From Neodothiora populina (lineage: Eukaryota), in NCBI RefSeq assembly GCF_041146345.1, contig NW_027191411.1, positions 558,001-622,000 on the forward strand: DNA of 64,000 bases. The letters are read 5' to 3'. The translations under genes and the position numbers were made by a program. The notes under the pieces were generated by a model, which saw nothing but the letters and a program-made list of their open reading frames with translations, was not told the DNA's origin and did not search any database. How positions within the stretch are numbered: position 1 is the stretch's first letter; each line of letters starts with the position of its first letter. Of this stretch, positions 1-64,000 are shown piece after piece.

Positions 1-1405
1 TGGACCGAGGTGGCCCTGTCACCAAGACCGCGAGTGAGGACGTTGAAGATTGACTGGTAGCGGAGCAACATGTCGCGGTCCTCGGCATCAGAGGTAGCGA
101 GAGCGGACAGGGGTAGCTTGACAGTGACATCGTGGCGCTGGACAAGGTTGTCTGCACGAAGGATGAATGTGGGCTCAAAAGTGTCGGCGAAAGGATCAGA
201 GAGCATCTGCAGGGTCGTCCTGGCCTCGCCGCGAAGGTGCTGGTAGGACGAAGCGGTCATCTTGTAAAGAATGTTGATGCCGCGGGCGCCGTCGAAGAAG
301 ACTGGCTGAGCGTCGTGGGCGGCGAGGGTCACGGTTCCGGCTTGAAGGACAGCGGGCGATCTGACCAGATCTTTGGCTGCGAGATATTGAAGAGTGGCCT
401 TGAACAGCTGGTAGCTGCTGTAGCCGCTCGACAGAAGGGGCATGCCATTTCCGCCACCAGTCTGCAATAGCACAGCCATCAAGGCGGCCCACTCGAAGTT
501 GCCGAATCCTCCTTTGGCGGTGTGGGAGGTCAAAGAGCGCTGTCTCAACCATACGCGGCCCAGCAGACAAGCGTCCTTGAATGCATCGCAGGTTGTCGAG
601 GCGTGATGCAGGAGTTTGAGGTAAGCGGTGAGCTGGGAGTCGGCCTGGATGGAAGCGTTGTAGAAAGGGGTGGCGGGAAGTGATGCCGAAGTGTTGTCGT
701 CGTCGTCGGCCTTGGCAGGTCTGACGCAGTTCTTCGAGGGAAGTAGCTTGTCCTTGGAAAAGACGTTGTCGGGAATGCTGGGGATGATGTTGATCTGCCA
801 CTTGTTCTCCGACTTCTGCTCTTTGGCGCTGACGACCAGGATTGGGTGCAGGGGGTTGTCGTGGAAATTGGCGAATTTGAGGGTCAGGTCCTTGGCAGAC
901 TTCAGACCAGCGGCAATACAGGCCAGGTAGTATGCCCTCTTGTACAGATATCTGTGGTTGACATAGTCCTTTTCCTGCAACAGAGAGGCAGGGATGGTCA
1001 CAAGCATGTCGATGGCCAGAGAAGCGTCGGTTCTCGACGAGAGCTTGAGGGGGAAGGAGCCGACGACGTTGATGTTTGCGGGCTTGGCGTAGGCCAACTT
1101 GTACTTGACGTCGAGAGCAGGTCTCGGATCGGGGAATGGAGTGGCGACCTTTGACTTCTTGATGAGTTCTCGCTCTGCATCGTGCACCGACTGAGCCTCT
1201 CTCGCCGGGATCAGCTCGATGGCCTTTTTCAGCTTGTGCAGAGCCTCTTCCGCGCTCGTCTCTCTCTTGCCGTGGCGAGGACGGATCTGGGCCAGCATCT
1301 CGTCGACCTGCAGCTTGAACATGTTGGATTTGAAGGTGCCGCCCGTGTATGCGGCAGCGCTGGCCTCGAGCATTCCCGCTCTCTTGGGGTTGTTCTTCTT
1401 GGCTG

Positions 1406-1439
<34 letters not shown>

Positions 1440-1697
1440 CTTCGACGAGGCTTTGGCGCTCTTTCGGTCGGCGGGTTGCTTGTCCGTCTCGTCCGTGTCT
1501 TCGTCTACGTCCTCGTCCTCGTCGCCGTCCATCTCTTCACTCGGATAGTCATCTTCGACGCTCTCGTCCTCGAATGTCATGTCCTGCTCTTCTCCGTCCT
1601 GGTTGAGTTCACGAAGCGAAGGTTCATCGCCGTCGCTGCTGCCTTGCTCCGAAGGGCTGTGACTGAGCTTTCTTCTTTTCGACGCCGGTACTGCCAT
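1..1697 (-). CDS. UTP22: U3 snoRNA-associated protein 22 (Nrap family), 5' part; runs off the left edge
   Basis: Own translation from ATG at 1697 (absent from the ORF track because there is no stop in the window): MAVPASKRRKLSHS, an acidic tract, then FKLQVDEML...FPDPRP...YKLAYAKPANINVVGSF...IDMLVTIPASLLQEKDYVNHRYLYKRAYYLACIA, typical of the Nrap/Utp22 N-terminal domain. Confidence 0.92.
1407..1436 (-). repeat. (CAG)10 microsatellite encoding polyQ in the Utp22 N-terminal tail
   Basis: Ten perfect CTG units on the + strand, in frame as Q10. Confidence 0.95.
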
Positions 1698-1832
1698 GAT
1701 TGCTTTTTGTTATAGCAGAAAAGGGCAGGTCTGGCTGAGGATGGAAGACGGAATCGAAACAGAATAGATTGTTCAATGGCTGATGGTCGGCTTGGCGCAG
1801 ATCATTTTTGGAAATTTTGACACGGTTTGGAT

Positions 1833-1843
1833 CTTATCGATAA
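1833..1843. promoter_or_regulatory. CTTATCGATAA element upstream of UTP22 (candidate ribosome-biogenesis promoter motif)
   Basis: Contains the palindrome TTATCGATAA ~140 bp upstream of the ATG, next to an RRPE-like GAAATTTT (1811-1818). I recall CTTATCGAT as enriched at ribosome-biogenesis genes in filamentous ascomycetes; not verified here. Confidence 0.5.
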
Positions 1844-2189
1844 ACTAATAGTCTGTTTCCGCCCTCCGCCATAGGCTCTCCACCGTCCGCTCTCCGCTGT
1901 CCGCTCTACGCTTTTCGCTCTCCTCTCCGCGGGCATGTCTGTAGAGTGAGCTGGACATTTAATAACCAGTATACCAAAACTAAGACAAGTAAGAAGAGAA
2001 GCAGAATCGTTTGAGCTTCAAATATAGAGAGAAACAAGTCCATTGGTGCTCCATACCTATATCTTACTCTTCTAGCGCCTGTCCTTGATTCCACTTCAAC
2101 TCCGGAACTTTTCGCTATACAATTTCGAGCAAAACATCACAACCCTCTCTGTCCATGTAACAAGAAGAGAAATAGAAAAACAGACGAAA

Positions 2190-2308
2190 ACGTACGGCAG
2201 CAGGGATTCCCACGTGGTCACCCACCGTAGTACTAATCTGCCGGTCAACTGCTTATGTCTGGCAGAGCGGACGGGATGCCCAGTTCTCAGCTGCCTGTGG
2301 CCGTACGT
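2190..2308 (-). rRNA. 5S rRNA gene (dispersed copy)
   Basis: The minus strand reads ACGTACGGCCACAGG...CATCCCGTCCGCTCTGCC...TTAGTACTACGGTGGGTGACCACGTGGGAATCCC...GCCGTACGT, 119 nt with paired termini and followed by T-runs (Pol III terminator). Confidence 0.97.
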
Positions 2309-2569
2309 GCCATCCTATCCATTATTTGAAACTCATGTCCCTGTGAAACACTAATGCTTTGGGTCAGTAACGATCCATTCGATCACAGATGAGGAAATGG
2401 CAACTTGAAGTAGGGACTAGAGTGATCTACATGATACGAAAGAGGAAGAACACAACTCGGTCAAGAACTTTTCCTTCCAATCTCAATCGAATCAGCCACA
2501 CTCAGCGGGGAACATAACAGACACGGTCAAGCATAACGTCATTGTACCGCAGGCCGTGTCTTCCCATAA

Positions 2570-3475
2570 TCACTTCAAACTCTCAAAAAAACTTGGTCCA
2601 CCATAGCTGTTCCCCGCGTGAGTGACAGAGTTGCCACGAAACGTAATATGCCTGTAAACATGATCGTCTGACCCGTCTGACCCCACCATCGTGTACCCGG
2701 CAGCATACTCGTTCCCAAACCTCTGTTTTGAGTGGTCTTCGACAGAGAGGTATTCGAACGTCAGGCCACGCGACTTCGACACCTGAGAGATAGCTTCTTC
2801 GAGGAAGCGATCGCGCTTCTTGGCAGATTGCAAGAGTAATGCGAGGCTGTCGGGTTCGAGTCCTGAAACTTCTTGTCGGCAGAGTGCCACCTGCTTTTGG
2901 TGACTGGCGGGGAAGGTGTCTTCGAGTTCGCTGATGTGACCCGACAATGTACCAAACAGCGAGCTGGAGTGAGATCGGTCGTACAATACCAATGACGCAT
3001 TTTCCGTCATCTCGTGTCCAGCCAGAGCCCTGCCCTGGTATCCGAGTGCGTTCTTCCGTAGTGTCTGGTGTAAGGTTCCCTTGATCGGATCCGCGGACCG
3101 CAGCTCTGCACGGCTGTCGAGGGCTGTACTTTGCTCGGGATTGCCTTCACGCTGGATCTTTCTTCTAGATCTACGTGAAGATGCTTGTGCGTTGTCAAAC
3201 GCCCTATTGATTTGTCCTAGCAACTCCGTAGTATCCTCAAGCTCGGTCGCAGAGCAAGCCGACAGTCGAGCTGTTGACTTTGTGCCTGATGCCTTGGTGT
3301 TGATTTCCATGGCAGCTCCCCAACGCAAGTAACGCAAGTTAATGACCTGCAGCTCGAGGGAGTTCTTGGCAAAGTCTGCCTTAAAGTCCCGACCGAATTG
3401 GATACCTTCGAACGACTTGATACCCTTGGTGTAAAGTTTCGAAACATCTTCGACGGCTTCTCGGGTTCGTGACAT
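2570..3475 (-). CDS. het-S: HET-S/HET-s-like protein: HeLo domain plus C-terminal HET-s-type prion-forming (HRAM) domain
   Basis: SFEGIQFGRDFKADFAKNSLELQVINLRYLRWGAAMEIN aligns without gaps to HET-S CFEYVQLGRHFGRDYERCQLRLDIAKVRLSRWG (recalled sequence). The C-terminus has two pseudo-repeats ending in GN and the tail AGNSYGGPSFF, compared with HET-s IGNEYGGKGFW. ATG at 3475 chosen by alignment. Confidence 0.88.
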   Translation of the reverse strand: MSRTREAVEDVSKLYTKGIKSFEGIQFGRDFKADFAKNSLELQVINLRYLRWGAAMEINTKASGTKSTARLSACSATELEDTTELLGQINRAFDNAQASSRRSRRKIQREGNPEQSTALDSRAELRSADPIKGTLHQTLRKNALGYQGRALAGHEMTENASLVLYDRSHSSSLFGTLSGHISELEDTFPASHQKQVALCRQEVSGLEPDSLALLLQSAKKRDRFLEEAISQVSKSRGLTFEYLSVEDHSKQRFGNEYAAGYTMVGSDGSDDHVYRHITFRGNSVTHAGNSYGGPSFFESLK

Positions 3476-4185
3476 TCTGTGCAGCCGACGTTGTTGAGCA
3501 AAGTGAGTAACACGAAACGTTTTCATTGCGAAGCGATGCTTCACTATAAGGGCTCAACGAACGCAAGACCAGAAGCAATCATAATGTCGGGCAGCAGTAC
3601 AACCGATCTGAAGGTCAGAAGACCATGAGCTGTGACTCGGACACTTATCTTTCAGCTTCATCTGCCAGTCATCACTAGTCGGCCTTATTCCAACGAATAC
3701 ACTCAAGGGGTTGGCAGTTCGTCAGCACCGATCATCTCTTGGATTGCCCAGAACAGGCAAGAGCATATTGAGTTTGGACTTGGCATCTAGTCATGTGCTA
3801 ATGTGAAGTGGCAGCAGATATCTCCTTTTTTGTTACCGGAACCAAGGTCATGTCGCATGTGAGTCGCCAGGGAGGCCGTGAAGCGCAATCTATGAATGCC
3901 ATCCAGTTCGTGATTAGGAGCCGACGGCTATCATGTAAATGATCGCGGAGATACGATGGCAGAATGTGAGATGACAGCTTGTGACCCCCACGCTGCGCCA
4001 AAACCCAGGCGACCGCTGCAGGGAAATGCCGCCATTGGGCGCGAAACGGCTTCATCGCCCACGTCTTCGAGGCTTATCTTGCGCACCAGTATGGTTCGAT
4101 TCAATGCTAAGCACGGCAGCGGCCGCGACACCATTACTGGGCAAGAGATACGAGGATTCGTCATCGTCAGACATCCCAAACTCGA

Positions 4186-5586
4186 TCATCTTCCGAGTGG
4201 TCCAGTGATTGCACCAACCATGACAGCGGCCTCACGCTCCCAGTTGCCGACCTTCACACCTGGTCTGCTCATTGTGCTGGCACCGCTACCACCCCTGCCA
4301 GATGGCAACTCACTGCCTCTAGCGACACAATCCTTGACCATATAAAGTACCCTGTCTTTGTTACTTCTCAGTGTGCGAGCGCTGACGCCGCCTCTGTTCA
4401 GAATCTCCTGAACCCGAGAAGAGAGATTGCTGGCGAGTGTCCGCCAGAAGAACGAGGGCAGGGAAGAGGTGTCCAGAGCCGCTAGTAAAGGTGCAAGGAA
4501 ATTGGATTTGTTGTGAGTTGCGTCGCCCGAAGAGGCGCCAAGAAGAGGATGCACTGGTGTTCGGGTTGTAGAAAGTAGAGATTCCAAGGCGACAATGTTC
4601 TGGCATCGAGAGCTGATCTCCAACAATGTCTGGTCCAAGGTGGGTAGTGTTGCTAAGGCGCGCGCGAGAGATGCGAGACTTGACTGCAACGCTGTCTGTA
4701 GATAAGCCTGCAATGCAGAGATGAGCAGCTGAGGAGCAAAGGAGTCAATCGTCTGGCGTTGCTTGACAGGCGACAGCAAGTAAAGCACATTTAAAGCCGA
4801 GGTCGTCCTGGATTTTGTGTCTTCGTTCTGTGCGAATGTTGCCGCTCCAGGTCCAGCGGCAGACAACGACGGACTCGAAGTCGAAGCGAGCAACGAAGAC
4901 ATGGAAAATTCCCTGACGATCTGCTGTGCTCGAGCCAGCAGTGTCCTTTCGGACGGGTCAACAAAGTCACTCCTTAGAGTAGTAATGATCTTGACTCTGC
5001 CCAATCCTTCTCCTTCTTGATCGGGCGCCGTAGCACCAAACAATTGTCTTAATTGAAGCAAAGTATGCACCGCCGGCACTAATGCTCTGTGAGCCTCTCT
5101 CTTTCCACTATTTTCAGCACTGAATTCTGCCATCTGTCCCTCAAGCTGTCTCCCTAAGGACAGACATCGTCCCACTGCACGCCCTAGTTTTACAGTCGCG
5201 CATAGCCTCTCTGCTGCCAGTCGCACCTGCTCGGCAGCCTCATAACGCTGGACCACATCTCGCTCGAGTCTCTTGTATCCTTCTGTCAAGGCAGCAACTT
5301 GGGCTTCCACCTCGGACAGTATATGGGTTGAGGCTGTGGCACGAGTTTGTGTGTAGCTCAGGAGTGACAGAGCGGACTGGGTGGTCAACGTGTCAATGTG
5401 CGTGTCTACTTCCTGCACATCGAACAAGACCCGTGATAACGGAGTGGTGAGATCAAGAGGAGCATCTGTGGGGTCGTTGGTCGCGAGGATCAGCGTGTTT
5501 GCGAACGCCGTCGCCGAAAAGGAGGGATCCAGGAAGGTCTCGTAGTCGATGTATGATGCATCTCTCTCCGCTGTTGCGTCGGCCAT
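4186..5586 (-). CDS. COG5: Conserved oligomeric Golgi complex subunit 5
   Basis: SYIDYETFLDPSFSATAFANTLILATNDPTDAPLDLTTPLSRVLFDVQEVDTHID N-terminus and SSLPSFFWRTLA...NWEREAAVMV C-terminus, typical of fungal Cog5. Single exon. Confidence 0.88.
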   Translation of the reverse strand: MADATAERDASYIDYETFLDPSFSATAFANTLILATNDPTDAPLDLTTPLSRVLFDVQEVDTHIDTLTTQSALSLLSYTQTRATASTHILSEVEAQVAALTEGYKRLERDVVQRYEAAEQVRLAAERLCATVKLGRAVGRCLSLGRQLEGQMAEFSAENSGKREAHRALVPAVHTLLQLRQLFGATAPDQEGEGLGRVKIITTLRSDFVDPSERTLLARAQQIVREFSMSSLLASTSSPSLSAAGPGAATFAQNEDTKSRTTSALNVLYLLSPVKQRQTIDSFAPQLLISALQAYLQTALQSSLASLARALATLPTLDQTLLEISSRCQNIVALESLLSTTRTPVHPLLGASSGDATHNKSNFLAPLLAALDTSSLPSFFWRTLASNLSSRVQEILNRGGVSARTLRSNKDRVLYMVKDCVARGSELPSGRGGSGASTMSRPGVKVGNWEREAAVMVGAITGPLGR

Positions 5587-6115
5587 GATGCTATTTACTA
5601 CAGCTTGTGACACTGTTGTCGCTATTAATTTGTTCGGGATCAATGCCAATTGCTGCGACGACGGCGACCGTATGGTATACAATAAACAGATGGAGCTGGT
5701 ATAATCCTAGTTTTGTTTGTTTCAAGCTTGAAGCTAGGTATTACGTTGGATATTCACATGTCAACGCCAAGCTCCAGAAGTGATACCCAAGAAGTGCAAC
5801 TACACTGACATCATGCACAGAGGACCTCCTTCCACTAAACATACCATGTAATGAAGAGTAGTCTACTCTACTTTGTCTAGCACTCTATCTTGCATCGTCT
5901 GCGTCATGAAAGTCATCCTGTTTATCGACAGACAAGTGGGTGACTGATCCTGCGATTGTGGCTGGTACGACACCCAATCGATCACTTATGAAATACAATG
6001 GACATCTTCTGTAAGTGTGGTAAAAATAGTTCATCAATGTCGAATGCAACGGGCATTTCGACTAGTAAGAGAAAGGTAACATGACTTTGATCACACAAAA
6101 CAGGTACAGCCTCTT

Positions 6116-9100
6116 TCAACGTCCCATGACGGCGCTCATAAAGCTCTTCTTTCCCTTCTTCTCATCCTTTTCTATGCCTGATCTGCTCTTGACAGAGAGA
6201 GGCAGACTGATGGCGCTGTCTTTCCTGTATCTCCCAGGAGTCATTGTAGAATTGCTGCCTGCTTCCGATGGCGGAAGTGGTGGCAGCGATTCGTCGTCGT
6301 GACGAGTATGTCTACTGCTGCCGTGCTTCTTGGAAGATGCGCTTGACTTCTTCGAATGACGAGACTCCTTGCTTCGATCACGGTGATGCCTCTTGGATTC
6401 TCTGCTGCGGTCGCGGTGGCGTCTGTGACGTGAATCTCGGCTGCGGCTTCGACTGCGACTTCCACTCCGGCTCCTGCTACGATTACGCTCGCGCTCGCGC
6501 TCCTCTTCGTATCGCCGGGTTGCAACGCAGGAGATGCTATCGTCCGGTACCACCGTCTCCGCATACTCGAATTTGCTTGGAGGCTGCGAGCGTCCTAGCA
6601 TACTACTGACAATACTGCTGCCACCTGCTCGAGACTCTGGTAGTTCCATCGCCGACGGTGTCTTGCTCTCTGTCGCACCGTTGTTGTTCCTGCCCAGTAT
6701 ACTTCCAACAATGCTACCAGTGCGGGATTGATGCACTGAATCTATATGGGACTCAGGGAGTGCGACATCCATCCCTGTTGCGACTGAAGTTTTCCTCGAA
6801 CCCGGAAGCGTAATGTCCGCGCCCGTAGCAACAGATGTGTGTCTTGAGTTGGGAAGCGGAACTTCTTGAGCCGAGACCACCGAGGTCTTCTGGGATTCGG
6901 GCAACGCTACATCCATACCGGAGGGCGCGACTGATGTCTTTCGAGACGGAGGTAGCGGTTTCTCGACAGCAGAAAAATATGACGTCCGTCTTGATGCTGG
7001 CAGCGGCATCTCAGCCCCGGAAACCACTGATGTCATCCTCGATGCTGGAAGAGACTGTTCGGCAGCTGACACATAAGACGACGCTCTGGTTGCTGGAAGC
7101 GGCATGTCAGCACCAGACACAACTGAAGTCTTCCTTGATGCCGGGAGAGGCTCGTGAGCCCCTGACACAATCGATGTTTTCCTTGATTCCGGGAGTGGTT
7201 CGTTGGCTCCAGACACCACAGATGTCATCCTCGAAGCTGGTAATGGTTCATTGGCACCAGAAACCACTGATGTTTTCCGCGATGGTGGTAGGGGTTTGTT
7301 TGCGCCAGACACGACTGATCTCTGTCTGGACGCTGTATGAGACTCGTTACCTCTGGTGACAACGGATGTCCTTCGGGACTCTGGCAAAGGTTCGTGGGCT
7401 GCAGACACGACGGAAGTCTTTCTTGATTCCGGTAGTGGCTCATTAGCCCCTGACACGACCGAAGTCTTCCTTGACGCCGGAAGAGGTTCGTTGGCTCCAG
7501 TCACCACAGATGTCTTTCTTGATGAAGCAGGGCGTTCGGTCGCACCTGACACTACAGAAGTGTTTCTTGATGGTGGCAAAAGCTGCGATGCGCCTGATAC
7601 CACTGAGGTACTTCTTGATGGTGGCAGAGGTTGAGAAGCCCCAGTCACAACGGACGTTCTTCTTGACGTGGATGGTGTGCCCGACACTACGGATGTCTGC
7701 CTCGACACCGGTAAGGGCAAGTTAGCTGCAGATACGACCGAAGTCTGTCTTGATTCTGGTAATGGGACATTTGCCGCGGAAAGGTGCTCCGATCGGCTTG
7801 GCCTGATGGTGGCACTGCTTGCTTCCGATTCATGATCGGAAGACTCCTCCCTTTCTCTTGTAGAGCGATGGCTGCGATGACTTCGTCGACTCGCCACACT
7901 TGATCGATCCATTGAGCGATCCCTACGTTCGCTGACTTTCGACCTCGAATCGTCGCCACTCTTACGGCTCGTGCGGCTTACACGACTCGCCCGATCTTCT
8001 GATGGTTCACGAACTTCACTATGCCGACTTCTAACAGAGTGTTTTGATTCCGGCGTTGAGACGTGAGAATGGCTGCTGTGATGTGTTTTGTTAGATCTTG
8101 GGGAGACTGTGCTCATCGCACTGTCGCGTCTTGCCACAACAAGGTCTTGATCGGCCCAATCCTGTTGACTACGACGAGTCTCTGAAGCTGCGCCATCTTC
8201 GATCTGGCGCGAAAGCGGCAGCGTATGAGCTGAGGCAGCAGAAGGTGCGGTCTGCGAGCGTGATGCAAGTGACGGGCGTTGGCTTACAGCTGTCACAGCA
8301 GATGCCGGTACATATTCGACTGCTGATTTAGCTGCAGCTGACGGAGCTCTTGAGGATGCATTGGACGGTGCTTTTGACAGAGCTCGTGAAGCCACCTTCG
8401 AGGGAGCTCTTGAGGAAGTACGTCGGCTCACGGTAGACGCCGGGATATACTCGACATCCTCCGACATGATAGTGGGTGGTCTCGAGTAACTTGAGTATAC
8501 GACGGAAGGTGGGTATTCGGTCGGGGCTTGTGTAGGCGCAAGCGAACGGTATCGGGGTTCTGAATCACCGCTGACGCTTACCTCATCGAATCTGATAGGC
8601 TCAGGGGCCTCCTCAAGAGCAAGTTGTGACCTTGCTTGCCTTGGTGGCGCATAAAATTCCGAGGTGGTCACAGGAACATTCCTCTCGTATGCTGAGTCCG
8701 GAGCTCGGGATGCGGTGCGATACGACTTCCTCGAACGTATACTCCTAGCGTCATCGGGTACGCTGTACTTTTGGTTCATGGCAGCTTCATAGGCGGCTTC
8801 TTGTCGAGCACTGTCTTGTTCGCTCTTCACCATGGCATAGGCGACAGCGGCACCAGCAGCAGCACCCAGAAGGGTTCCAATCACGCCCTGAGTCGTTGAG
8901 AACCCGGACTTTCTTTCATCCTGTGCTGTAGCAGCAGTGGGTGCAGCAGACCCCTCAGAGACACTTCGGGCGATAGTTGGAGCTTTCGATTTGCCCGAGA
9001 GCGACTTTATCACACTCGGAGCAGAGGTCAATAGACTTGACTTGTTACTCCTTGAAGTGACTGTGGACCTTGCATCATCAAATGCTTCTGGGTCATCACT

Positions 9101-9582
9101 GCGTCTCTGCCAACCTAAAATGTGACTACGATTGGAATACTCCATGCGGTCGTCGGCATTCTCACGAAAAATCACTTCGATGCTGTTTCCATCCAGATCT
9201 GTTACGGCTGCATTGAATATCGTGCCATCTTCACCTCTCGAGGCTGGGGCACCATTCGGGTATCCTCCGGCCTTCAATGCCGCAGCGTAGAAGTCTCGAA
9301 CCGCCGCTCGACTTGTTGCAGAAAATGCCAAATGAGCAGTGGTTGGTGTTATACTATGTGAAATCAAATAAGCTGATATGTGGCGGCAAGATGCCAGCTA
9401 TGGGATCACACTCACCCTGTGCGCTCGGAGCTAAGAAAGAAGTCGGCGTCGTCAACTCCGAAGCCAACCTGATTACCCTGTTCTCCTATATATCGATATC
9501 CGAGAGGTTGGAGAGCAGACAAGAAGAATGAGCAAGCTTGGGGAAGATGGGAGACGGTAAGACCGATATGTGAGAATGGCAT
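6116..9582 (-). CDS. Glyoxalase/VOC-fold N-terminal domain fused to a long Ser/Arg-rich disordered region with tandem repeats (2 exons; intron 9354-9415)
   Basis: Exon 1 MPFSHIGLTVSHLPQACSFFLSALQPLGYRYIG... joins via GTGAGT..CATAG in frame to ITPTTAHLAFSATSRAAVRDFYAAALKAGG...FNAAVTDLDGNSIEV (VOC motifs). One hydrophobic stretch (GTLLGAAAGAAVAYAM) follows. Confidence 0.85.
6732..7780 (-). repeat. Coding tandem repeat, ~22 x 48 bp (16 aa; consensus SGANEPLPASRKTSVV)
   Basis: Counted from the translation, SAANVPLPESRQTSVV through TGMDVALPESHIDSVH; the copies are diverged at DNA level. Confidence 0.93.
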
Positions 9583-11663
9583 TTCGGTAAGAACAATTCA
9601 ACGGGGCGAAGGAACCGAGGTTTGAAGAGGAACAAATGTAAAGAAAGGGTCGTCGTCTTTAAAAGGGGAGGCTGGGGGGGACGTGGTCTCAAAAGGAGCG
9701 TCGATTGGAAAGATAGATAGAATACGAATGAGTGAATGACCGAGCGAGAGAACATCACGACACGGTCACTCGCCCGGATGATATCTTACAGCATCCCCCA
9801 AATCGAGCGGACGAACACACGGCACGCGATTCGAAGATCACGATAGCAGCATTAAAGGCGGCTCTAGACATTCGTGGCGCGCTGTCTCCCTCTCGGACAA
9901 ACTAGGAAAGGGTAACTCAAGCCAGACTAAGCAGAGAAAAGGAAACAATGGTACCTTGACACAACACAGCTCACCGAATCACCGAAATCCGACCCAACCT
10001 CCTTGACCCCCTCTGTCCTAGCGATGCTTCGAATAAGAAGGAAGCCGGCGGTTGACTTGTATCATAGGCCCTACGCACTACTGCACACTTCGACATCCCC
10101 GGGCTTCGCGAGGCTAAGTTGGTCAGAGAATGGGTTGTTCAGGAAGTGGACCTAGGCTTGGCAGACTCCCGCGTGAGGGTAACTCCAGCCAGCAAGCCAG
10201 CATGGTGCGGTGCAGCAGCAGCAGCACGCATTAAACACATAGACAAGTTAGGTACCAGAAAGTACGTTGGGGAAAAGCACAGCACCAGCACAGCACAATA
10301 CAGCACAGCAGCGACCCGACCAGAGCCTGGAAGCCGAGTCTGACCCAAGTCAGTGCCCCATGTGAGTTGTATCAGAGGTCGCATCTCGCCTATCGAGTCT
10401 GATCTATTCCGTACCTCTCACAGTGATCCATGACTCTTCGGATCTTGGCGCTTTCCCATTTGCCTTGATCCGCCTACCGATCGTCGAGCATGATTTGTAC
10501 ATACGAGGATGAAAGTGCGGCAACGCAATAATGTCGGTAAGTGCCACGTAGAAGGCGGACATGCGCAGTACTGTACATAGGGCTCAAAAGGGATAGCAAC
10601 AAGAACCCAAAGAAGCGTGACCAATCCAGCAGTGTAGCACCACGTTCAAAGCAATGGTTGGTCAGTTTAAGCAAAAGAAGTGGGGAAACCGTTCAACATG
10701 TGTGGGCCGCGCCGACCGCCCGCCGTCGCTTCCTTAGTTCGACTCTTGTCTTCTTTTGCCTTTTTCCTGTGATTACCTGACTGCCAGAGAGAGCCCAGCG
10801 ACAAGGGAGCAACGGCAGTAGCAGCAGCAGCAGTAATTTGACCGCCTCTTCTACTGCCTGCCCTGAAGGCCACGGACTGTGTCAGCTCTATGACCAAGGA
10901 AAAGTCCATCGCCAAGATGACACATTCGCATGTCTGCACCTTGAAAAGAAAGAGGCAAAAGGAAACAGGCGTCGGGCCTCTTTGCTCGCCTAAGAGAGAT
11001 CCATTTGATATACAGTAAGTTTATGTATTGCATGTATCATTGTACAATGTATAAGTGTCGAGGTGTCTTTACCAATAACACACCTACAAATAAATGCGCG
11101 CACCCGTACAGCACATTATCCGTATGCAATTCCATGCGTGTACAGTGCAGCGACGGCGGGCGTGCCCTTGCAGCGACATTCATAGCTGGGAATCTCCAGG
11201 CGCGGAGGAAGAGGTGCCGCCGAACCAAACCGGCCTGGGCGGGCGGGGCAGTCAGTCACTGCCCTCTGCCGCTTCTCGTCCCTCCAGAGGTCCCTCTCTA
11301 TGCTATCCTCACCGCCCGTCGAATCACACGGCGGTCGGACTATTCCACCCAGCTCCCTTGTAATTAGTCCAGTACATGCGGTCCTGTACGGCAAATTGGC
11401 AGTTCTTGTCGGGCACCGTCGTTTCGTTTGGGCGGTGGTGGTCCGCTGTCTCTGAAATCCTCTCTGCGGTACGGGTTGTGGTTCCGATTCCCTTGCTGCT
11501 GATGTTACTATGATGGACCCCCGCCGCGGAAGACGTGATCTTTTGGTTTCTTGTGTACTAGATGAGCGGCTCACACGCGAAAAGAGGACAATGACAACGT
11601 TGCAAGTGTGGCAATGACGTATCTTTTGTGTTTTTATTTTGATGCTAAATAGGAAACTTGTTT

Positions 11664-12824
11664 CTAGATGACATCCCATACATCCTCGGCAGCATGGCAG
11701 AACTTGCTGCATGCGACACTGGCGGACAGACTGAAGTTGCTGATACTGATCGAGTCGTCCTTGAAGGCGTCGGCGAAGTTATCGCTGCCCTTGGCCATGG
11801 CACCAATGAAGACGCAGATGCTCTCCTTGGGGCCCAGGTCCTGAATGTAGTCCCTCACGCGCACGACCTCGGCGTCGAAACTCAGCGTCACCTTTCGGCA
11901 GTTCGGCGGTAGGTGGTCCGTGATGGGGTTCTTGATGACCTTCAACAGCTTCTCCTGTGATGTCGTCGAGCGGATGGACAGTCTGTGCAACAGCTGCACC
12001 ATCAAACCAGCGAATCGCTTGAATGTTCGGGGGATGCGCACGGTCGGGCTGACTTCGATGAGCACACCCTTCGCCGTCGAAATGTAGATCTGTAGCTTGC
12101 CGGCCTTGTTGATGGGGGAGTCCAAGAGGGTTAGTAGACACTGGTTCGAGTCACAAATAAGCCAATGCTGTCGACACTAATAAACCAAGACGTTTCGTAC
12201 CTGATGAGTAATATCGGGACGCGCATCACTGATGTCGCGGTTCATCTTGCGCATGACACCAATGTGCTCGTCACTGTTCAGTAGCGAGTATTTATCGTCC
12301 TTCATTCCACCTCGTCCGCCTGACGAGGCCTTGTATGTCTCGAGTGATGCATTCGACAGGACAACGATAAGGCGCTTGGAGTCCTTGTCGGCAGCCGGGA
12401 TGGGCACATTCTGCTCGGCGACGAGTTGTGGTAGTGAGGGGGGAGGAAGTGATTGAGTGCCTTCGGGGAGAAACCACTGGTCAGTCATGGCGCAAGACTC
12501 CTTGTTGAAAGAATCTCAAAGGGGGAGCGTAGTGCGATGGTTGAGCAAGCACAAGTGCAGAGCTGGCAAGAGGTAGAGAACGATGACTTGACTTATGCAA
12601 GACAAGACAAGACAAGACGAAAAACAAAGGAAAACCACTGGCGAGACGAGATAGAGAGTGAGGGAGGGAGGGAAATGTACTGAATACTTACGCTGACGCT
12701 TGCTGGTGCGTTCTTCGAATGAGCTTCTGCGACGAGTGGTGCCGCTTGTGCTTGTGGCTCCCTCCTCCTCTGGAATGTCAACTGGCTCCTCCGTGTGTGA
12801 CTGCTGCTCCTTGATGTCGGCCAT
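11664..12824 (-). CDS. EMG1: 18S rRNA pseudouridine N1-methyltransferase Nep1/Emg1 (3 exons)
   Basis: [91 protein letters not shown] and GTACGA donors join the three ORF pieces. Confidence 0.96.
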
Positions 12825-13951
12825 GACTGCTATACTCTGAGGCTCTTGATGTGTCTAAGTGCGAGAGTATATATCCAAATTGCTCTCAAATCCTCAAAGC
12901 CTGATGTTATTGCTTTGCTGGTATTTTGTCGGGCTGTGTAGTTCAATGGTTTGCGACGGCTTGAAATATTTTCGAGTCTTACAATCCCAAGGCAATATTA
13001 ACTCCCCGGAGGATCGAATAATTCGTGTCGGTGCTTTGTTGGCCTTGGCGGGACAGAAAGCCATACTTTCATGTGCTGTATAGTGTCACGCGGTATCAAC
13101 TTTACGTTGGCGGACGGTGTCGGCGGACCCCCACGCTCTCGCATTAAGCTGTATTGTAAAAGTCGTCTTTATCTTTGACAACATGCTATAGTATAGAATC
13201 GAAGTCTGACTTATCAACTAATGCATACGATCTTGCTGCCCAGTCTTGATGTCGATAGTGTGGCTCCAATCAGCAATGTTCGTTGTAGGCGAGCATATTG
13301 TTAACAGCCGGGCGACCATTCATTCACTCAATCAACTCCACAATCATACCACCTTGACCCTGCTTCATACATCGTCATAGAACGACCTATAGCAGACAGT
13401 CAAAGACTACAGCTTCCACGTCTATTGCGACGAGATTGCGGCATGATCGTTGAACCAACATGGTTGCGACTATGCTCTTTTAGACATTCGTACTTGCGAA
13501 ATGTTGCGAAATGCAATCTCCGGAATATCACTTACGGTACTACAGTCTTGGACTTGATCTTGGCAGTGACCGAGTTCGAGTCAACGCAATGTCACGAATG
13601 TAACACAATAAACAAAGCGGACATGACTAGACAGACGATAGGCAGTTCGTCATTGCTTCGGTCTTGGGTCCGGAATCATGGCTCCCTTCCCTATCATACC
13701 ACCTATCGTTGGATGCAAGCTTTCTAAATAAATAGGTAAGAAGTAGAGACGCTAAATGCCGTTGATGACAGAACTTTTCGCCCAGTCACGCCAGAACGTG
13801 CACGCCACGAAATAGGTCTTGTACTACATCGACTGTTCTGATAACTACTTTCTCTACTTTTTGTAATTATCGTTCTTTCATAATTGCGCCGTTTCGATCT
13901 CTGGCTTTCCTGCCTTTAACTGGGCTGCGATCCTGAAAAGCCCCTATCAGA

Positions 13952-15673
13952 ATGCTGGCCTCCCAAAAATGGTCCAAGTCCGGGGACCCTGTCCTGGAAT
14001 ATCAGGAAATCGACCTTGCCAGAGAAGCACGGTTGGTCAGAAAGCTGGACTTGTACATCATACCGCCAGTCATGCTTCTGTACCTTTTCTCTTTCCTAGA
14101 TCGGTGCGTCGACTCGAGAGTGCTACAGTGGTCATGATGAGTCAAGAAAGTTTTGTCTTTTTAGTCGAGAGTATGAACAGCAGTAGCAGCACAAGCCTGA
14201 CTTGACCGGACGGTGATTTGAGCAAGACCTATTACATCCTATGTTGCCTGAATGAACGACTTTTGTTCAGAGTATCAAAGGGACAGACTCGGCAGTCTCT
14301 CATTCTCTGTCCGACAGGATTTGCGTGCATCATGACCATGTAGAATATAATCAGCTCAGGACTGATCACGTCTTGGCAGTGTAAACATTGGCAATGCTAG
14401 ACTCTACCACTTTGAAGAGGACCTGAACCTGTCCTCGGAGCAATACCAGGTAGCCGTATCGCTACTGTTTGTGACCTACCTACTGTCCGAAGTCCCTTCG
14501 AACATCATCTTAAAGCACTATATTCGACCATCCCGATGGATTGCCTTCATCACTACCGCCTGGGGGATCATTGCCAGCTTGACCGGGATAACGCAGAACT
14601 TTGGCGGCCTGGTCGTCTGCCGTCTACTCCTGGGTCTCTTCGAAGGCGGCCTCTTTCCGGGTCTGGTGGTCTATCTCACCTACTTTTACACCAAGCAAGA
14701 ATTCGCTTTGCGTATCGGCTACCTCTTCGTGAGTGCCGCCCTCGCAGGCGCATTTGGCGGACTTCTGGCGTATGGAATCGGCCATATGGACGGCGTTGCT
14801 GGACTGCGCGGCTGGCGCTGGATCTTCATTCTCGAGGGCATTCCGACTTTTGTCCTCGGCATCGCATCCTGGTGGGTCCTAGCGGACGGACCAGAAACGG
14901 CATGGTTCCTCGACCAGCCTGAACGAGAACTGCTAGCTCTACGACGCAGCCGCCAAGTAGGCGTATCGGAGACGTTCGAGTGGGCAGACGTGATCAAGGG
15001 AGTCAAAGACTGGAAGATGTGGGCGTTCTGCTTCGCGCTGTTCGGCATGGACACGATGCTGTTCGGGTACTCGACTTTCCTACCCACGATCATCAAAGCC
15101 ATCGAACCATCCTTCTCCACCGCTCTCGTGCAGGTCCTGACCATCCCGTGCTACGCTCTCGGCGCAATCACCTACCTCCTCGTCGCCAGACTATCAGACT
15201 ACACGCAGCGGCGCGGCGTCTTCGCCGTCATATTCGGTATCATCTCAATCATAGGCTATGCACTGCTGATCTCCGACTCGTCCTCCGGAGTGCACTATGC
15301 CGGCTGCTTCCTGGTGGCGCTAGGTCTTTACGTCGCAGACGGCATCCCCATCGCCTGGCTGCCGGCCAACAACCCGCGCTACGGCAAACGCACCACAGCG
15401 ACGGGTCTGCAGCTGACCATCGGAAACTGCGCCGGCATCATGAGCAGTTTTCTGTACCCTGCTGCCGAGGGCCCGCGGTTCGTCAGGGGTCACGCGGTTT
15501 CGCTGTCCATGGTCGCCTTTGCGACGGCGGTGTATGCGTTCATGTGGTGGTGGTTCGCGAGGGAGAACGAGAAGAGGAGACGGGGCGAGAGGGATGGCGT
15601 GTTGGAGGGGTTGAGCGAGGACGAGGTCGTTAGACTCGGGGATGAGAATCCGAGGTTTGTGTTTTCCATCTGA
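13952..15673 (+). CDS. MFS transporter, anion:cation symporter family (allantoate/nicotinate permease-like); intron 14104-14379
   Basis: RLVRKLDLYIIPPVMLLYLFSFLDR|VNIGNARL, EVPSN, RLLLGLFEGGLFPG, GWRWIFILEG, LGDENPRFVF; splice GTGCGT..GGCAG is in frame. Confidence 0.93.
14126..14340. mobile_element. Putative Tc1/mariner-type MITE (215 bp) inside the MFS intron
   Basis: TA|CAGTGGTCATGATG ... CATCATGACCATG|TA: terminal inverted repeats (1-nt deletion in the right copy) and TA on both sides. Removing the element plus one TA leaves a 59-nt intron, the normal size here. Confidence 0.62.
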
Positions 15674-16439
15674 GTTGGTCGTGATGTTGGGTTATGGGGT
15701 CACGAACGGAGATCCGAGGTCTGTAATGAGTGTCCTTTGCTTTCTTGCTGCTCTGCTTGCTTTTGGGTATGATAGATGAAATACATAGAGCCACGAGAGA
15801 AACACAGATGGCCACGAGCAAACGAGGAAAAGCCACGGGAGAACGAGAAAAAGCCACGAGAGGAAATCGTCAAGAGCCACTAGATAATCGCCTGGGAATT
15901 AGCCCACCTCTAGCATGGCAACCAAAAAAGAATATATCCTATAACAAACGAACAACCATACATTACAACTACGTCGTCTGTCGAAGCTTTATAAGAATGC
16001 ATGCTAGCCAGTGCAGCGTACCTAAGCCATGAACGATGCGTTTGAGCCAGATGTGAATCTCGCCGCATGCAGATGTGAGTCTCCTCGCTTGGGCAGTAGT
16101 CTACATGTCATGTGAGTGAGGGGGGGCTTGAGCGTATATTAAGGAATTCGACTTGGTTAGCTTTTTCGTTGCTTGGAAGTGCAGTATCTCTATGCGTGCG
16201 TGCGTGCAGAGCAGATGAAGCAGACAGACAGACATATAGACGGATGGATGGACGTGAGTGAGGTTAAGTGAACGAGTAAGCTTTTCTTCGACGTCCTTCT
16301 ACATCTGCTCTATTTATATTCCTCCCTAGGTTCTCGCTGTATTACCGTCCTTGCTTTTCTTCTCTTCTTTATATTGTTCTTGCTTTTGTTGTATAGTGGG
16401 GCTTTGTCCGCGAAGGAGAGAAAAAGAAAGAAAAAAGGG

Positions 16440-19400
16440 CTACTCTCCGCCAAACATGTCCGCCATGCCCTCCAGGCCAGGACTATTCCCCCTGACGATA
16501 GCAGGTTTGCTCTCGACCTCCATGTACTGCATCATAGCCTTGCTTTTGCCATTGTTCCCCGCCACCGCACCGCCTCCAGCCGAGTACTTGCCTTTTCCTC
16601 TAGGGTCCACAATCCGTCCCGCCTCATGGATACTGACGCCTCTGACGCCCTCGAGCAGCGCCATGACGATGGCGCGCTGGCCCCTCTCGCTGCCCAGCCC
16701 TCTGATCTTCTCGACGGCGTCGTCGACGCGCTCGGGCCGCATGTCCGGCAGACTGGCGATGATGGCGCGCGGTGTGTCCGTCTTGTCGCTGTAGCATGCT
16801 ATGATCTGCGCGATGAGGTTGGACAGGTCGCGTTGCACGTCGAAGAAGTAGGGCTCGTTGAGCGAGGTTATGCTTGTTTTGAGTACTTCTGTGCTGATGA
16901 ATTCGCGGATCTGAGGGTGGAGGGTTGTGGTTAGGGGGGTGGCGGATGGGGATGAGGGCGTTGTGTTGAAGACTGGGATCATGGAGCGCAGCACGCGGCA
17001 GATTAGTGTGCAGCATCTGGAGTCGCGGGTCCGGAGCGTGTGTGTGCAGAAGAGGATGAGGGGTTCGAGAACGGAGGGGTCGGAGAGAACGAGGTGCCGG
17101 ATTGTGGTGGTCGGATCCTGCGATTGCTGGGAACCTTCTGCGACGAGGTTGGCTTCTGTTTGGTCCAATGGTCAGTGTGGGTTGGCGAAAGAGGAGTAAC
17201 GGAAAAACTTGCTCACCTGTCTTGGGGTCCAGAAGCATAGACGCAAACGCCACAACAGCATAGGTCGTTGCTCGCAAAATGCTCTCTGCTTTCATCTCAT
17301 CGCCTAGGTCATCATCGCCACTGGACCGGATCCTTGCCTGCTCGATGCTCTCCCACTCCGATGTGATCTTAGCGTCTGCTTGTGCAAAGAACATCTTCAG
17401 CAACGGAGGCAGGAAAGAAGATCTGTAGCGCGGCGGGCACCGCTGGACCAGTCTCTCGACGAGGCTGATCAACCTCTGCAGGTGATGAGCAGAAAGAGCG
17501 GTGGCATTTGTGAGCAAAGCTTCTGCCAGAGGCACGGCAAGTTCTTGCAGCCCATAAAACTGGTCCTCGAACCTAGTCATGCCATAGATGATATGGTAGC
17601 ACCAGTCTCTGACTGACCTCGGGATACCACGAACAGTAGAGCCGAAGCCTTCATATGTGTTTCCAGTCTCCGAGATGCGCGCATAGAACTCGTCTCTGCT
17701 TTCACTAGATATGCCTGATTGCCAGAATCTATCCACAAGCATCCTTTGCATGGTTGTCCGCAGTTCGGGTGGAAGATTGGCCCAGTTGGATGGCTCTGGG
17801 AATGATGTAGCGTGTCTTTAAGATGGAATCAATATCTGAACAACGTTTCTCTTTGGCTGTCAACATACCTTGCGAGCTGGAGGAGGTTGGGTAGTATTGC
17901 CTGCATTGCGGAACCCCAGATCTGCGAGGCGATTTGATAGTCATGCGATCCGTCTTTGAGCTTCTCTGTAGTTGCTCCTAGCAGATTCTTTGTTGCATTC
18001 AGGGGTAAACGCTGGCAGTCACCTGTCAGCAAGTCACAAGTCTCAAAATACAAGATGGACTTACCAAGGTCTGCGCTTGAATGTCTGCTTGCCGTCTCTT
18101 GCCTTCTTCGTCTAGAGGAGTGGCTGACCAGTCCTGTATATTCGGATAATTCCGAGAAGAAAGATACTCCGGTAGTGTTCCCATGCCGACGAGGCTACAG
18201 AAACCAGAGAAAGTCGACAAAGCTTCAGTCAAGGCGGGGTCTTGCCATGCTTGTATCACAGGCTGCACTATCGCCTGAAGACGCGACAGCCGAGCGTTCG
18301 GGTCTACAGCAGATGCGCGGTGTCTGTCCGGTCAGAAATATGATAGATTGAAGGCCAAGGTCGTAGACTTACACGATGATAAGCAGGAAGGCTTGCAATC
18401 CCCATTTCATCCGCTCATCCTCTGGGTGGGACTGAATCATGTTCGCAACTCGTGCCTCAAGATCCGTGAGGAGGTCCTGGTCATGTTAGCCTACGGACAC
18501 ACTGTCAATAGGGAGATAGTCTGCACCAATAGGTAGTCGGGAAACGAAAAGGCGATTCTATGCATTTCGCCCAAGCGTGAGCCCTCATAACTCTTCAGTG
18601 CGTCTGTGTACTCCTTTTGCGCCGGCATCTCGGGCAGATCCAGACTCATGACATAGTCTAAGATCTTGACGACAAGGTCTGCTTGGCCCTTGTGTAAGGT
18701 TTTGCAAAGTGTGTTCACCACCATGTGTACGGCAAGTCGCGCAATGTCAGGATGCTTTTTCACGTGTCAGCTGCGCGCATGGGGTACATACGTCTTGGGA
18801 TCTTACCTGGGGCTGAAATGACATGATACGGAAGCAAAAGTCCCGTAATGTACCACTGACGATGCGATATGACTCTTTAGCAGCCGGCTAGCAACAGTAA
18901 GTATGGTGTTCACAAACAGAACTAGAGTGGGAAGCGTACTGTAGACTCGTCGCTCCCTGTCAACTTGGACAGAGATTGACCGAAGCCATTGAGTGTACTA
19001 CGGAGTACAGATGCCTGTGCTTCGAGTTGGAGGACAGGGATAGGAGTCTTGATAGACTGTGGCTCTGCAGCGGTGATTAGTGACCAGTCACTTCCGTACA
19101 CTATAATCATCAATCCTGCTCACTTGTAAAGGGATGCTGGAAGTCCTTGCAGATAGTGTCGACCATCTGCAGTGTCTGGTCTAGAATGTAGGTCACCGCT
19201 TCCTGTGGCATAGCACAAGCAATGCCCTCGATGATGGCAACGCAGTACCTTCTGTAGTTGCCAAGGAAGGCGTGGAGCTCAGGCAGCGTCTCGAAATCTT
19301 CATTCAAGTATGCAACGACTGGCGACTCGGAGTCCTGCAGGAATGCCTCATATCTAATGAGCCTCTGACTGCACACACCGAGCAGAATTGCCACTCTTTG

Positions 19401-20754
19401 GCCTATAGCATTCGACAATTGCACATCCTTGGTGACTAGTAGTTTAGTAAAAGTGTGTAAGGCAGGTATCGAGATGATCAAGCTCGCGCTCTGGAATGCC
19501 AAGGAAAGGAGATCAAACAGGGCTACAAGCGACGAAGGGTCCGTGATGAGTTCTGGGGATTGGGCCACAGCGTCACCGAGGATGGAGAGAGCCTGGGAAC
19601 AAAGAAGAGAAACGTCAGACGAAAATGGCCAGGCAGAGTGAGATGGGGATGACTTGCCTCGGTCATCTTCTTCTGCAAGGTGTACTTGGCCTCATCGATA
19701 TCATCAGGGTCGGTCTGGCATGATGTGTATAGTGATGTCAACAGCTCGAGTCTGTCACGCTGGAGAGACGATTGTATGATGATGGACCAGGACTCTTGGA
19801 AATGTGGATTGTAGGGACGTTGGAGAATTGATTGGAGTACTTCAATGGACGCCTATGATACCTCAGCTCCATGGCTCTTGGAAAGCAGGATGCGCAACGA
19901 CCTACCGTTTGAGCGGCGATATTGCCGGTAGCCATCATGTCGAACAACGACTCTACAGTATGAGCCTCAATCGAGGCTCGGAGACTGACCCATACGGTGG
20001 TGGGTTTGAGTGCTTCGAGACATTTGATGGCGAGATTAGTTATTCGCTGATCACCCTGGGCGACGGATGCGCAACAAGCCATGACGAAGTTCGACATTTC
20101 CGCGAGCCAGCCATCCTGCGTGAACCGTACTTCTGGTGAGTTTCCACGAGAGCTCTGGTGGTCACGATGCAGCTCGCGAGGAATCATGACATCGTTCAGA
20201 GACTGACCCAAGACGTCTTGTCTCAGCATAGCGACGGGGTCTTCCCTGTTGCAGACATCCTCCGACAAGCACTCGAGTATGTAGAGAACCAGCTGCCTAC
20301 GAACCGACTGTTTGCTCGGATCCTGACTGTTCCAGAAGTCGAACAGCTGGCTGTCCATGTCCATCCACTCTGCCGCCCAGCATCTTTTTGCCATCTCGAT
20401 CCAGAGCAGGGCCACTTTATTTCGAAAATATAGAGGATCGGAGTCAGTGACATGGCTCGCCAGGTTCAGCGCCCAGCCACGTAGAGTGTGCGCCGCCTCT
20501 TTGCTGCAGTCTTCCCACCTGTACCGTAGTGCGTATTCGAGCAGCGAGAGTCCAAAATGCCTCACGGCGGGCTGCTTGGATGTGTCGCTGGCGAGGGTGT
20601 AGCCGTACTGAGGGGCGTCCGGTTGCCGTTTGGCATCTTCCAGAAAGGCCAGCGCCGACTGTCTTGTTTCATTAGATGAGCGAGGGTCGTATGTGGCTTC
20701 TAGAGCCAGGCTTATCTGCGAGATGCCATCGCCGTTCAGTTCTGATGCGGCCAT
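16440..20754 (-). CDS. MSN5: Exportin-5/Msn5 karyopherin (multi-exon)
   Basis: Importin-beta N-terminus (ALEATYDPRSSNETRQSALAFLE, VRHFGLSLLEY, YFRNKVALLWIEMAKRCW), LPLNATKNLL, RFWQSGISSESRDEFY, EFISTEVLKTSITSLNEPYFFDVQRDL; consecutive minus-strand ORFs separated by short introns. Confidence 0.9.
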
Positions 20755-21308
20755 GCCGTTGCGGCAAGTGTGGGTTGGCGGGTTGATTTATGATGTCAAG
20801 TGTTTACTGCCTGGGTCGAAAAGAAAATACAGTTCCAAACAAGGGACTCCCGCTAGCATGACATGTTTGTGCAACGTCGATGAATTATAGAAAAGTACGG
20901 GTCAGAGTCTGGAATCTAGTGTCTGATGGTCTAGAGTCTCCGTGCTAGACAAAGACAAAAAGTCTCCCTTGTTATGAAAGTGCATATGGAATTATAGAAT
21001 AATCATAAGAAGCCAGGGGCGGCGCAAGTGCTGGGCGACGCGGAGTGCCGCGACATTTCTGGAGAGATTGGGCGGGCGTAACGCGATTGTTGAGTGCTAA
21101 TTGCTCTCGTGTCTCATCCCTTGGCGGTATGAGACATTGGGTATTGGTGCCTAGCAGCAGTATACACAGCCCTCCATATAATGGTGCAATCACTCAAGAG
21201 GCTGACTTGGTTGTCTGCGTGCCGTGACACAATCACTGGCTTGTGAACGTTGATTTTTCGTTACATAAAGCTGACTGGCTACTCCATAACAAGTCCCAAA
21301 AACACTTT

Positions 21309-23651
21309 TCACATGACAATGCACGCCTTTTGCTTGCACACTTCCAGATAACTGTCCTCATCTGCACTTCCCACAGCAGTACCCTGTCTCCTTTTGACTC
21401 CTGTTGCCGTCAGCTTCTGCTCGCCTTCTGCGTGCCACCACTTCAACTTCTGTTGCAGTCCACCATCATTCTCGTCCACGCTGATGCTCCACTTTCCCCC
21501 GCTGACTTCAATGTGCGTCTTGCCAGGTGGGAAGTGGTACTCCGGCAGGAACATCTCCGTCGGCACATCGCCTGGTGTCGATGCCTCTGCCGTCAGCGTC
21601 ACAGTGAAGGTGCAATTCACGAGATCGAAGCCATGTGTTTGCAGACGTCCGTGCGTGTAAATGGGTGTCGGACGCACATAGGCCTCGGCGGCTCGCACAC
21701 CCACAGAGTCTGAGTCCACCGACGGTGCCCTTGATGTACTCATCTGATCCACAGACATGGTCCTCTTGATGGTTTCCGGCGACACGGAACCCTCGCCCGA
21801 CGTTCTGCTATCGGAATAAGCAGGAGACGTCTTGTCGAACTGACTCGAAGAAGATTCTGCCGTGTTCGCAGTTATCGGCAGCGGTCGATCGTCAAGCGAG
21901 TAAATTGAAAGATCTTCGCCGTTCCAATTATCTCCCCAGTAGTGGCTGTTCTGTACATGCTGTTAGCTGGCGAAAAAGAAGGAAAGAGGCGTCAAAGCAG
22001 ATTCGTGTCGACTCACCGAAGGCACGTAGGTCCAAAGCGTGAACCCAGCTGCGCCAGAGCCCTCGAGGGCAAAGTGATTCGCATCCATTGCGCGCGTTTG
22101 ACTGATGTAATTCCCCGTTCTGTAGGCATACTTGTCGTCCATGTCGTAAGGAATTCCTATCTCCGTGAACACGCAAGGTCTCACGCCCATCTTTTCCTCG
22201 CCCTCTTGTCTCAGGTAGGAGAGTTGGTCTCGGAAGCAGTTTCTAATGGCCGACTCTCCCAGCTTGACTGCGAAGGCCGGACTGAGGTACTTGCCGCGCA
22301 TGATGCCAACAACATCGACATTCCAAAAGCGGTTCCACTTCTTAGTGATCAGTGTGATACCGTCGTAAAAGTGAGATGCAAAGACCATGTTGGGATCGTC
22401 GTCGGCGGTGCCCTTGAGCGCAGGCGGGACTTCGAATGGGCAAGACTGGCAGAACATGATGGTCTTGGGAAAGACACTGCGTATTGTTCTCGAATAAGTC
22501 CTGTAGTGATTCATGAAATAGTGGTTGGTGTAATAGTCGTGTGAGATGACGTCTCCACTGGAAGGGACCTTGGAGAAATAGGCGCTCTTGAGCAGAGTAT
22601 CTGACGCAGGATCCCAGACTCCATGTTGGGCCCACAAACACTCGCCCAGTCTCCACTCAGGGTCTCGTTTCCAGCCATAGTGTGAGTCGTCATAGTCTGC
22701 TGGCAACCAAGCCGAGGTGCCCTGGGGATCAATGAGCGCGGTGCCGGACTTGTAAGGTCCGAGGTTGCCGAACTCGTAGGTCTCGACTTCGGCGGCGCGA
22801 CCGGATCCAGTCAGTAAGCATTGCCAGGCGGTCGGAGAGGTGTGTTTTCTGAGATTCTGGTCAGCTGGCCAGACGGAGAGGTCTTCCCAGCCGATGTAGC
22901 CCTTGTTGGGTTCGTTCATGCTCTCCCAGCCGATGACGACTTGGTCCTCGATATCACCGGCGTCACTGATCTTCTGGGCAAGGTGCTTCATGGCTGCCAT
23001 GAAATGGTCCTGGAGGTAGTCTTGGATATTGACACCGTCCAGCTTCGCCTTAGGGGCAAAGTCCCTGCCGGCGAAGAACAGGGTGAGCATGGTCTGACAT
23101 GCAAGACGCTGGTAATTAGTGGCCCAAGCCATCTTGGGGAATTGACTGGGGTCCTCCCAGGTGTTTTGGACAATGGCAGCTTGTGTGGTGTGGAAGGTTT
23201 CTGGGTTCAGACCAGCGGCGTAGAGGGTCCACATTGGAGCCCCCGATCCTCCGGTGTATCGCGACCATACATCCTGGTGGGGATCCATGAAGACGTAGAA
23301 GCCATAGTCCTTGGCAAGTCGCAGGATGGCGATCGTGTCGTTGATAAAGTCGTCGTCGTATTTGCCCGGGCCAGCATGCTCGATGGCCTCCCAGGTGAAG
23401 ATGTATCTGATTGTGTTGTAACCCCACCTCCGCAGTCTGGTGAAATGCTCAGGAGCCTCGTCTTCCGAGAAGGGTCTCCCGACAAAAGAGACGTTGTCGC
23501 CGTCGAAGAAGCCTTCCTTTACGTGTGAGCACTGGTCTGGTTTCCTGGGATACTTTGCGTCGCCGGCGACGTTGATTCCGTGTAGCGTGACTTCGCGGTT
23601 CTGTGGATCGCGGAAGACGGGACCGTCGATGCGGAGCCGTAGCGAGGACAT
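21309..23651 (-). CDS. EGH1: GH5 endoglycoceramidase-related / sterylglucosidase (Egh1/EGCrP-like); intron 21951-22016
   Basis: SFVGRPF, TWEAIEHAGPGKYD, MDPHQDVWSRYTGGSGAPMW, acid/base motif MNEP, nucleophile TEIGIPYDM, WGDNWNGEDLSIY after splicing; C-terminal GH5_C-like beta domain. Confidence 0.88.
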
Positions 23652-24632
23652 TGTCGCTGTGCTGTCTATGTGTTGGTGTGGCGCAGCAGAAGTTGAGAGG
23701 GATCCAAGCACGCGGCTTCGAACGGAGTCACTTGACCGAGGTGTGTTGTGATGTCTCGACAAAGGACAAGGAAAATGCAGCAAGGTGCGGCGGATCTGAG
23801 ATGAAGTCGTGAACCGTTGAGAGTGGACAAGTTAGTTCCGGTATGCAGGTGTGTGGGCCGGATGGTGGAAGACTTTATGACAAGGTAAGACACAGATGGA
23901 AGATTAATTGCGCTGCGTTCTCGAAAGTCATGTAACAATGTTTATAATAGCCTTGCTTTGCATATGATCGCAATAGGTAGAGAGCCCCGCGGATGGGGTG
24001 ATGATGATCATAAGATACTGTACTTGTACCTCAAGGCTAAGGTACAATACCTAGGGTAAGGCAAGGTAGGGTACCTTGAGGTAGATAGCGTGGCTACTGA
24101 GCCACAGTTCGAGTGACGTACAGTACTGTATGATAACTCCACGGAGTATAAGGCTGTGATACCGGGGCTTTTATCGCGATGCCGTGGGCTTGAACCATAC
24201 CTCGAAGCCAAATCAAGTCCTCGGTCATCACTTGGAAAGACTTACGTTACACGCTACGGTGCATTCGTATTGATCCGGCTTGAGTACGTGGACTACGAGA
24301 GAAACAAGAGCGAACCTACTGTGCTCAATGTCCAAAACACGGGTTGAGACCGATACTGTTGCGAGGCATGAGGTAATGTGGCGCGTGCATCTCTCTCCGC
24401 GTCAGCAGTACTTGTACCTGTCCAGCCTGCCAGGATCCAGTCTAGCCTGATTCGTGCATCTGATTGTTTTAATACAGCTGGCCGATTTCACTTCGGTTGA
24501 CGTTCCATGAAACACTACTGTATCTCATATTGTATCTAAACACTTCTCACTTCTCCTTCTTTCCCCGTGTCGGCTGTAAGAGCATCCCCATGTATACCTC
24601 ATCATAACAACAAGGAAAACCAACTCGGCATC

Positions 24633-26264
24633 ATGATACTCCCGCTGCAGTCACTCGCCCTTGGCGTCATCGCCCTGACTTCCGTCCCTCTGACCAGCGC
24701 CTTGAGCAGCGCAGACATTCCCGCCGACATTCCTGTCTCGCAACTCATCTCGTCTGCCACGGCCGAGCTGGCAAAGGGCAATGGCCAAGAAGCCCTGACC
24801 TACTTCGACGTCGCCATCAACCGCGATCCACAAAACTACCTCACCGTCTTCAGAAGAGGTGCCGCATATCTCCAGCTAGGCAAGAGCTCCCAGGCGAGCC
24901 ATGACTTTGACAGAGTCCTGGCCCTGAAGCCTGGATTCGAGGGTGCGCTGGTCCAGAGAGCCAAGATCAAGAGCAGGAACGGCAATTGGTCTGCCGCCAA
25001 GAAGGACTACCAGGATGCAGCAAGGACGAGCAGCGAAGAGTTCAAAGAGCTGGAAGAGGCCGAGGGCGCTGCCAAGTTGGCTGAAGAGGCAGAGAAGGCG
25101 CAAGACTGGGCGGCATGTACTGCCAATGCTGATGTCGCCATTGTCGTGGCCGGCGCAGACCTCGATCTGAGACGCCGCCGCGCTCATTGCAGGTTCGAAA
25201 AGGGCGACATCATCGAGGCCATCAGCGACATGTTGCACATCGCCCAGACTTCTTCTGGAAGTGAAGCACACATGAAGATCGCAGCAACATCCTTTTACGC
25301 TCTCGCTGAGAGAGACGGCGGCATGGCGCAAGCCAGGAGATGTCTCCACTCGGATCCAGACTCCAAGCCTTGCAGCAAGATGTTGAAGCGCGAGAAGAAG
25401 ATCGACAAGAGAATCAAGAACGTCCACGACCTCATGAGCAAGCGCAAATATGTTAACGCCGTCAAAGAACTGGTTCCAGCCGCCGACGGCGCTGCAGGCC
25501 TCATCGACGAGGTCAAGTCTGACTGTCAAATATACCGCGACGAAGGCCTCATCCACAAGAACGCCCCCTCACGCCTCTACAACGACCTCGTCGAACTGAC
25601 CTGCGAAGCCTACACGGAAATGAACAGCCTCAAGAAAGCCCAGCCATACTGCGACGAAGCCCTGCTGCACAACCCCAACTGTCTGCCCGCGCTCATCGGA
25701 AAAGCCACCCGCCAACTTGACGCCGACGACTTCGAGCCCGCCATCCACACGCTGAACCAAGCCAAAGAACTCCACCCGCAATCGCAAAAAGTCAACGAAC
25801 TCCTGCAAAAGGCCCAGACGCTGCTCAAGCGCTCGCGACAAAAGGACTACTACAAAATCCTGGGCGTGTCGCGCGACGCCGACGACCGCGACATCAAGCG
25901 CGCCTACCGCAAACTAACCAAAGAGTTCCACCCGGACAAAGCAGCCCAGGCGGGCGTCGGACCTGAAGAAGCACAGAAGAAAATGGCCTCGATCAACGAA
26001 GCCTACGAGGTCCTTTCGGATCCAGAGCTGAAGGCCAGATTCGACAACGGAGACGACCCCAACGACCAGACCCAAGGCGGCGGCGGCGGCGGCAACCCCT
26101 TCCAGGGATCACCGTTTGGACGCGGCCCCGGGGGCCAGCCGGTTTTCTTCCAGCAGAGAGGAGGGGGCGGCGGTGGAGGTGCTCAATTCAAGTTCCAGCA
26201 GGGCGGCGGCGGCGGCGGCGGCGGTGCAGGCGGGTTTAATTTCCCTGGCGGATTCCCCTTCTAG
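24633..26264 (+). CDS. DNAJC3: ER TPR + J-domain co-chaperone (P58IPK/DNAJC3, Jem1-like)
   Basis: Signal peptide MILPLQSLALGVIALTSVPLTSA, TPR repeats, J-domain KDYYKILGV...HPDK...INEAYEVLSDPELKARFDNGDDP, Gly/Phe-rich tail. Confidence 0.92.
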   Translation: MILPLQSLALGVIALTSVPLTSALSSADIPADIPVSQLISSATAELAKGNGQEALTYFDVAINRDPQNYLTVFRRGAAYLQLGKSSQASHDFDRVLALKPGFEGALVQRAKIKSRNGNWSAAKKDYQDAARTSSEEFKELEEAEGAAKLAEEAEKAQDWAACTANADVAIVVAGADLDLRRRRAHCRFEKGDIIEAISDMLHIAQTSSGSEAHMKIAATSFYALAERDGGMAQARRCLHSDPDSKPCSKMLKREKKIDKRIKNVHDLMSKRKYVNAVKELVPAADGAAGLIDEVKSDCQIYRDEGLIHKNAPSRLYNDLVELTCEAYTEMNSLKKAQPYCDEALLHNPNCLPALIGKATRQLDADDFEPAIHTLNQAKELHPQSQKVNELLQKAQTLLKRSRQKDYYKILGVSRDADDRDIKRAYRKLTKEFHPDKAAQAGVGPEEAQKKMASINEAYEVLSDPELKARFDNGDDPNDQTQGGGGGGNPFQGSPFGRGPGGQPVFFQQRGGGGGGGAQFKFQQGGGGGGGGAGGFNFPGGFPF

Positions 26265-26674
26265 GCTTTTCTTCTTCTTCTTTCTTGTTTTTGCCTTTTC
26301 TCCGCTACTACCTACAGTACTACTACCCAACGCTGCGACGAGTCTTTGAAGACTCCAGGGCTCCGGGTTTTTCTCCCTTTTTCGTTTCTTGCGATTTTGC
26401 ATTGCTGGCCACTTGCATCTCCCCCCACGTTTTTCTGGTTTCCATCACCGCGGGGCCAACGGCGTTCACGAGGTCGAAGTGAACAAGAGATTGCTTCTGC
26501 CTTGAGTAGGTGTTTATCGGCGTGTGTTTCTGTTCTTCATACATGATCTAGCAAATATGCAGCGTAGCGATAGATTTTCGATTATTTATGTACTTTCCAA
26601 CCCAAGTCATAATAGCCACCCCTCCCCCCACCTTCTTTCCAAAATTCGAGAGGGAAAAACGGAGAAGAAAGAAT

Positions 26675-28107
26675 TCAAGTCCTCCTTTTCACCCCAATAG
26701 CAGCAAGAACATCCGCCGCGCCCAGCCCGGGTTTCCCAGGCACGATATCCCTCCACACGTGCTCCGACACTCGCTTCTCGACGTCCAGAACGCTCCAGTT
26801 GGGCGACTTGTCTGCGCGCAGCCACTTGAAGTCGTCGACTTGATCGTATTGATTCTCGGTGCTCGTCTGCGCTTTGCTGATCTATTTTCTCACGTCAACG
26901 ATAGCTCAAAGAGCGGGCTTCGGTTTTCTCAATCTCGATGAAACAAAGAAAAAAAAAGAAAAAAAAAGAAGAAAAAAGAAGAAAAAGGAGTGCTTACATG
27001 AACCTCCGGCAAGGTCGTGAACGCCAACCCCCGACAATCTTCGATAATAGGATGCGAAGCGCAGTGCAGATACACGACGCAATTACTGCTCTCGTGCATC
27101 CTGAACTGCCGCGTCGAGAGCACGATCACGCTGTTGTGCACGTTGGTGATGTGCGCTGCGCCGTCCACTTGGCCGCAGACGATCAGTGAGGAGTGGATGT
27201 CGCGCAGATAGAGCGCTGCTAAGGGGCGGGGAGTGGTTTGTGATGGAGCGGCTGGTGCTGCTGGTGCTGCTGCTGCTGTTGTTGGGGCTTCTGAGGCTGC
27301 TAGGGTCATGTCTACTACGCAGTTGCGCAGGTGGGAAATGGTGCCTGATGCTGTGGCGTGCGAGGCGGTCGTCGGGAGGATGAGGTGTTGGTCTGTGTGG
27401 TTCGAGATGGTGATTGTATTTGAAGATGAGAAGGATGGCAGGCGGAGAGTCGATCTGGCTCCTGGGTCTTCTGATGACTTGGCCGCGTCATTACTGGTTC
27501 CATCTGATGACGAAATCTGTCCATCTGCTGGTTCCGGGACGGGAGAATCCAGTGGCGTTGGGTTCACGGAGGATTCGGTAGATGAGTTGCCTGGTGCAGA
27601 GAGGTGTTGCTTTGACGCCAGTTTCTCTGCATCCGCCATGGATATCGCCGAGGCGTTCTTCCGCTGGAACCCCGATTTGAAACTGAATTTCTGTCTGGGA
27701 GCAAAGGAGGCGCGGGCTTTTTGTAACTTGTCCGAGAGAGTCTTGATCGTCTGCCTCATCGTCAATGCAAGCACATGGTAGACATCAGGGGGACTCTGTT
27801 CTTACGTTGGTGTACGTGCGTTGGTCATATGCGGGTAGATAACTCGACGCATCCTTCACTTCGGACGTGAGCTTTGCGATCCCAGACAGACAATAGTCTA
27901 CCGCATCATTTCTCTCGCCGCCGGCAGCACTGTAGTTGTCGAGCTGCTGCATGCGTTCCTGCAAAGCTTCACATCTGACTCAGTCGTCTTGTTCTCATCT
28001 CTCAAGCACTTCACGTACTGACCGTTTACTTCACCCTGGAAGAACCGGAAGAACCGATCCTGGTCAGATATCTGAGCATGTTGCTGCGATTGCATGGTGG
28101 CTGTCAT
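26675..28107 (-). CDS. TBCC: Tubulin-specific chaperone C (4 exons; last intron 26882-26997)
   Basis: QKARASFAPRQKFSFK, CARP/TBCC beta-helix RQFRMHESSNCVVYLHCASHPIIEDC, last exon NQYDQVDDFKWLRADKSPNW ending at TGA 26675-26677. Confidence 0.9.
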
Positions 28108-29257
28108 GATTGCGGATTAGGTGAGACACAAGACAAAAAGAGAACAGGGAAAGAAATATATATTCACTTTCGAAATCCTCAGACGACTCGTGCAGTAGCA
28201 AGAAGCAACCAACACGAGTTCAGTAACACTTATAAGAATTCGTCCCACACCGGATGCATACAAAAGTACAGTAGTATGAACTTAGCGATTTGAGGGTGTT
28301 TGTACCGCGTGACAAGGACGATGGACGAAAGCCTCGAGATCAACGGGGTGGTACTCGATCCACGAAAGAAGTGGACTTGAGATTCGATCTTTCTGCTGGC
28401 TCCGGGTCAATGCAGTTCAAGCAGGTTTATGGCTTTGATGTTGTGGCGAAGCACTGCAATGTACTGTGTCCCTTGTCTATATTGTATATAGTAACATCTA
28501 GTATCGGCAGTCTTGTTTTGCTCATGATGATTGTTTCTACAACCCCACAGTTGAGATGCCACTACGATGCGGGGTGTTTTTGAAAAGAGGTTCGGCGGGC
28601 CAGAGACTTCCGACTATCCGAGCTTTTGTGTGTTACCTGACATAGGGTTGCCGACTTGACGACGCGGTCTACTGCACGACGCAACATGCTCGACGTGAAT
28701 GCGTTGGCCTGACTATTGGATTTGCGTATCGATGCACAGCATGAGAGCGTAACATAGTTGGTGGGGTCTGACCACAGCATGGCAGATACGCTACAGACGA
28801 ATGCTGATGACATAGCATACAAGAAGTCGACACCAATTGGAAGGCAAAAGATTGGACGGGTTGAGGGGTCACTTATATGGTGGATTGACACTAAATCGAC
28901 CACAAAGGTGGACGAAGACCATAATACCATGCTGTGATCGTGAGTTTTAGCCGTAGTATTGAGGTCAAGTAGAAGAGACAGTGGCCGATGATTGTTCAGG
29001 AGATATGATCCTTGCTCGAATGGAGCCAGCACATGTCATGGATTTCAAAACGATACCTATGATGATTAGGCCAACTCACATAGGAGCATTCGCAGGTCTA
29101 GCTTTGTCTGAGCTCGTCAATGCTGGTGTATCGCAAGCATTGCTAGCTCAAGTTCTGTTACACCAGTGCTTTGGTCATTCCGGGAAACGGACAACAGACG
29201 ATCGATGTGGAAAGCTTTGATATCGATTTTGATCTTCGAACGTTTGCGAATAAGGTA

Positions 29258-29265
29258 TATCTACA
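29258..29265 (-). promoter_or_regulatory. Puf3-type element (UGUANAUA) in the 3' UTR of the complex I subunit gene
   Basis: The minus strand reads TGTAGATA about 15 nt after the TAG stop. Confidence 0.55.
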
Positions 29266-29279
29266 GAGGAGGAAAAAGT

Positions 29280-30046
29280 CTAGGGGGCTGCGGAAACAGG
29301 AGTGACGGGGACATCGTATCCATAAGCCTCCTTCAGCCTCGCCGCCCTCCTCTCTGCATATCCGGGAGCGTAGATGCCTGCGTGTGTCAGTCAGACGTCG
29401 TCTTATTCGGATGCCGGGTCAAGCTCACCTCTGCCCTCGCCGAGCTCTTGCACAATGACCTCTGCCGGTCGTCTTCTGTTCTTTCTCATGAACTCTTTCC
29501 TGTCGACCTCGTCGACGGTCGGGTCCCGGTCGAAGCCAGTGAGTTTACCGCCGCAGTAGCTGAAGGTTCCGAGGACGATTGCGATGCACGAACCCCATCC
29601 GAGGATAGCGGGAGCGGATCGGACTGCGCTGGATGTTAGCATTGCTTCGATGCGAGTGACACCAGGCGTGTGCATGTCGTACATCTGAGACCGAGCATTG
29701 ATCCGGCAAAGAAACCACCGATGGCAGGGTTGACGGCGTCGTCCTTTCGTCGGAGGTTCGCCGAAGCGCATTTGGCGAATTCGTATGCTCCTCCCATGGC
29801 ACCTGGGAGCGCTGTGTCAGCCAAAGTGTAAGAGCAATTGATTGAACCAGTCATACCGAAGACGGTGATTGTGCCGCCCGTCCTCGTGAAGACAGCCATG
29901 CCTCCAACATTCTGTTTGGTGAGTGTGTTCTGGATGGCGGACACGAAAGCGCCGGCGCCTGTGGTGATCAAGGTGGCCTTGATGGTGCCGCCAACGGCAT
30001 CCTTGGGCTGGTATGGCCTCTCCTCGGGGGTCTCGGTGGAAGCCAT
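29280..30046 (-). CDS. NDUFA11: NADH:ubiquinone oxidoreductase 21.3 kDa subunit (Tim17-like family); 4 exons
   Basis: YQPKDAVGGTIKAT, SAIQNTLTKQNVG, ASANLRRKDDAVNPAIGGFFAG, ELGEGRG|IYAPGYAERRAARLKEAYG; canonical GT-AG introns. Confidence 0.9.
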
Positions 30047-30745
30047 GCTGACAATTGGCGGACAAGAAACGGATAACAGAGAGTTGAATTGGGGGTGGTG
30101 GTTGTATGCGCGCCTTGTACTCCACTAGCCTGAGCCTGTGGGCGCTCGAAGTTGCAGTTCCAGTTGCAGTTGCTGACCATGCATGCCAAGTCTTGACTCG
30201 CTTGTCTCTGTGGTCTCGATATACATGACTCGGCGGCGGCGGCCAGCGGCACTCCCGAGTGGAGACGCGCGACGCTGCTCCACAGATGCCAAGACATGGT
30301 ATATCCAAGCTTACCTCCGAGTGGACAGTGACGTGCCTGCGTGCCTCTGTCTACGGGTATACCTTTGAGGTAAGGTAAGGTAGCCAACATGACCTGCTTT
30401 ACGCCAGTAGAGTACACAAAAGAATAAAGATCAAGAACGAGAACGGGAACACACGTGCTTGTACTCTGTACATGTCATTCTCTACGCGGGGAACAATAGA
30501 TCGACAACTCAGGCACAAGCCAAAGTCAAACCCAACGCAGGCATCAGAATAAGGTGACCATACCTTGCTCTCAACTCGAGCCTGCATACCTACAATATAC
30601 ACTCCCTGTGTCTGCTTCATCTCCGCTATATAGACTGGAGTATATCGTTCCATATACCAGTCTTCGACACTGCTCTTTGGTGACACTGCTCTTCAAAGTA
30701 AAGCAGGGAACAAGTCACATCCTCTCTATATCCACCATAAAGGCT

Positions 30746-33700
30746 ATGTCCTTCCAGGCTTCCGGACCTGGTATGTATCCAACAGGCAGAAGTCGCTCTC
30801 TCACACTTCATTCGCTGACCATGTCTGCTCAGGGAAGACTGCGCCCAAGCTCATAAGCGACTTCTATCTGTTCGACCCTAACCATGTCCTCAAGAATTAC
30901 AATGTCCTCGTTGATCCACCGCCACCGTGGGAGGATGGCAAGCCACTGCCTCACTTGCTAGACAGCAAAAGCTGCAGACACGAATACATCACAGAGCCTC
31001 TCCAGTCCCTTTTCCCTGAGCTTGACGAGAGGCCGAGACATGGCACCGTCTGGAAGTGTGCCTCTGTGTGCAAGAAGTGTCGCCTGCACGCGGATGTCGT
31101 CCTCGACTTTCGACAAGGAGGAAGTGCAGTCTGCCCCAACGCTCACTTTCCTCTGCATCACTTCAAAGCAAAAGACTCGGTCTTCACCGGTACCTCGATG
31201 CATTTCCAGTTCACCTGCACATCCTGGGGCTGTCGCGCTGCCCTGACCGTCACATACACCATTCCCTTCATGAGCAAGGAGACAATCGACCTTTTGACGA
31301 ATCAGGACAACCTCGCCCGTCGCTACAGGGCCGTGTTGGAAGATGACCCTGGCCGCAAAGATGTGGTCGTGACAACGCCTGTCGAGGCACTCTACCGCCT
31401 CAAGCGCTACACGGACGATTCGCTGAACCCCACCCACATGAAACGCCACTTTCCCGCGCGGAACAAGAAATTCCTGGGCGCTTTTGGCCAGGACTGCAAT
31501 CACTTCCTGCTAGGCCTTGGTTTCAAGCATGATGTAGGCGCATCCACGTCTGCGCTTTCTGCATGCAAGTCCACGCTAAGACCAATCATCTAGGAAACCG
31601 AGAATGCCCGCGAGCAGACGTGGACTTTACCCAACCCCGGTCTGACAGCCGACCCCTTGCAGCCTAATCCTCACCGGAAGATACTCGAAAATTTGAGCAT
31701 AGAATTGCAGATACTGCTCGACCGCTGGTGTCACGAAGATGGCATACCCAACCCATCCCCGAGGGACGCTTGGCGAGACTCACGTCCAGACATTGAGCGC
31801 TTGATGTCCGCCCAAGCATGTCAGTATCCAAACGTCTACTCGGCAGCTTTCACATACTGACATGATCAGATGATCGTTTACCCAATCGTGTGTTGAGCCC
31901 GACAGAAGCCGATCATCCGTGAGAATAGCCCCTATAAAGCAAAGACCCGCAATTGCTAATGCCTTCTCCTCGCAGCTGCTTTGGTGTTCTTGGTGCATTG
32001 GGAGATTTCTCCGACCCGCTTATCGATTATGCCTACAAACGCCAATCCACCGCTGATCCAGACAAGACCCCTTACTACTTTGATTGCCTCCAACAGCTTG
32101 CCCAGGGCAGGGGGAGCGAATACTTGTTCGTACGCACATCCGAGATAGTGTCTGAGGGTGTCGTCGGCAAGAGAGTGAGCTTTTATTCTTCGATTCACCG
32201 TAGTTCTCACGTTTCCTAATCACTCAACAGGACCTCGAAGATGCATACAACGACATCTCCGGTACCCGTGATCTCGCCAGTGCCAAGAACATAGACGAGC
32301 AATATATCATCAGCTTATACCGGGCGACCATTTCTGACTGTGGCACGGAACAACGGGCGAAGCTGAGACAGTCACTACAGAAGATCGGCCAGTCGCGCGC
32401 CAGCAAGGCAATCATGAACGCCGCATCTGACAGTAAGACTATCACATAGACTCTCAGACATGGACGAACTAACAGTCAACAGCCGTCGAGACCTACGATG
32501 AAGCGCTTTCTTATCTTGGAGCCGAGCAGGGTATGGGTGATGAGGCTATAATAGCTCTCTACGGTACCAAAGTAAGTCAGATCGCTAAGACCTGTTTGTT
32601 TGCTTTGCCTTCCTGTCAGGATAGTCCTTTGTCACATTCGACATGACCTTTGCAGCAAGAGGCTGGTTCTGCCAGCATTGTCTGCTCCGATTCTCTCCAT
32701 TTGCAACTTCTTGTACCTGTACCGATCATTTCTCTGACAAGCACACAGATCGGGGACAGTCCCGAGAACTCCGAGGCTGCGCAGAAAGCGGTCAAAATCA
32801 TCGCCGACGAGCGCAAGAGCGGAGCTCTACAAGGTTTTCTTACTACCGGCGAATTGAGCTCATATGAAATGGACTTGCCTGAAGCATGCAAACACCTGCA
32901 GATTGAGTTCAACCCCCATATGGATGAAGCTGTGCTCAGCACCGCTTTTGACTTCGCACTGATGGACAATCCTGGGCAGAGGACCCAGCAAGCGATCGCG
33001 GCTGTTCGACGAGCGATGCACGAACCCTCGACCCGCGTTGATACTGCGCGCGAAAACTGGCCCGTTGGTCTGATCAGCCACGGCAATACATGCTATCTTA
33101 ACAGTCTTTTGCAGTATTACTTTACCATCAAGCCTTTACGGGACCTTGTGTTGGACATCGATCAATACAAGTTCGATCTCTCGTCACATGAGACCAAGAG
33201 CGAGCGGGTGCAAAGCATTCATCTTAAGCGGTACGAGATTGAAGCCTATGAAAAGTTTGCCGACCATCTCAAAGTTCTTTTTGATCGCATGATTAAAAGT
33301 CCAAGTTCAGTCGTCAGACCAGATGCTGAGCTGGTTTGTGGTGCTTTTCTCAAGCCAGATGAAGTCAAGGGGAAGCCAATCGGGAAAGAAGATGAACCTG
33401 CAAAATCTATCGACGCCGATATGACTGGTACGGGACAAGACGATAAGCCTGTCGAGGTCAAAGATACCAGCTTAGCAGAGTCTATGGATACGACCAGCCA
33501 GATGATCACGCGTCCTGCTTCGGTCGCCAGTTCAGCTACACTCATCGAAGAAGGCGACAGCCCTGCAGTGGTGTCGACACAAGCACTCCTCACACCTCCC
33601 GCCTCGCCCAAAGCCGATCCTCCAGAACCACAGCAGAGACCCCCACTTCCACCCAGACCAAATGTCGAGAAGGCCTTGACGCAGCTTGAGATGGCCGAAG

Positions 33701-34933
33701 AGGCAGCGAAAAGGCAACAGGATGTTGCAGAGGTAATGGAAGATTTACTGCGCCGCCTCAGGGCCGCAATCAAGCCTGAAGGTCAAGATTCGCATGGGGA
33801 GCAGGTTGACCAACTCCGCGAGTGAGTGAGAACCACAACGACCATCTGGAATTGCTAATGACATGAACAGCCTGTTTAATATGCGCTTCTCTGACACCAT
33901 ACTCACGGACGGCAAGTCTCAGACAAAAGAGGAGGAAGATGCTACTAACATTCTGCTGAACGTGCCATATGAGCCTACGGATATCTATTCGGCGCTTGAC
34001 AGAATCCTCGATTTACGATCTGACGACGTTGCTGGCAAACCGGTCGAACTCTACCGAACTTTTGCTGCCCTTCCTCCACTACTGCAAATCAGTATTCCTC
34101 GAATCGCCATCGCCGATGGCTCTGCAGTCAAGGTCACGCACAGTCTGCGGCTCGAGGAGACGCTGTACATGGATCGCTATTGCGATACGCCCGAGGTTTT
34201 GAAAATACGACAAAGGTGCTGGCAAACAAGAAGAACGCTACGTTCTTTGAGAGCGCAGAAAGAGCTCATCGAAAACTCACCGATCAAGAACTTGAGTGGA
34301 CCTGAAGTAGTCGATGCGACGGCAAAGTTCATTTCTGGTTTGGTAGAGGTCAATACCGAGCTCGAGGAGCTTGGAGTCGGAGCCATCGGGGTTCCTACTG
34401 GTCTGAACGGAGAACTCGAAAGTGAAGCGGAAGCCATGCGCTCCCGCCTAGGTCCGATCGACGACGAGATCAGACGCGCGGAAGCATCTCTGCAAGGACA
34501 GTTCGACTCCTTCAGACAACACAAGTACCGACTGTACGCCGTTTTCTTCCACAGAGGTGGCGCAAGCGCCGGCCATTACTGGACCAACATGTTCGACTTC
34601 GAGAAAAACATGTGGCGCGAATACAACGACGAAAAAGTCGAAGGAGACAAGAACGCCGACACCATACTCAACGCGCGCGAATGGATCCACGGCACGCCGA
34701 CATATGCCGTGTACGTGCGTGATGAGGTCAAGGATGCCTTTGTGGATCCGGTCTGTCGACATCCGGAGGTGGAGGCTGTCACGCAGCAGGACGTGCAGAT
34801 GATAGACAACACGGCTGATTGGGTCGACGACAAGGGGAAAGAAAACTCGACGACTGGAGGAACCGAGACGACGTGGACGGAGGCTCAAGCGGGATCTCCG
34901 TCGGCTCAAAAGCCGCCTCCTCAGGGGTGGTGA
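30746..34933 (+). CDS. UBP2: Ubiquitin C-terminal hydrolase Ubp2 (USP/C19), multi-exon
   Basis: Micro-exon MSFQASGP|GKTAPKLI, Cys box VGLISHGNTCYLNSLLQYYF, QQDVAEV, His box YRLYAVFFHRGGASAGHYW...YND. Confidence 0.9.
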
Positions 34934-35590
34934 GGGATCATAGAGATGACCGAGGGCACCGTAGACAATGGACATGTGCTCCGAGCAATCGGATCCGCAA
35001 GTTTGTCCATGCCTTGGACTCTGCCCAGCATGGTTCGAACGAAGTCAATGGCGTGCTCTAAGGCTGAAGCCACCACAGCAGCCTTGAAGACAGCGGAACA
35101 AATACTGCGTCAAGTCATCTACAAGCAAGGATCATCAGAGAACATCAAGTGAAAAGGGGGTGATCGCGTCTCGCTACTCGCAAGGAATATATAGCCATCA
35201 GTGCAATGTATGTATCTAGTGTAGACCGAGACCTCGAGCTTTACGGCACCCGTACGCAAGGTACGCTTTTGGACGCTTCACTTGACGTCTTCGCATTTTT
35301 CTTTGCGTCTACCTACGTGTGAGGGCAGATATATCGTGCGATGTTTCACGAAAAGGCGCGCGGGGGGTGCATGATAGATGTCGCTATTGGAGTCTGCACT
35401 TGTCGGCCATTCATCCGTCAACGTACCTTGATTCCAGTCGTAGCTTCTGGCCATGCAGCGTCTATAAAATGCCAATGTGGCCTTCTGGATGACATGTCTT
35501 TACTTGATCCATCAGCACTTTCTCTCATCTTTCCCGAGCCCTCTCCTCGTCTCGAATTCCGTCCACAACGAAACAGAAAAGTCGGCCGAT

Positions 35591-36625
35591 TCACCGCCCC
35601 TTGAACGCCGGCCTCCTCTTGTCCGCAAACGCCCTGAGCGCCTCCATCCGATCCTCGGTGACAAACACCTTCTCATAAGCCTTGTTCTCGGCCTCATCGC
35701 CCGCGCCCCACATATTGACCGCCTCGAGCGCCGCCCTCGTCGCCACGGGTCCCCCAGCGCAAACATCATTCGCGAGCGCCACGGCCGCTTCGAGCGTCTG
35801 TTTCCTCGCAGCGACTTTGTGGTCTTTCAGCTGCTCTGCGCTCAGTCCCGAGGGGTCAGAGACCGGCAGCTCGACGAGGCGGTCGCAGAGGCCTGTGAAA
35901 TACCCTTCTGGCGCACTGACTGGTCTTCCCGTGAGGATCAGGTCTCGTGCGCGCGAGGTGCCGATGAGTGCAGGCAGGCGATAGGTGCCGCCTGCGCCCG
36001 GGATGATAGCCAGACGGGTCTCGGGCAGGCCGACGGTGGCTGTGGACGCGAAGACGCGGAAGGTGGTGCAGAGGGCGAGCTCGAGGCCGCCGCCGAAGGC
36101 CGTCGAGGAGATGGCGGAGATGGTGGGGATTGGAAGCGTGGACAGCGCGGAGAAGGTGTTGCGCAGGGTGGTGAGGAAGTGTTTCGTCCTTTTTTGTTTT
36201 GGCGCTGTTAGTGCGGCGGCGAGGTAGGGATGAGAGATGAGAGAGGAGGAGACTTACTCTTCGGGCGTGAACGTCAATCGCTCCTTCAGGTCTGCGCCGG
36301 CGCAGAACGCGTCGTCGCTCTCCGAGGCGATGATCACCGCCCGCGTGGAGCCCGTTTTGGCATCTTCTTGCGCGATCGAGTGGATTTCTCGGCCGAGCTC
36401 GCCCAGGAGCTGTGCTGAGATTGCGTTGCGGGCTTGCGGCCGGTTCAGGGAGAGGATCTTGATTGAGCCGGCGTGAGGGGCGGCTATGGATGTTATCTTG
36501 AGGGTTGCTTCCGGTGGAGAGGTGCTGTAGCTGCGGAGGAGGGCGCTCGTTCTTATTGTGACATTTTTGCTCCATGTCAGGCTGGCTAGTGGGGAGCGTC
36601 GTGGGACCGATATGCGGAGAGGCAT
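35591..36625 (-). CDS. AUH: Mitochondrial enoyl-CoA hydratase/methylglutaconyl-CoA hydratase (crotonase); intron 36189-36257
   Basis: Arg/Ser-rich presequence, LSLNRPQARNAIS, FCAGADLKER, AFGGGLELAL, GLPETRLAIIPGAGGT, DRMEALRAFADKRRPAFKGR. Confidence 0.85.
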
Positions 36626-36909
36626 GATGGGTGGTTTTTCCTGGTTGTGAATGTGCTCAGACGGGAGTTGTGTTGTGTTTCCAGTCGGAAAATAGTTATT
36701 GTAATTAAAGAGAGAGCTCTCGTCCAGCCGAGGCTTGTGCGGGGAAGCTTGCCTCACCTCCGAGAATCTACATTGATGGGCATTCGCCGTCGTCATACCA
36801 AGGTATCAACAAAACGTTCGATATTCCTGTCTTGCAATACTTATATAATCCCATCTGCACAGTCCAACACTATCATACTCTATCAGTCGGCTCATCGCTG
36901 CACCGCAGC

Positions 36910-38252
36910 TCAAACGCTTTGCCAGCCAATAGTCAGATCCGTCTTGTGCCCGCCTTCCTTGACATAAACCGGAATCTGCTTCCAGCCTCGCGGCAGACTG
37001 TCTGCATAAAACGTCGTGCTTCCATCGAGACCGAGCTTGCCATCCTTGCTCTCAAAGACGGTAGGCTCTCTGATATCTGCAGCACACTTCAGAGCATCCT
37101 TTTTGATCGCACACTCGCCTTTCCTCGACGCCAAGGTGAAATTCGTCTCTCCGACGCTGCTTGCTGTGAAGGTGGCACAGCTGCCACTGCTGTACCAAGT
37201 GCCGCTGCCGATGATGCATCCTTTGCTGTTGCCGTCTGTCTCGACTGCGAGGAAGCCTTTGCCGTCGAAAGCCTTTCCAGGCACCTTGGTCGGTCTGGGC
37301 GATGATCCGGTGCTGGTGTGAGTTGGGCTCGTGCTACTGCCTTTGGGCGGGTATCGGATCCCGGTCTGGGGGCATGTGTTTTTGCCGCCGAGGGGATCCG
37401 TGGCAATGAACTCACCAGTAGCGACAGAGCCCTTGACGTCAAAGTGATACCACACCTCGTTGAAGACGCCACTGTGGCAGCCCAGCGTTACCGGCTTGCC
37501 ATGTTTGGCCGAGAGGACGGATTGAATCTGCTCTTTCGTATATGTCTGACTCGAACTGGGGACGACACCCGCGTTCTTGAGCCAGTTGTAAGTGTCGAGG
37601 CCTTTGTAGAGCTTTATCGCCGTGTTGAAGTAATCAACCACCTCCTCTTGAGGTTTGTAGTCGGAATAACACCAAGGCTCCAAGGTAGACACGCAAGTGC
37701 CGTGCTTGTTCCACTCGTGATACCATAAGCTCTGATCGTTGCCATGGTAATCCTTCCAGTACGTCTGCATATAAGCCAGGAGGTCGTCTGCACCGTACTC
37801 GGTCAAAATGGCACTGATGTTGGAGTGATATCTCGAGTCGTCGCAATTCGCATCGTAGCTGCCATCGCAGAGATCAGGCCAGAGACCGTGAACAGTCCTA
37901 TCTACATGTCAACAACAGTCGGATATTTAAGAGTCATTTATGTCGATAACACAAGAACGTACCACGCATCAGACGGCCCAGTAGGCGGGTTGACATCCCA
38001 AAACTGCGTCTGGAGCATCTGTCCGCCCGGCGCATTGAAGCAGCACAGATTATCCACGACGGACGTGTTCCGGCAACTGATCGGCACGTCGGGGGAGCAA
38101 GTCGGAGCGTTGCTCTCCCAGCCTTGTGCATTCATGGGTAGTTGAGCGCCCATCTGTGCAGGAGCGACAGCCAAGGACGAGGACGATGACAGCTTGGGAG
38201 CCAGGTTTGACCAGAAGTCGCCTAGCCCGCTGGCGAGTGATTGCCACGCCAT
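36910..38252 (-). CDS. RNY1: Ribonuclease T2 with C-terminal extension (Rny1-like); intron 37898-37962
   Basis: CAS I WTVHGLWPD (formed across the intron), CAS II WYHEWNKHGTC, CCFNAPGG, Ser/Thr linker and C-terminal domain GCIIGSGTWYSSGSCATF. Confidence 0.92.
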
Positions 38253-39047
38253 TTCGTTGTCTTGTTTCTGTGAGCAGGAGACGTCTTATATGGCTAGGTA
38301 GCTAGGAACCTCGAAGACGTAGCACAACAGCTACTGCATATACCAAAAGCTGATGCAGTCTGTGAGGGCAGTCGACTGGAAGCCGTTTCTGAACGACCAA
38401 GATATAGGACAGGAACGAGCTGATATATAGCAAACAAGTTCGAAGCGATGATACAGCCAGGTAGTGTACAGTACCTTACCTTATCTAGTATGCAAGGCAG
38501 CCTATTACATTACTGCTCCGGGCGGCGTGCTGCAAGGTACTGTACAGCTGCGTCATACCAACCGCAGTGCAGGGTCCGGGGTTGATTCACCTCGGGGATA
38601 ACGAAACGGCCCGACCCTCTTTCTTCCCCTGAAACACTTAAAACAAGAGTCTACTCCGTACAGCCACGCGATTGGCCAGGGTCTCCCCCTGGTCTTGCTT
38701 CACGCATGCGTGACCAAACTGGTCATGCATTACCACCTCAACGGGAAGAAAGACAGCTGATCCAACCTTTGCTCTATTTCTGTTTGGGTATGATCGAAGC
38801 CTTTTTTAGTGAGGACGAAGACTGCCCAGCTGATAGCGAATTGGTCAGCTTACGGGTGTCAGTTTTATGGTCTTAGGTGAACTTTGTCAAGCCAGCATAG
38901 CCAGCCGTGTCTTTGACCAACGCGTGGTAGTTGTACATATTGGCTAAGGTATACATCTAGCAGTCCATACCGCAATGATTCCTATATATATCAGACACAT
39001 GTCCGAGTGGCTTCTCTATCATTACTCGTCACTGTGGCGGGCGTGCT

Positions 39048-41070
39048 TCAAAAAACCGCACCACCGATGATAAATACGCGTTCTTCCTCACGCCTGATCC
39101 ATTTGATGATTCTGTTCGCCCCCTGTGCCAGTGCCTCCCGTGAAGCATGAGGTCCGGCAACACAATACAGCTCGAACACCGGCGTTTCCCACGCAAGAGA
39201 TATTGAGTCGTAAGACACGCAATGCTGCACCTTGAGATGGGCGTTGCGAGTGTGGATGCTAGCATGCAGTGTATGGTAAAGTGACACCAACCGCCTACGT
39301 GATACCAGATCTTGGAAGTGGGGTGCAAACGACGGCATGGCGTACTGTACGTTGCCTCGCGATTTGTATACGAAATGTCGCAGCACTGTTCCCGGGATAA
39401 GCTCGTTGCACGTAGGGTGACCTCGCCGTACCGCAGCTTTGACGATCGCCATGCTGCCGTTGGCATTCAATAACTATGACATTGTTAGCCAATGCCAAGA
39501 TTCGTCTTCCTTCATCCATACATACGTCAATCAGGTCATCTCGCATCTGTCTGAGCTCGAAGAAAGCTTCTTTGTTGGTGCTGATCAATATAATGGCAAT
39601 CTCGTCGCCCTTGTCGCCAGAAGAGGTTGGCCTCTCCTCTACTTTGGCAGATGTGTCGGCCACGCTCAGAAAGCTGACATACATGTACAGATACCCAGTG
39701 TTGTTAAAACCAGGCAGGCACAACGGTATCCAGTTCTCGCCCCCGGCTGCCTTCACTGCTCCCGCCTCGAAGAGCATGTTGAAGATCAGATGCAGATCGC
39801 CAGGATGCAGAGAGTGCTTCTTAGGTCGCACCACGCTGACAAGCTGCCCACCGGCGACGATCAAGCCATAAAGGAGATTCGGACTTCGCACTTTGAGAAG
39901 CGAAGTGTTGATCACCGAACGCTGTGACTTGCGTAGTCTCAGACACTCCAGGGCAGAGAAAAGGGTAGGAATAGAGCCGCGCGTAAATCCATCTGCTAAA
40001 GCTCCGAGCAGGACTTCGGTCCCTTGCAACGGTCGTCTCAAATCCGTAGAAGGGCGGCTGGAAAACATACGTTCCATATTTGGGAGGGTTAACGTGGACA
40101 AGATTTGCATATACAGGGCCTCGAGTTGAGACCTGAGTTGGCCATCGCTTTCACCCAGCCGGCTGATCGCTACAAGATTGAGATGGCCTTTCGAGAGAAT
40201 AACAAACCGCGCATCCCCAGCTGTGAAGCCTCTGAGAGGATCGTCTGCGTTTTGATAGAAGGATATGATGGTTTGGATGATTCCAACATGATTCGATATA
40301 GTCTGATCATCACCGTGCCGGCTCCAGATAGGCTTTCCAGAAGAAGAGAGTATGAAGAAATGCTTGAGCTTAGCTTTCCATTCATTCATAACATACTCTT
40401 CATTAGACGCATCGGCTTTGAAGTCTTCCAGGGGATCAAATTCATGATGCATCCGTATGCTGAATATTTCATCGTCAGGCAAGGAGCGTTCGAAAGGATT
40501 GTCGTCCTCAAGCTGTGCAGTCAGGGCCCTCCAAGCTGGCGTGGCTTGCCCGCTTAGGACATCACCCATAAGGCTCTCGACTTCGTCACCAAAAAAGCCG
40601 CTTTGAGAAGGACTCATGACGCTGCTCGCATCGTTATCGCTACCGACCCGACTGGGACGACGACTGACGTCAAATCTGTACTCCCGCCCAGACAAAGTGC
40701 GCGCTGCTGCAGGCTGTACAGCGGAGAGGGACCTGTCATGGTAATTCCTGGTCTCTACGTCTGCTAATGACACAGCGGTAGTGGGGCGAGCCTGTAATTG
40801 CGGTCGCGACGCCCGTTTGGGCAGCCGCAGTGAGCCAGTTTGACTTCTACGGTCATCAAGAAGGTCATGGTTCATAGATCTAGGGGGCAACGGGGGCGGA
40901 GTCAATTCTCGAGATAGTTCAATGTTGTCCACTGAAACATCTGTATCGCCTTTCACACCAGGACTAGCAGAAACATCGTCATGAGGTGAGGAGGCTCTAT
41001 CCGTTTCAGACTCCTTAGGTCCTATCGTAGCCGCTGCATTTTCCTGTTGTTCACCAGGCGCACCAGGCAT
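39048..41070 (-). CDS. MON1: Vacuolar fusion protein Mon1 (Ypt7 GEF subunit); intron 39474-39525
   Basis: KHFFILSSSGKPIWSRHGD, DLRRPLQGTE, PKKHSLHPGDLHLIF, ENWIPLCLPGFN, LRHFVYKSR, EERVFIIGGAVF. Confidence 0.95.
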
Positions 41071-41512
41071 CTCATCGAAAAGGATGAGCAACGATCGAGC
41101 TAAAAAGCAACCAAAGTCGATCGAAGTTCTAGTACCACATCAAGGTCAACTTGATATACCTTGTTACGAATCAGGGGACTAGAAGAGATCAAGGCTTGAT
41201 GTCGAACTCGAGACCGCTCATACAGTAACAAAATAAGGCAGAGGTAAGGCAAAGTAGACTTTCGCTCATGGCTACGTAAGAAGGTAAATAGCAAGCGCTA
41301 TGTACGGGCCGCCCCCACACTTGGCACTTTGCATGTGCGCATAAGCGTCTACGTAGCAATAGGCCATACACGGAAAGAGCTCAGAATAATGATTGTGTTT
41401 ACTTGACAGCTATACTAGGCAGGCATTATTCACCACAGACGATGGATACACCCGCTCACAAGACTTAGCAGACCAGCCGGGGTTGCAACTGGATCGAGGA
41501 AAGGCCTTAGAA

Positions 41513-44500
41513 ATGGCTCTCAACCCACAAGACGGTCGACGTTCGACATCTCCATCATTGAGCGCAGGCCGTTCATCGCCGGGACTGCGTACTCCTCGCC
41601 GAGTCGAGGACGGTATGTGCGTTTGGGAGTAACATAGAGTATCAGCTCTGTCTGACATGGCCAGGTCTGCATTCAAAGGACAAGGCATTCCGCCGCTATG
41701 CTGTTGCCATTGAGCGAGCTCTTTCCTCATTTGATGCTGCGCAGCAAGAATGGGCAGACTATATCGCATTCTTGGCTCGTTTACTGAAGGTCTATAAGAA
41801 GCAGAGCACACAACTAGTTGTAGTCATCCACTTATGATAAAAGTAGGCCGTTCAATTTCCTCCTCCGAATATCGAAGCGTTGCCGCAAGAAAGCACGATC
41901 GCACTAAGGTTGTCGCAATGCTTGAATCCCGCATTGCCGTCAGGGGTGCATCAGAAAGCTCTGGAAGTCTACTCTGCCATTCTCTCCATTCTTGGGACTG
42001 AAGGTTTGGGCAATAGCCTGCATGTATACTTGCCGAGTCTCTTGCCTGTGCCTTCGTTCGCATCGTTGTCTGTTCGCCCATTATATTACGCCATTTTCGA
42101 GGAGTACATCGTCAAACTCAAGCCCTCCGACTTGCGATCTGCCACCAAGTCGTTGATCCTGTGTCTGCTTCCTGGCATCGAAGATGAGACAAGCGAAGAT
42201 TTCGAAAGAGCATTGCAAATCATCGACAGTCTCCGGAAAGCGACGTCGAGAGACGCGGCGGACGTCACCGAGTGCGAGACGAAGGATGGCTATTTCTGGC
42301 AATGCTTTTTTCTGGCCGTAATCACAAACCCATCTCGACGTCAAGGTGCTTTGGCATATCTCACACGTAGACTCCCCAATTTCTCGCCCGTTAAAGAATC
42401 GGAGCTTGTAGACGAAAACACAGACAGCCCGCACTCTGGCCTCTCACCTGCAGCTGAAGCTGTCATCACACCTGAGCCAGGTCTTCTTATGCGCTGTTTT
42501 GCTGCTGGTCTCCAAGATGCACATCTGCTCGTCCAACGTGGCTTTCTTGATCTACTGGTCACGCATCTACCCCTCCACTCCTCGCTCTTCCGGCGACGGC
42601 TGAGGGTTGACGACATGGATCTAGTCACACTCGCAGCAGTACGTACCGTCCTCAGAAGAGATATGAGTCTGAACCGGAGACTTTGGTCATGGTTCCTAGG
42701 GCCCGATCCAGCAACCAATGACTCTGAGGATCTCCAGCCTCAGTCCCCGCCTGACTCTCGACAAACCTCCACGAACAACATCATATCTGGACCAGCGGCT
42801 TACTTCCAGGAAAATGGTTCAGCTTCTCTGCGAAGAAGTATCATGCTGATGCTGGGTCGTCGTAGTGCTAGTTCTATCGAGACGGCTCGCCCGTTCCGAG
42901 TCTGTCTGTCCTTGATGGACCGCTGGGAGATTGGTGGATTGATAGTGCCGCATATCCTACTTCCGGCGCTTGAAAGTGCCTATGAATTCAGCTTATCAGG
43001 CTCGCAAGGTCAGGTCGACGAGGTTGTCCGAAGCGCAAGCCTTTTCTTTGACGGGGTTGAGAGCAGGTTGATCTGGTCCAGAATCATGCAAGTGATGCTC
43101 TCAGCCTTTGATTATGCTGTGTCCGATGTCAAAGTGGCTAGACACAAGATAAATTTCCTGAGGTTCACCACTAGTCGATTTGACATCAAGGAGGAAGAGA
43201 TGCTATCACAGCATATCCCAGCCATCCTTTTGGTTCTGTATGCTCAGCTATCGACGATCGTAAAATCAGAAGCGAGCATCGATCAAGGATTCCTCACGTC
43301 CGTTCTTCTTTTGGCCCAAAGCTGGCTTCGCTTGATCCCTGGGCGTGTCTTTCAATCTGTCAAGCATACCACTGACGACGCGGAGAGCTTTGTCCCTTGG
43401 AGCCCAAAGAATTCTGTAGCTACCACACGACTCACCATCGACTCTTATCTGCAGACCGAAGAGGAAGTACAAGCAACGACCCCCACTTTGTCATCAGTGG
43501 TGGATCACATAGTCGGAAACCTGGCAATCATTCTGAAGTTAGCACTTAGCAATGTCACCTTGGCGAGTCAATTGACTCCCATCGCGGAGGCTATCGCGCT
43601 CATAGCATCAGAGGTTCCTGATTCTCCAGCTCTCAGGTGTGCTGATCTGTATATCACATTCAGAGATGTTTTATCAAAAGATCCCAACGACGATCACTCA
43701 GCTTTCCCTGTGGTGAATTCGATGATGACGGTCCTTGCGACGACGGTAACAAGGAAACAAGCCCCTTACTTTGACCAAAGGCAAATCTCCGATCTGCAAG
43801 CAGGGTCACTGCGCCACATATGGGTCCACCTCTCACCTTTCAGGCCGAAGTTTCATCTCGAAGCAGTGCGTCTGATATGGCAGCTGGAAAGGCTGTCCAA
43901 ATCGCAACATCGGGTAGAAGCGCGTCTTGCCATGCTGGTCAGTCAGCACGCTGGGATCGACAGTGCTGAGGTTGCTGGCCGATTCTGTGTCCTTTGGGAG
44001 CACACAATGCAGAGTCTGGCGCACCGAAGTGAGGGCCAAGGGAGAGGCCTTACTCGTCGGTCCAGTGCAATGCCTTCACAAAGTGTCTCCGAAACTGGTG
44101 TAGACGCAGAGAAGGTTTTGACGCGACCTCTACTTATACTATTGGACAGCCTACAGGTAGAAGGCACTGGTGCCTCCGACGTCATCCGCTCCTGGTTGCA
44201 GGCCTTGCCTTCTCTGGACCGAGTATTCTACATTCTACTCTCCAGACTGCAGGATGATCTGGATGCTTATTCACACAGCTCGAGTGAAACTTCAGCAGCG
44301 AAACGCCAGCAACGAGACATGCATCAAAGCCTGGATGATGTTGTATTTTGTCTTCAGCATATTCGCAACATCCTTCGTTGTCCTTCTTCGCATACATGGA
44401 TTGTCCTAGCCAACCTGAAGTTGAAAGCATCCAAATCTCCGCAACCTAGCACTACGGCCACAGAGATGCTGGCTCTTACATGTCTCAAAGCTTTAGCTCT

Positions 44501-47156
44501 TCGAGGCGACGGCGCGACCGAGACTGTACATCATGCATCTTTGACTGTCCTGCAAGCTTTACTCGCCGGACCGAATTACGAGGCCTTGCATGAATTAAGG
44601 ATCGACGACACCTTGATCGATCTACTCTCTAGATCATTGGCTGATCCCATCAGTTCACTTCAGACCGTTTACCTCCAAGCAATATCTACAGCACTGAAAG
44701 TCGGGCTCTTGCCTCCTCTGGACTTACCTGGAGCTAGACGACCATCATCTAGTGGCTTTGCACGTCTCTCGGTCACTGCAGAGATAAAGGAAATTTCCAT
44801 GAGCAATCGAGCTGTTGGACCGCCCTCTGGCCTGCTCAACTGCTTGCGAATCGGCTTATCTTCAGTCAACGCACGGTTGTACCTGGATCATTGGGTTGGG
44901 TTCTTAGCGGAGGTGCTGCCACTCTACGCCGATGCAGTGTTTGCAAGCTTGTTACCGCTCGTGGAGGGGATCTGTAAACAAGTCGGTATAGCTTTCACAT
45001 ATCTCAAAGAAGCATCTCGTGGAGTGACGAGACCTGGTACTGGTGTGCCAGTGTCATCTCTTGCAGCACTGTTGCATGGTCTCGAGCTAGTATTGGCCCA
45101 TGTACATCGCCTGTTCCAGGGCGAGGAGGTGTCAAGCCCAACAACCAAATCGCCCGACCATCCTCCTGGGTTTTTTGGTACAATGGTATCCGGTGTCTTC
45201 GCGTCAGAGGGTCCTCCGACCAAGACAAGCAGAATCAACAGTAGACTTACCATGATTCTTTCCTTCCAAGACGCTATACGTACTTGCTTCTCTATCTGGG
45301 CTTGGGCAAGTCAAAGCAGTTCCAGTGGCGATATCGATTCGGCATGTGCTGCGACGACCTCCCTGAATGCGTTGAAATTGCGGAACAAGACTAGGAGAAT
45401 ACTAGAAAATCTCTTTGCTGCCGAAGAGCTCGAGTGCTTGGAGACACTGGCACTGCTTTGGTCTCGGCCCAAGGACGGACACAGAGATGAATCTGAAGCT
45501 GTCTTTAACCTTCTGTTGGTGCTGGATGGCTCGAAACCAAAACACACCGTGCCCATCATCATCAATGCACTATACAGTAGAACAAACATTGACGCCCTGG
45601 ACCTGGCAAGAAGATCGAGTTTGACATCTGATCTGACTACTCTGGAAGTCATATCATTCCTTCTCAGCTACACAAGGGCTATAGAAGATGACGCTACGGA
45701 CGAGATCTGGACAGACTGCATGGTGTTCCTGCGAGACGTCTTGTCCAATCCCCTACCTCATCGACAGATTCTGCCCGGACTACTGGAGTACACTGTGTTA
45801 CTTGCTGAAAAAATTGAACATACGAATTTTGGAGACTTGCGCAAGATGCGACGCGATCTGGGAGTAAGTGTCTCTAAATTGCCATGCTATGAACTTCGCT
45901 AACCTTTGCAGGACATATTTATCCGACTCCTGACTGCGACCTTAACCGCAAGGCCGTTATCAAGTCAATTCGACACCTCACAGCCAAGGGCGGCTGACGA
46001 TCTAGTCTCAAGTTTGCTTTACATAACGCCAAAGTTGCAAACCATTTTGCAGAGCAGTGATCGTATTCTGAGCGCCGTGGATATCATGTCGCGTAGCGTC
46101 ATCACTCCCTCTATACACGCCAAATCTTTCCCGGAAAACATCAGTATCGAGTATCTAAAATTATTCGAGCTGATCGCGCAGGAGGGCTCGACTTCTAAAA
46201 TTTGGAAGAAGGATTTGACCGATGCTTTTTACAACTCACGCCTATTGATCAGCTCTGCTGATTTGGTGCAGGATGGTTGGCTGCCGCTGATCCGCAAATG
46301 GGCTCTCAGTGACAGTACCCGTCTTCAAGAGCTGCTCGCGCGCCTTACAGTCCCTTCAACAGCCGGTATCATGTTCGGCGTTGGCGCGAACGCTGCGCGA
46401 CTAGAAGCAGATCGTAGAACACAATTGACACTGCGACGACTTGTCCTTCTTCTGCTCGCGTGCGAGCAAGACGCCTTTGTCAACAATCTTGCTCTGATAC
46501 TGCATTGGCTCTTCGACCTATGTGCTGCAGACGCTTCTTCATCGCCATCATCCGCAACACGAGCCGAGATTTTCATGGTCTTCCGGGCTTTGCTTCTGTC
46601 TTTCTCCTCGATCCAGCTGTCTGCGGTCTGGCCTATACTCAACGATATCCTACCAGCTGCACTGAACTCGTGTATCGGAAACAACTCGTCTCGCGAGATA
46701 TACGGCAATCTGTCTCTACTGCAGGCTTGTCGATTACTTGATCTACTGACCACTCTCTCGCCGGATGAGTTCCAATTACATGCCTGGCTGTACCTAACAG
46801 ACACGATCGACGCGGTCTACAGGCCTGTAGACCTCACTTCCGTGGCATTGGCAGACGGAGTCGCTGATGTTTTGAGCGCCGAGAACATCGACCAATCAAC
46901 ATATCCTACGTCATTGACTGCTCCCACACAGAGCTCCGCGGAAACTCGTGTTCCATATCTCAACGCAACACACATTGACGGCGCAGATGCAAAAGCAATG
47001 CGCCGAGATGACTTTGTCAAAGGTGTTTTGCATCCATTCTTAAGCCAGCTGAGCATGTACGCTTATGAAGCAACATATCACATGGGGGAGCCTGATATCC
47101 AGGCTTGTAGACGTAGTCTGTTGGAGGATGTGCTTGACGAGAGCACTATGGCTTAA
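41513..47156 (+). CDS. DOP1: Dopey/Dop1 (DopA) Golgi-endosome trafficking protein; 4 exons
   Basis: DKAFRRYAVAIERALSSFD...EWADYIAFLARLLK, RLSQCLNPALPSGVHQKALEVY, RRDMSLNRRLWSWFLG, PFRVCLSLMDRWEIG; C-terminal FQLHAWLYLTDTIDAVY. Confidence 0.95.
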
Positions 47157-50100
47157 ACGATATCGTGAGACCTTTTTCCGTTCAAGGCGATTGGTACTAA
47201 ACATATAGCGTAGTATCATACTGTATTCTATTTGAGAACAATGCACGTTCTAGCGTGCCTCTTTCGCTTGCCGTCTCCCTGTTGAGTAGACTAAAAGTGC
47301 CATGGGGAAAAGATGGAGGATGCTAACTGAACTAGTGTCCGTTGCGCTGCCATGGGAAAGGTACATACAGTACTTGTACATTCGGATCGCACCAGCATCG
47401 ACCTTTCATTTTTTGTTCACGACGACAAATGCCAATTCCTACTTTATTTTCGCGTCTTGGTATCGCAGGTACAAGTACAGTACCTTACTATTCCCTCAGC
47501 CAAGACCGCCGGTTCACGGTTACGATACATCCATCATTTCCGTACTCCTAAAGCTAGTCGTTTTACTCTTCGTCCGTGTCATCAGCGATCCAACCTTTCG
47601 TCAGTCCGCCGTTGTGCAAGCGTCGTGTACTTCCGTTTTGGCGCTCGAGGTGCGAGCCCGGCGCCGTGGCACAAAAACCTAAGTTGCCCTCTCCAACACC
47701 AGTGCTACTGTACATAAATAAAACAAGTGCGATATCATTGGACCCTATTTCCTTATCCTTTGAGGCAGCTTTGCGTCATGGACTTAGCCCCGAACCTGCC
47801 CGAATTTCATGCTCCAGCTGTCAATGTTAAGAGGATATACAGTACCTGTTCTGCACCAGGATCGGTCAACTCTTTGTGTGCCATAGCCCCCCGCTCTAAC
47901 TTTCCTCTTATCGTGATATTAATTGTTTTCATCTGCAACGACATTTGACTCTAACAGATCTGTCGACCGTTGATGGCAGTATATCCCACGCTCCCCGGAC
48001 TCGCTATGTGTCATAGAGCACATCAGACAGGTTCTAGATTGAGCTGTGCATATCGAGCCTGCACATCATCGGAACGCGACCCTTGTTACAGTATGGCACT
48101 TCCACCTGATGCTGACATGGGGGTTTTCCGAACATCCATCTGTGCCGGACACGCTTGGCTGCTCTGAAAATCATCACAGGGAAGTGATTGGCTACCTCAT
48201 CGAATTAATTACGGGAATCTCTTGCTTGTGATAACTTGACTTCATTCTGGAGACATCAGGGCTGGCGGTGACACCACGAACCTTTAATACACCAGGATCT
48301 AGATTCATCTGGCCGTGAAACGATCTCCAAAATCGGGTGACATGACTCGTTGGTTTCGTACTTGTAACGAATTTCGATGGATCTACCCCTGCTATTGGCA
48401 GCTTGCGTTGCTGCCTAGCACGCTCAGGCTGGGAAAACCGAGACTATGATTGTGCTAAGGCAGACGCGAACAACGCAGTGGCACCACCCTGACAGCAACT
48501 CGTATGCCTGGATCGAAAACATCCCCCTTGGCGAGAGGGGCTCTTACAACATGACAATGACTCTTTCAACACATACCAGTGGGGTACCTTTGCTGTGCTG
48601 TACTATAGCTCCAAACATTGGAACGCTGAGAAAACAGGTTGAGAACGACCGTGCTGTCTGCTATGGGATCTTGTGAGATGAGATCCTCATTTCTGGAAGC
48701 ATGGGATGGACACGAAGGCGATCAAGGCGTCAATCTTTGCCTTGGTTCCCCGTGTCTTCTTATGCATCAACTTGGTACCATGACGGTAATAACGACGACG
48801 ACGAGCGAGAATCATCATTCCACTGCCGGACCCGTGACTTCAATTGGCTGCATCATGTTGCAACCGCTCCAAACGCTTAACCCCCGTTACTGTCTAGGAA
48901 ATCTCAAACAAGACCGTAGTCTTATCACCAATACACACAATGTCTTAATTAGACAGTTGACGGATGTATTGCAGCCTATCACTTCTGCGATACTACAGGT
49001 TTCTTGGCTCGGGCGAAGTCCCGACTCAACGTCAGACGAATCTTGACAGAATCGGGTCCCAATTTCATGATCAAGTTCCGCATGGAGAGCAGGATTGCAC
49101 TACTGTACGACATGTTTCTACTGAGTGGTACGAGCACATACATACAGCTGCAACGGAGCTGTCACTTCAGGGAAAACGCTAGATATAAGTACAGCATCAA
49201 TGCAAGACAAATAACTGTCGGACGGTTCCAACCTTGAAGCCGGGCATGTCTCGTAAATGTGCCGGACACAGAAGCGAGTGTCAAACGTTGTAGTCTTCTC
49301 GTTGTGGTAGAGAATATCAAACACATGTCTAAAGATCATCGAAAGGATATGCCTCACGGGCACGCCGATCACCATGCACGGCCGTTGTCGTCCCCAGGCG
49401 GAATTTCACAGAAAATATGGAGGAGGATTGTGGGACTACCCAAATGAGAATAGCAGTGCAGTACTCCGTGCCGAAGACATGCCGGACTATGGCGGCGTTA
49501 CGGTCGAACAGTACAGTACTCCGTGCCCTCTATTTTAGACGAACGATCCGTGCCTAGCGCACATTAAGGCTTCATAAGGCTATTAGAAGCTCGTGTGATT
49601 GCGGAATGGCGGCGAATGCACAGGTAAGGCATTCTGTGGTTTCCTCAACGCACAGTCAGTCGGGACGGAGTGTTCGGATCGGATCTGAGTGATCGAGGGT
49701 ACTCGCCAATTCCTGCGTCCTCCACATGAGAGCTGTGCTTATGAACCATGATAGAGTTCGAAAGAAAACAAGCCTCTCGCGTGCGCCACCCATGGAGAAG
49801 GAAAGCCAATCGCCAGAATCGCTGTCAAATATAGATGGGCGGGCCTCCAGTTTGCCTACAGTACCTGTTTTTTTTTCTTTCAAAGCTGGATCTGATACCA
49901 CGTTGTGGCTTTCTATCAGTTACACGCTGATTCACACCTCACCGTGCCAGCGCGGTGTGTTAAATGCTCTCGTGGGTAGATCGATGATCCAGTGCAGATG
50001 CATGACATCAGAACGTCTGCGCTCTCCTGAGCCACGACGACTCGGTCCTTGTTGTGTGTGCAGCTATCTACCTGTGCTACATAGGGGACAATGATTTCGT

Positions 50101-50782
50101 TCGGCCGCATGGCATTGCTTTAGGGGGGGGCACAGACGAGGCGCAGCTCTGCGATGGAACTTTCCAAAGCCAACCGTTGCTGTAGCGCGTCATATACTTT
50201 GTTAAGTCGCATATCTCATGTCATTTGCTTGAGTAGGCTTTTGACAGCTATACGAATTCTCCTGTTTATACTTTATTCACAAAGCTTGAATATGCACTCG
50301 CGGCCGTTCTTGGCTGATGTATATCACGTTTTCTTGCAGATACCTACTGTACCTTATCTCTGAAGTCCATTACCATTCCATGGTGTGCTCGAGCGGAGGT
50401 CTCGCAGGGCTCAATACTATCTGTCCTGTTAGAACATATCCGAAAGTCAAAATCTCTGTCAATGTACATGAAGCCAAGTAAGTGATGCGAATCTGTCGAG
50501 ATTACTGTGCATTTCAGAGCGCTTTGCGAATGAAAAACAAGTCACTTGGGAGAACAATGTGGCATTTCCAGAGTAGCGTTGTACAGTAGACTCTCCTTTT
50601 GATCACGTCATGTCGAGATCTCCATCGAGCTCGCGCACAAGCAGTGTGTGGATCCTACTAGCATGAATAAAGCGAAGCTGGTGTTTCGCCACGGATCACA
50701 TTGACGGATATGGAAATTAGTTCGGGCGTAAGTCTAGCTAAGCACAAACAGCCGCGGTAATGAACTTGTCGTGCGTCGCTAC

Positions 50783-51853
50783 TCAGCACTTCCATCCCTG
50801 GTAAACAATCTTCGATCCCCAGAGCTGGCCCTTCTTCAACAGAACCATTGGTCTCCACTTCTCTTCGTTGACAGCATTGATGTATCGTGATGGCTCGACG
50901 CATAACCCACTGCGGGCTCCTCGATCAGGTGTGCCTTCTGTGGCCGGAATGTCGATATACTTACCGGTGTAGAACTGGAAGGCAGGCTCCGTGCTCAAGA
51001 CCTCGAAATGCAGACGAGTGTTAGGGTGATAGAGAGAGACTAGCTTACGCGGCGACTCCGTTCGAGTGTCCAACGACACGCTCGAAGGGTCCGAGTTCAT
51101 GATGAAGCAGTGATCGATGTCGGGTTCCTTTTCACCGAGCACGAACGACTGGCCTGCCTTGACACCTGGGAATTTCTTGATATCCCCTGTCGGGATGTCC
51201 AAGTCATCGACCACTTGGTAGTCATCTGTCTCGAGCACGACTTCGGTGCCAGCAATCGTCGAGCCATCGGAGATGTTAAAGTAGCTGAAGGCGAAAATCA
51301 TCAGTCGACTGATGTGATGATGGGATCACGATGATGTGGATTCGAGAAAATCATACCTGTGGTTCGTCATGGCAACGACGGTCTCATCGACTTCATTGCC
51401 GACGAGTTCGACCTCGTACTCTATCTCAAGTTGTGTCTTCTTGATTCCTTGATCCTCGACGTGCCCCGCCGTGTACCAGACCCTGACCTCCACCGTGCCT
51501 GGGTATCCCTCCTCTCCGTCCTTGCTCAAGTATGTAAATAAGACTGCCTCTTTCCCATTTCGATTGACCGGCGTCGGCCCTTCGAAGGTCTGCTTGCCCC
51601 ATCCTTTGGGCCCGCCATGGAGAGCGTTGGGTCCATTATTGGCAGCAAGTCTGTAAGACGTTCCGTTCAAGCTGTTGATCTTCGCGCCAGAGATGCGGTT
51701 GGCAACTCGGCCGATTGTTTCGCCAAAGAAGGCGCTATTGAGATCTTGATATGGCCCGGGAATAGTGAATCCTTGCACAATGTTCTGCCCAGCTATGCGC
51801 ACCTCTTGGATGATAGCACCTTGCGGCAGGAACGAGAACTCGTCCTGACTCAT
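50783..51853 (-). CDS. galM: Aldose 1-epimerase (galactose mutarotase); intron 51285-51356
   Basis: FGETIGRVANRI, NALHGG, DGEEGYPG, TNHS|YFN across the intron, IDHCF, STEPAFQFYTG, GLCVEP. Confidence 0.94.
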
Positions 51854-53607
51854 ATTTGTCGAATGATAGACTTGGTAAGAGATTCGCAGAAAATTTGCGC
51901 GCTGCCTTGCTTCAATCTATTTTGTTCGCGATCAGAAAACCTATTTATCCATCTTGCTATAAGGGCAGCACCGCATGAAGTACTGTATGCTGCACGAGCT
52001 CGACCGTCATAGAGTGGGGATGAGGGGCCAATCAGCCTGAATGGCTCCACCGCTTCAGGCAGAACAGCAATTGCATTACAGCATCTTTCGGTCGAATGAT
52101 TGTTAGGCCATACATAAAACGCAATGTGCAAATATCTAGGCGATACAGCTCTTGCCTGGTCTCCTCGACACGACGTCGAAATATCATTTTTGATCCACAA
52201 GAGGATCCATAAGCATTGGCAGTTGGGGATCGTCGGGTCGATTCTGACCCTTCGCAAGCCTCGCCGAAAAGCGTTCAACTTGTTCAGCTTCGCAGCAGCC
52301 TTACAGCTTTACCCCTGGAGAGACTTATCATTGGAGCATCTCCGGTAGGTAAAGCGAGCCCCACAACCGCTGAAAGATTTGAATGCCGGCCGCGCAAGCT
52401 TGACCTCTGTTCATCATGATTGTCGTATTCCTTGATACGACTGTTGTCCGTTCTGAGAACAGAAAAAGGAGATAGGGCACCGGATCGTGACGGTGTCAAG
52501 GGATAGCATCAACGGGTAGCAGGGACGATGATGAAATGAGGAACAGATAGGTACCTAATTGAGAGACGTCAAATGTACCACATCGAGTAACAGCAAAAAA
52601 GAGAAAGACAAGAAGCGGACTCGGAACGAGCTTTTGGGTGTTTTACCAACCACGGGGTAAGGCAGGATGACAGACGATCTGCACTTAGATGCGCGAAAGA
52701 TTGCTTGGCTGGGCGATATGGCCGTTAATCATTCCATGTGGTTCCAGGTCACACCCTATCGGAACTGGACCTGCATTCAATCCTTCAGCTGCACTACCGG
52801 CATCAAGACTGCCCTGTTACCTCGAAAGTATTACCTGTAAGGCTCGCTTGGATTGGGGCGTGAAGGACAGCCTAGATTCCTGCATTAACCAGAGATTCCC
52901 CACAAATCTGGACGTCGGTCGCGTCAATAGCGACATCCTGCGCTGTCCGCGAAGGGCATACGGTAGGAGATAAGCGCGCTTGTCCGAGAATGGTCAACCG
53001 ACGGTAATATGGTATACGAGACCAGATGTACTGCCGCCGCTTGACTGCATGCACTTATTGATAGCATGAGACGACCACAGCATCCTCCGATGGGCCGCAA
53101 GATCCGGATGAACTAGTTGAGATAGGACAATCGATGTCGACATGGACATACAAGCGAGACCTCTTACCGCAGCTTGGCGACCCGCATTGTTGACGGTACG
53201 AGAGCCTACTGTACATGAAAAGAAATTTCTAGTGCGGAATTAAGAATGATAGATTGAAGCCCCTAATTAAGTCCTATGCATGGAATTGTACCAGCCAACC
53301 TCCCAGCTCCATTCGCCTAACGCGCCGCAAGCCTATCTCCTACAGAGATCGCCAAGCTCCCATCACGCCTATTTTGTTCCTTCAATCTGGAGCGCTGAGT
53401 CCATCCGTGTGGCACGCGGCTCTTCCATGTTGTGGGTGCAAGGAGCCGACCAAGTACACTCCGCCCAAGCCTAGGGCATTGGTGTTTGTTGCCCTTGATG
53501 TACAGAACCCCTGCGAGGGCTTGCCAGGGTCTTGGAAATAAATGTGATCAAATGTTGTGCATGAATCGTAAAGTCAATAATCCCAATGTGGCTGTTGATT
53601 GCGATCA

Positions 53608-54662
53608 TTACGTCGAGATTTGAACGAACTTGCTGAAATCGACATCCACCGAATCACTCATCATCCAGTCCTGCGGGTTGTAAGGTCCGAAGTTTTGTGG
53701 CTGACTGCCGTATGGTTGGTCCAATGGTATCGTGCTACAGTCGACATCGACCATAGAGACGATCTGAGGCGAGAAGCTGTCCATCATCGTTTGCAATGTA
53801 TCGTGAACCACTGCATCGTTGACACTGAATTGGGGGTGAAGTACTCCGCCCCCAGGTGCAATTGTCATGTCTTGCCAGGCAGACGTCATGTATGAATCCT
53901 GGTTGGTCGATTCGATACTCAATGGTGATGGCCTTAATGATTGCTGCTGTGCTCGCACCATCTTTGGAGGTGGGCTCAACGTGATCGGTGATGGTGATGC
54001 TTTGAAGCTCCAACCGTCTTCGAATATCGGCTGAGCTCGGGATGTTACTGGTGTATCTTGTACACTAGCTCGTGAGGAAGTGGTAGTGCTCCGGTTACCA
54101 TGACTGTGCTCATGGTCTGACTCGGAACTGAGGGAACCCCGCCTAGCGGAGTAAGATGCGCCCGCAGAAATCATGCGTCGCTCGAGTGAGCGGCAGTCTT
54201 CTTCAAACCCCTCCATCTCGCCGCTGCCGTCTTGCTTCGGCTCCAGGAGATCTAGTCCCGCGAGAATATCGTGTGTTAGAGGTTGGCCATTGTGCTCCTC
54301 TAGCTTCGCTCCAGGCCACATGTCGGCGGCAACAAGTCGACGGTAAGTTTCTTGTAGACCAGCTACAAGCTGTGATTGTTGTTGCTCCAACATCTCGACG
54401 TATCTTGTCAAATATCAGCTGTGGTTACAAGTTGGAATAGCTTCTTCTTTGATACGTACCCTTTAGGATAGACTTTGTCGTGAGATCTCTTCCTCTCGCC
54501 AAAGACACATATAGCATTGTCGGCCTTACACCTTGAGCATGGTGAACTACCATCGCATTTTGATTTCTTTAATCGACATCTGTCACAAGCTTTGCCCACC
54601 CGTTTCCTGATGCTATCCGAGTCTGAAGAGGACGTCCTGTGAGGCATCGACATTTTAGGCAT
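53608..54662 (-). CDS. Zn2Cys6 transcription factor (short, Fcr1-like); intron 54404-54459
   Basis: RKRVGKACDRCRLKKSKCDGSSPCSRCKADNAICVF, then YPKG|YVEMLEQQQSQLVAGLQETYRRL and PLTHDILAGL. Confidence 0.93.
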
Positions 54663-57600
54663 CTAGCTGTCGAAGTAACAATTCCCAAGTCGGCATGTAA
54701 GTCTTGATCAGATGTATACTGTATGGGATACAGGCTCAAGAATAAAAACTCTATGTAAAAAGCTTGGTCGAGCCTGGCATACATATGTGGGAAAACGCTA
54801 AAGTTGACTGGGTGGACAAACGCATATATATGTAGCACCACGCGCAAGGAAGGGTGTGGCCGTTTGAGCATGATGACGCTATAAGAAACCATCAACAGAG
54901 CCACATGCTTGTACCCAAGATCTGGCCCTGGACCTGACTAACTATTGCAAGACTATGGTGCGTGAACGACCCGCGGAGGAGCGTTAGAGCTCTACCAATG
55001 CTGGGCCTAAAATTGGTCAGACCACGACGACAAGCTCGACGGTTGTTGGCGACGTCGTGTCGGGTTCGGAGCGCGGTGCTTTCGGATCCGAGAAAGCTAA
55101 ACTACACTACTGGAGCTAGGTACCGGTAGCGGCGCACGGTTTAAGCTTCTTTCCCAAAATCCGATCAAAGTTAAAAAGGTTTTCTCGTTGTTCTGCAGGG
55201 CATAATCCTGACGTTGGATCGGTCAACTCAGTCATTATGAACGTGTGACTAGCATAGTCACTCTCCTACTTGTGGATGTCTCAATGCCGGAAATGGTATC
55301 CGATGTTGGAGGTAGGTAGGGGTGCACCTGTACAGTACCGCACTGAAGGCAATCGTGGTTCCTTAGTGCGCAATCAAAGTACCAAGTTACTGCATCTACC
55401 TCAAGGATCGTTAGAGCTGTCCCTTACAGCTTACCAATTGAGGATGGACAACCAAAGCTGTGTTTTGCGTTTAATCACGTTCTTGGTCTCACTGGTCGAG
55501 TATATTCAAGGCATGCCGTAAATCTACCGTACGATCCGCTTATTGATTCATCATAACGGGTTTTCTGCAATAACCCTTGAACGCTGTAAAGAAAGTGAGA
55601 GAAGTGGCTGGCGACAACATGGCAATCGGTGATCGTTACCTACACACTTAAGCCCAAATCGCGACGTCGAGCAGCGCTTTTGAAGATATGGACGGTCGGA
55701 GCGTTCTGTTGCGGTACAGTATTGCGAGCGTCGCGCCCCCCATCCAAGCATCTTGCCCTCACTAAACCAGCGCTTATGCGACATGACCTTGGAAAAGATG
55801 ACTTGGCGCCTCGTGCATGAATCGTACTATCGCAAGAGTCCCAGATGAGGGCCTAAAAGATACGGCTAGTCTTACAATGTATCGAACGTGTGATGCTGAT
55901 GTACTTATTTTATAGTACTTTCAGCTATTGGGCGAGCCACGAGACGTTATTTCTACTGTACTGCACGATACAGTGCTGCATCACATGTACCTTAGTGTAT
56001 GGTCAAGTAGTACTGTACAGTACATGGTCATCCCAGCGTTTATCACAGCAGGAGACGAGCTTACAGTACTAGGCTGTCTTTCTGCTCACCTTAAGGACAG
56101 TTTATAAGGTACCCACTGTATGCACTCTACAAGAATACCATCGCACATGGAAACCCCGCAAAGCAGCTCCTCCTCGTGCACAGTACCGAGTCTCAGAGAT
56201 GGAACATACCCTGCTTCAAAAGTCCGGACGGATAGCGCGGCCTCTAAATCTTCCGCAACGTGCTCGAACACTGTCAAATAGATTGGTAGGACGCAAAGGA
56301 GCATGCGGTATGCGAAATACCGACCACTCGGCTCCATCAATATAACACATAGATCGATTGATTCGACCTCATGCTGCTTAGCTGAGCGAATGTACACAAA
56401 GCCACCATGTTGACATTCCCCATCTTAGAGGATCCTATCCGTGATTGTTGAGGACGTCGAGATCCCAATAACCAATATACAATAAGCGTAAGGCGCATGC
56501 AGATGTAAATCGTTGAGGGTCGTTTCATAGATATGAAGGTGCGCCAATATCGACCACATAGCTGCAGGACAGCCGCACACCATCAGAGCGGATTTTGGCC
56601 CGGACGGATTGGCCGCAGCACTCTCCTTATTCGCGGTTGAGTGTTAATCGATGCAGTAGATCGTATGCATCTGTCGCATGCAGTACGGGATTACGGAGTA
56701 CTGCAGTAATGTTTGAGTTCGGTAGTCTCCTTGTAGACACAATTTTGCAGATCTTCCTTCGGTACCACTAGCCTTCAACTCACAAGCCTTCCCCGTGTCC
56801 ACCCTGTCTCTGTCATGGTGAGGTCGTTATTGTTTCGTGCTGACCAGTATTGGCAATGACACTATTCCTATGTACATGAAGAAGCTATCTCAGCTTCGAA
56901 CCAAACTCCATCTTGGCCAACTCAGGGATCCATCACAGCGGAGTGGCTGATTGCTTCAGCTCTCTGCTCGCTGACTTGGCGATGGTTTACAGCTGCCTTG
57001 CATGAACGAGGACAGAACCTTGTCCGAACACACAACTGGATTTGGAAGTTATTGGCGAGGAACACCCTCAGAACAGTGTGACCACGTTAGGTAATTAGGG
57101 TCGATTACTCAACTACATCATATATTATTTCTAGCTTGCTTGACAGCTCATGAGATTCGTTGATCGCGCTCGATCTCGGACGAAACTCTAGGTAGGTCTT
57201 CATCAGACCAACAGAACTATGGACGATTTGCCGTAAGGGAGGAAGATAACGAGTCCCTCAGAGAAAGCAATGGCGCTTACCTTCCTCCACCAGGACCTCG
57301 AGGTAGGGCCGTCGACGCGCTAAGTAAAGCCCCAAGTATCTGACATCACTGCGAAGGAATGGACTGGTACCGCGACTTGTTGGAAAGCTTTTGGCTTTGA
57401 CAAGCGACAGCGGTACACCTACTCCATCGCGAGATGCACACGTAGGCTTACCTCACAGTGATGGGCGATTCTTTTGCCCTCGGCATGGTATAACCGTGTG
57501 TTCCTGCTGTAGTGCTCTCATCTCCGCTCTACAATACTTCTATGCCCGAGATCTACAAGTACCTCATGGCAGCAGCACTAGCATTACGGAAAGCGTCAGC

Positions 57601-59056
57601 GTAAGGTAAGGCAGTATTACTAGATCACATCTCAGAAGTCACATGGTATAGGGATCGACCACGGTCTGTAGACCTGGCTTAGTGCTCGTCTTATGGTCTA
57701 TCAGCATGGGTCACAGCCGATATGAGCTCCAATGTTAACAGTGCAACCTCGACCGGAAAGCGAATGCTATTCTTGACCTGCTAAAAATGAAGCATACGAC
57801 GATTGCGAAGGAGATTACATTGGGGACTTTCGGGCTCTGGAGTCATAGCTCAACATATGGGTGAGTGAAAAGCATCTTGTGTACTTCTGTACTATTACGA
57901 CCAAAAGAATATCCCTCTCGACACCGCCCTTGTGGTTCCCGCTGCGCCTGGAGGAGGTTCACTAAACTTTATCGCGAAAGTGGCTCACCATGCCTTCTGT
58001 TTCTTCGTACTTGTAGCCACATACGGTAAGCTGCAGCTCCTTCGGCCTTCCAACGTCCCTCATTGGACAGTACGGAGTCGAAGAAAAAAATGCTTACAGG
58101 TATTTTAAACATTGACTCTGCGGTAAGTTTCACATATGAAACAGCACTAGAAGGAGTTTACATACTGTAAGTTGCTTGGGAGTGTCTGTCTCCAGTCAGT
58201 AGTTTGGCGGGCCGATCAAGCATTTAACCCCCAAACCATGTGCAAGTTGCATATAACCCTGTTCGAAAAATGGCATCTTGATCGCTAACCTTCACGATAC
58301 TGAACCGTGGCTGGAGACGGTGTTCCTCCGGCGCCGCTGTAGCGGGGAAGTGGGAAACTTTATCACAATCGCAATGACATCGAAGAGCAACTAAAGCTCT
58401 TGCATACCAACTACCCATAGCTTGAATTGCATAAACGAGACGCCTCTGGTGGACCCATAAAGTCCAACGAGGCTGCACTTCTGTATGCGCATACAACTTG
58501 AGGCTCACTTGTTGCTCGATTGATCTACTTGACACACGCTCTTCCATTGGGCCAATGAGAAATGTAGCAGAGTTGCGACCAGATGTTACATCTGGATGGG
58601 AGCTCGGGGAGGGAAACCCTGGTCTGAATCTCGTGTCGTCTTGCATGCCTATCTTGGACCTTACACAAAACACATTCTGCTCCGGAAGCTGGCGATGTCA
58701 TTACTGCCGTTGCACCCTCGTCAAATCCTCCACTCTATGTCTTGAGAGTGTCGTGAAGATGGCGCTCCGAGGTAGACTCATCGTGGACCGGACGAGTTCT
58801 TGTTTACGCTACTATATGATGGCCCAGAAAAGCTTGAGTCCAGAGGCCATCATGACGAAGTGGCTCTAAGAATGCACGATTTTCATATGTCAACTATGAG
58901 AAATTATGTACTGTTATGAGAGATGTTCCAATAACGTCCTCACAAGCGAACAGCTCGTAGTGAATGGCGTACAGATGCTGTTTTTACACATGAAAAAACT
59001 TAATCACAAGCCCCAAGAAAAATAATGTGGAATGGACCACCGCCCGCCAGAACCCT

Positions 59057-62000
59057 TCACGTGCCGGAGTATGAACTGTCATCCAGCCACTGGGCTCTTT
59101 CTCTTTCCTTGTGAGAGCGCACTATAGCAGGATCACGCTTGTGACTGAGAGTGCGGATCATATGACCCGTCTTCCAAAGCACGAGTTTCAGACGCTCGGT
59201 CACTCTCTTCACACGGAACTCGACCTTGCCCATACCGACAAAACCTTCGTAGGTAGGTTGATGTTCTCGTTCCGAAAACCGATCATCGAACAGGGAAGCT
59301 GAACACGCAGTCTGGGAGAACCGAGCGCGGTAGTCCAATGAGCGTGTCCGTTCTGCGTCGAGCGAATGCAAACGAGACGTTGATAAGTTTGGAAATCCAC
59401 CCGGCAGGCGCGAGCGCAAGGCGTTGATATGCTTGCGAAAAGATCTGCGCTTCTCAGAACTATTGGACGTCGAGTCGGAGAAGAATGAACATACTTCGTC
59501 CAGATTGAGCGCAATATGTGGTATGAGAGCAGTACTTCGATATCTGTCACCAGCCTTGTTTGAAGTCTCCGGCACAATACTGATCCGGAGTCCTGATTTA
59601 GTTCTGTAGCTCGTGAGGCCAATTTTGCGTGAGATAGAGCCGATCAGAGAGGATTTAGAGACACCACGAGTTTCAATGGCAGGTTCAGCCATTGTGGACG
59701 CCTCGTGCCATATTGGCAAGCGGCTGGCAAGGGAACTGCTTGCTCTAGCTGTTCCACAAGTATCCTCAACGTTAGTGTTATCGCCTCTCTCTTCATAGGA
59801 TATTCTGCTTCGACGCAAGATCGTAGAGGCACTAGTGTTGCGACGAAGAATTGGATCTGGGAAGTCGATATCGATGTCCAGAGTCTTGCTATTCCACGGA
59901 TAATTCTCATCGAGATTCCAGGGTCGTGAATGATGTGTTATTGGTCCCATAGGGGTTATGTCGGCAGATGCAGGATAACCATAGTGCATTTCGTTGTCGA
60001 TACCGTTCAATGAGCGAACCCTTAGCAGCGCAGACTTCCGAGACTGTAGCTCTGATACCGAGCAAGCAGACTTAGTGCTTGTACCCAGTGTTGTTGTGTT
60101 CGCGTCTTGTTCAATATCGCTATAAGGAAGACCCTCGATATCTTCAGGCAGTGGAGGAAGTTCTTGAGATGTCTTCGGCGTTCTTTTCCTCTCTAGAGCC
60201 GTGGAATCATGTGTGCCATTTGTCACGATGTCTTCTGCCATTGCAGCCAACTGACGGAGGCCGGTGGAAGAACGAGCAAGGCCTTCACTATCAGGTGGAT
60301 TCCCGAGAAAATGTATCTCATCGAGGGTCTCTCTGACAGCCTGGTCATTCGCGATTGCACTCCCGAACGTTAGGTGTTTGATAGATGGCAACCATGCTGA
60401 GAGCCGCTCAGACAATGCTGCGACAGAAGGCACGGAGAGTCGATTCGCATCACGTGTAAGGCTAAGCAATTCGTCTGCTGAAAGAGGGCCAGACATCGGT
60501 CGTGACGACGAGTTGCGGGTCCAAATTGACTGACTTCTGGCTCCATTCAGGCTACTGGGTCTTTCTGTATGGCCGGCCGAGTTTGTGACTTCGTAGTGCG
60601 CCAGCAGGTCCGAGGACTCGCAGTCCATGAATCCGCTGCTCTCCTTTGCCACATCTATCGCAGCATCTTCGCTTTCGCTAGGGTCACCGTAGAATTGTTC
60701 GGGAACCTGGAAGTCATCTGGTTTGTCGAAGAAGCTGGCATATCTCTCACGTAACGCTTCGGTAGATGATGGACGTAGAGGAAAGGGACAATGGATGCTC
60801 GCGGACTTACGACCCCTTGCTATGTCGGTGGTCTCCGATGTGCAAGATACCAAAGCGTCGTTGAGTTTACCAATAAGGTCAAGACGACTGAAGTTCAGCG
60901 ATGGAATATTACGAAGCTCAGCGAGAGTCATCCTTGGAGCTCGAGCTGGCAGGTAGCTTGCAGGTGATAGACCTTCGACTCGTCGCGACGTCTCAAGTGA
61001 TTGCTTAGGATGAATGAGCGAAGGCATTGTCAGTCCGAGACCTGATGATGACGATCTGTGACCCTTGATGCTTATATCCTCTTGCGAGTCTTCCTTCAGA
61101 CCCGGTAAGTGCCCAGGGCTTGAGCTCATGCCAGGGTATCTCAAGTCAGCATTGCGAAGATCTTTCAATGTTCGTGTTGGATCAGTATGGTCGTTAGGCC
61201 AAATTGATTGACGACGTGGGAAAGACCGACGGATAAACGACGAAAGATCTGTGCTTCGTGGATTGTCTTGATTGACGATCGGAGCATCGCATTTCCTGAT
61301 TTGTAAAGGTGAAATTTTCTCAACGCGAAAGAGAGACTCTCGAGTGGAGTTCAAGTCGATCAAGCGTTCAGTCGCGTCTTCAGCTCGACGCGGCAGAAAG
61401 TCGACATTAGTCGCAAGGCCTATCATTCGGGGCTTGCCATGGTCTGCAGTACTGGGGACTGACATTCTTACTGCGACGTCAGTCACAATTTCGGATCCGG
61501 TATCTTGATCGTTAAGAAGGCTAAGATCGTACGGTAGGGAGAATCTTTGGATGCTAAGTTCTGAATTCCATTGTTCTGAAAGAGGCCGTGACCTCGGGCT
61601 CGGAGTAGCTGCTCGCTCTTCAGGGAGTGATCCTGACAATCTGGGATCATCACTCATGGCTAGGACAGGGTCTGTTTGGCTGACAAATGGGCTGACAAGT
61701 GAATCACGTGTTGCCCTCTCTCCAGGGCCAAGTGGACTCACGGGACCATCAAGTGATGTCTGCGATTGGTCGTGATGGTCCGTTTCTGCTAAGCCGTCCG
61801 CTATATTCGATTGGCCTGGCGCGATAATGTCGCCCGATATGGCCCAGTCCGATGTAGTGCCTTCCACATGATCCTCTGCGACCTTGGGTACCTTCTGCGA
61901 GGGTCTGGAGACGTGTCTGGTCGGAAGTTGGCCGCCGTCAGTACGGTTGTCCTCTTCACATTCGCGTGCTTCTGATTCCAAGTCAAGACGTCTTACTTCT

Positions 62001-63694
62001 GGTAGAGCAACGCTTAGGTTCTCGGATTGCACAGCTTCGCTGATACCTGTAACATGTGCTGAGGCCGGTACAGTGTTCGTCTTTGACAATGCATACGTGA
62101 GATTTGCAGAAGGCTCAAGGTCAATCGGTGCATCAACAGACGTGCGAAATGCAGGCAACTCGATCGGCTGGAGAGCCTGGTGTTGACGTATCACATTCGG
62201 TGATATTGACGTCGCTGGGTTCTCAGACAACTTTGAATTTTCGTCGCCAAGCGCGGCATACATGGGCTTGACGTTTCCAGATGCTTGTCGCGATATCAGA
62301 GCTCCTGCACTTGGGGACTTCGGCTGCACCTTGTCTTCCAATATACATTTGATTCGCTGCACTAGACATCCGCGTTCCTGAGCGGCATCTGCTGCATCCA
62401 ACTCAAAAATCTGACCAGTCTCTTCGGCATATGTGAGATAGTTGGGGAACCCATGAGGCTCGGTATGCTTATCGGAAGGCACTGCCACTGTTGTGTCGAC
62501 AATTATAGGACCTCTAGCCATATGGGAGTATCCAACATCACTTGGAGTCGGAGGGTTTGAGGACGGCGTAGCGGAAGAACCTTTTTCTGACGACGATGGT
62601 AACGAGTTAGCTTGAGGAGGAGCATTCCGTGACCGAGAAGAACGTTCTCCGAAGGTTGGCACAGCATTCACTAGATCCTTCCGGGAATCCATGTATCGTG
62701 GATCGTGGGAAGGAGGACCTTGGTATCGTGGTTCAAAGTGGGGACTTGTGGCATGATGGCTCTTTTGCGATGGTTTCTGTGTGTAGCAATAGCTCGACCT
62801 TTGGTGAACGCCGTATCGCTGGGCAACCGGCCCATCAGTAGCACAGGAAGCATGAGTTTGAAGAGGTCTTTCAGGTCGAGGGTATGCATGACCGTATGGA
62901 AGACCTTGACTGCGATTATACCCATCCATCAACAGATAAGATTCATCCCTCGGAGGGGCCTGAGTATATACAGGTGGATATGGTTGCTCCATTGGGTCAC
63001 TCAACGCCGGAGATGGAGCTCGATAACCTGGGCGCCTCAGTCGAGCCGGGTACGCGTAAGCATTCCGCTGAAACGAATGAGGCCCACTACCTTGACTTCT
63101 TAGACTCGCAGCTGATCTGTGTGAAGTAAGTCCAAAGGCTGGCTGTGGCTGAGTCAAGGAATAAGATCGCCCGTCAGGGGAAAACGGGGCGGTCAGGCGA
63201 CTGTCGTAGGACAATATACTCCCGTTACCCTCTTTGTTTGGCGATCTGTTGTCAGGCACGTAGGAAGGTAACGTTTGCAGAGTCTGCAAGCTCGTCAGTG
63301 AGCCATGTCTACCGTGCCTGCTATGGGCGCCATGTGTCCCCTGGGAGATTGCAGAGACAGCATCCCAAGCTAAACTATTCGAGTTCCTCTTGGAAACCTG
63401 AGACGGCGTATAGCTGTTGTTGCTGTGGCGGGACGATGTGGATAATCGCGCGACATTGTTTCTTCGCCGATGCGCCGGGCGGGGCATGACAGGAAGGCGA
63501 CCGGTGTTGAAGGCTAGATCACCGATGTCTCCGGAGTCAGTAGAAGTCTTCAGCATCGAGAGAACGCCAGACGCAGCGGCTGAAAACATATCACCCCCTG
63601 TTGGCACAGGATTTGCAGATGTCGTTCTTGACCGACCGGACGATATACGAGTCTGGCCGCTTGTAGTGGACAATCTGCGGTCGACGGACGCCAT
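59057..63694 (-). CDS. Large uncharacterised Ser/Pro/Arg-rich, largely disordered protein (1545 aa, single ORF)
   Basis: 4.6-kb uninterrupted ORF, far too long for chance; no recognisable catalytic domain. Confidence 0.8.
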   Translation of the reverse strand: MASVDRRLSTTSGQTRISSGRSRTTSANPVPTGGDMFSAAASGVLSMLKTSTDSGDIGDLAFNTGRLPVMPRPAHRRRNNVARLSTSSRHSNNSYTPSQVSKRNSNSLAWDAVSAISQGTHGAHSRHGRHGSLTSLQTLQTLPSYVPDNRSPNKEGNGSILSYDSRLTAPFSPDGRSYSLTQPQPAFGLTSHRSAASLRSQGSGPHSFQRNAYAYPARLRRPGYRAPSPALSDPMEQPYPPVYTQAPPRDESYLLMDGYNRSQGLPYGHAYPRPERPLQTHASCATDGPVAQRYGVHQRSSYCYTQKPSQKSHHATSPHFEPRYQGPPSHDPRYMDSRKDLVNAVPTFGERSSRSRNAPPQANSLPSSSEKGSSATPSSNPPTPSDVGYSHMARGPIIVDTTVAVPSDKHTEPHGFPNYLTYAEETGQIFELDAADAAQERGCLVQRIKCILEDKVQPKSPSAGALISRQASGNVKPMYAALGDENSKLSENPATSISPNVIRQHQALQPIELPAFRTSVDAPIDLEPSANLTYALSKTNTVPASAHVTGISEAVQSENLSVALPEVRRLDLESEARECEEDNRTDGGQLPTRHVSRPSQKVPKVAEDHVEGTTSDWAISGDIIAPGQSNIADGLAETDHHDQSQTSLDGPVSPLGPGERATRDSLVSPFVSQTDPVLAMSDDPRLSGSLPEERAATPSPRSRPLSEQWNSELSIQRFSLPYDLSLLNDQDTGSEIVTDVAVRMSVPSTADHGKPRMIGLATNVDFLPRRAEDATERLIDLNSTRESLFRVEKISPLQIRKCDAPIVNQDNPRSTDLSSFIRRSFPRRQSIWPNDHTDPTRTLKDLRNADLRYPGMSSSPGHLPGLKEDSQEDISIKGHRSSSSGLGLTMPSLIHPKQSLETSRRVEGLSPASYLPARAPRMTLAELRNIPSLNFSRLDLIGKLNDALVSCTSETTDIARGRKSASIHCPFPLRPSSTEALRERYASFFDKPDDFQVPEQFYGDPSESEDAAIDVAKESSGFMDCESSDLLAHYEVTNSAGHTERPSSLNGARSQSIWTRNSSSRPMSGPLSADELLSLTRDANRLSVPSVAALSERLSAWLPSIKHLTFGSAIANDQAVRETLDEIHFLGNPPDSEGLARSSTGLRQLAAMAEDIVTNGTHDSTALERKRTPKTSQELPPLPEDIEGLPYSDIEQDANTTTLGTSTKSACSVSELQSRKSALLRVRSLNGIDNEMHYGYPASADITPMGPITHHSRPWNLDENYPWNSKTLDIDIDFPDPILRRNTSASTILRRSRISYEERGDNTNVEDTCGTARASSSLASRLPIWHEASTMAEPAIETRGVSKSSLIGSISRKIGLTSYRTKSGLRISIVPETSNKAGDRYRSTALIPHIALNLDEVCSFFSDSTSNSSEKRRSFRKHINALRSRLPGGFPNLSTSRLHSLDAERTRSLDYRARFSQTACSASLFDDRFSEREHQPTYEGFVGMGKVEFRVKRVTERLKLVLWKTGHMIRTLSHKRDPAIVRSHKERERAQWLDDSSYSGT

Positions 63695-64000
63695 TATGAG
63701 CTAAAATAGGTGTAGAAGAAATTAATCTTATCCAAATGACTTCCACTTGCGGACCTGAGTGATCGAAGTAGAGAAAGCGAGTGAGAAGATGAAAAGTAGT
63801 GAGACTACATGTGTTCGACCATGATCAACAAACCAAGACAAGGTCATCGGGTGGAATTGGAGGGTTTGAGGTATCGAGTATAAGAATATCCACCACGCCC
63901 GGTTCTGAATATGGAAGTCTCGCAGTTAACATTGAGGCAAGTGCAATAGGCTGGCCCTACCTTACCGTGTGATGAGGGAGGTACGACTCTGTCCCGCGCG

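Follow-up and report, generated by a model that had tools for sequence, protein, structure and literature searches.

A HET-S-family gene with a charged N-terminal helix in place of the hydrophobic membrane-inserting helix

In HET-S, residues from about 1 to 34 form a membrane segment that is expelled when the tail of the protein converts to amyloid and that is then inserted into the membrane, and a single change in the HeLo domain yields the harmless prion HET-s (PMC3531502). The locus described here raises the question of whether the passage from toxin to harmless amyloid trigger or sink has been made more than once, since it encodes a HeLo-plus-amyloid protein with a polar N-terminal helix, a natural test of this point that also bears on how much helix hydrophobicity killing requires. 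The favoured answer, held at a probability of roughly 0.45 on the basis of alignments, a structure model and analogy with Podospora, is that the gene encodes a derived, non-pore-forming HET-s-like protein, which would be amyloid-competent and unable to insert as a transmembrane helix.

The gene, its two domains and its surroundings

The gene is a single-exon open reading frame (ORF) at 2570..3475 on the minus strand, with 301 codons and a stop (2570-2572), in which a HeLo domain is followed by a HET-s-type amyloid tail. It lies in a window of 64 kb, the whole stretch of DNA that was analysed, and its protein is called the query below. Pfam matches the HeLo domain (PF14479) at residues 12-210 (2846..3442, minus strand) over profile positions 10-199 of 205, with an E-value of 2.9e-20 and 73.4 bits against a cut-off of 23.2. 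Relatives score higher, at 99-185 bits compared with the query's 73, and their matches begin at profile position 1-6 instead of 10. Among the sequences of solved structures, phmmer matched three entries and no others, all of them HET-S/HET-s N-terminal domains (2wvo, 2wvq and 2wvn; E 7.1e-9 to 1.1e-6). The query was also modelled with AlphaFold2 from an alignment of 86 homologues, picked from 151 rows and consisting of roughly full-length HeLo-plus-tail rows and the three closest fragments; the model has a mean pLDDT of 90.1 and a pTM of 0.82. When it was compared with the PDB by Foldseek, the top four matches were HET-S/HET-s HeLo structures (2wvo/2wvn/2wvq; E 7.5e-9 to 5.2e-8), and the fifth reached only E 0.17. 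The preliminary description of this DNA had proposed holding a structure model against HET-S, and the fold does match, with TM-scores of 0.79-0.85 to the HeLo structures (normalised to the target). The query belongs to the HeLo domain both by sequence and by predicted fold.

The tail carries two amyloid repeats, r1 at residues 238-258 (2702..2764, minus strand) and r2 at residues 272-292, the latter followed by GPSFF (2600..2662, minus strand). Both were detected by a repeat HMM built from 170 homologue repeat instances and scanned on six frames of the window (i-E 0.015 for r1 and 1.5e-5 for r2), which bears out the earlier statement that the amyloid domain is intact; no third repeat was found in these frames, the next best match having an E-value of 0.34. 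In the model, each repeat forms four short strands, with r1 and r2 in register (modelled strands at 238-241 and 250-253 in r1, and at 272-275 and 284-287 in r2). The HET-s-related amyloid motif (HRAM) is described as a pair of pseudo-repeats of 21 residues in which position 19 is Gly and positions 5, 8, 10, 16 and 18 are apolar (PMC4518210). Four of the five apolar positions are kept in r1, where G254 stands at position 19, F240, L243, V245 and F253 are apolar and Q251 occupies position 16, and four of five in r2, with G288 at position 19, apolar Y274, I277, F279 and A287, and T285 at position 16. Sequence and model together indicate that the query has the pair of pseudo-repeats expected of a HET-S-type effector (HeLo plus HRAM). 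The Pfam profile of the region, HET-s_218-289 (PF11558), gives only 12.1 bits on the query (E 0.2), below its cut-off of 32.2. Because relatives fail as well, with 16.4 bits for P0164, 10.2 for P0016 and no match for P0163 and P0013, this profile is too narrow to decide. A PDB search with the tail alone yielded chance matches only, at E 0.4 or worse.

By its sequence and predicted structure, the gene is a member of the HET-S family, with a HeLo execution domain and a two-repeat beta-solenoid amyloid tail. HET-S of Podospora anserina, which forms pores and carries a beta-solenoid prion-forming domain, resembles the query in having a HeLo domain, as judged by sequence (E 7.1e-9) and fold, a similar length (301 aa in the query) and a C-terminal tail made up of two pseudo-repeats of 21 residues that close with G-N-x-Y-G. 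The query differs from it in sequence, with about 22% identity, in its charged N-terminal helix, in the lack of an adjacent NLR gene, in a tail that scores below the PF11558 threshold, and in the replacement of a conserved Trp: codon 162 (2990..2992, minus strand) encodes Leu at a site where 79 of 82 full-length homologues have the near-invariant Trp.

The flanking genes recognised by a Pfam scan, both on the minus strand, are Nrap (3-1709) and COG5 (4186-5706). Among the 21 long ORFs of the window that were scanned, 15 match families, all of housekeeping types, e.g., exportin, DnaJ-TPR, UCH, RNase T2, MON1-type longin and DOP1, and 6 match nothing. None of the 21 contains NACHT or NB-ARC, and no NLR partner is present in the window. 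An adjacent NLR accompanies 98 of 155 HeLo-related amyloid proteins and is thus common, not obligatory (PMC4518210), so the lack of one here is compatible with membership of the HET-S type. For two very long ORFs of the minus strand, at 6116-9397 (1093 codons) and 59057-63700 (1547 codons), Pfam returns nothing at E 0.01 or better. The DOP1/Dopey homologue at 41847-47156 on the plus strand consists of two abutting same-frame ORFs, with a break at 45902/45903 across which the DOP1_C profile runs; a short intron that contains a stop, or else an interruption of the gene, probably explains it.

The N-terminal helix and the start of the protein

Residues 1-20 of the query (3416..3475, minus strand) are encoded by codons that run from 3475 down to 3416, ATG TCA CGA ACC ... 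AAG, and read MSRTREAVEDVSKLYTKGIK. According to sequence, alignment and model, they form a charged amphipathic helix at the place where other family members have a hydrophobic, membrane-inserting one. There are eight charged residues among the 20 (R3, R5, E6, E9, D10, K13, K17 and K20), and the best 19-residue Kyte-Doolittle window within residues 1-58 reaches 0.44; the preliminary description, which had counted eight charged residues and seen no hydrophobic run, was correct in this respect. The same measure averages 1.70 in the 82 full-length homologues, and 81 of them have a value of at least 1.0.

The rarity of this composition was assessed with a HMMER search of 1.84 billion representatives, which gave 332 matches at E 1e-3 or better, the best 150 of which were aligned with the query. 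Sixteen of the 151 aligned rows were left out, as the region was absent or fewer than 18 residues preceded the anchor Phe (F22 of the query). In the 18 residues before this Phe, the query has 7 charged residues and a mean hydropathy of -0.72. The 134 homologues, drawn from the best 150 of 332 matches, have a mean of 1.41 (sd 0.39) and a minimum of -0.41, with 0, 1, 2, 3 and 4 charged residues in 25, 86, 17, 2 and 4 rows, respectively. The query is the most polar of the 135 rows from these best 150 of 332 matches, far beyond the variation of the family. A profile of the N-terminal helix, built from 80 homologues, finds no match in the query ORF within an E-value limit of 50; elsewhere in the window, over all six frames, nothing scores better than E 0.72. 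Of more than 100 HeLo domains analysed with TMPRED, nearly all have a predicted transmembrane helix (PMC3531502); this hallmark, a transmembrane-prone hydrophobic N-terminal helix, is missing from the query on hydropathy, charge and profile alike. The charged helix is genuine and a statistical extreme, in a gene that is in other respects typical of the HET-S family.

The helix is modelled at residues 2-23 with a pLDDT of 87-94. Its apolar face comprises A7, V8, V11, L14, Y15, I19, F22 and I25, its other face is charged or polar, and opposite charges are spaced from i to i+4 along R5-E9-K13. The Eisenberg hydrophobic moment is 0.48-0.62 in 18-residue windows starting at residues 1-9, compared with maxima of 0.24-0.31 in eight homologues. 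Such order, with two distinct faces, would be expected of a soluble helix packed in a bundle, and would be less expected under random drift.

The same properties bring in a different explanation, by which the protein would still be a membrane-active executioner: once released, its cationic, amphipathic and surface-seeking helix would stand nearer to MLKL-type bundles or lytic peptides than to a transmembrane anchor. A hydrophobic moment of 0.5-0.62, a net charge of +2 over residues 1-21, and an intact HeLo fold and tail agree with it. The helix values lie just on the globular side of the Eisenberg boundary, which counts against this explanation. So does the fact that the hydrophobic segment is kept by 81 of the 82 homologues. 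A 2025 review reports that the HeLo domain is similar to the four-helix bundle of MLKL, which favours the explanation; the review also holds that, by mutational work, the extreme N-terminal helix is necessary for membrane targeting and death (PMC12881547). In HET-S itself, small drops in transmembrane propensity, even those caused by single changes, accompany the loss of liposome leakage (PMC3531502), and this again argues against an executioner with so polar a helix. Continued killing by this route seems unlikely. Polarity alone does not imply "non-toxic", since an amphipathic helix of cationic character, here with a moment of up to 0.62 and a net charge of +2, can itself be active on membranes.

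The preliminary description had also relied on a gap-free alignment to HET-S with an offset of three residues, in which K and D fall opposite positions 23 and 33. When it was tested on solved chains, phmmer paired query residues 11-31 with residues 14-34 of 2wvo_A, with no gaps and on through the FEx[IV]Q.GR motif (E 7.1e-9), and K20 and D30 were placed as stated. Positions 23 and 33 separate the Podospora alleles, and of the 13 residue differences between HET-s and HET-S, the one at position 33 alone suffices (PMC3531502). Across the 82 homologues, the column of K20 contains D in 34 rows, E in 21, Q in 18, N in 3, S in 3, K in 2 and R in 1, and the column of D30 contains N in 19, H in 18, S in 9, K in 8, D in 7, E in 6, R in 6, Q in 4, T in 3, A in 1 and F in 1, with no Pro. 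Because both sites vary freely in the family, K and D at these places are uninformative on toxicity; D at position 33, shared with 7 of the 82 homologues, is not diagnostic of a HET-s-like state, and the use of the two residues as a sign of harmlessness had to be given up.

Residues 1-35 of the query align without gaps to P0005 and P0163, with a Met-Ser start in common. P0005, P0163 (from Cryomyces minteri) and P0164 begin with Met-Ser or Met-Thr and have exactly as many residues before the FE.IQFGR motif as the query does, and their N-termini are hydrophobic segments rich in Gly, Leu and Pro. From the shared start and the equal length before the motif it follows that the charged residues are positional homologues of the hydrophobic helix, as had been claimed, with no insertion or mis-joined exon.

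Could the real mRNA nevertheless have another start or exon, so that the charged stretch is not the end of the protein? A CAG directly before AATG, pointed out in the preliminary description, is indeed present at 3477 and is a possible acceptor. An in-frame ATG exists at 3526, and a short hydrophobic ORF lies upstream, with 12 codons, MIASGLAFVEPL, and a stop, in another frame (3544..3582, minus strand). Against this, the start at 3526 merely adds 17 residues (3476..3526, minus strand), of which 5 are Lys or Arg and none is Asp or Glu, and which are not hydrophobic. Seven in-frame GT..AG joins between the upstream ORF and the HeLo ORF were enumerated; none gives more than 8 apolar residues, and five retain the charged stretch wholly or partly. 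The most plausible join, with the donor GTTCGT at 3562, the CAG acceptor at 3477 and an 86-base intron, merely prefixes the seven residues MIASGLA to MSRTRE. No join restores a hydrophobic run, in keeping with the earlier statement that an upstream exon would not undo the charged start. Moreover, the family's helix profile finds no counterpart in any frame of the window, and the Met-Ser start and its length are exactly as in P0163. A wrongly assigned N-terminus is thus very improbable.

Some minor points concern the same region. The 17-residue extension has a composition like that of an organelle-targeting presequence. The apolar run of MIASGLAFVEPL resembles the start of canonical HeLo N-termini, e.g., that of P0002, and is too short for a helix; this upstream ORF could be a chance occurrence, a regulatory uORF or a relic. 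The sequencing run X1 (share 0.05) contributed a single 161-base contig covering only 3541-3671, which has no bearing on expression. RIP was considered as a cause of the changes from Gly and Pro to Asp, Glu, Lys and Ser and was rejected: the TpA/ApT index is 0.74 and the second index 1.03, GC content is 0.524 in the gene versus 0.519 in the window, and both Arg codons are CGA, which is no transition product of Gly codons. A compensated frameshift was rejected as well, the remaining two frames of 3416-3475 being likewise not hydrophobic.

Relatives and the question of decay

A word-indexed protein search with the query alone returned nothing at E 1e-3 or better, and a profile of four clade members found five proteins; among metagenome contigs, 337 pattern matches were obtained, of which tblastn confirmed none. 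The gene is that of an ascomycete, and its nearest named relatives come from rock-inhabiting Dothideomycetes, namely Cryomyces minteri, Cryomyces antarcticus, Coniosporium tulheliwenetii and Rachicladosporium; none of the relatives found is more than 44% identical to the query. P0163 (Cryomyces minteri, 306 aa) and P0164 (298 aa) share 38-39% identity with the query over 94-99% of the length, the same architecture, the same repeat type with an r2 that starts with His, and a Gly-rich linker. Unlike the query, they have a canonical hydrophobic N-terminus and keep the conserved Trp. Because these nearest full-length relatives are hydrophobic, the charged helix is a derived trait.

One distant homologue, P0040 (294 aa, from a 1735-base metagenome contig), also has a polar N-terminus, with 4 charged residues in 18 and a hydropathy of -0.29, together with two repeats. 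It is the only other HeLo-plus-tail row that is clearly polar N-terminally among the best 150 of 332 matches, and it differs from the query in its remoteness, its very long branch (2.14) and an insertion in the FEYIQLGR motif. P0040 raises the possibility that the hydrophobic helix has been lost more than once.

By a rival account, the gene would be a young pseudogene, whose function was lost, perhaps after the loss of its NLR partner, and which is now drifting, its frame still open because little time has elapsed; a decaying copy would be of little value for the question posed above. Conservation was therefore compared between regions, with conserved-class columns defined as those whose residue class is the same in 70% or more of the full-length homologues, 82 in number. 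In the helix, the query retains 6 of 13 such columns, against a homologue mean of 0.85, and none of the 82 homologues is lower. In the rest of the HeLo domain it retains 53 of 67 (0.79; homologue mean 0.87, sd 0.05; 7 of 82 lower), and in the amyloid tail 10 of 13 (homologue mean 0.77; 31 of 82 lower). The difference between the helix and the rest of the HeLo domain gives a Fisher p of 0.033. On balance, the remodelling is specific to the helix; the tail is unremarkable, and the core of the HeLo domain, though somewhat relaxed, stays within the range of the family.

Maximum-likelihood analysis of 31 rows gives the query a terminal branch of 0.88, against a median of 0.83. With moderate support, the query is placed in this tree beside P0002/P0003 (94/90), in a six-row group with P0163, P0164 and P0151. 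Relative-rate counts with P0004 and P0006 as outgroups give 43-51 unique changes in the query compared with 18-23 in P0163/P0164 (p 0.0003-0.014), although the P0163 clade has short branches, which weakens the contrast, and the topology behind these tests is unsure. In the helix alone, the counts with the same outgroups are 5-8 for the query and 0-1 for P0163/P0164. Tajima tests with P0002 and P0003 as outgroups were discarded as invalid, since the tree sets both beside the query.

The stop-to-stop frame of the HeLo ORF extends over 2570..3553 (minus strand), with 327 codons free of stops, and this intact frame argues against old decay. The loss of the family-defining hydrophobic helix, Leu in place of Trp162, HeLo conservation at the low end of the family, a lower Pfam score than in relatives, and the missing NLR in the window all fit decay as well, and the database relatives of the clade are partly fragmentary (P0005, P0151, P0001, P0011 and P0165). 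On the other hand, no frameshift against its relatives occurs over the 301 residues of the query, the amyloid tail stands at the family average, the terminal branch is at the median, and the model is confident. The substitutions in the helix are, moreover, ordered into a polar and an apolar face and not scattered, and gene calling or short contigs may account for the fragments among the relatives. Recent loss of function is judged less likely than the favoured reading of a derived HET-s-like protein.

The fragmentary entries deserve a brief description. Cryomyces minteri has, besides the full-length P0163, a near-identical P0005 with an internal gap and without r2. P0151 and P0001 are missing some 50-60 residues at the start, the Coniosporium tulheliwenetii entry about 50, and P0011 and P0165 are pieces. 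These entries reflect either decay of the family in black fungi or errors of gene models.

A proposed function and its counterpart in Podospora

The interpretation offered by the preliminary description is partly supported, in the homology of the helix, the amyloid repeats, the derived state and the lack of a rescuing exon, and has lost the argument from positions 23 and 33. In the lineage of the query, helix 1 has been recoded residue for residue, with no indel, from a hydrophobic sequence rich in Gly, Ala and Leu to a charged amphipathic one, such that the face packing into the HeLo bundle was kept and the opposite face came to consist of R, E, D and K. The HeLo domain would presumably keep folding in soluble form, and the tail could go on adopting the amyloid fold by templating; the helix, even if released, would presumably be unable to serve as a transmembrane segment. 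The outcome, amyloid competence without pore formation, would be the functional state of Podospora HET-s, attained here through a change of another kind and far greater extent. A protein of this sort might serve as a prion-like trigger or provide a sink for a matching NLR signal. The more specific proposition that this state arose in a Dothideomycete-like fungus by recoding of the whole membrane helix, and not by a point change, is regarded as doubtful.

According to two papers on these proteins, a het-s/het-S system is not known from any fungus other than Podospora (PMC3531502; PMC4344463). A literature search likewise gave no described non-toxic HeLo homologue and no case of a HeLo domain with HET-s in Dothideomycetes. 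If the proposition is true and an allele or paralogue with a hydrophobic helix coexists with the query, this would be the first prion incompatibility of the het-s/het-S kind, or the first amyloid-decoy system, outside Podospora.

By analogy, the query would share with Podospora HET-s, a natural allele that lacks cytotoxicity and persists as the [Het-s] prion, an intact amyloid tail and a HeLo domain unable to form pores. It differs from HET-s in the extent of the change, since its whole helix is recoded, as against 13 differences from HET-S of which a single one is sufficient (PMC3531502). The absence of a neighbouring NLR has a parallel too, because nwd2 is a pseudogene in het-s strains (PMC4344463).

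What the first reader, a model, noticed from the sequence alone, without database searches (positions are those of the whole stretch)
2570..3475. Solitary HET-S-like amyloid-signalling gene with no NLR partner in the window
Seen: an intact HeLo + prion-domain ORF between a 5S gene and COG5, with only housekeeping genes across 64 kb and no NACHT/NB-ARC gene. Known: HET-S-type executioners are typically encoded next to an NLR (e.g. NWD2) whose N-terminal R0 amyloid motif templates them. Inference: this copy is either triggered in trans by an unlinked NLR, acts as an allorecognition/prion locus like Podospora het-s, or is a relocated accessory gene.
Basis: partly seen in the sequence, partly recalled or inferred. 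Interest (0 to 1): 0.75.

Follow-up and report, generated by a model that had tools for sequence, protein, structure and literature searches.

The report
Disarmed fungal cell-death prion gene
This fungal gene is a relative of the HET-S suicide protein that has kept its prion-like amyloid switch but appears to have lost the membrane-piercing helix that kills, so it may be a harmless trigger for an armed copy elsewhere in the genome.

Summary
Confirmed: an intact 301-aa HeLo + double HET-s-type amyloid repeat (HRAM3-like) gene at 2570-3475(-), with the nearest NLR 135 kb away. Being solitary is ordinary: 57 of 155 such genes had no NLR neighbour (PMC4518210). It looks like an independently evolved, non-toxic 'small-s' form. 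An armed paralog on contig C4 shares 20 of 42 repeat residues and faces a gene carrying the only matching R0 seed motif found. That gene is not an NLR but a member of an uncharacterised ~1,050-aa ascomycete family, and has a premature stop. Best reading (0.42): a disarmed, amyloid-competent copy that relays or templates the fold onto the armed paralog. Rivals: still toxic through an amphipathic helix (0.23), orphan in decay (0.22), allelic het-s/het-S-type locus (0.13). Nothing here is shown by experiment; expression, polymorphism and synteny could not be tested.

The parts
2570..3475 (-). ORF, 301 aa, HeLo + two HRAM repeats (P0001)
   Evidence: bases 2405-3369 matched without differences by a second run of the same sample
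3407..3475 (-). Helix 1 (residues 1-23): homolog of the HET-S membrane-inserting helix, here charged and strongly amphipathic; predicted unable to span a membrane
   Evidence: colinear with paralog P0004; not covered by the second run
2771..3406 (-). Rest of the HeLo helical domain (residues 24-235), fold kept; the Trp conserved in 96% of homologs is Leu162
2708..2770 (-). Amyloid repeat R1 (residues 236-256): core F5 L8 V10 Q16 F18, G19; E6 and E11
   Evidence: 25.8 bits
2606..2668 (-). Amyloid repeat R2 (residues 270-290): H3 (HRAM3 mark), core Y5 I8 F10 T16 A18, G19; R6 and R11 pair with E6 and E11 of R1
   Evidence: 34.3 bits
2573..2605 (-). C-terminal diglycine and aromatic tail (YGG..FF), like the HET-s loop whose F286/W287 are needed for prion activity
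   Evidence: sequence; PMC4055769 passages; equivalence of positions is my inference
3476..3526 (-). In-frame extension to an upstream ATG (17 more, mostly polar or basic residues); does not restore a hydrophobic helix
2189..2308 (-). Complete 5S rRNA gene, 261 bp downstream of the ORF; neighbour only
   Evidence: Rfam RF00001 79.3 bits, model 1-120 of 120
1..1697 (-). UTP22/Nrap (5' part), flanking housekeeping gene
4186..5586 (-). COG5, flanking housekeeping gene

Best explanation
The gene encodes a disarmed ('small-s-like') HET-S paralog. Its HeLo domain still folds and its two HRAM3-like repeats can still take the beta-solenoid amyloid fold, but helix 1 has been turned from a membrane-inserting into a purely amphipathic soluble helix, so conversion does not kill. 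Because it is non-toxic it can carry and spread the amyloid state, and because its repeats resemble those of the armed paralog on C4 it can template that protein, acting as a relay or non-allelic trigger of cell death (by the HET-s/HET-S precedent; a damping decoy role is the lesser variant). The in-genome seed that fits best is the R0 at the N-terminus of the non-NLR gene facing the C4 paralog. Shown: domains, fold model, helix chemistry, repeat similarity, R0 location. Inferred: loss of toxicity, amyloid formation, cross-seeding, any role in the cell.
For: Helix 1: best 19-residue hydropathy -0.04 against a mean of 1.63 (sd 0.38) in 138 homologs; 8 charged residues against a mean of 1.8, maximum 5. 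Only 2 of 106 N-terminal HeLo + two-repeat proteins are this hydrophilic. Loss is local: 3 of 12 conserved columns kept in residues 1-24 against 39 of 48 elsewhere (Fisher p 4.3e-4); identity to three relatives in 1-24 is 4-6 of 22 against 11-14 of 22 for the paralog, while the other regions are about equal or higher. Loss is patterned: hydrophobic moment 1.71 exceeds all 138 homologs (max 1.46), same direction (-109 vs -110 degrees), shuffle p 0.0014. No splice rescues it: 34 candidate introns, none with a canonical branch site, best hydropathy 0.9. Frame intact although four-fold sites are saturated against the paralog (26% identity). Repeats share 20 of 42 residues with the C4 paralog (13 with C3, 3 with C18) and the same charge pairs at positions 6 and 11. 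The C4 R0 is the top score (35.0 bits) of 360,617 21-mers and the only R0 among 22 genome-wide pattern hits. Precedent: loss of the predicted helix makes HET-S het-s-like (F25S, PMC3531502); lack of toxicity is what lets HET-s propagate (PMC4344463).
Against: No experiment, no expression data, no orthologs: the closest relative is 43% identical and its record lacks the N-terminus, so selection on this gene itself is not measured. Codons 1-35 were not covered by the second run. Amphipathic, charged helices form pores in plant CC-NLRs and MLKL (recalled), so toxicity is not excluded. Part of the helix moment is inherited. A seedable killer in the same genome would make a spontaneous prion self-lethal. 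Cross-seeding depends on particular side chains, not overall identity (bioRxiv 2020.07.06.188508); R0 matches R1 at only 3 and R2 at 6 of 21 positions. The C4 R0 gene has an in-frame stop at codon 304 where the family has Gln. Trp162 and neighbours are also lost, as in decay.
Confidence: 0.42

Rival explanations
1. Ordinary solitary HET-S-type executioner that still kills, using an amphipathic helix to line an oligomeric pore, and is seeded in trans.
For: Helix 1 keeps length and register and has the highest hydrophobic moment of the set; HeLo-PFD overlap and fold are kept; 57 of 155 HRAM effectors lack a linked NLR and unlinked signalling is suspected in print (PMC9815663 section 27).
Against: A hydrophobic helix is predicted in nearly all of more than 100 HeLo domains (PMC3531502 section 22); a single polar change abolishes toxicity in HET-S; here five charges lie in residues 9-20 and the summed membrane-insertion cost is the highest of 139 (18.8 against a mean of 4.4).
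Confidence: 0.23
2. Orphan in slow decay: after separation from its receptor the gene lost selection, and the helix changes are the first damage.
For: [quoted passage not shown]
Against: Damage is concentrated in 24 codons and spares the buried face; 301 codons hold no stop or frameshift, and 0.1 neutral substitutions per site would leave it stop-free with probability 0.015; repeats, charge pairs and aromatic tail are kept; no RIP-like dinucleotide shift beyond the neighbours' range that I could call.
Confidence: 0.22
3. Allelic het-s/het-S-type incompatibility locus: other strains carry an armed allele at this same position and this strain carries the prion-forming allele.
For: Direct precedent in Podospora, where the het-s allele has an inactive HeLo and no working NLR; solitary position among housekeeping genes.
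Against: HET-s and HET-S differ at 13 residues whereas this helix differs from armed relatives at 16-18 of 22 positions, which implies an old change; no second strain was available; the system is reported as apparently specific to P. anserina.
Confidence: 0.13

Closest known systems
HET-s (small s) of Podospora anserina
   Same: HeLo + two-repeat beta-solenoid domain; HeLo predicted non-toxic; no working linked NLR.
   Different: HET-s is an allele 13 residues from HET-S, inactivated mainly at position 33; here the whole helix is recharged, the armed counterpart is an unlinked paralog at 31% identity in the same genome, and the repeats are HRAM3-like (no PF11558 hit).
HET-S/NWD2 and HRAM effector-NLR pairs (PMC4518210, PMC3321046)
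   Same: Domain order, repeat pattern (G19; core 5, 8, 10, 16, 18), charge pairs at 6 and 11; solitary members are common (57 of 155).
   Different: No hydrophobic N-terminal helix, no adjacent NLR; the fitting R0 lies on a gene with no NACHT/NB-ARC domain.
HELLF/FNT1 (HRAM5)
   Same: HRAM two-repeat effector; R1 here has Q16, an HRAM5-type mark.
   Different: HELLF has a HeLo-like domain and QxFG motif; R2 here has H3; class assignment is by eye against the text of the paper, not against its logos.
Viral decoy RHIM amyloids (PMC13506858 passages)
   Same: Amyloid motif without killing function that could join a death-signalling polymer.
   Different: Those are viral and RHIM-based; HET-s biochemistry predicts triggering rather than damping.

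Membership tests
HeLo-HRAM effectors (HET-S family) | N-terminal HeLo domain | tested here: met
   PF14479 E 2.9e-20; fold match to 2WVO/2WVN/2WVQ
HeLo-HRAM effectors (HET-S family) | Two 21-residue repeats with G19, hydrophobic core pattern, 6-18 residue loop, aromatic tail | tested here: met
   loop of 13 residues; strands at both repeats in the model; R1 has Q16 and R2 T16/A18 in core positions
HRAM1 (canonical HET-s PFD) | PF11558 match, Asn at position 3 | tested here: not met
   no PF11558 hit at E<=1; position 3 is Leu and His
HRAM3 | His at position 3 | tested here: inconclusive
   met in R2 and in the C4 R0, not in R1; no clustering against the published set was run
Toxic HET-S type | Hydrophobic N-terminal transmembrane helix | tested here: not met
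   (hydropathy scales, not TMHMM)
Toxic HET-S type | Adjacent NLR with matching R0 | tested here: not met
HET-s type prion | Amyloid and heritable prion state in vivo without toxicity | not testable with these tools
   needs experiment
HET-s type prion | Armed allele at the same locus in other strains | not testable with these tools
   no second strain covering the gene
Fungal NLR (for the C4 R0 gene) | NACHT or NB-ARC domain with P-loop | tested here: not met
   no Pfam hit in either part or NBD in 10 relatives; no Walker A by the scan that found the C18 NACHT

The most novel reading that the evidence does not exclude
A second, independently evolved natural HET-s-type prion: an old, selected, non-toxic paralog that relays an amyloid signal to an unlinked armed HET-S, in a pathway whose R0-bearing receptor is not an NLR but a member of an uncharacterised ascomycete protein family whose N-terminal slot can hold an amyloid motif or a PNP_UDP effector.
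Probability: 0.17. Interest if true: 0.85.

Novelty: new variant of a known kind. Interest (0 to 1): 0.58.

Why it matters
The papers read describe the non-toxic [Het-s] prion as apparently specific to Podospora anserina (PMC4344463), homologs elsewhere as HET-S type (PMC3321046), and name natural disarmed forms as something still to be looked for (PMC7885112). A paralog that lost only the membrane helix would show that toxin-to-prion conversion recurs and can be kept long term, and it makes that directly testable with the standard Podospora and yeast assays. An R0 on a non-NLR protein would widen the receptor side of fungal amyloid signalling; the 2015 survey looked only for NLR neighbours.

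Tried and rejected
Word-index homolog search with P0001 found nothing among 2,214 candidates; the full HMMER search found 332. No RNA holder listed, so nothing on expression; other runs touched only short pieces and gave no polymorphism in the gene. Metagenome scan with the closest relative: 599 pattern matches, none confirmed, so synteny and linkage in relatives are untested. C18 NLR R0 as the trigger: 6 identities to R1 but low similarity (BLOSUM 9, 13.4 bits), Gln at position 3, and its own linked HeLo-like effector fits it better (32, 40): rejected as first choice. Hidden N-terminal exon: rejected. Mobile-element origin: upstream DNA single-copy, only chance-size repeats, 5S gene whole; Starships that target 5S genes were seen in a search listing only. 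Recent duplication from the C4 paralog: four-fold sites saturated; sister status neither shown nor rejected (p-AU 0.27). Family of the C4 R0 gene as a regular amyloid partner: 0 of 120 proteins and 0 of 80 loci had an R0, 0 of 80 loci a HeLo neighbour (both sets favour the usual N-terminus and many contigs are short); region search for R0-bearing relatives found none of 52. Its fold: no match at E<=0.001, best Z 3.6, no Atlas hit; this shows neither a new fold nor absence of relatives. Complex prediction of the two prion domains: no answer, score 0.01, no evidence either way. A Fisher table was mis-entered; one search holds the correct one. PMC4601334 not held.

Full report
Observation. The ORF at 2570-3475(-) is stop-free and encodes 301 residues. 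Pfam HeLo matches residues 12-210 at E 2.9e-20 and PF11558 does not match. HET-S/HET-s N-terminal domain structures are the only sequence hits in the PDB and the only four fold hits at E<=0.001 for an AlphaFold model of pLDDT 90.1, which also shows strands at both C-terminal repeats. The repeats (residues 236-256 and 270-290) have G19, the core pattern and opposite charges at positions 6 and 11, as described for HRAMs (PMC4518210, parts 1-4 of 5 of the text read; supplement searched by terms only). A matrix from 178 homolog repeats, built without this genome's proteins, gives 25.8 and 34.3 bits. The 5S gene, UTP22 and COG5 are confirmed. Of 19 further long window ORFs sent to Pfam, 16 hit ordinary families and 3 hit none; none is a NACHT or NB-ARC.

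No NLR nearby. Genome-wide family searches gave 10 NPHP3_N matches at 8 loci (one an AAA ATPase by my reading), 3 NB-ARC loci and 17 AAA_16 matches, of which I read 10 and scanned all 17 for repeats; these counts are lower bounds. The nearest NACHT loci are 135 and 168 kb away; a Walker-A scan found nothing in the window, 40 kb upstream or 10 kb downstream while finding the control on C18. This is not rare: 98 of 155 HRAM effectors had an adjacent NLR, unlinked signalling is suspected in print (PMC9815663, passages and sections 27 and 31), and a second paralog on C3 is also alone.

The helix. In HET-S the first ~34 residues insert into the membrane, and this helix is predicted in nearly all HeLo domains (PMC3531502, passages and section 22). 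The window protein is colinear with its C4 paralog from Met1 but the helix is charged. Among 139 of 153 proteins that could be scored (14 lacked the region), its best 19-residue hydropathy is -0.04 against a mean of 1.63; the one lower value belongs to a protein with a long N-terminal extension. It has 8 charged residues where others have at most 5. Two of 106 N-terminal HeLo + two-repeat proteins are this hydrophilic: this one and an unnamed metagenome protein, P0045, on a long branch. The loss is local (3 of 12 conserved columns kept in 1-24, 39 of 48 elsewhere, p 4.3e-4) and lineage-specific. It is patterned: V8, V11, L14, Y15, I19 and F22 remain on one face, and the moment of 1.71 exceeds all 138 homologs in the same direction (shuffle p 0.0014); part of this pattern is inherited. 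None of 34 conceivable introns has a canonical branch site or restores normal hydrophobicity. Caveats: a second run of the same sample confirms 2405-3369 but not codons 1-35; the 96%-conserved Trp is Leu162.

Partners in the genome. Two paralogs exist: C4 (33%) and C3 (26%), both with hydrophobic helices. The C4 paralog shares 20 of 42 repeat residues and the same charge pairs; HET-s and its Fusarium homolog cross-seed (PMC3321046 passages), HET-s and HELLF at 17% do not, and specific side chains decide (bioRxiv 2020.07.06.188508 passages). The C4 gene lies head to head, 552 bp apart, with a gene that begins with a single repeat. That R0 is the highest score of 360,617 21-mers in 360 kb of this genome (35.0 bits) and the only R0 among 22 genome-wide hits to a GN/D-x3-H-x-G-N/D pattern (control 19 hits); R0s lacking that pattern on genes I did not fetch would be missed. 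It resembles R2 of the window protein (BLOSUM 34) as much as the C4 repeats (36, 27). The gene is not an NLR: no Pfam domain, 872 relatives of about 1,050 residues, the named ones all ascomycetes, a confident model of one relative (pLDDT 84.5) without a fold match. The family normally starts with its own conserved segment; here R0 replaces it, and 3 of 120 relatives carry a PNP_UDP domain there, an effector that NLRs also use. An in-frame TAA stands at codon 304 where the family has Gln; I could not check it in reads. No R0 or HeLo neighbour was found in 80 metagenome loci of the family, so the fusion is rare. The one NLR with an R0 (C18, NACHT-WD) is of the Gln-3 class and has its own HeLo-like partner.

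Mechanism. Shown: architecture, helix chemistry, repeat likeness, place of the R0. From known biology: a HeLo-dead protein with a working prion domain propagates harmlessly and triggers an armed HET-S (PMC4344463, PMC5485727 passages). Inferred: the window protein does this for the C4 paralog, as relay or non-allelic trigger (0.42). It also keeps the diglycine-aromatic tail that HET-s needs for prion activity (PMC4055769 passages), which the C4 paralog shows less clearly. The frame has stayed open although silent sites are saturated against the paralog, which argues against long neutral decay but does not date the helix change. Rivals: still toxic through an amphipathic helix (0.23; pores by such helices are recalled, not tested), orphan in decay (0.22), allelic het locus (0.13).

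Novelty. Family membership is known; the variant is not described in what I could read. Searches and passages of PMC12881547, PMC13506858, PMC7885112 and PMC12261475 gave no natural disarmed HeLo-HRAM outside Podospora and no non-NLR R0 donor in fungi; subscription papers are not in the library, one relevant review was not held, and supplements of PMC9815663 and others were not read and may list such cases. Earlier scan notes showed no look-alike by sequence. Verdict: new variant of a known kind, interest 0.58.

Noticed in passing
L005:4470-9053 (G000:C4 257.3-261.9 kb): Armed HeLo-HRAM gene head to head with a non-NLR gene that begins with an HRAM3-like R0 and has an in-frame stop at codon 304; family uncharacterised, no known fold found, 3 of 120 relatives carry PNP_UDP at the N-terminus. 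Deserves its own study.
   Followed up: partly
L027:5100-10000 (G000:C18 27-32 kb): Canonical pair near a contig end: NACHT-WD40 NLR with near-identical WD repeats and a Gln-3 R0, divergent from a HeLo-like (PigL_N) effector with two matching repeats.
   Followed up: yes
L008:4560-5453 (G000:C3 1,363 kb): Second solitary HeLo-HRAM gene, hydrophobic helix kept, second repeat weak (10.7 bits), between a REV1-like and an IPC-synthase-like gene (names by my reading).
   Followed up: partly
protein P0045 (unnamed metagenome contig of 1.7 kb): Another HeLo + two-repeat protein with a hydrophilic helix 1 and without the conserved Trp; possible independent disarmed case.
   Followed up: partly
proteins P0115, P0130: HeLo proteins with a long N-terminal extension, a hydrophilic helix-1 region and a C-terminal motif that looks like PP (recalled pattern).
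   Followed up: no
proteins P0160-P0279, residues 1-40: The C4 partner's family starts with a conserved, low-confidence segment rich in Asn and Phe that might itself be an assembly or membrane motif.
   Followed up: no
L047:4938-6308 and L048:5224-6405: Two further HeLo-domain genes with long low-complexity tails and no amyloid repeats.
   Followed up: no
L030:4000-7100 (G000:C7 1,745 kb): PNP_UDP-NACHT NLR region in several short frames, with fragments of a second PNP_UDP upstream; looks broken.
   Followed up: no
window:6116-9145: 1,009-aa Ser/Pro-rich ORF with a long array of ~21-residue repeats; no Pfam family over the cut-off.
   Followed up: no
window:3837-4020: 184 bases identical in contigs of two runs labelled as another organism, with little else of the stretch covered; single-copy in this genome.
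   Followed up: partly
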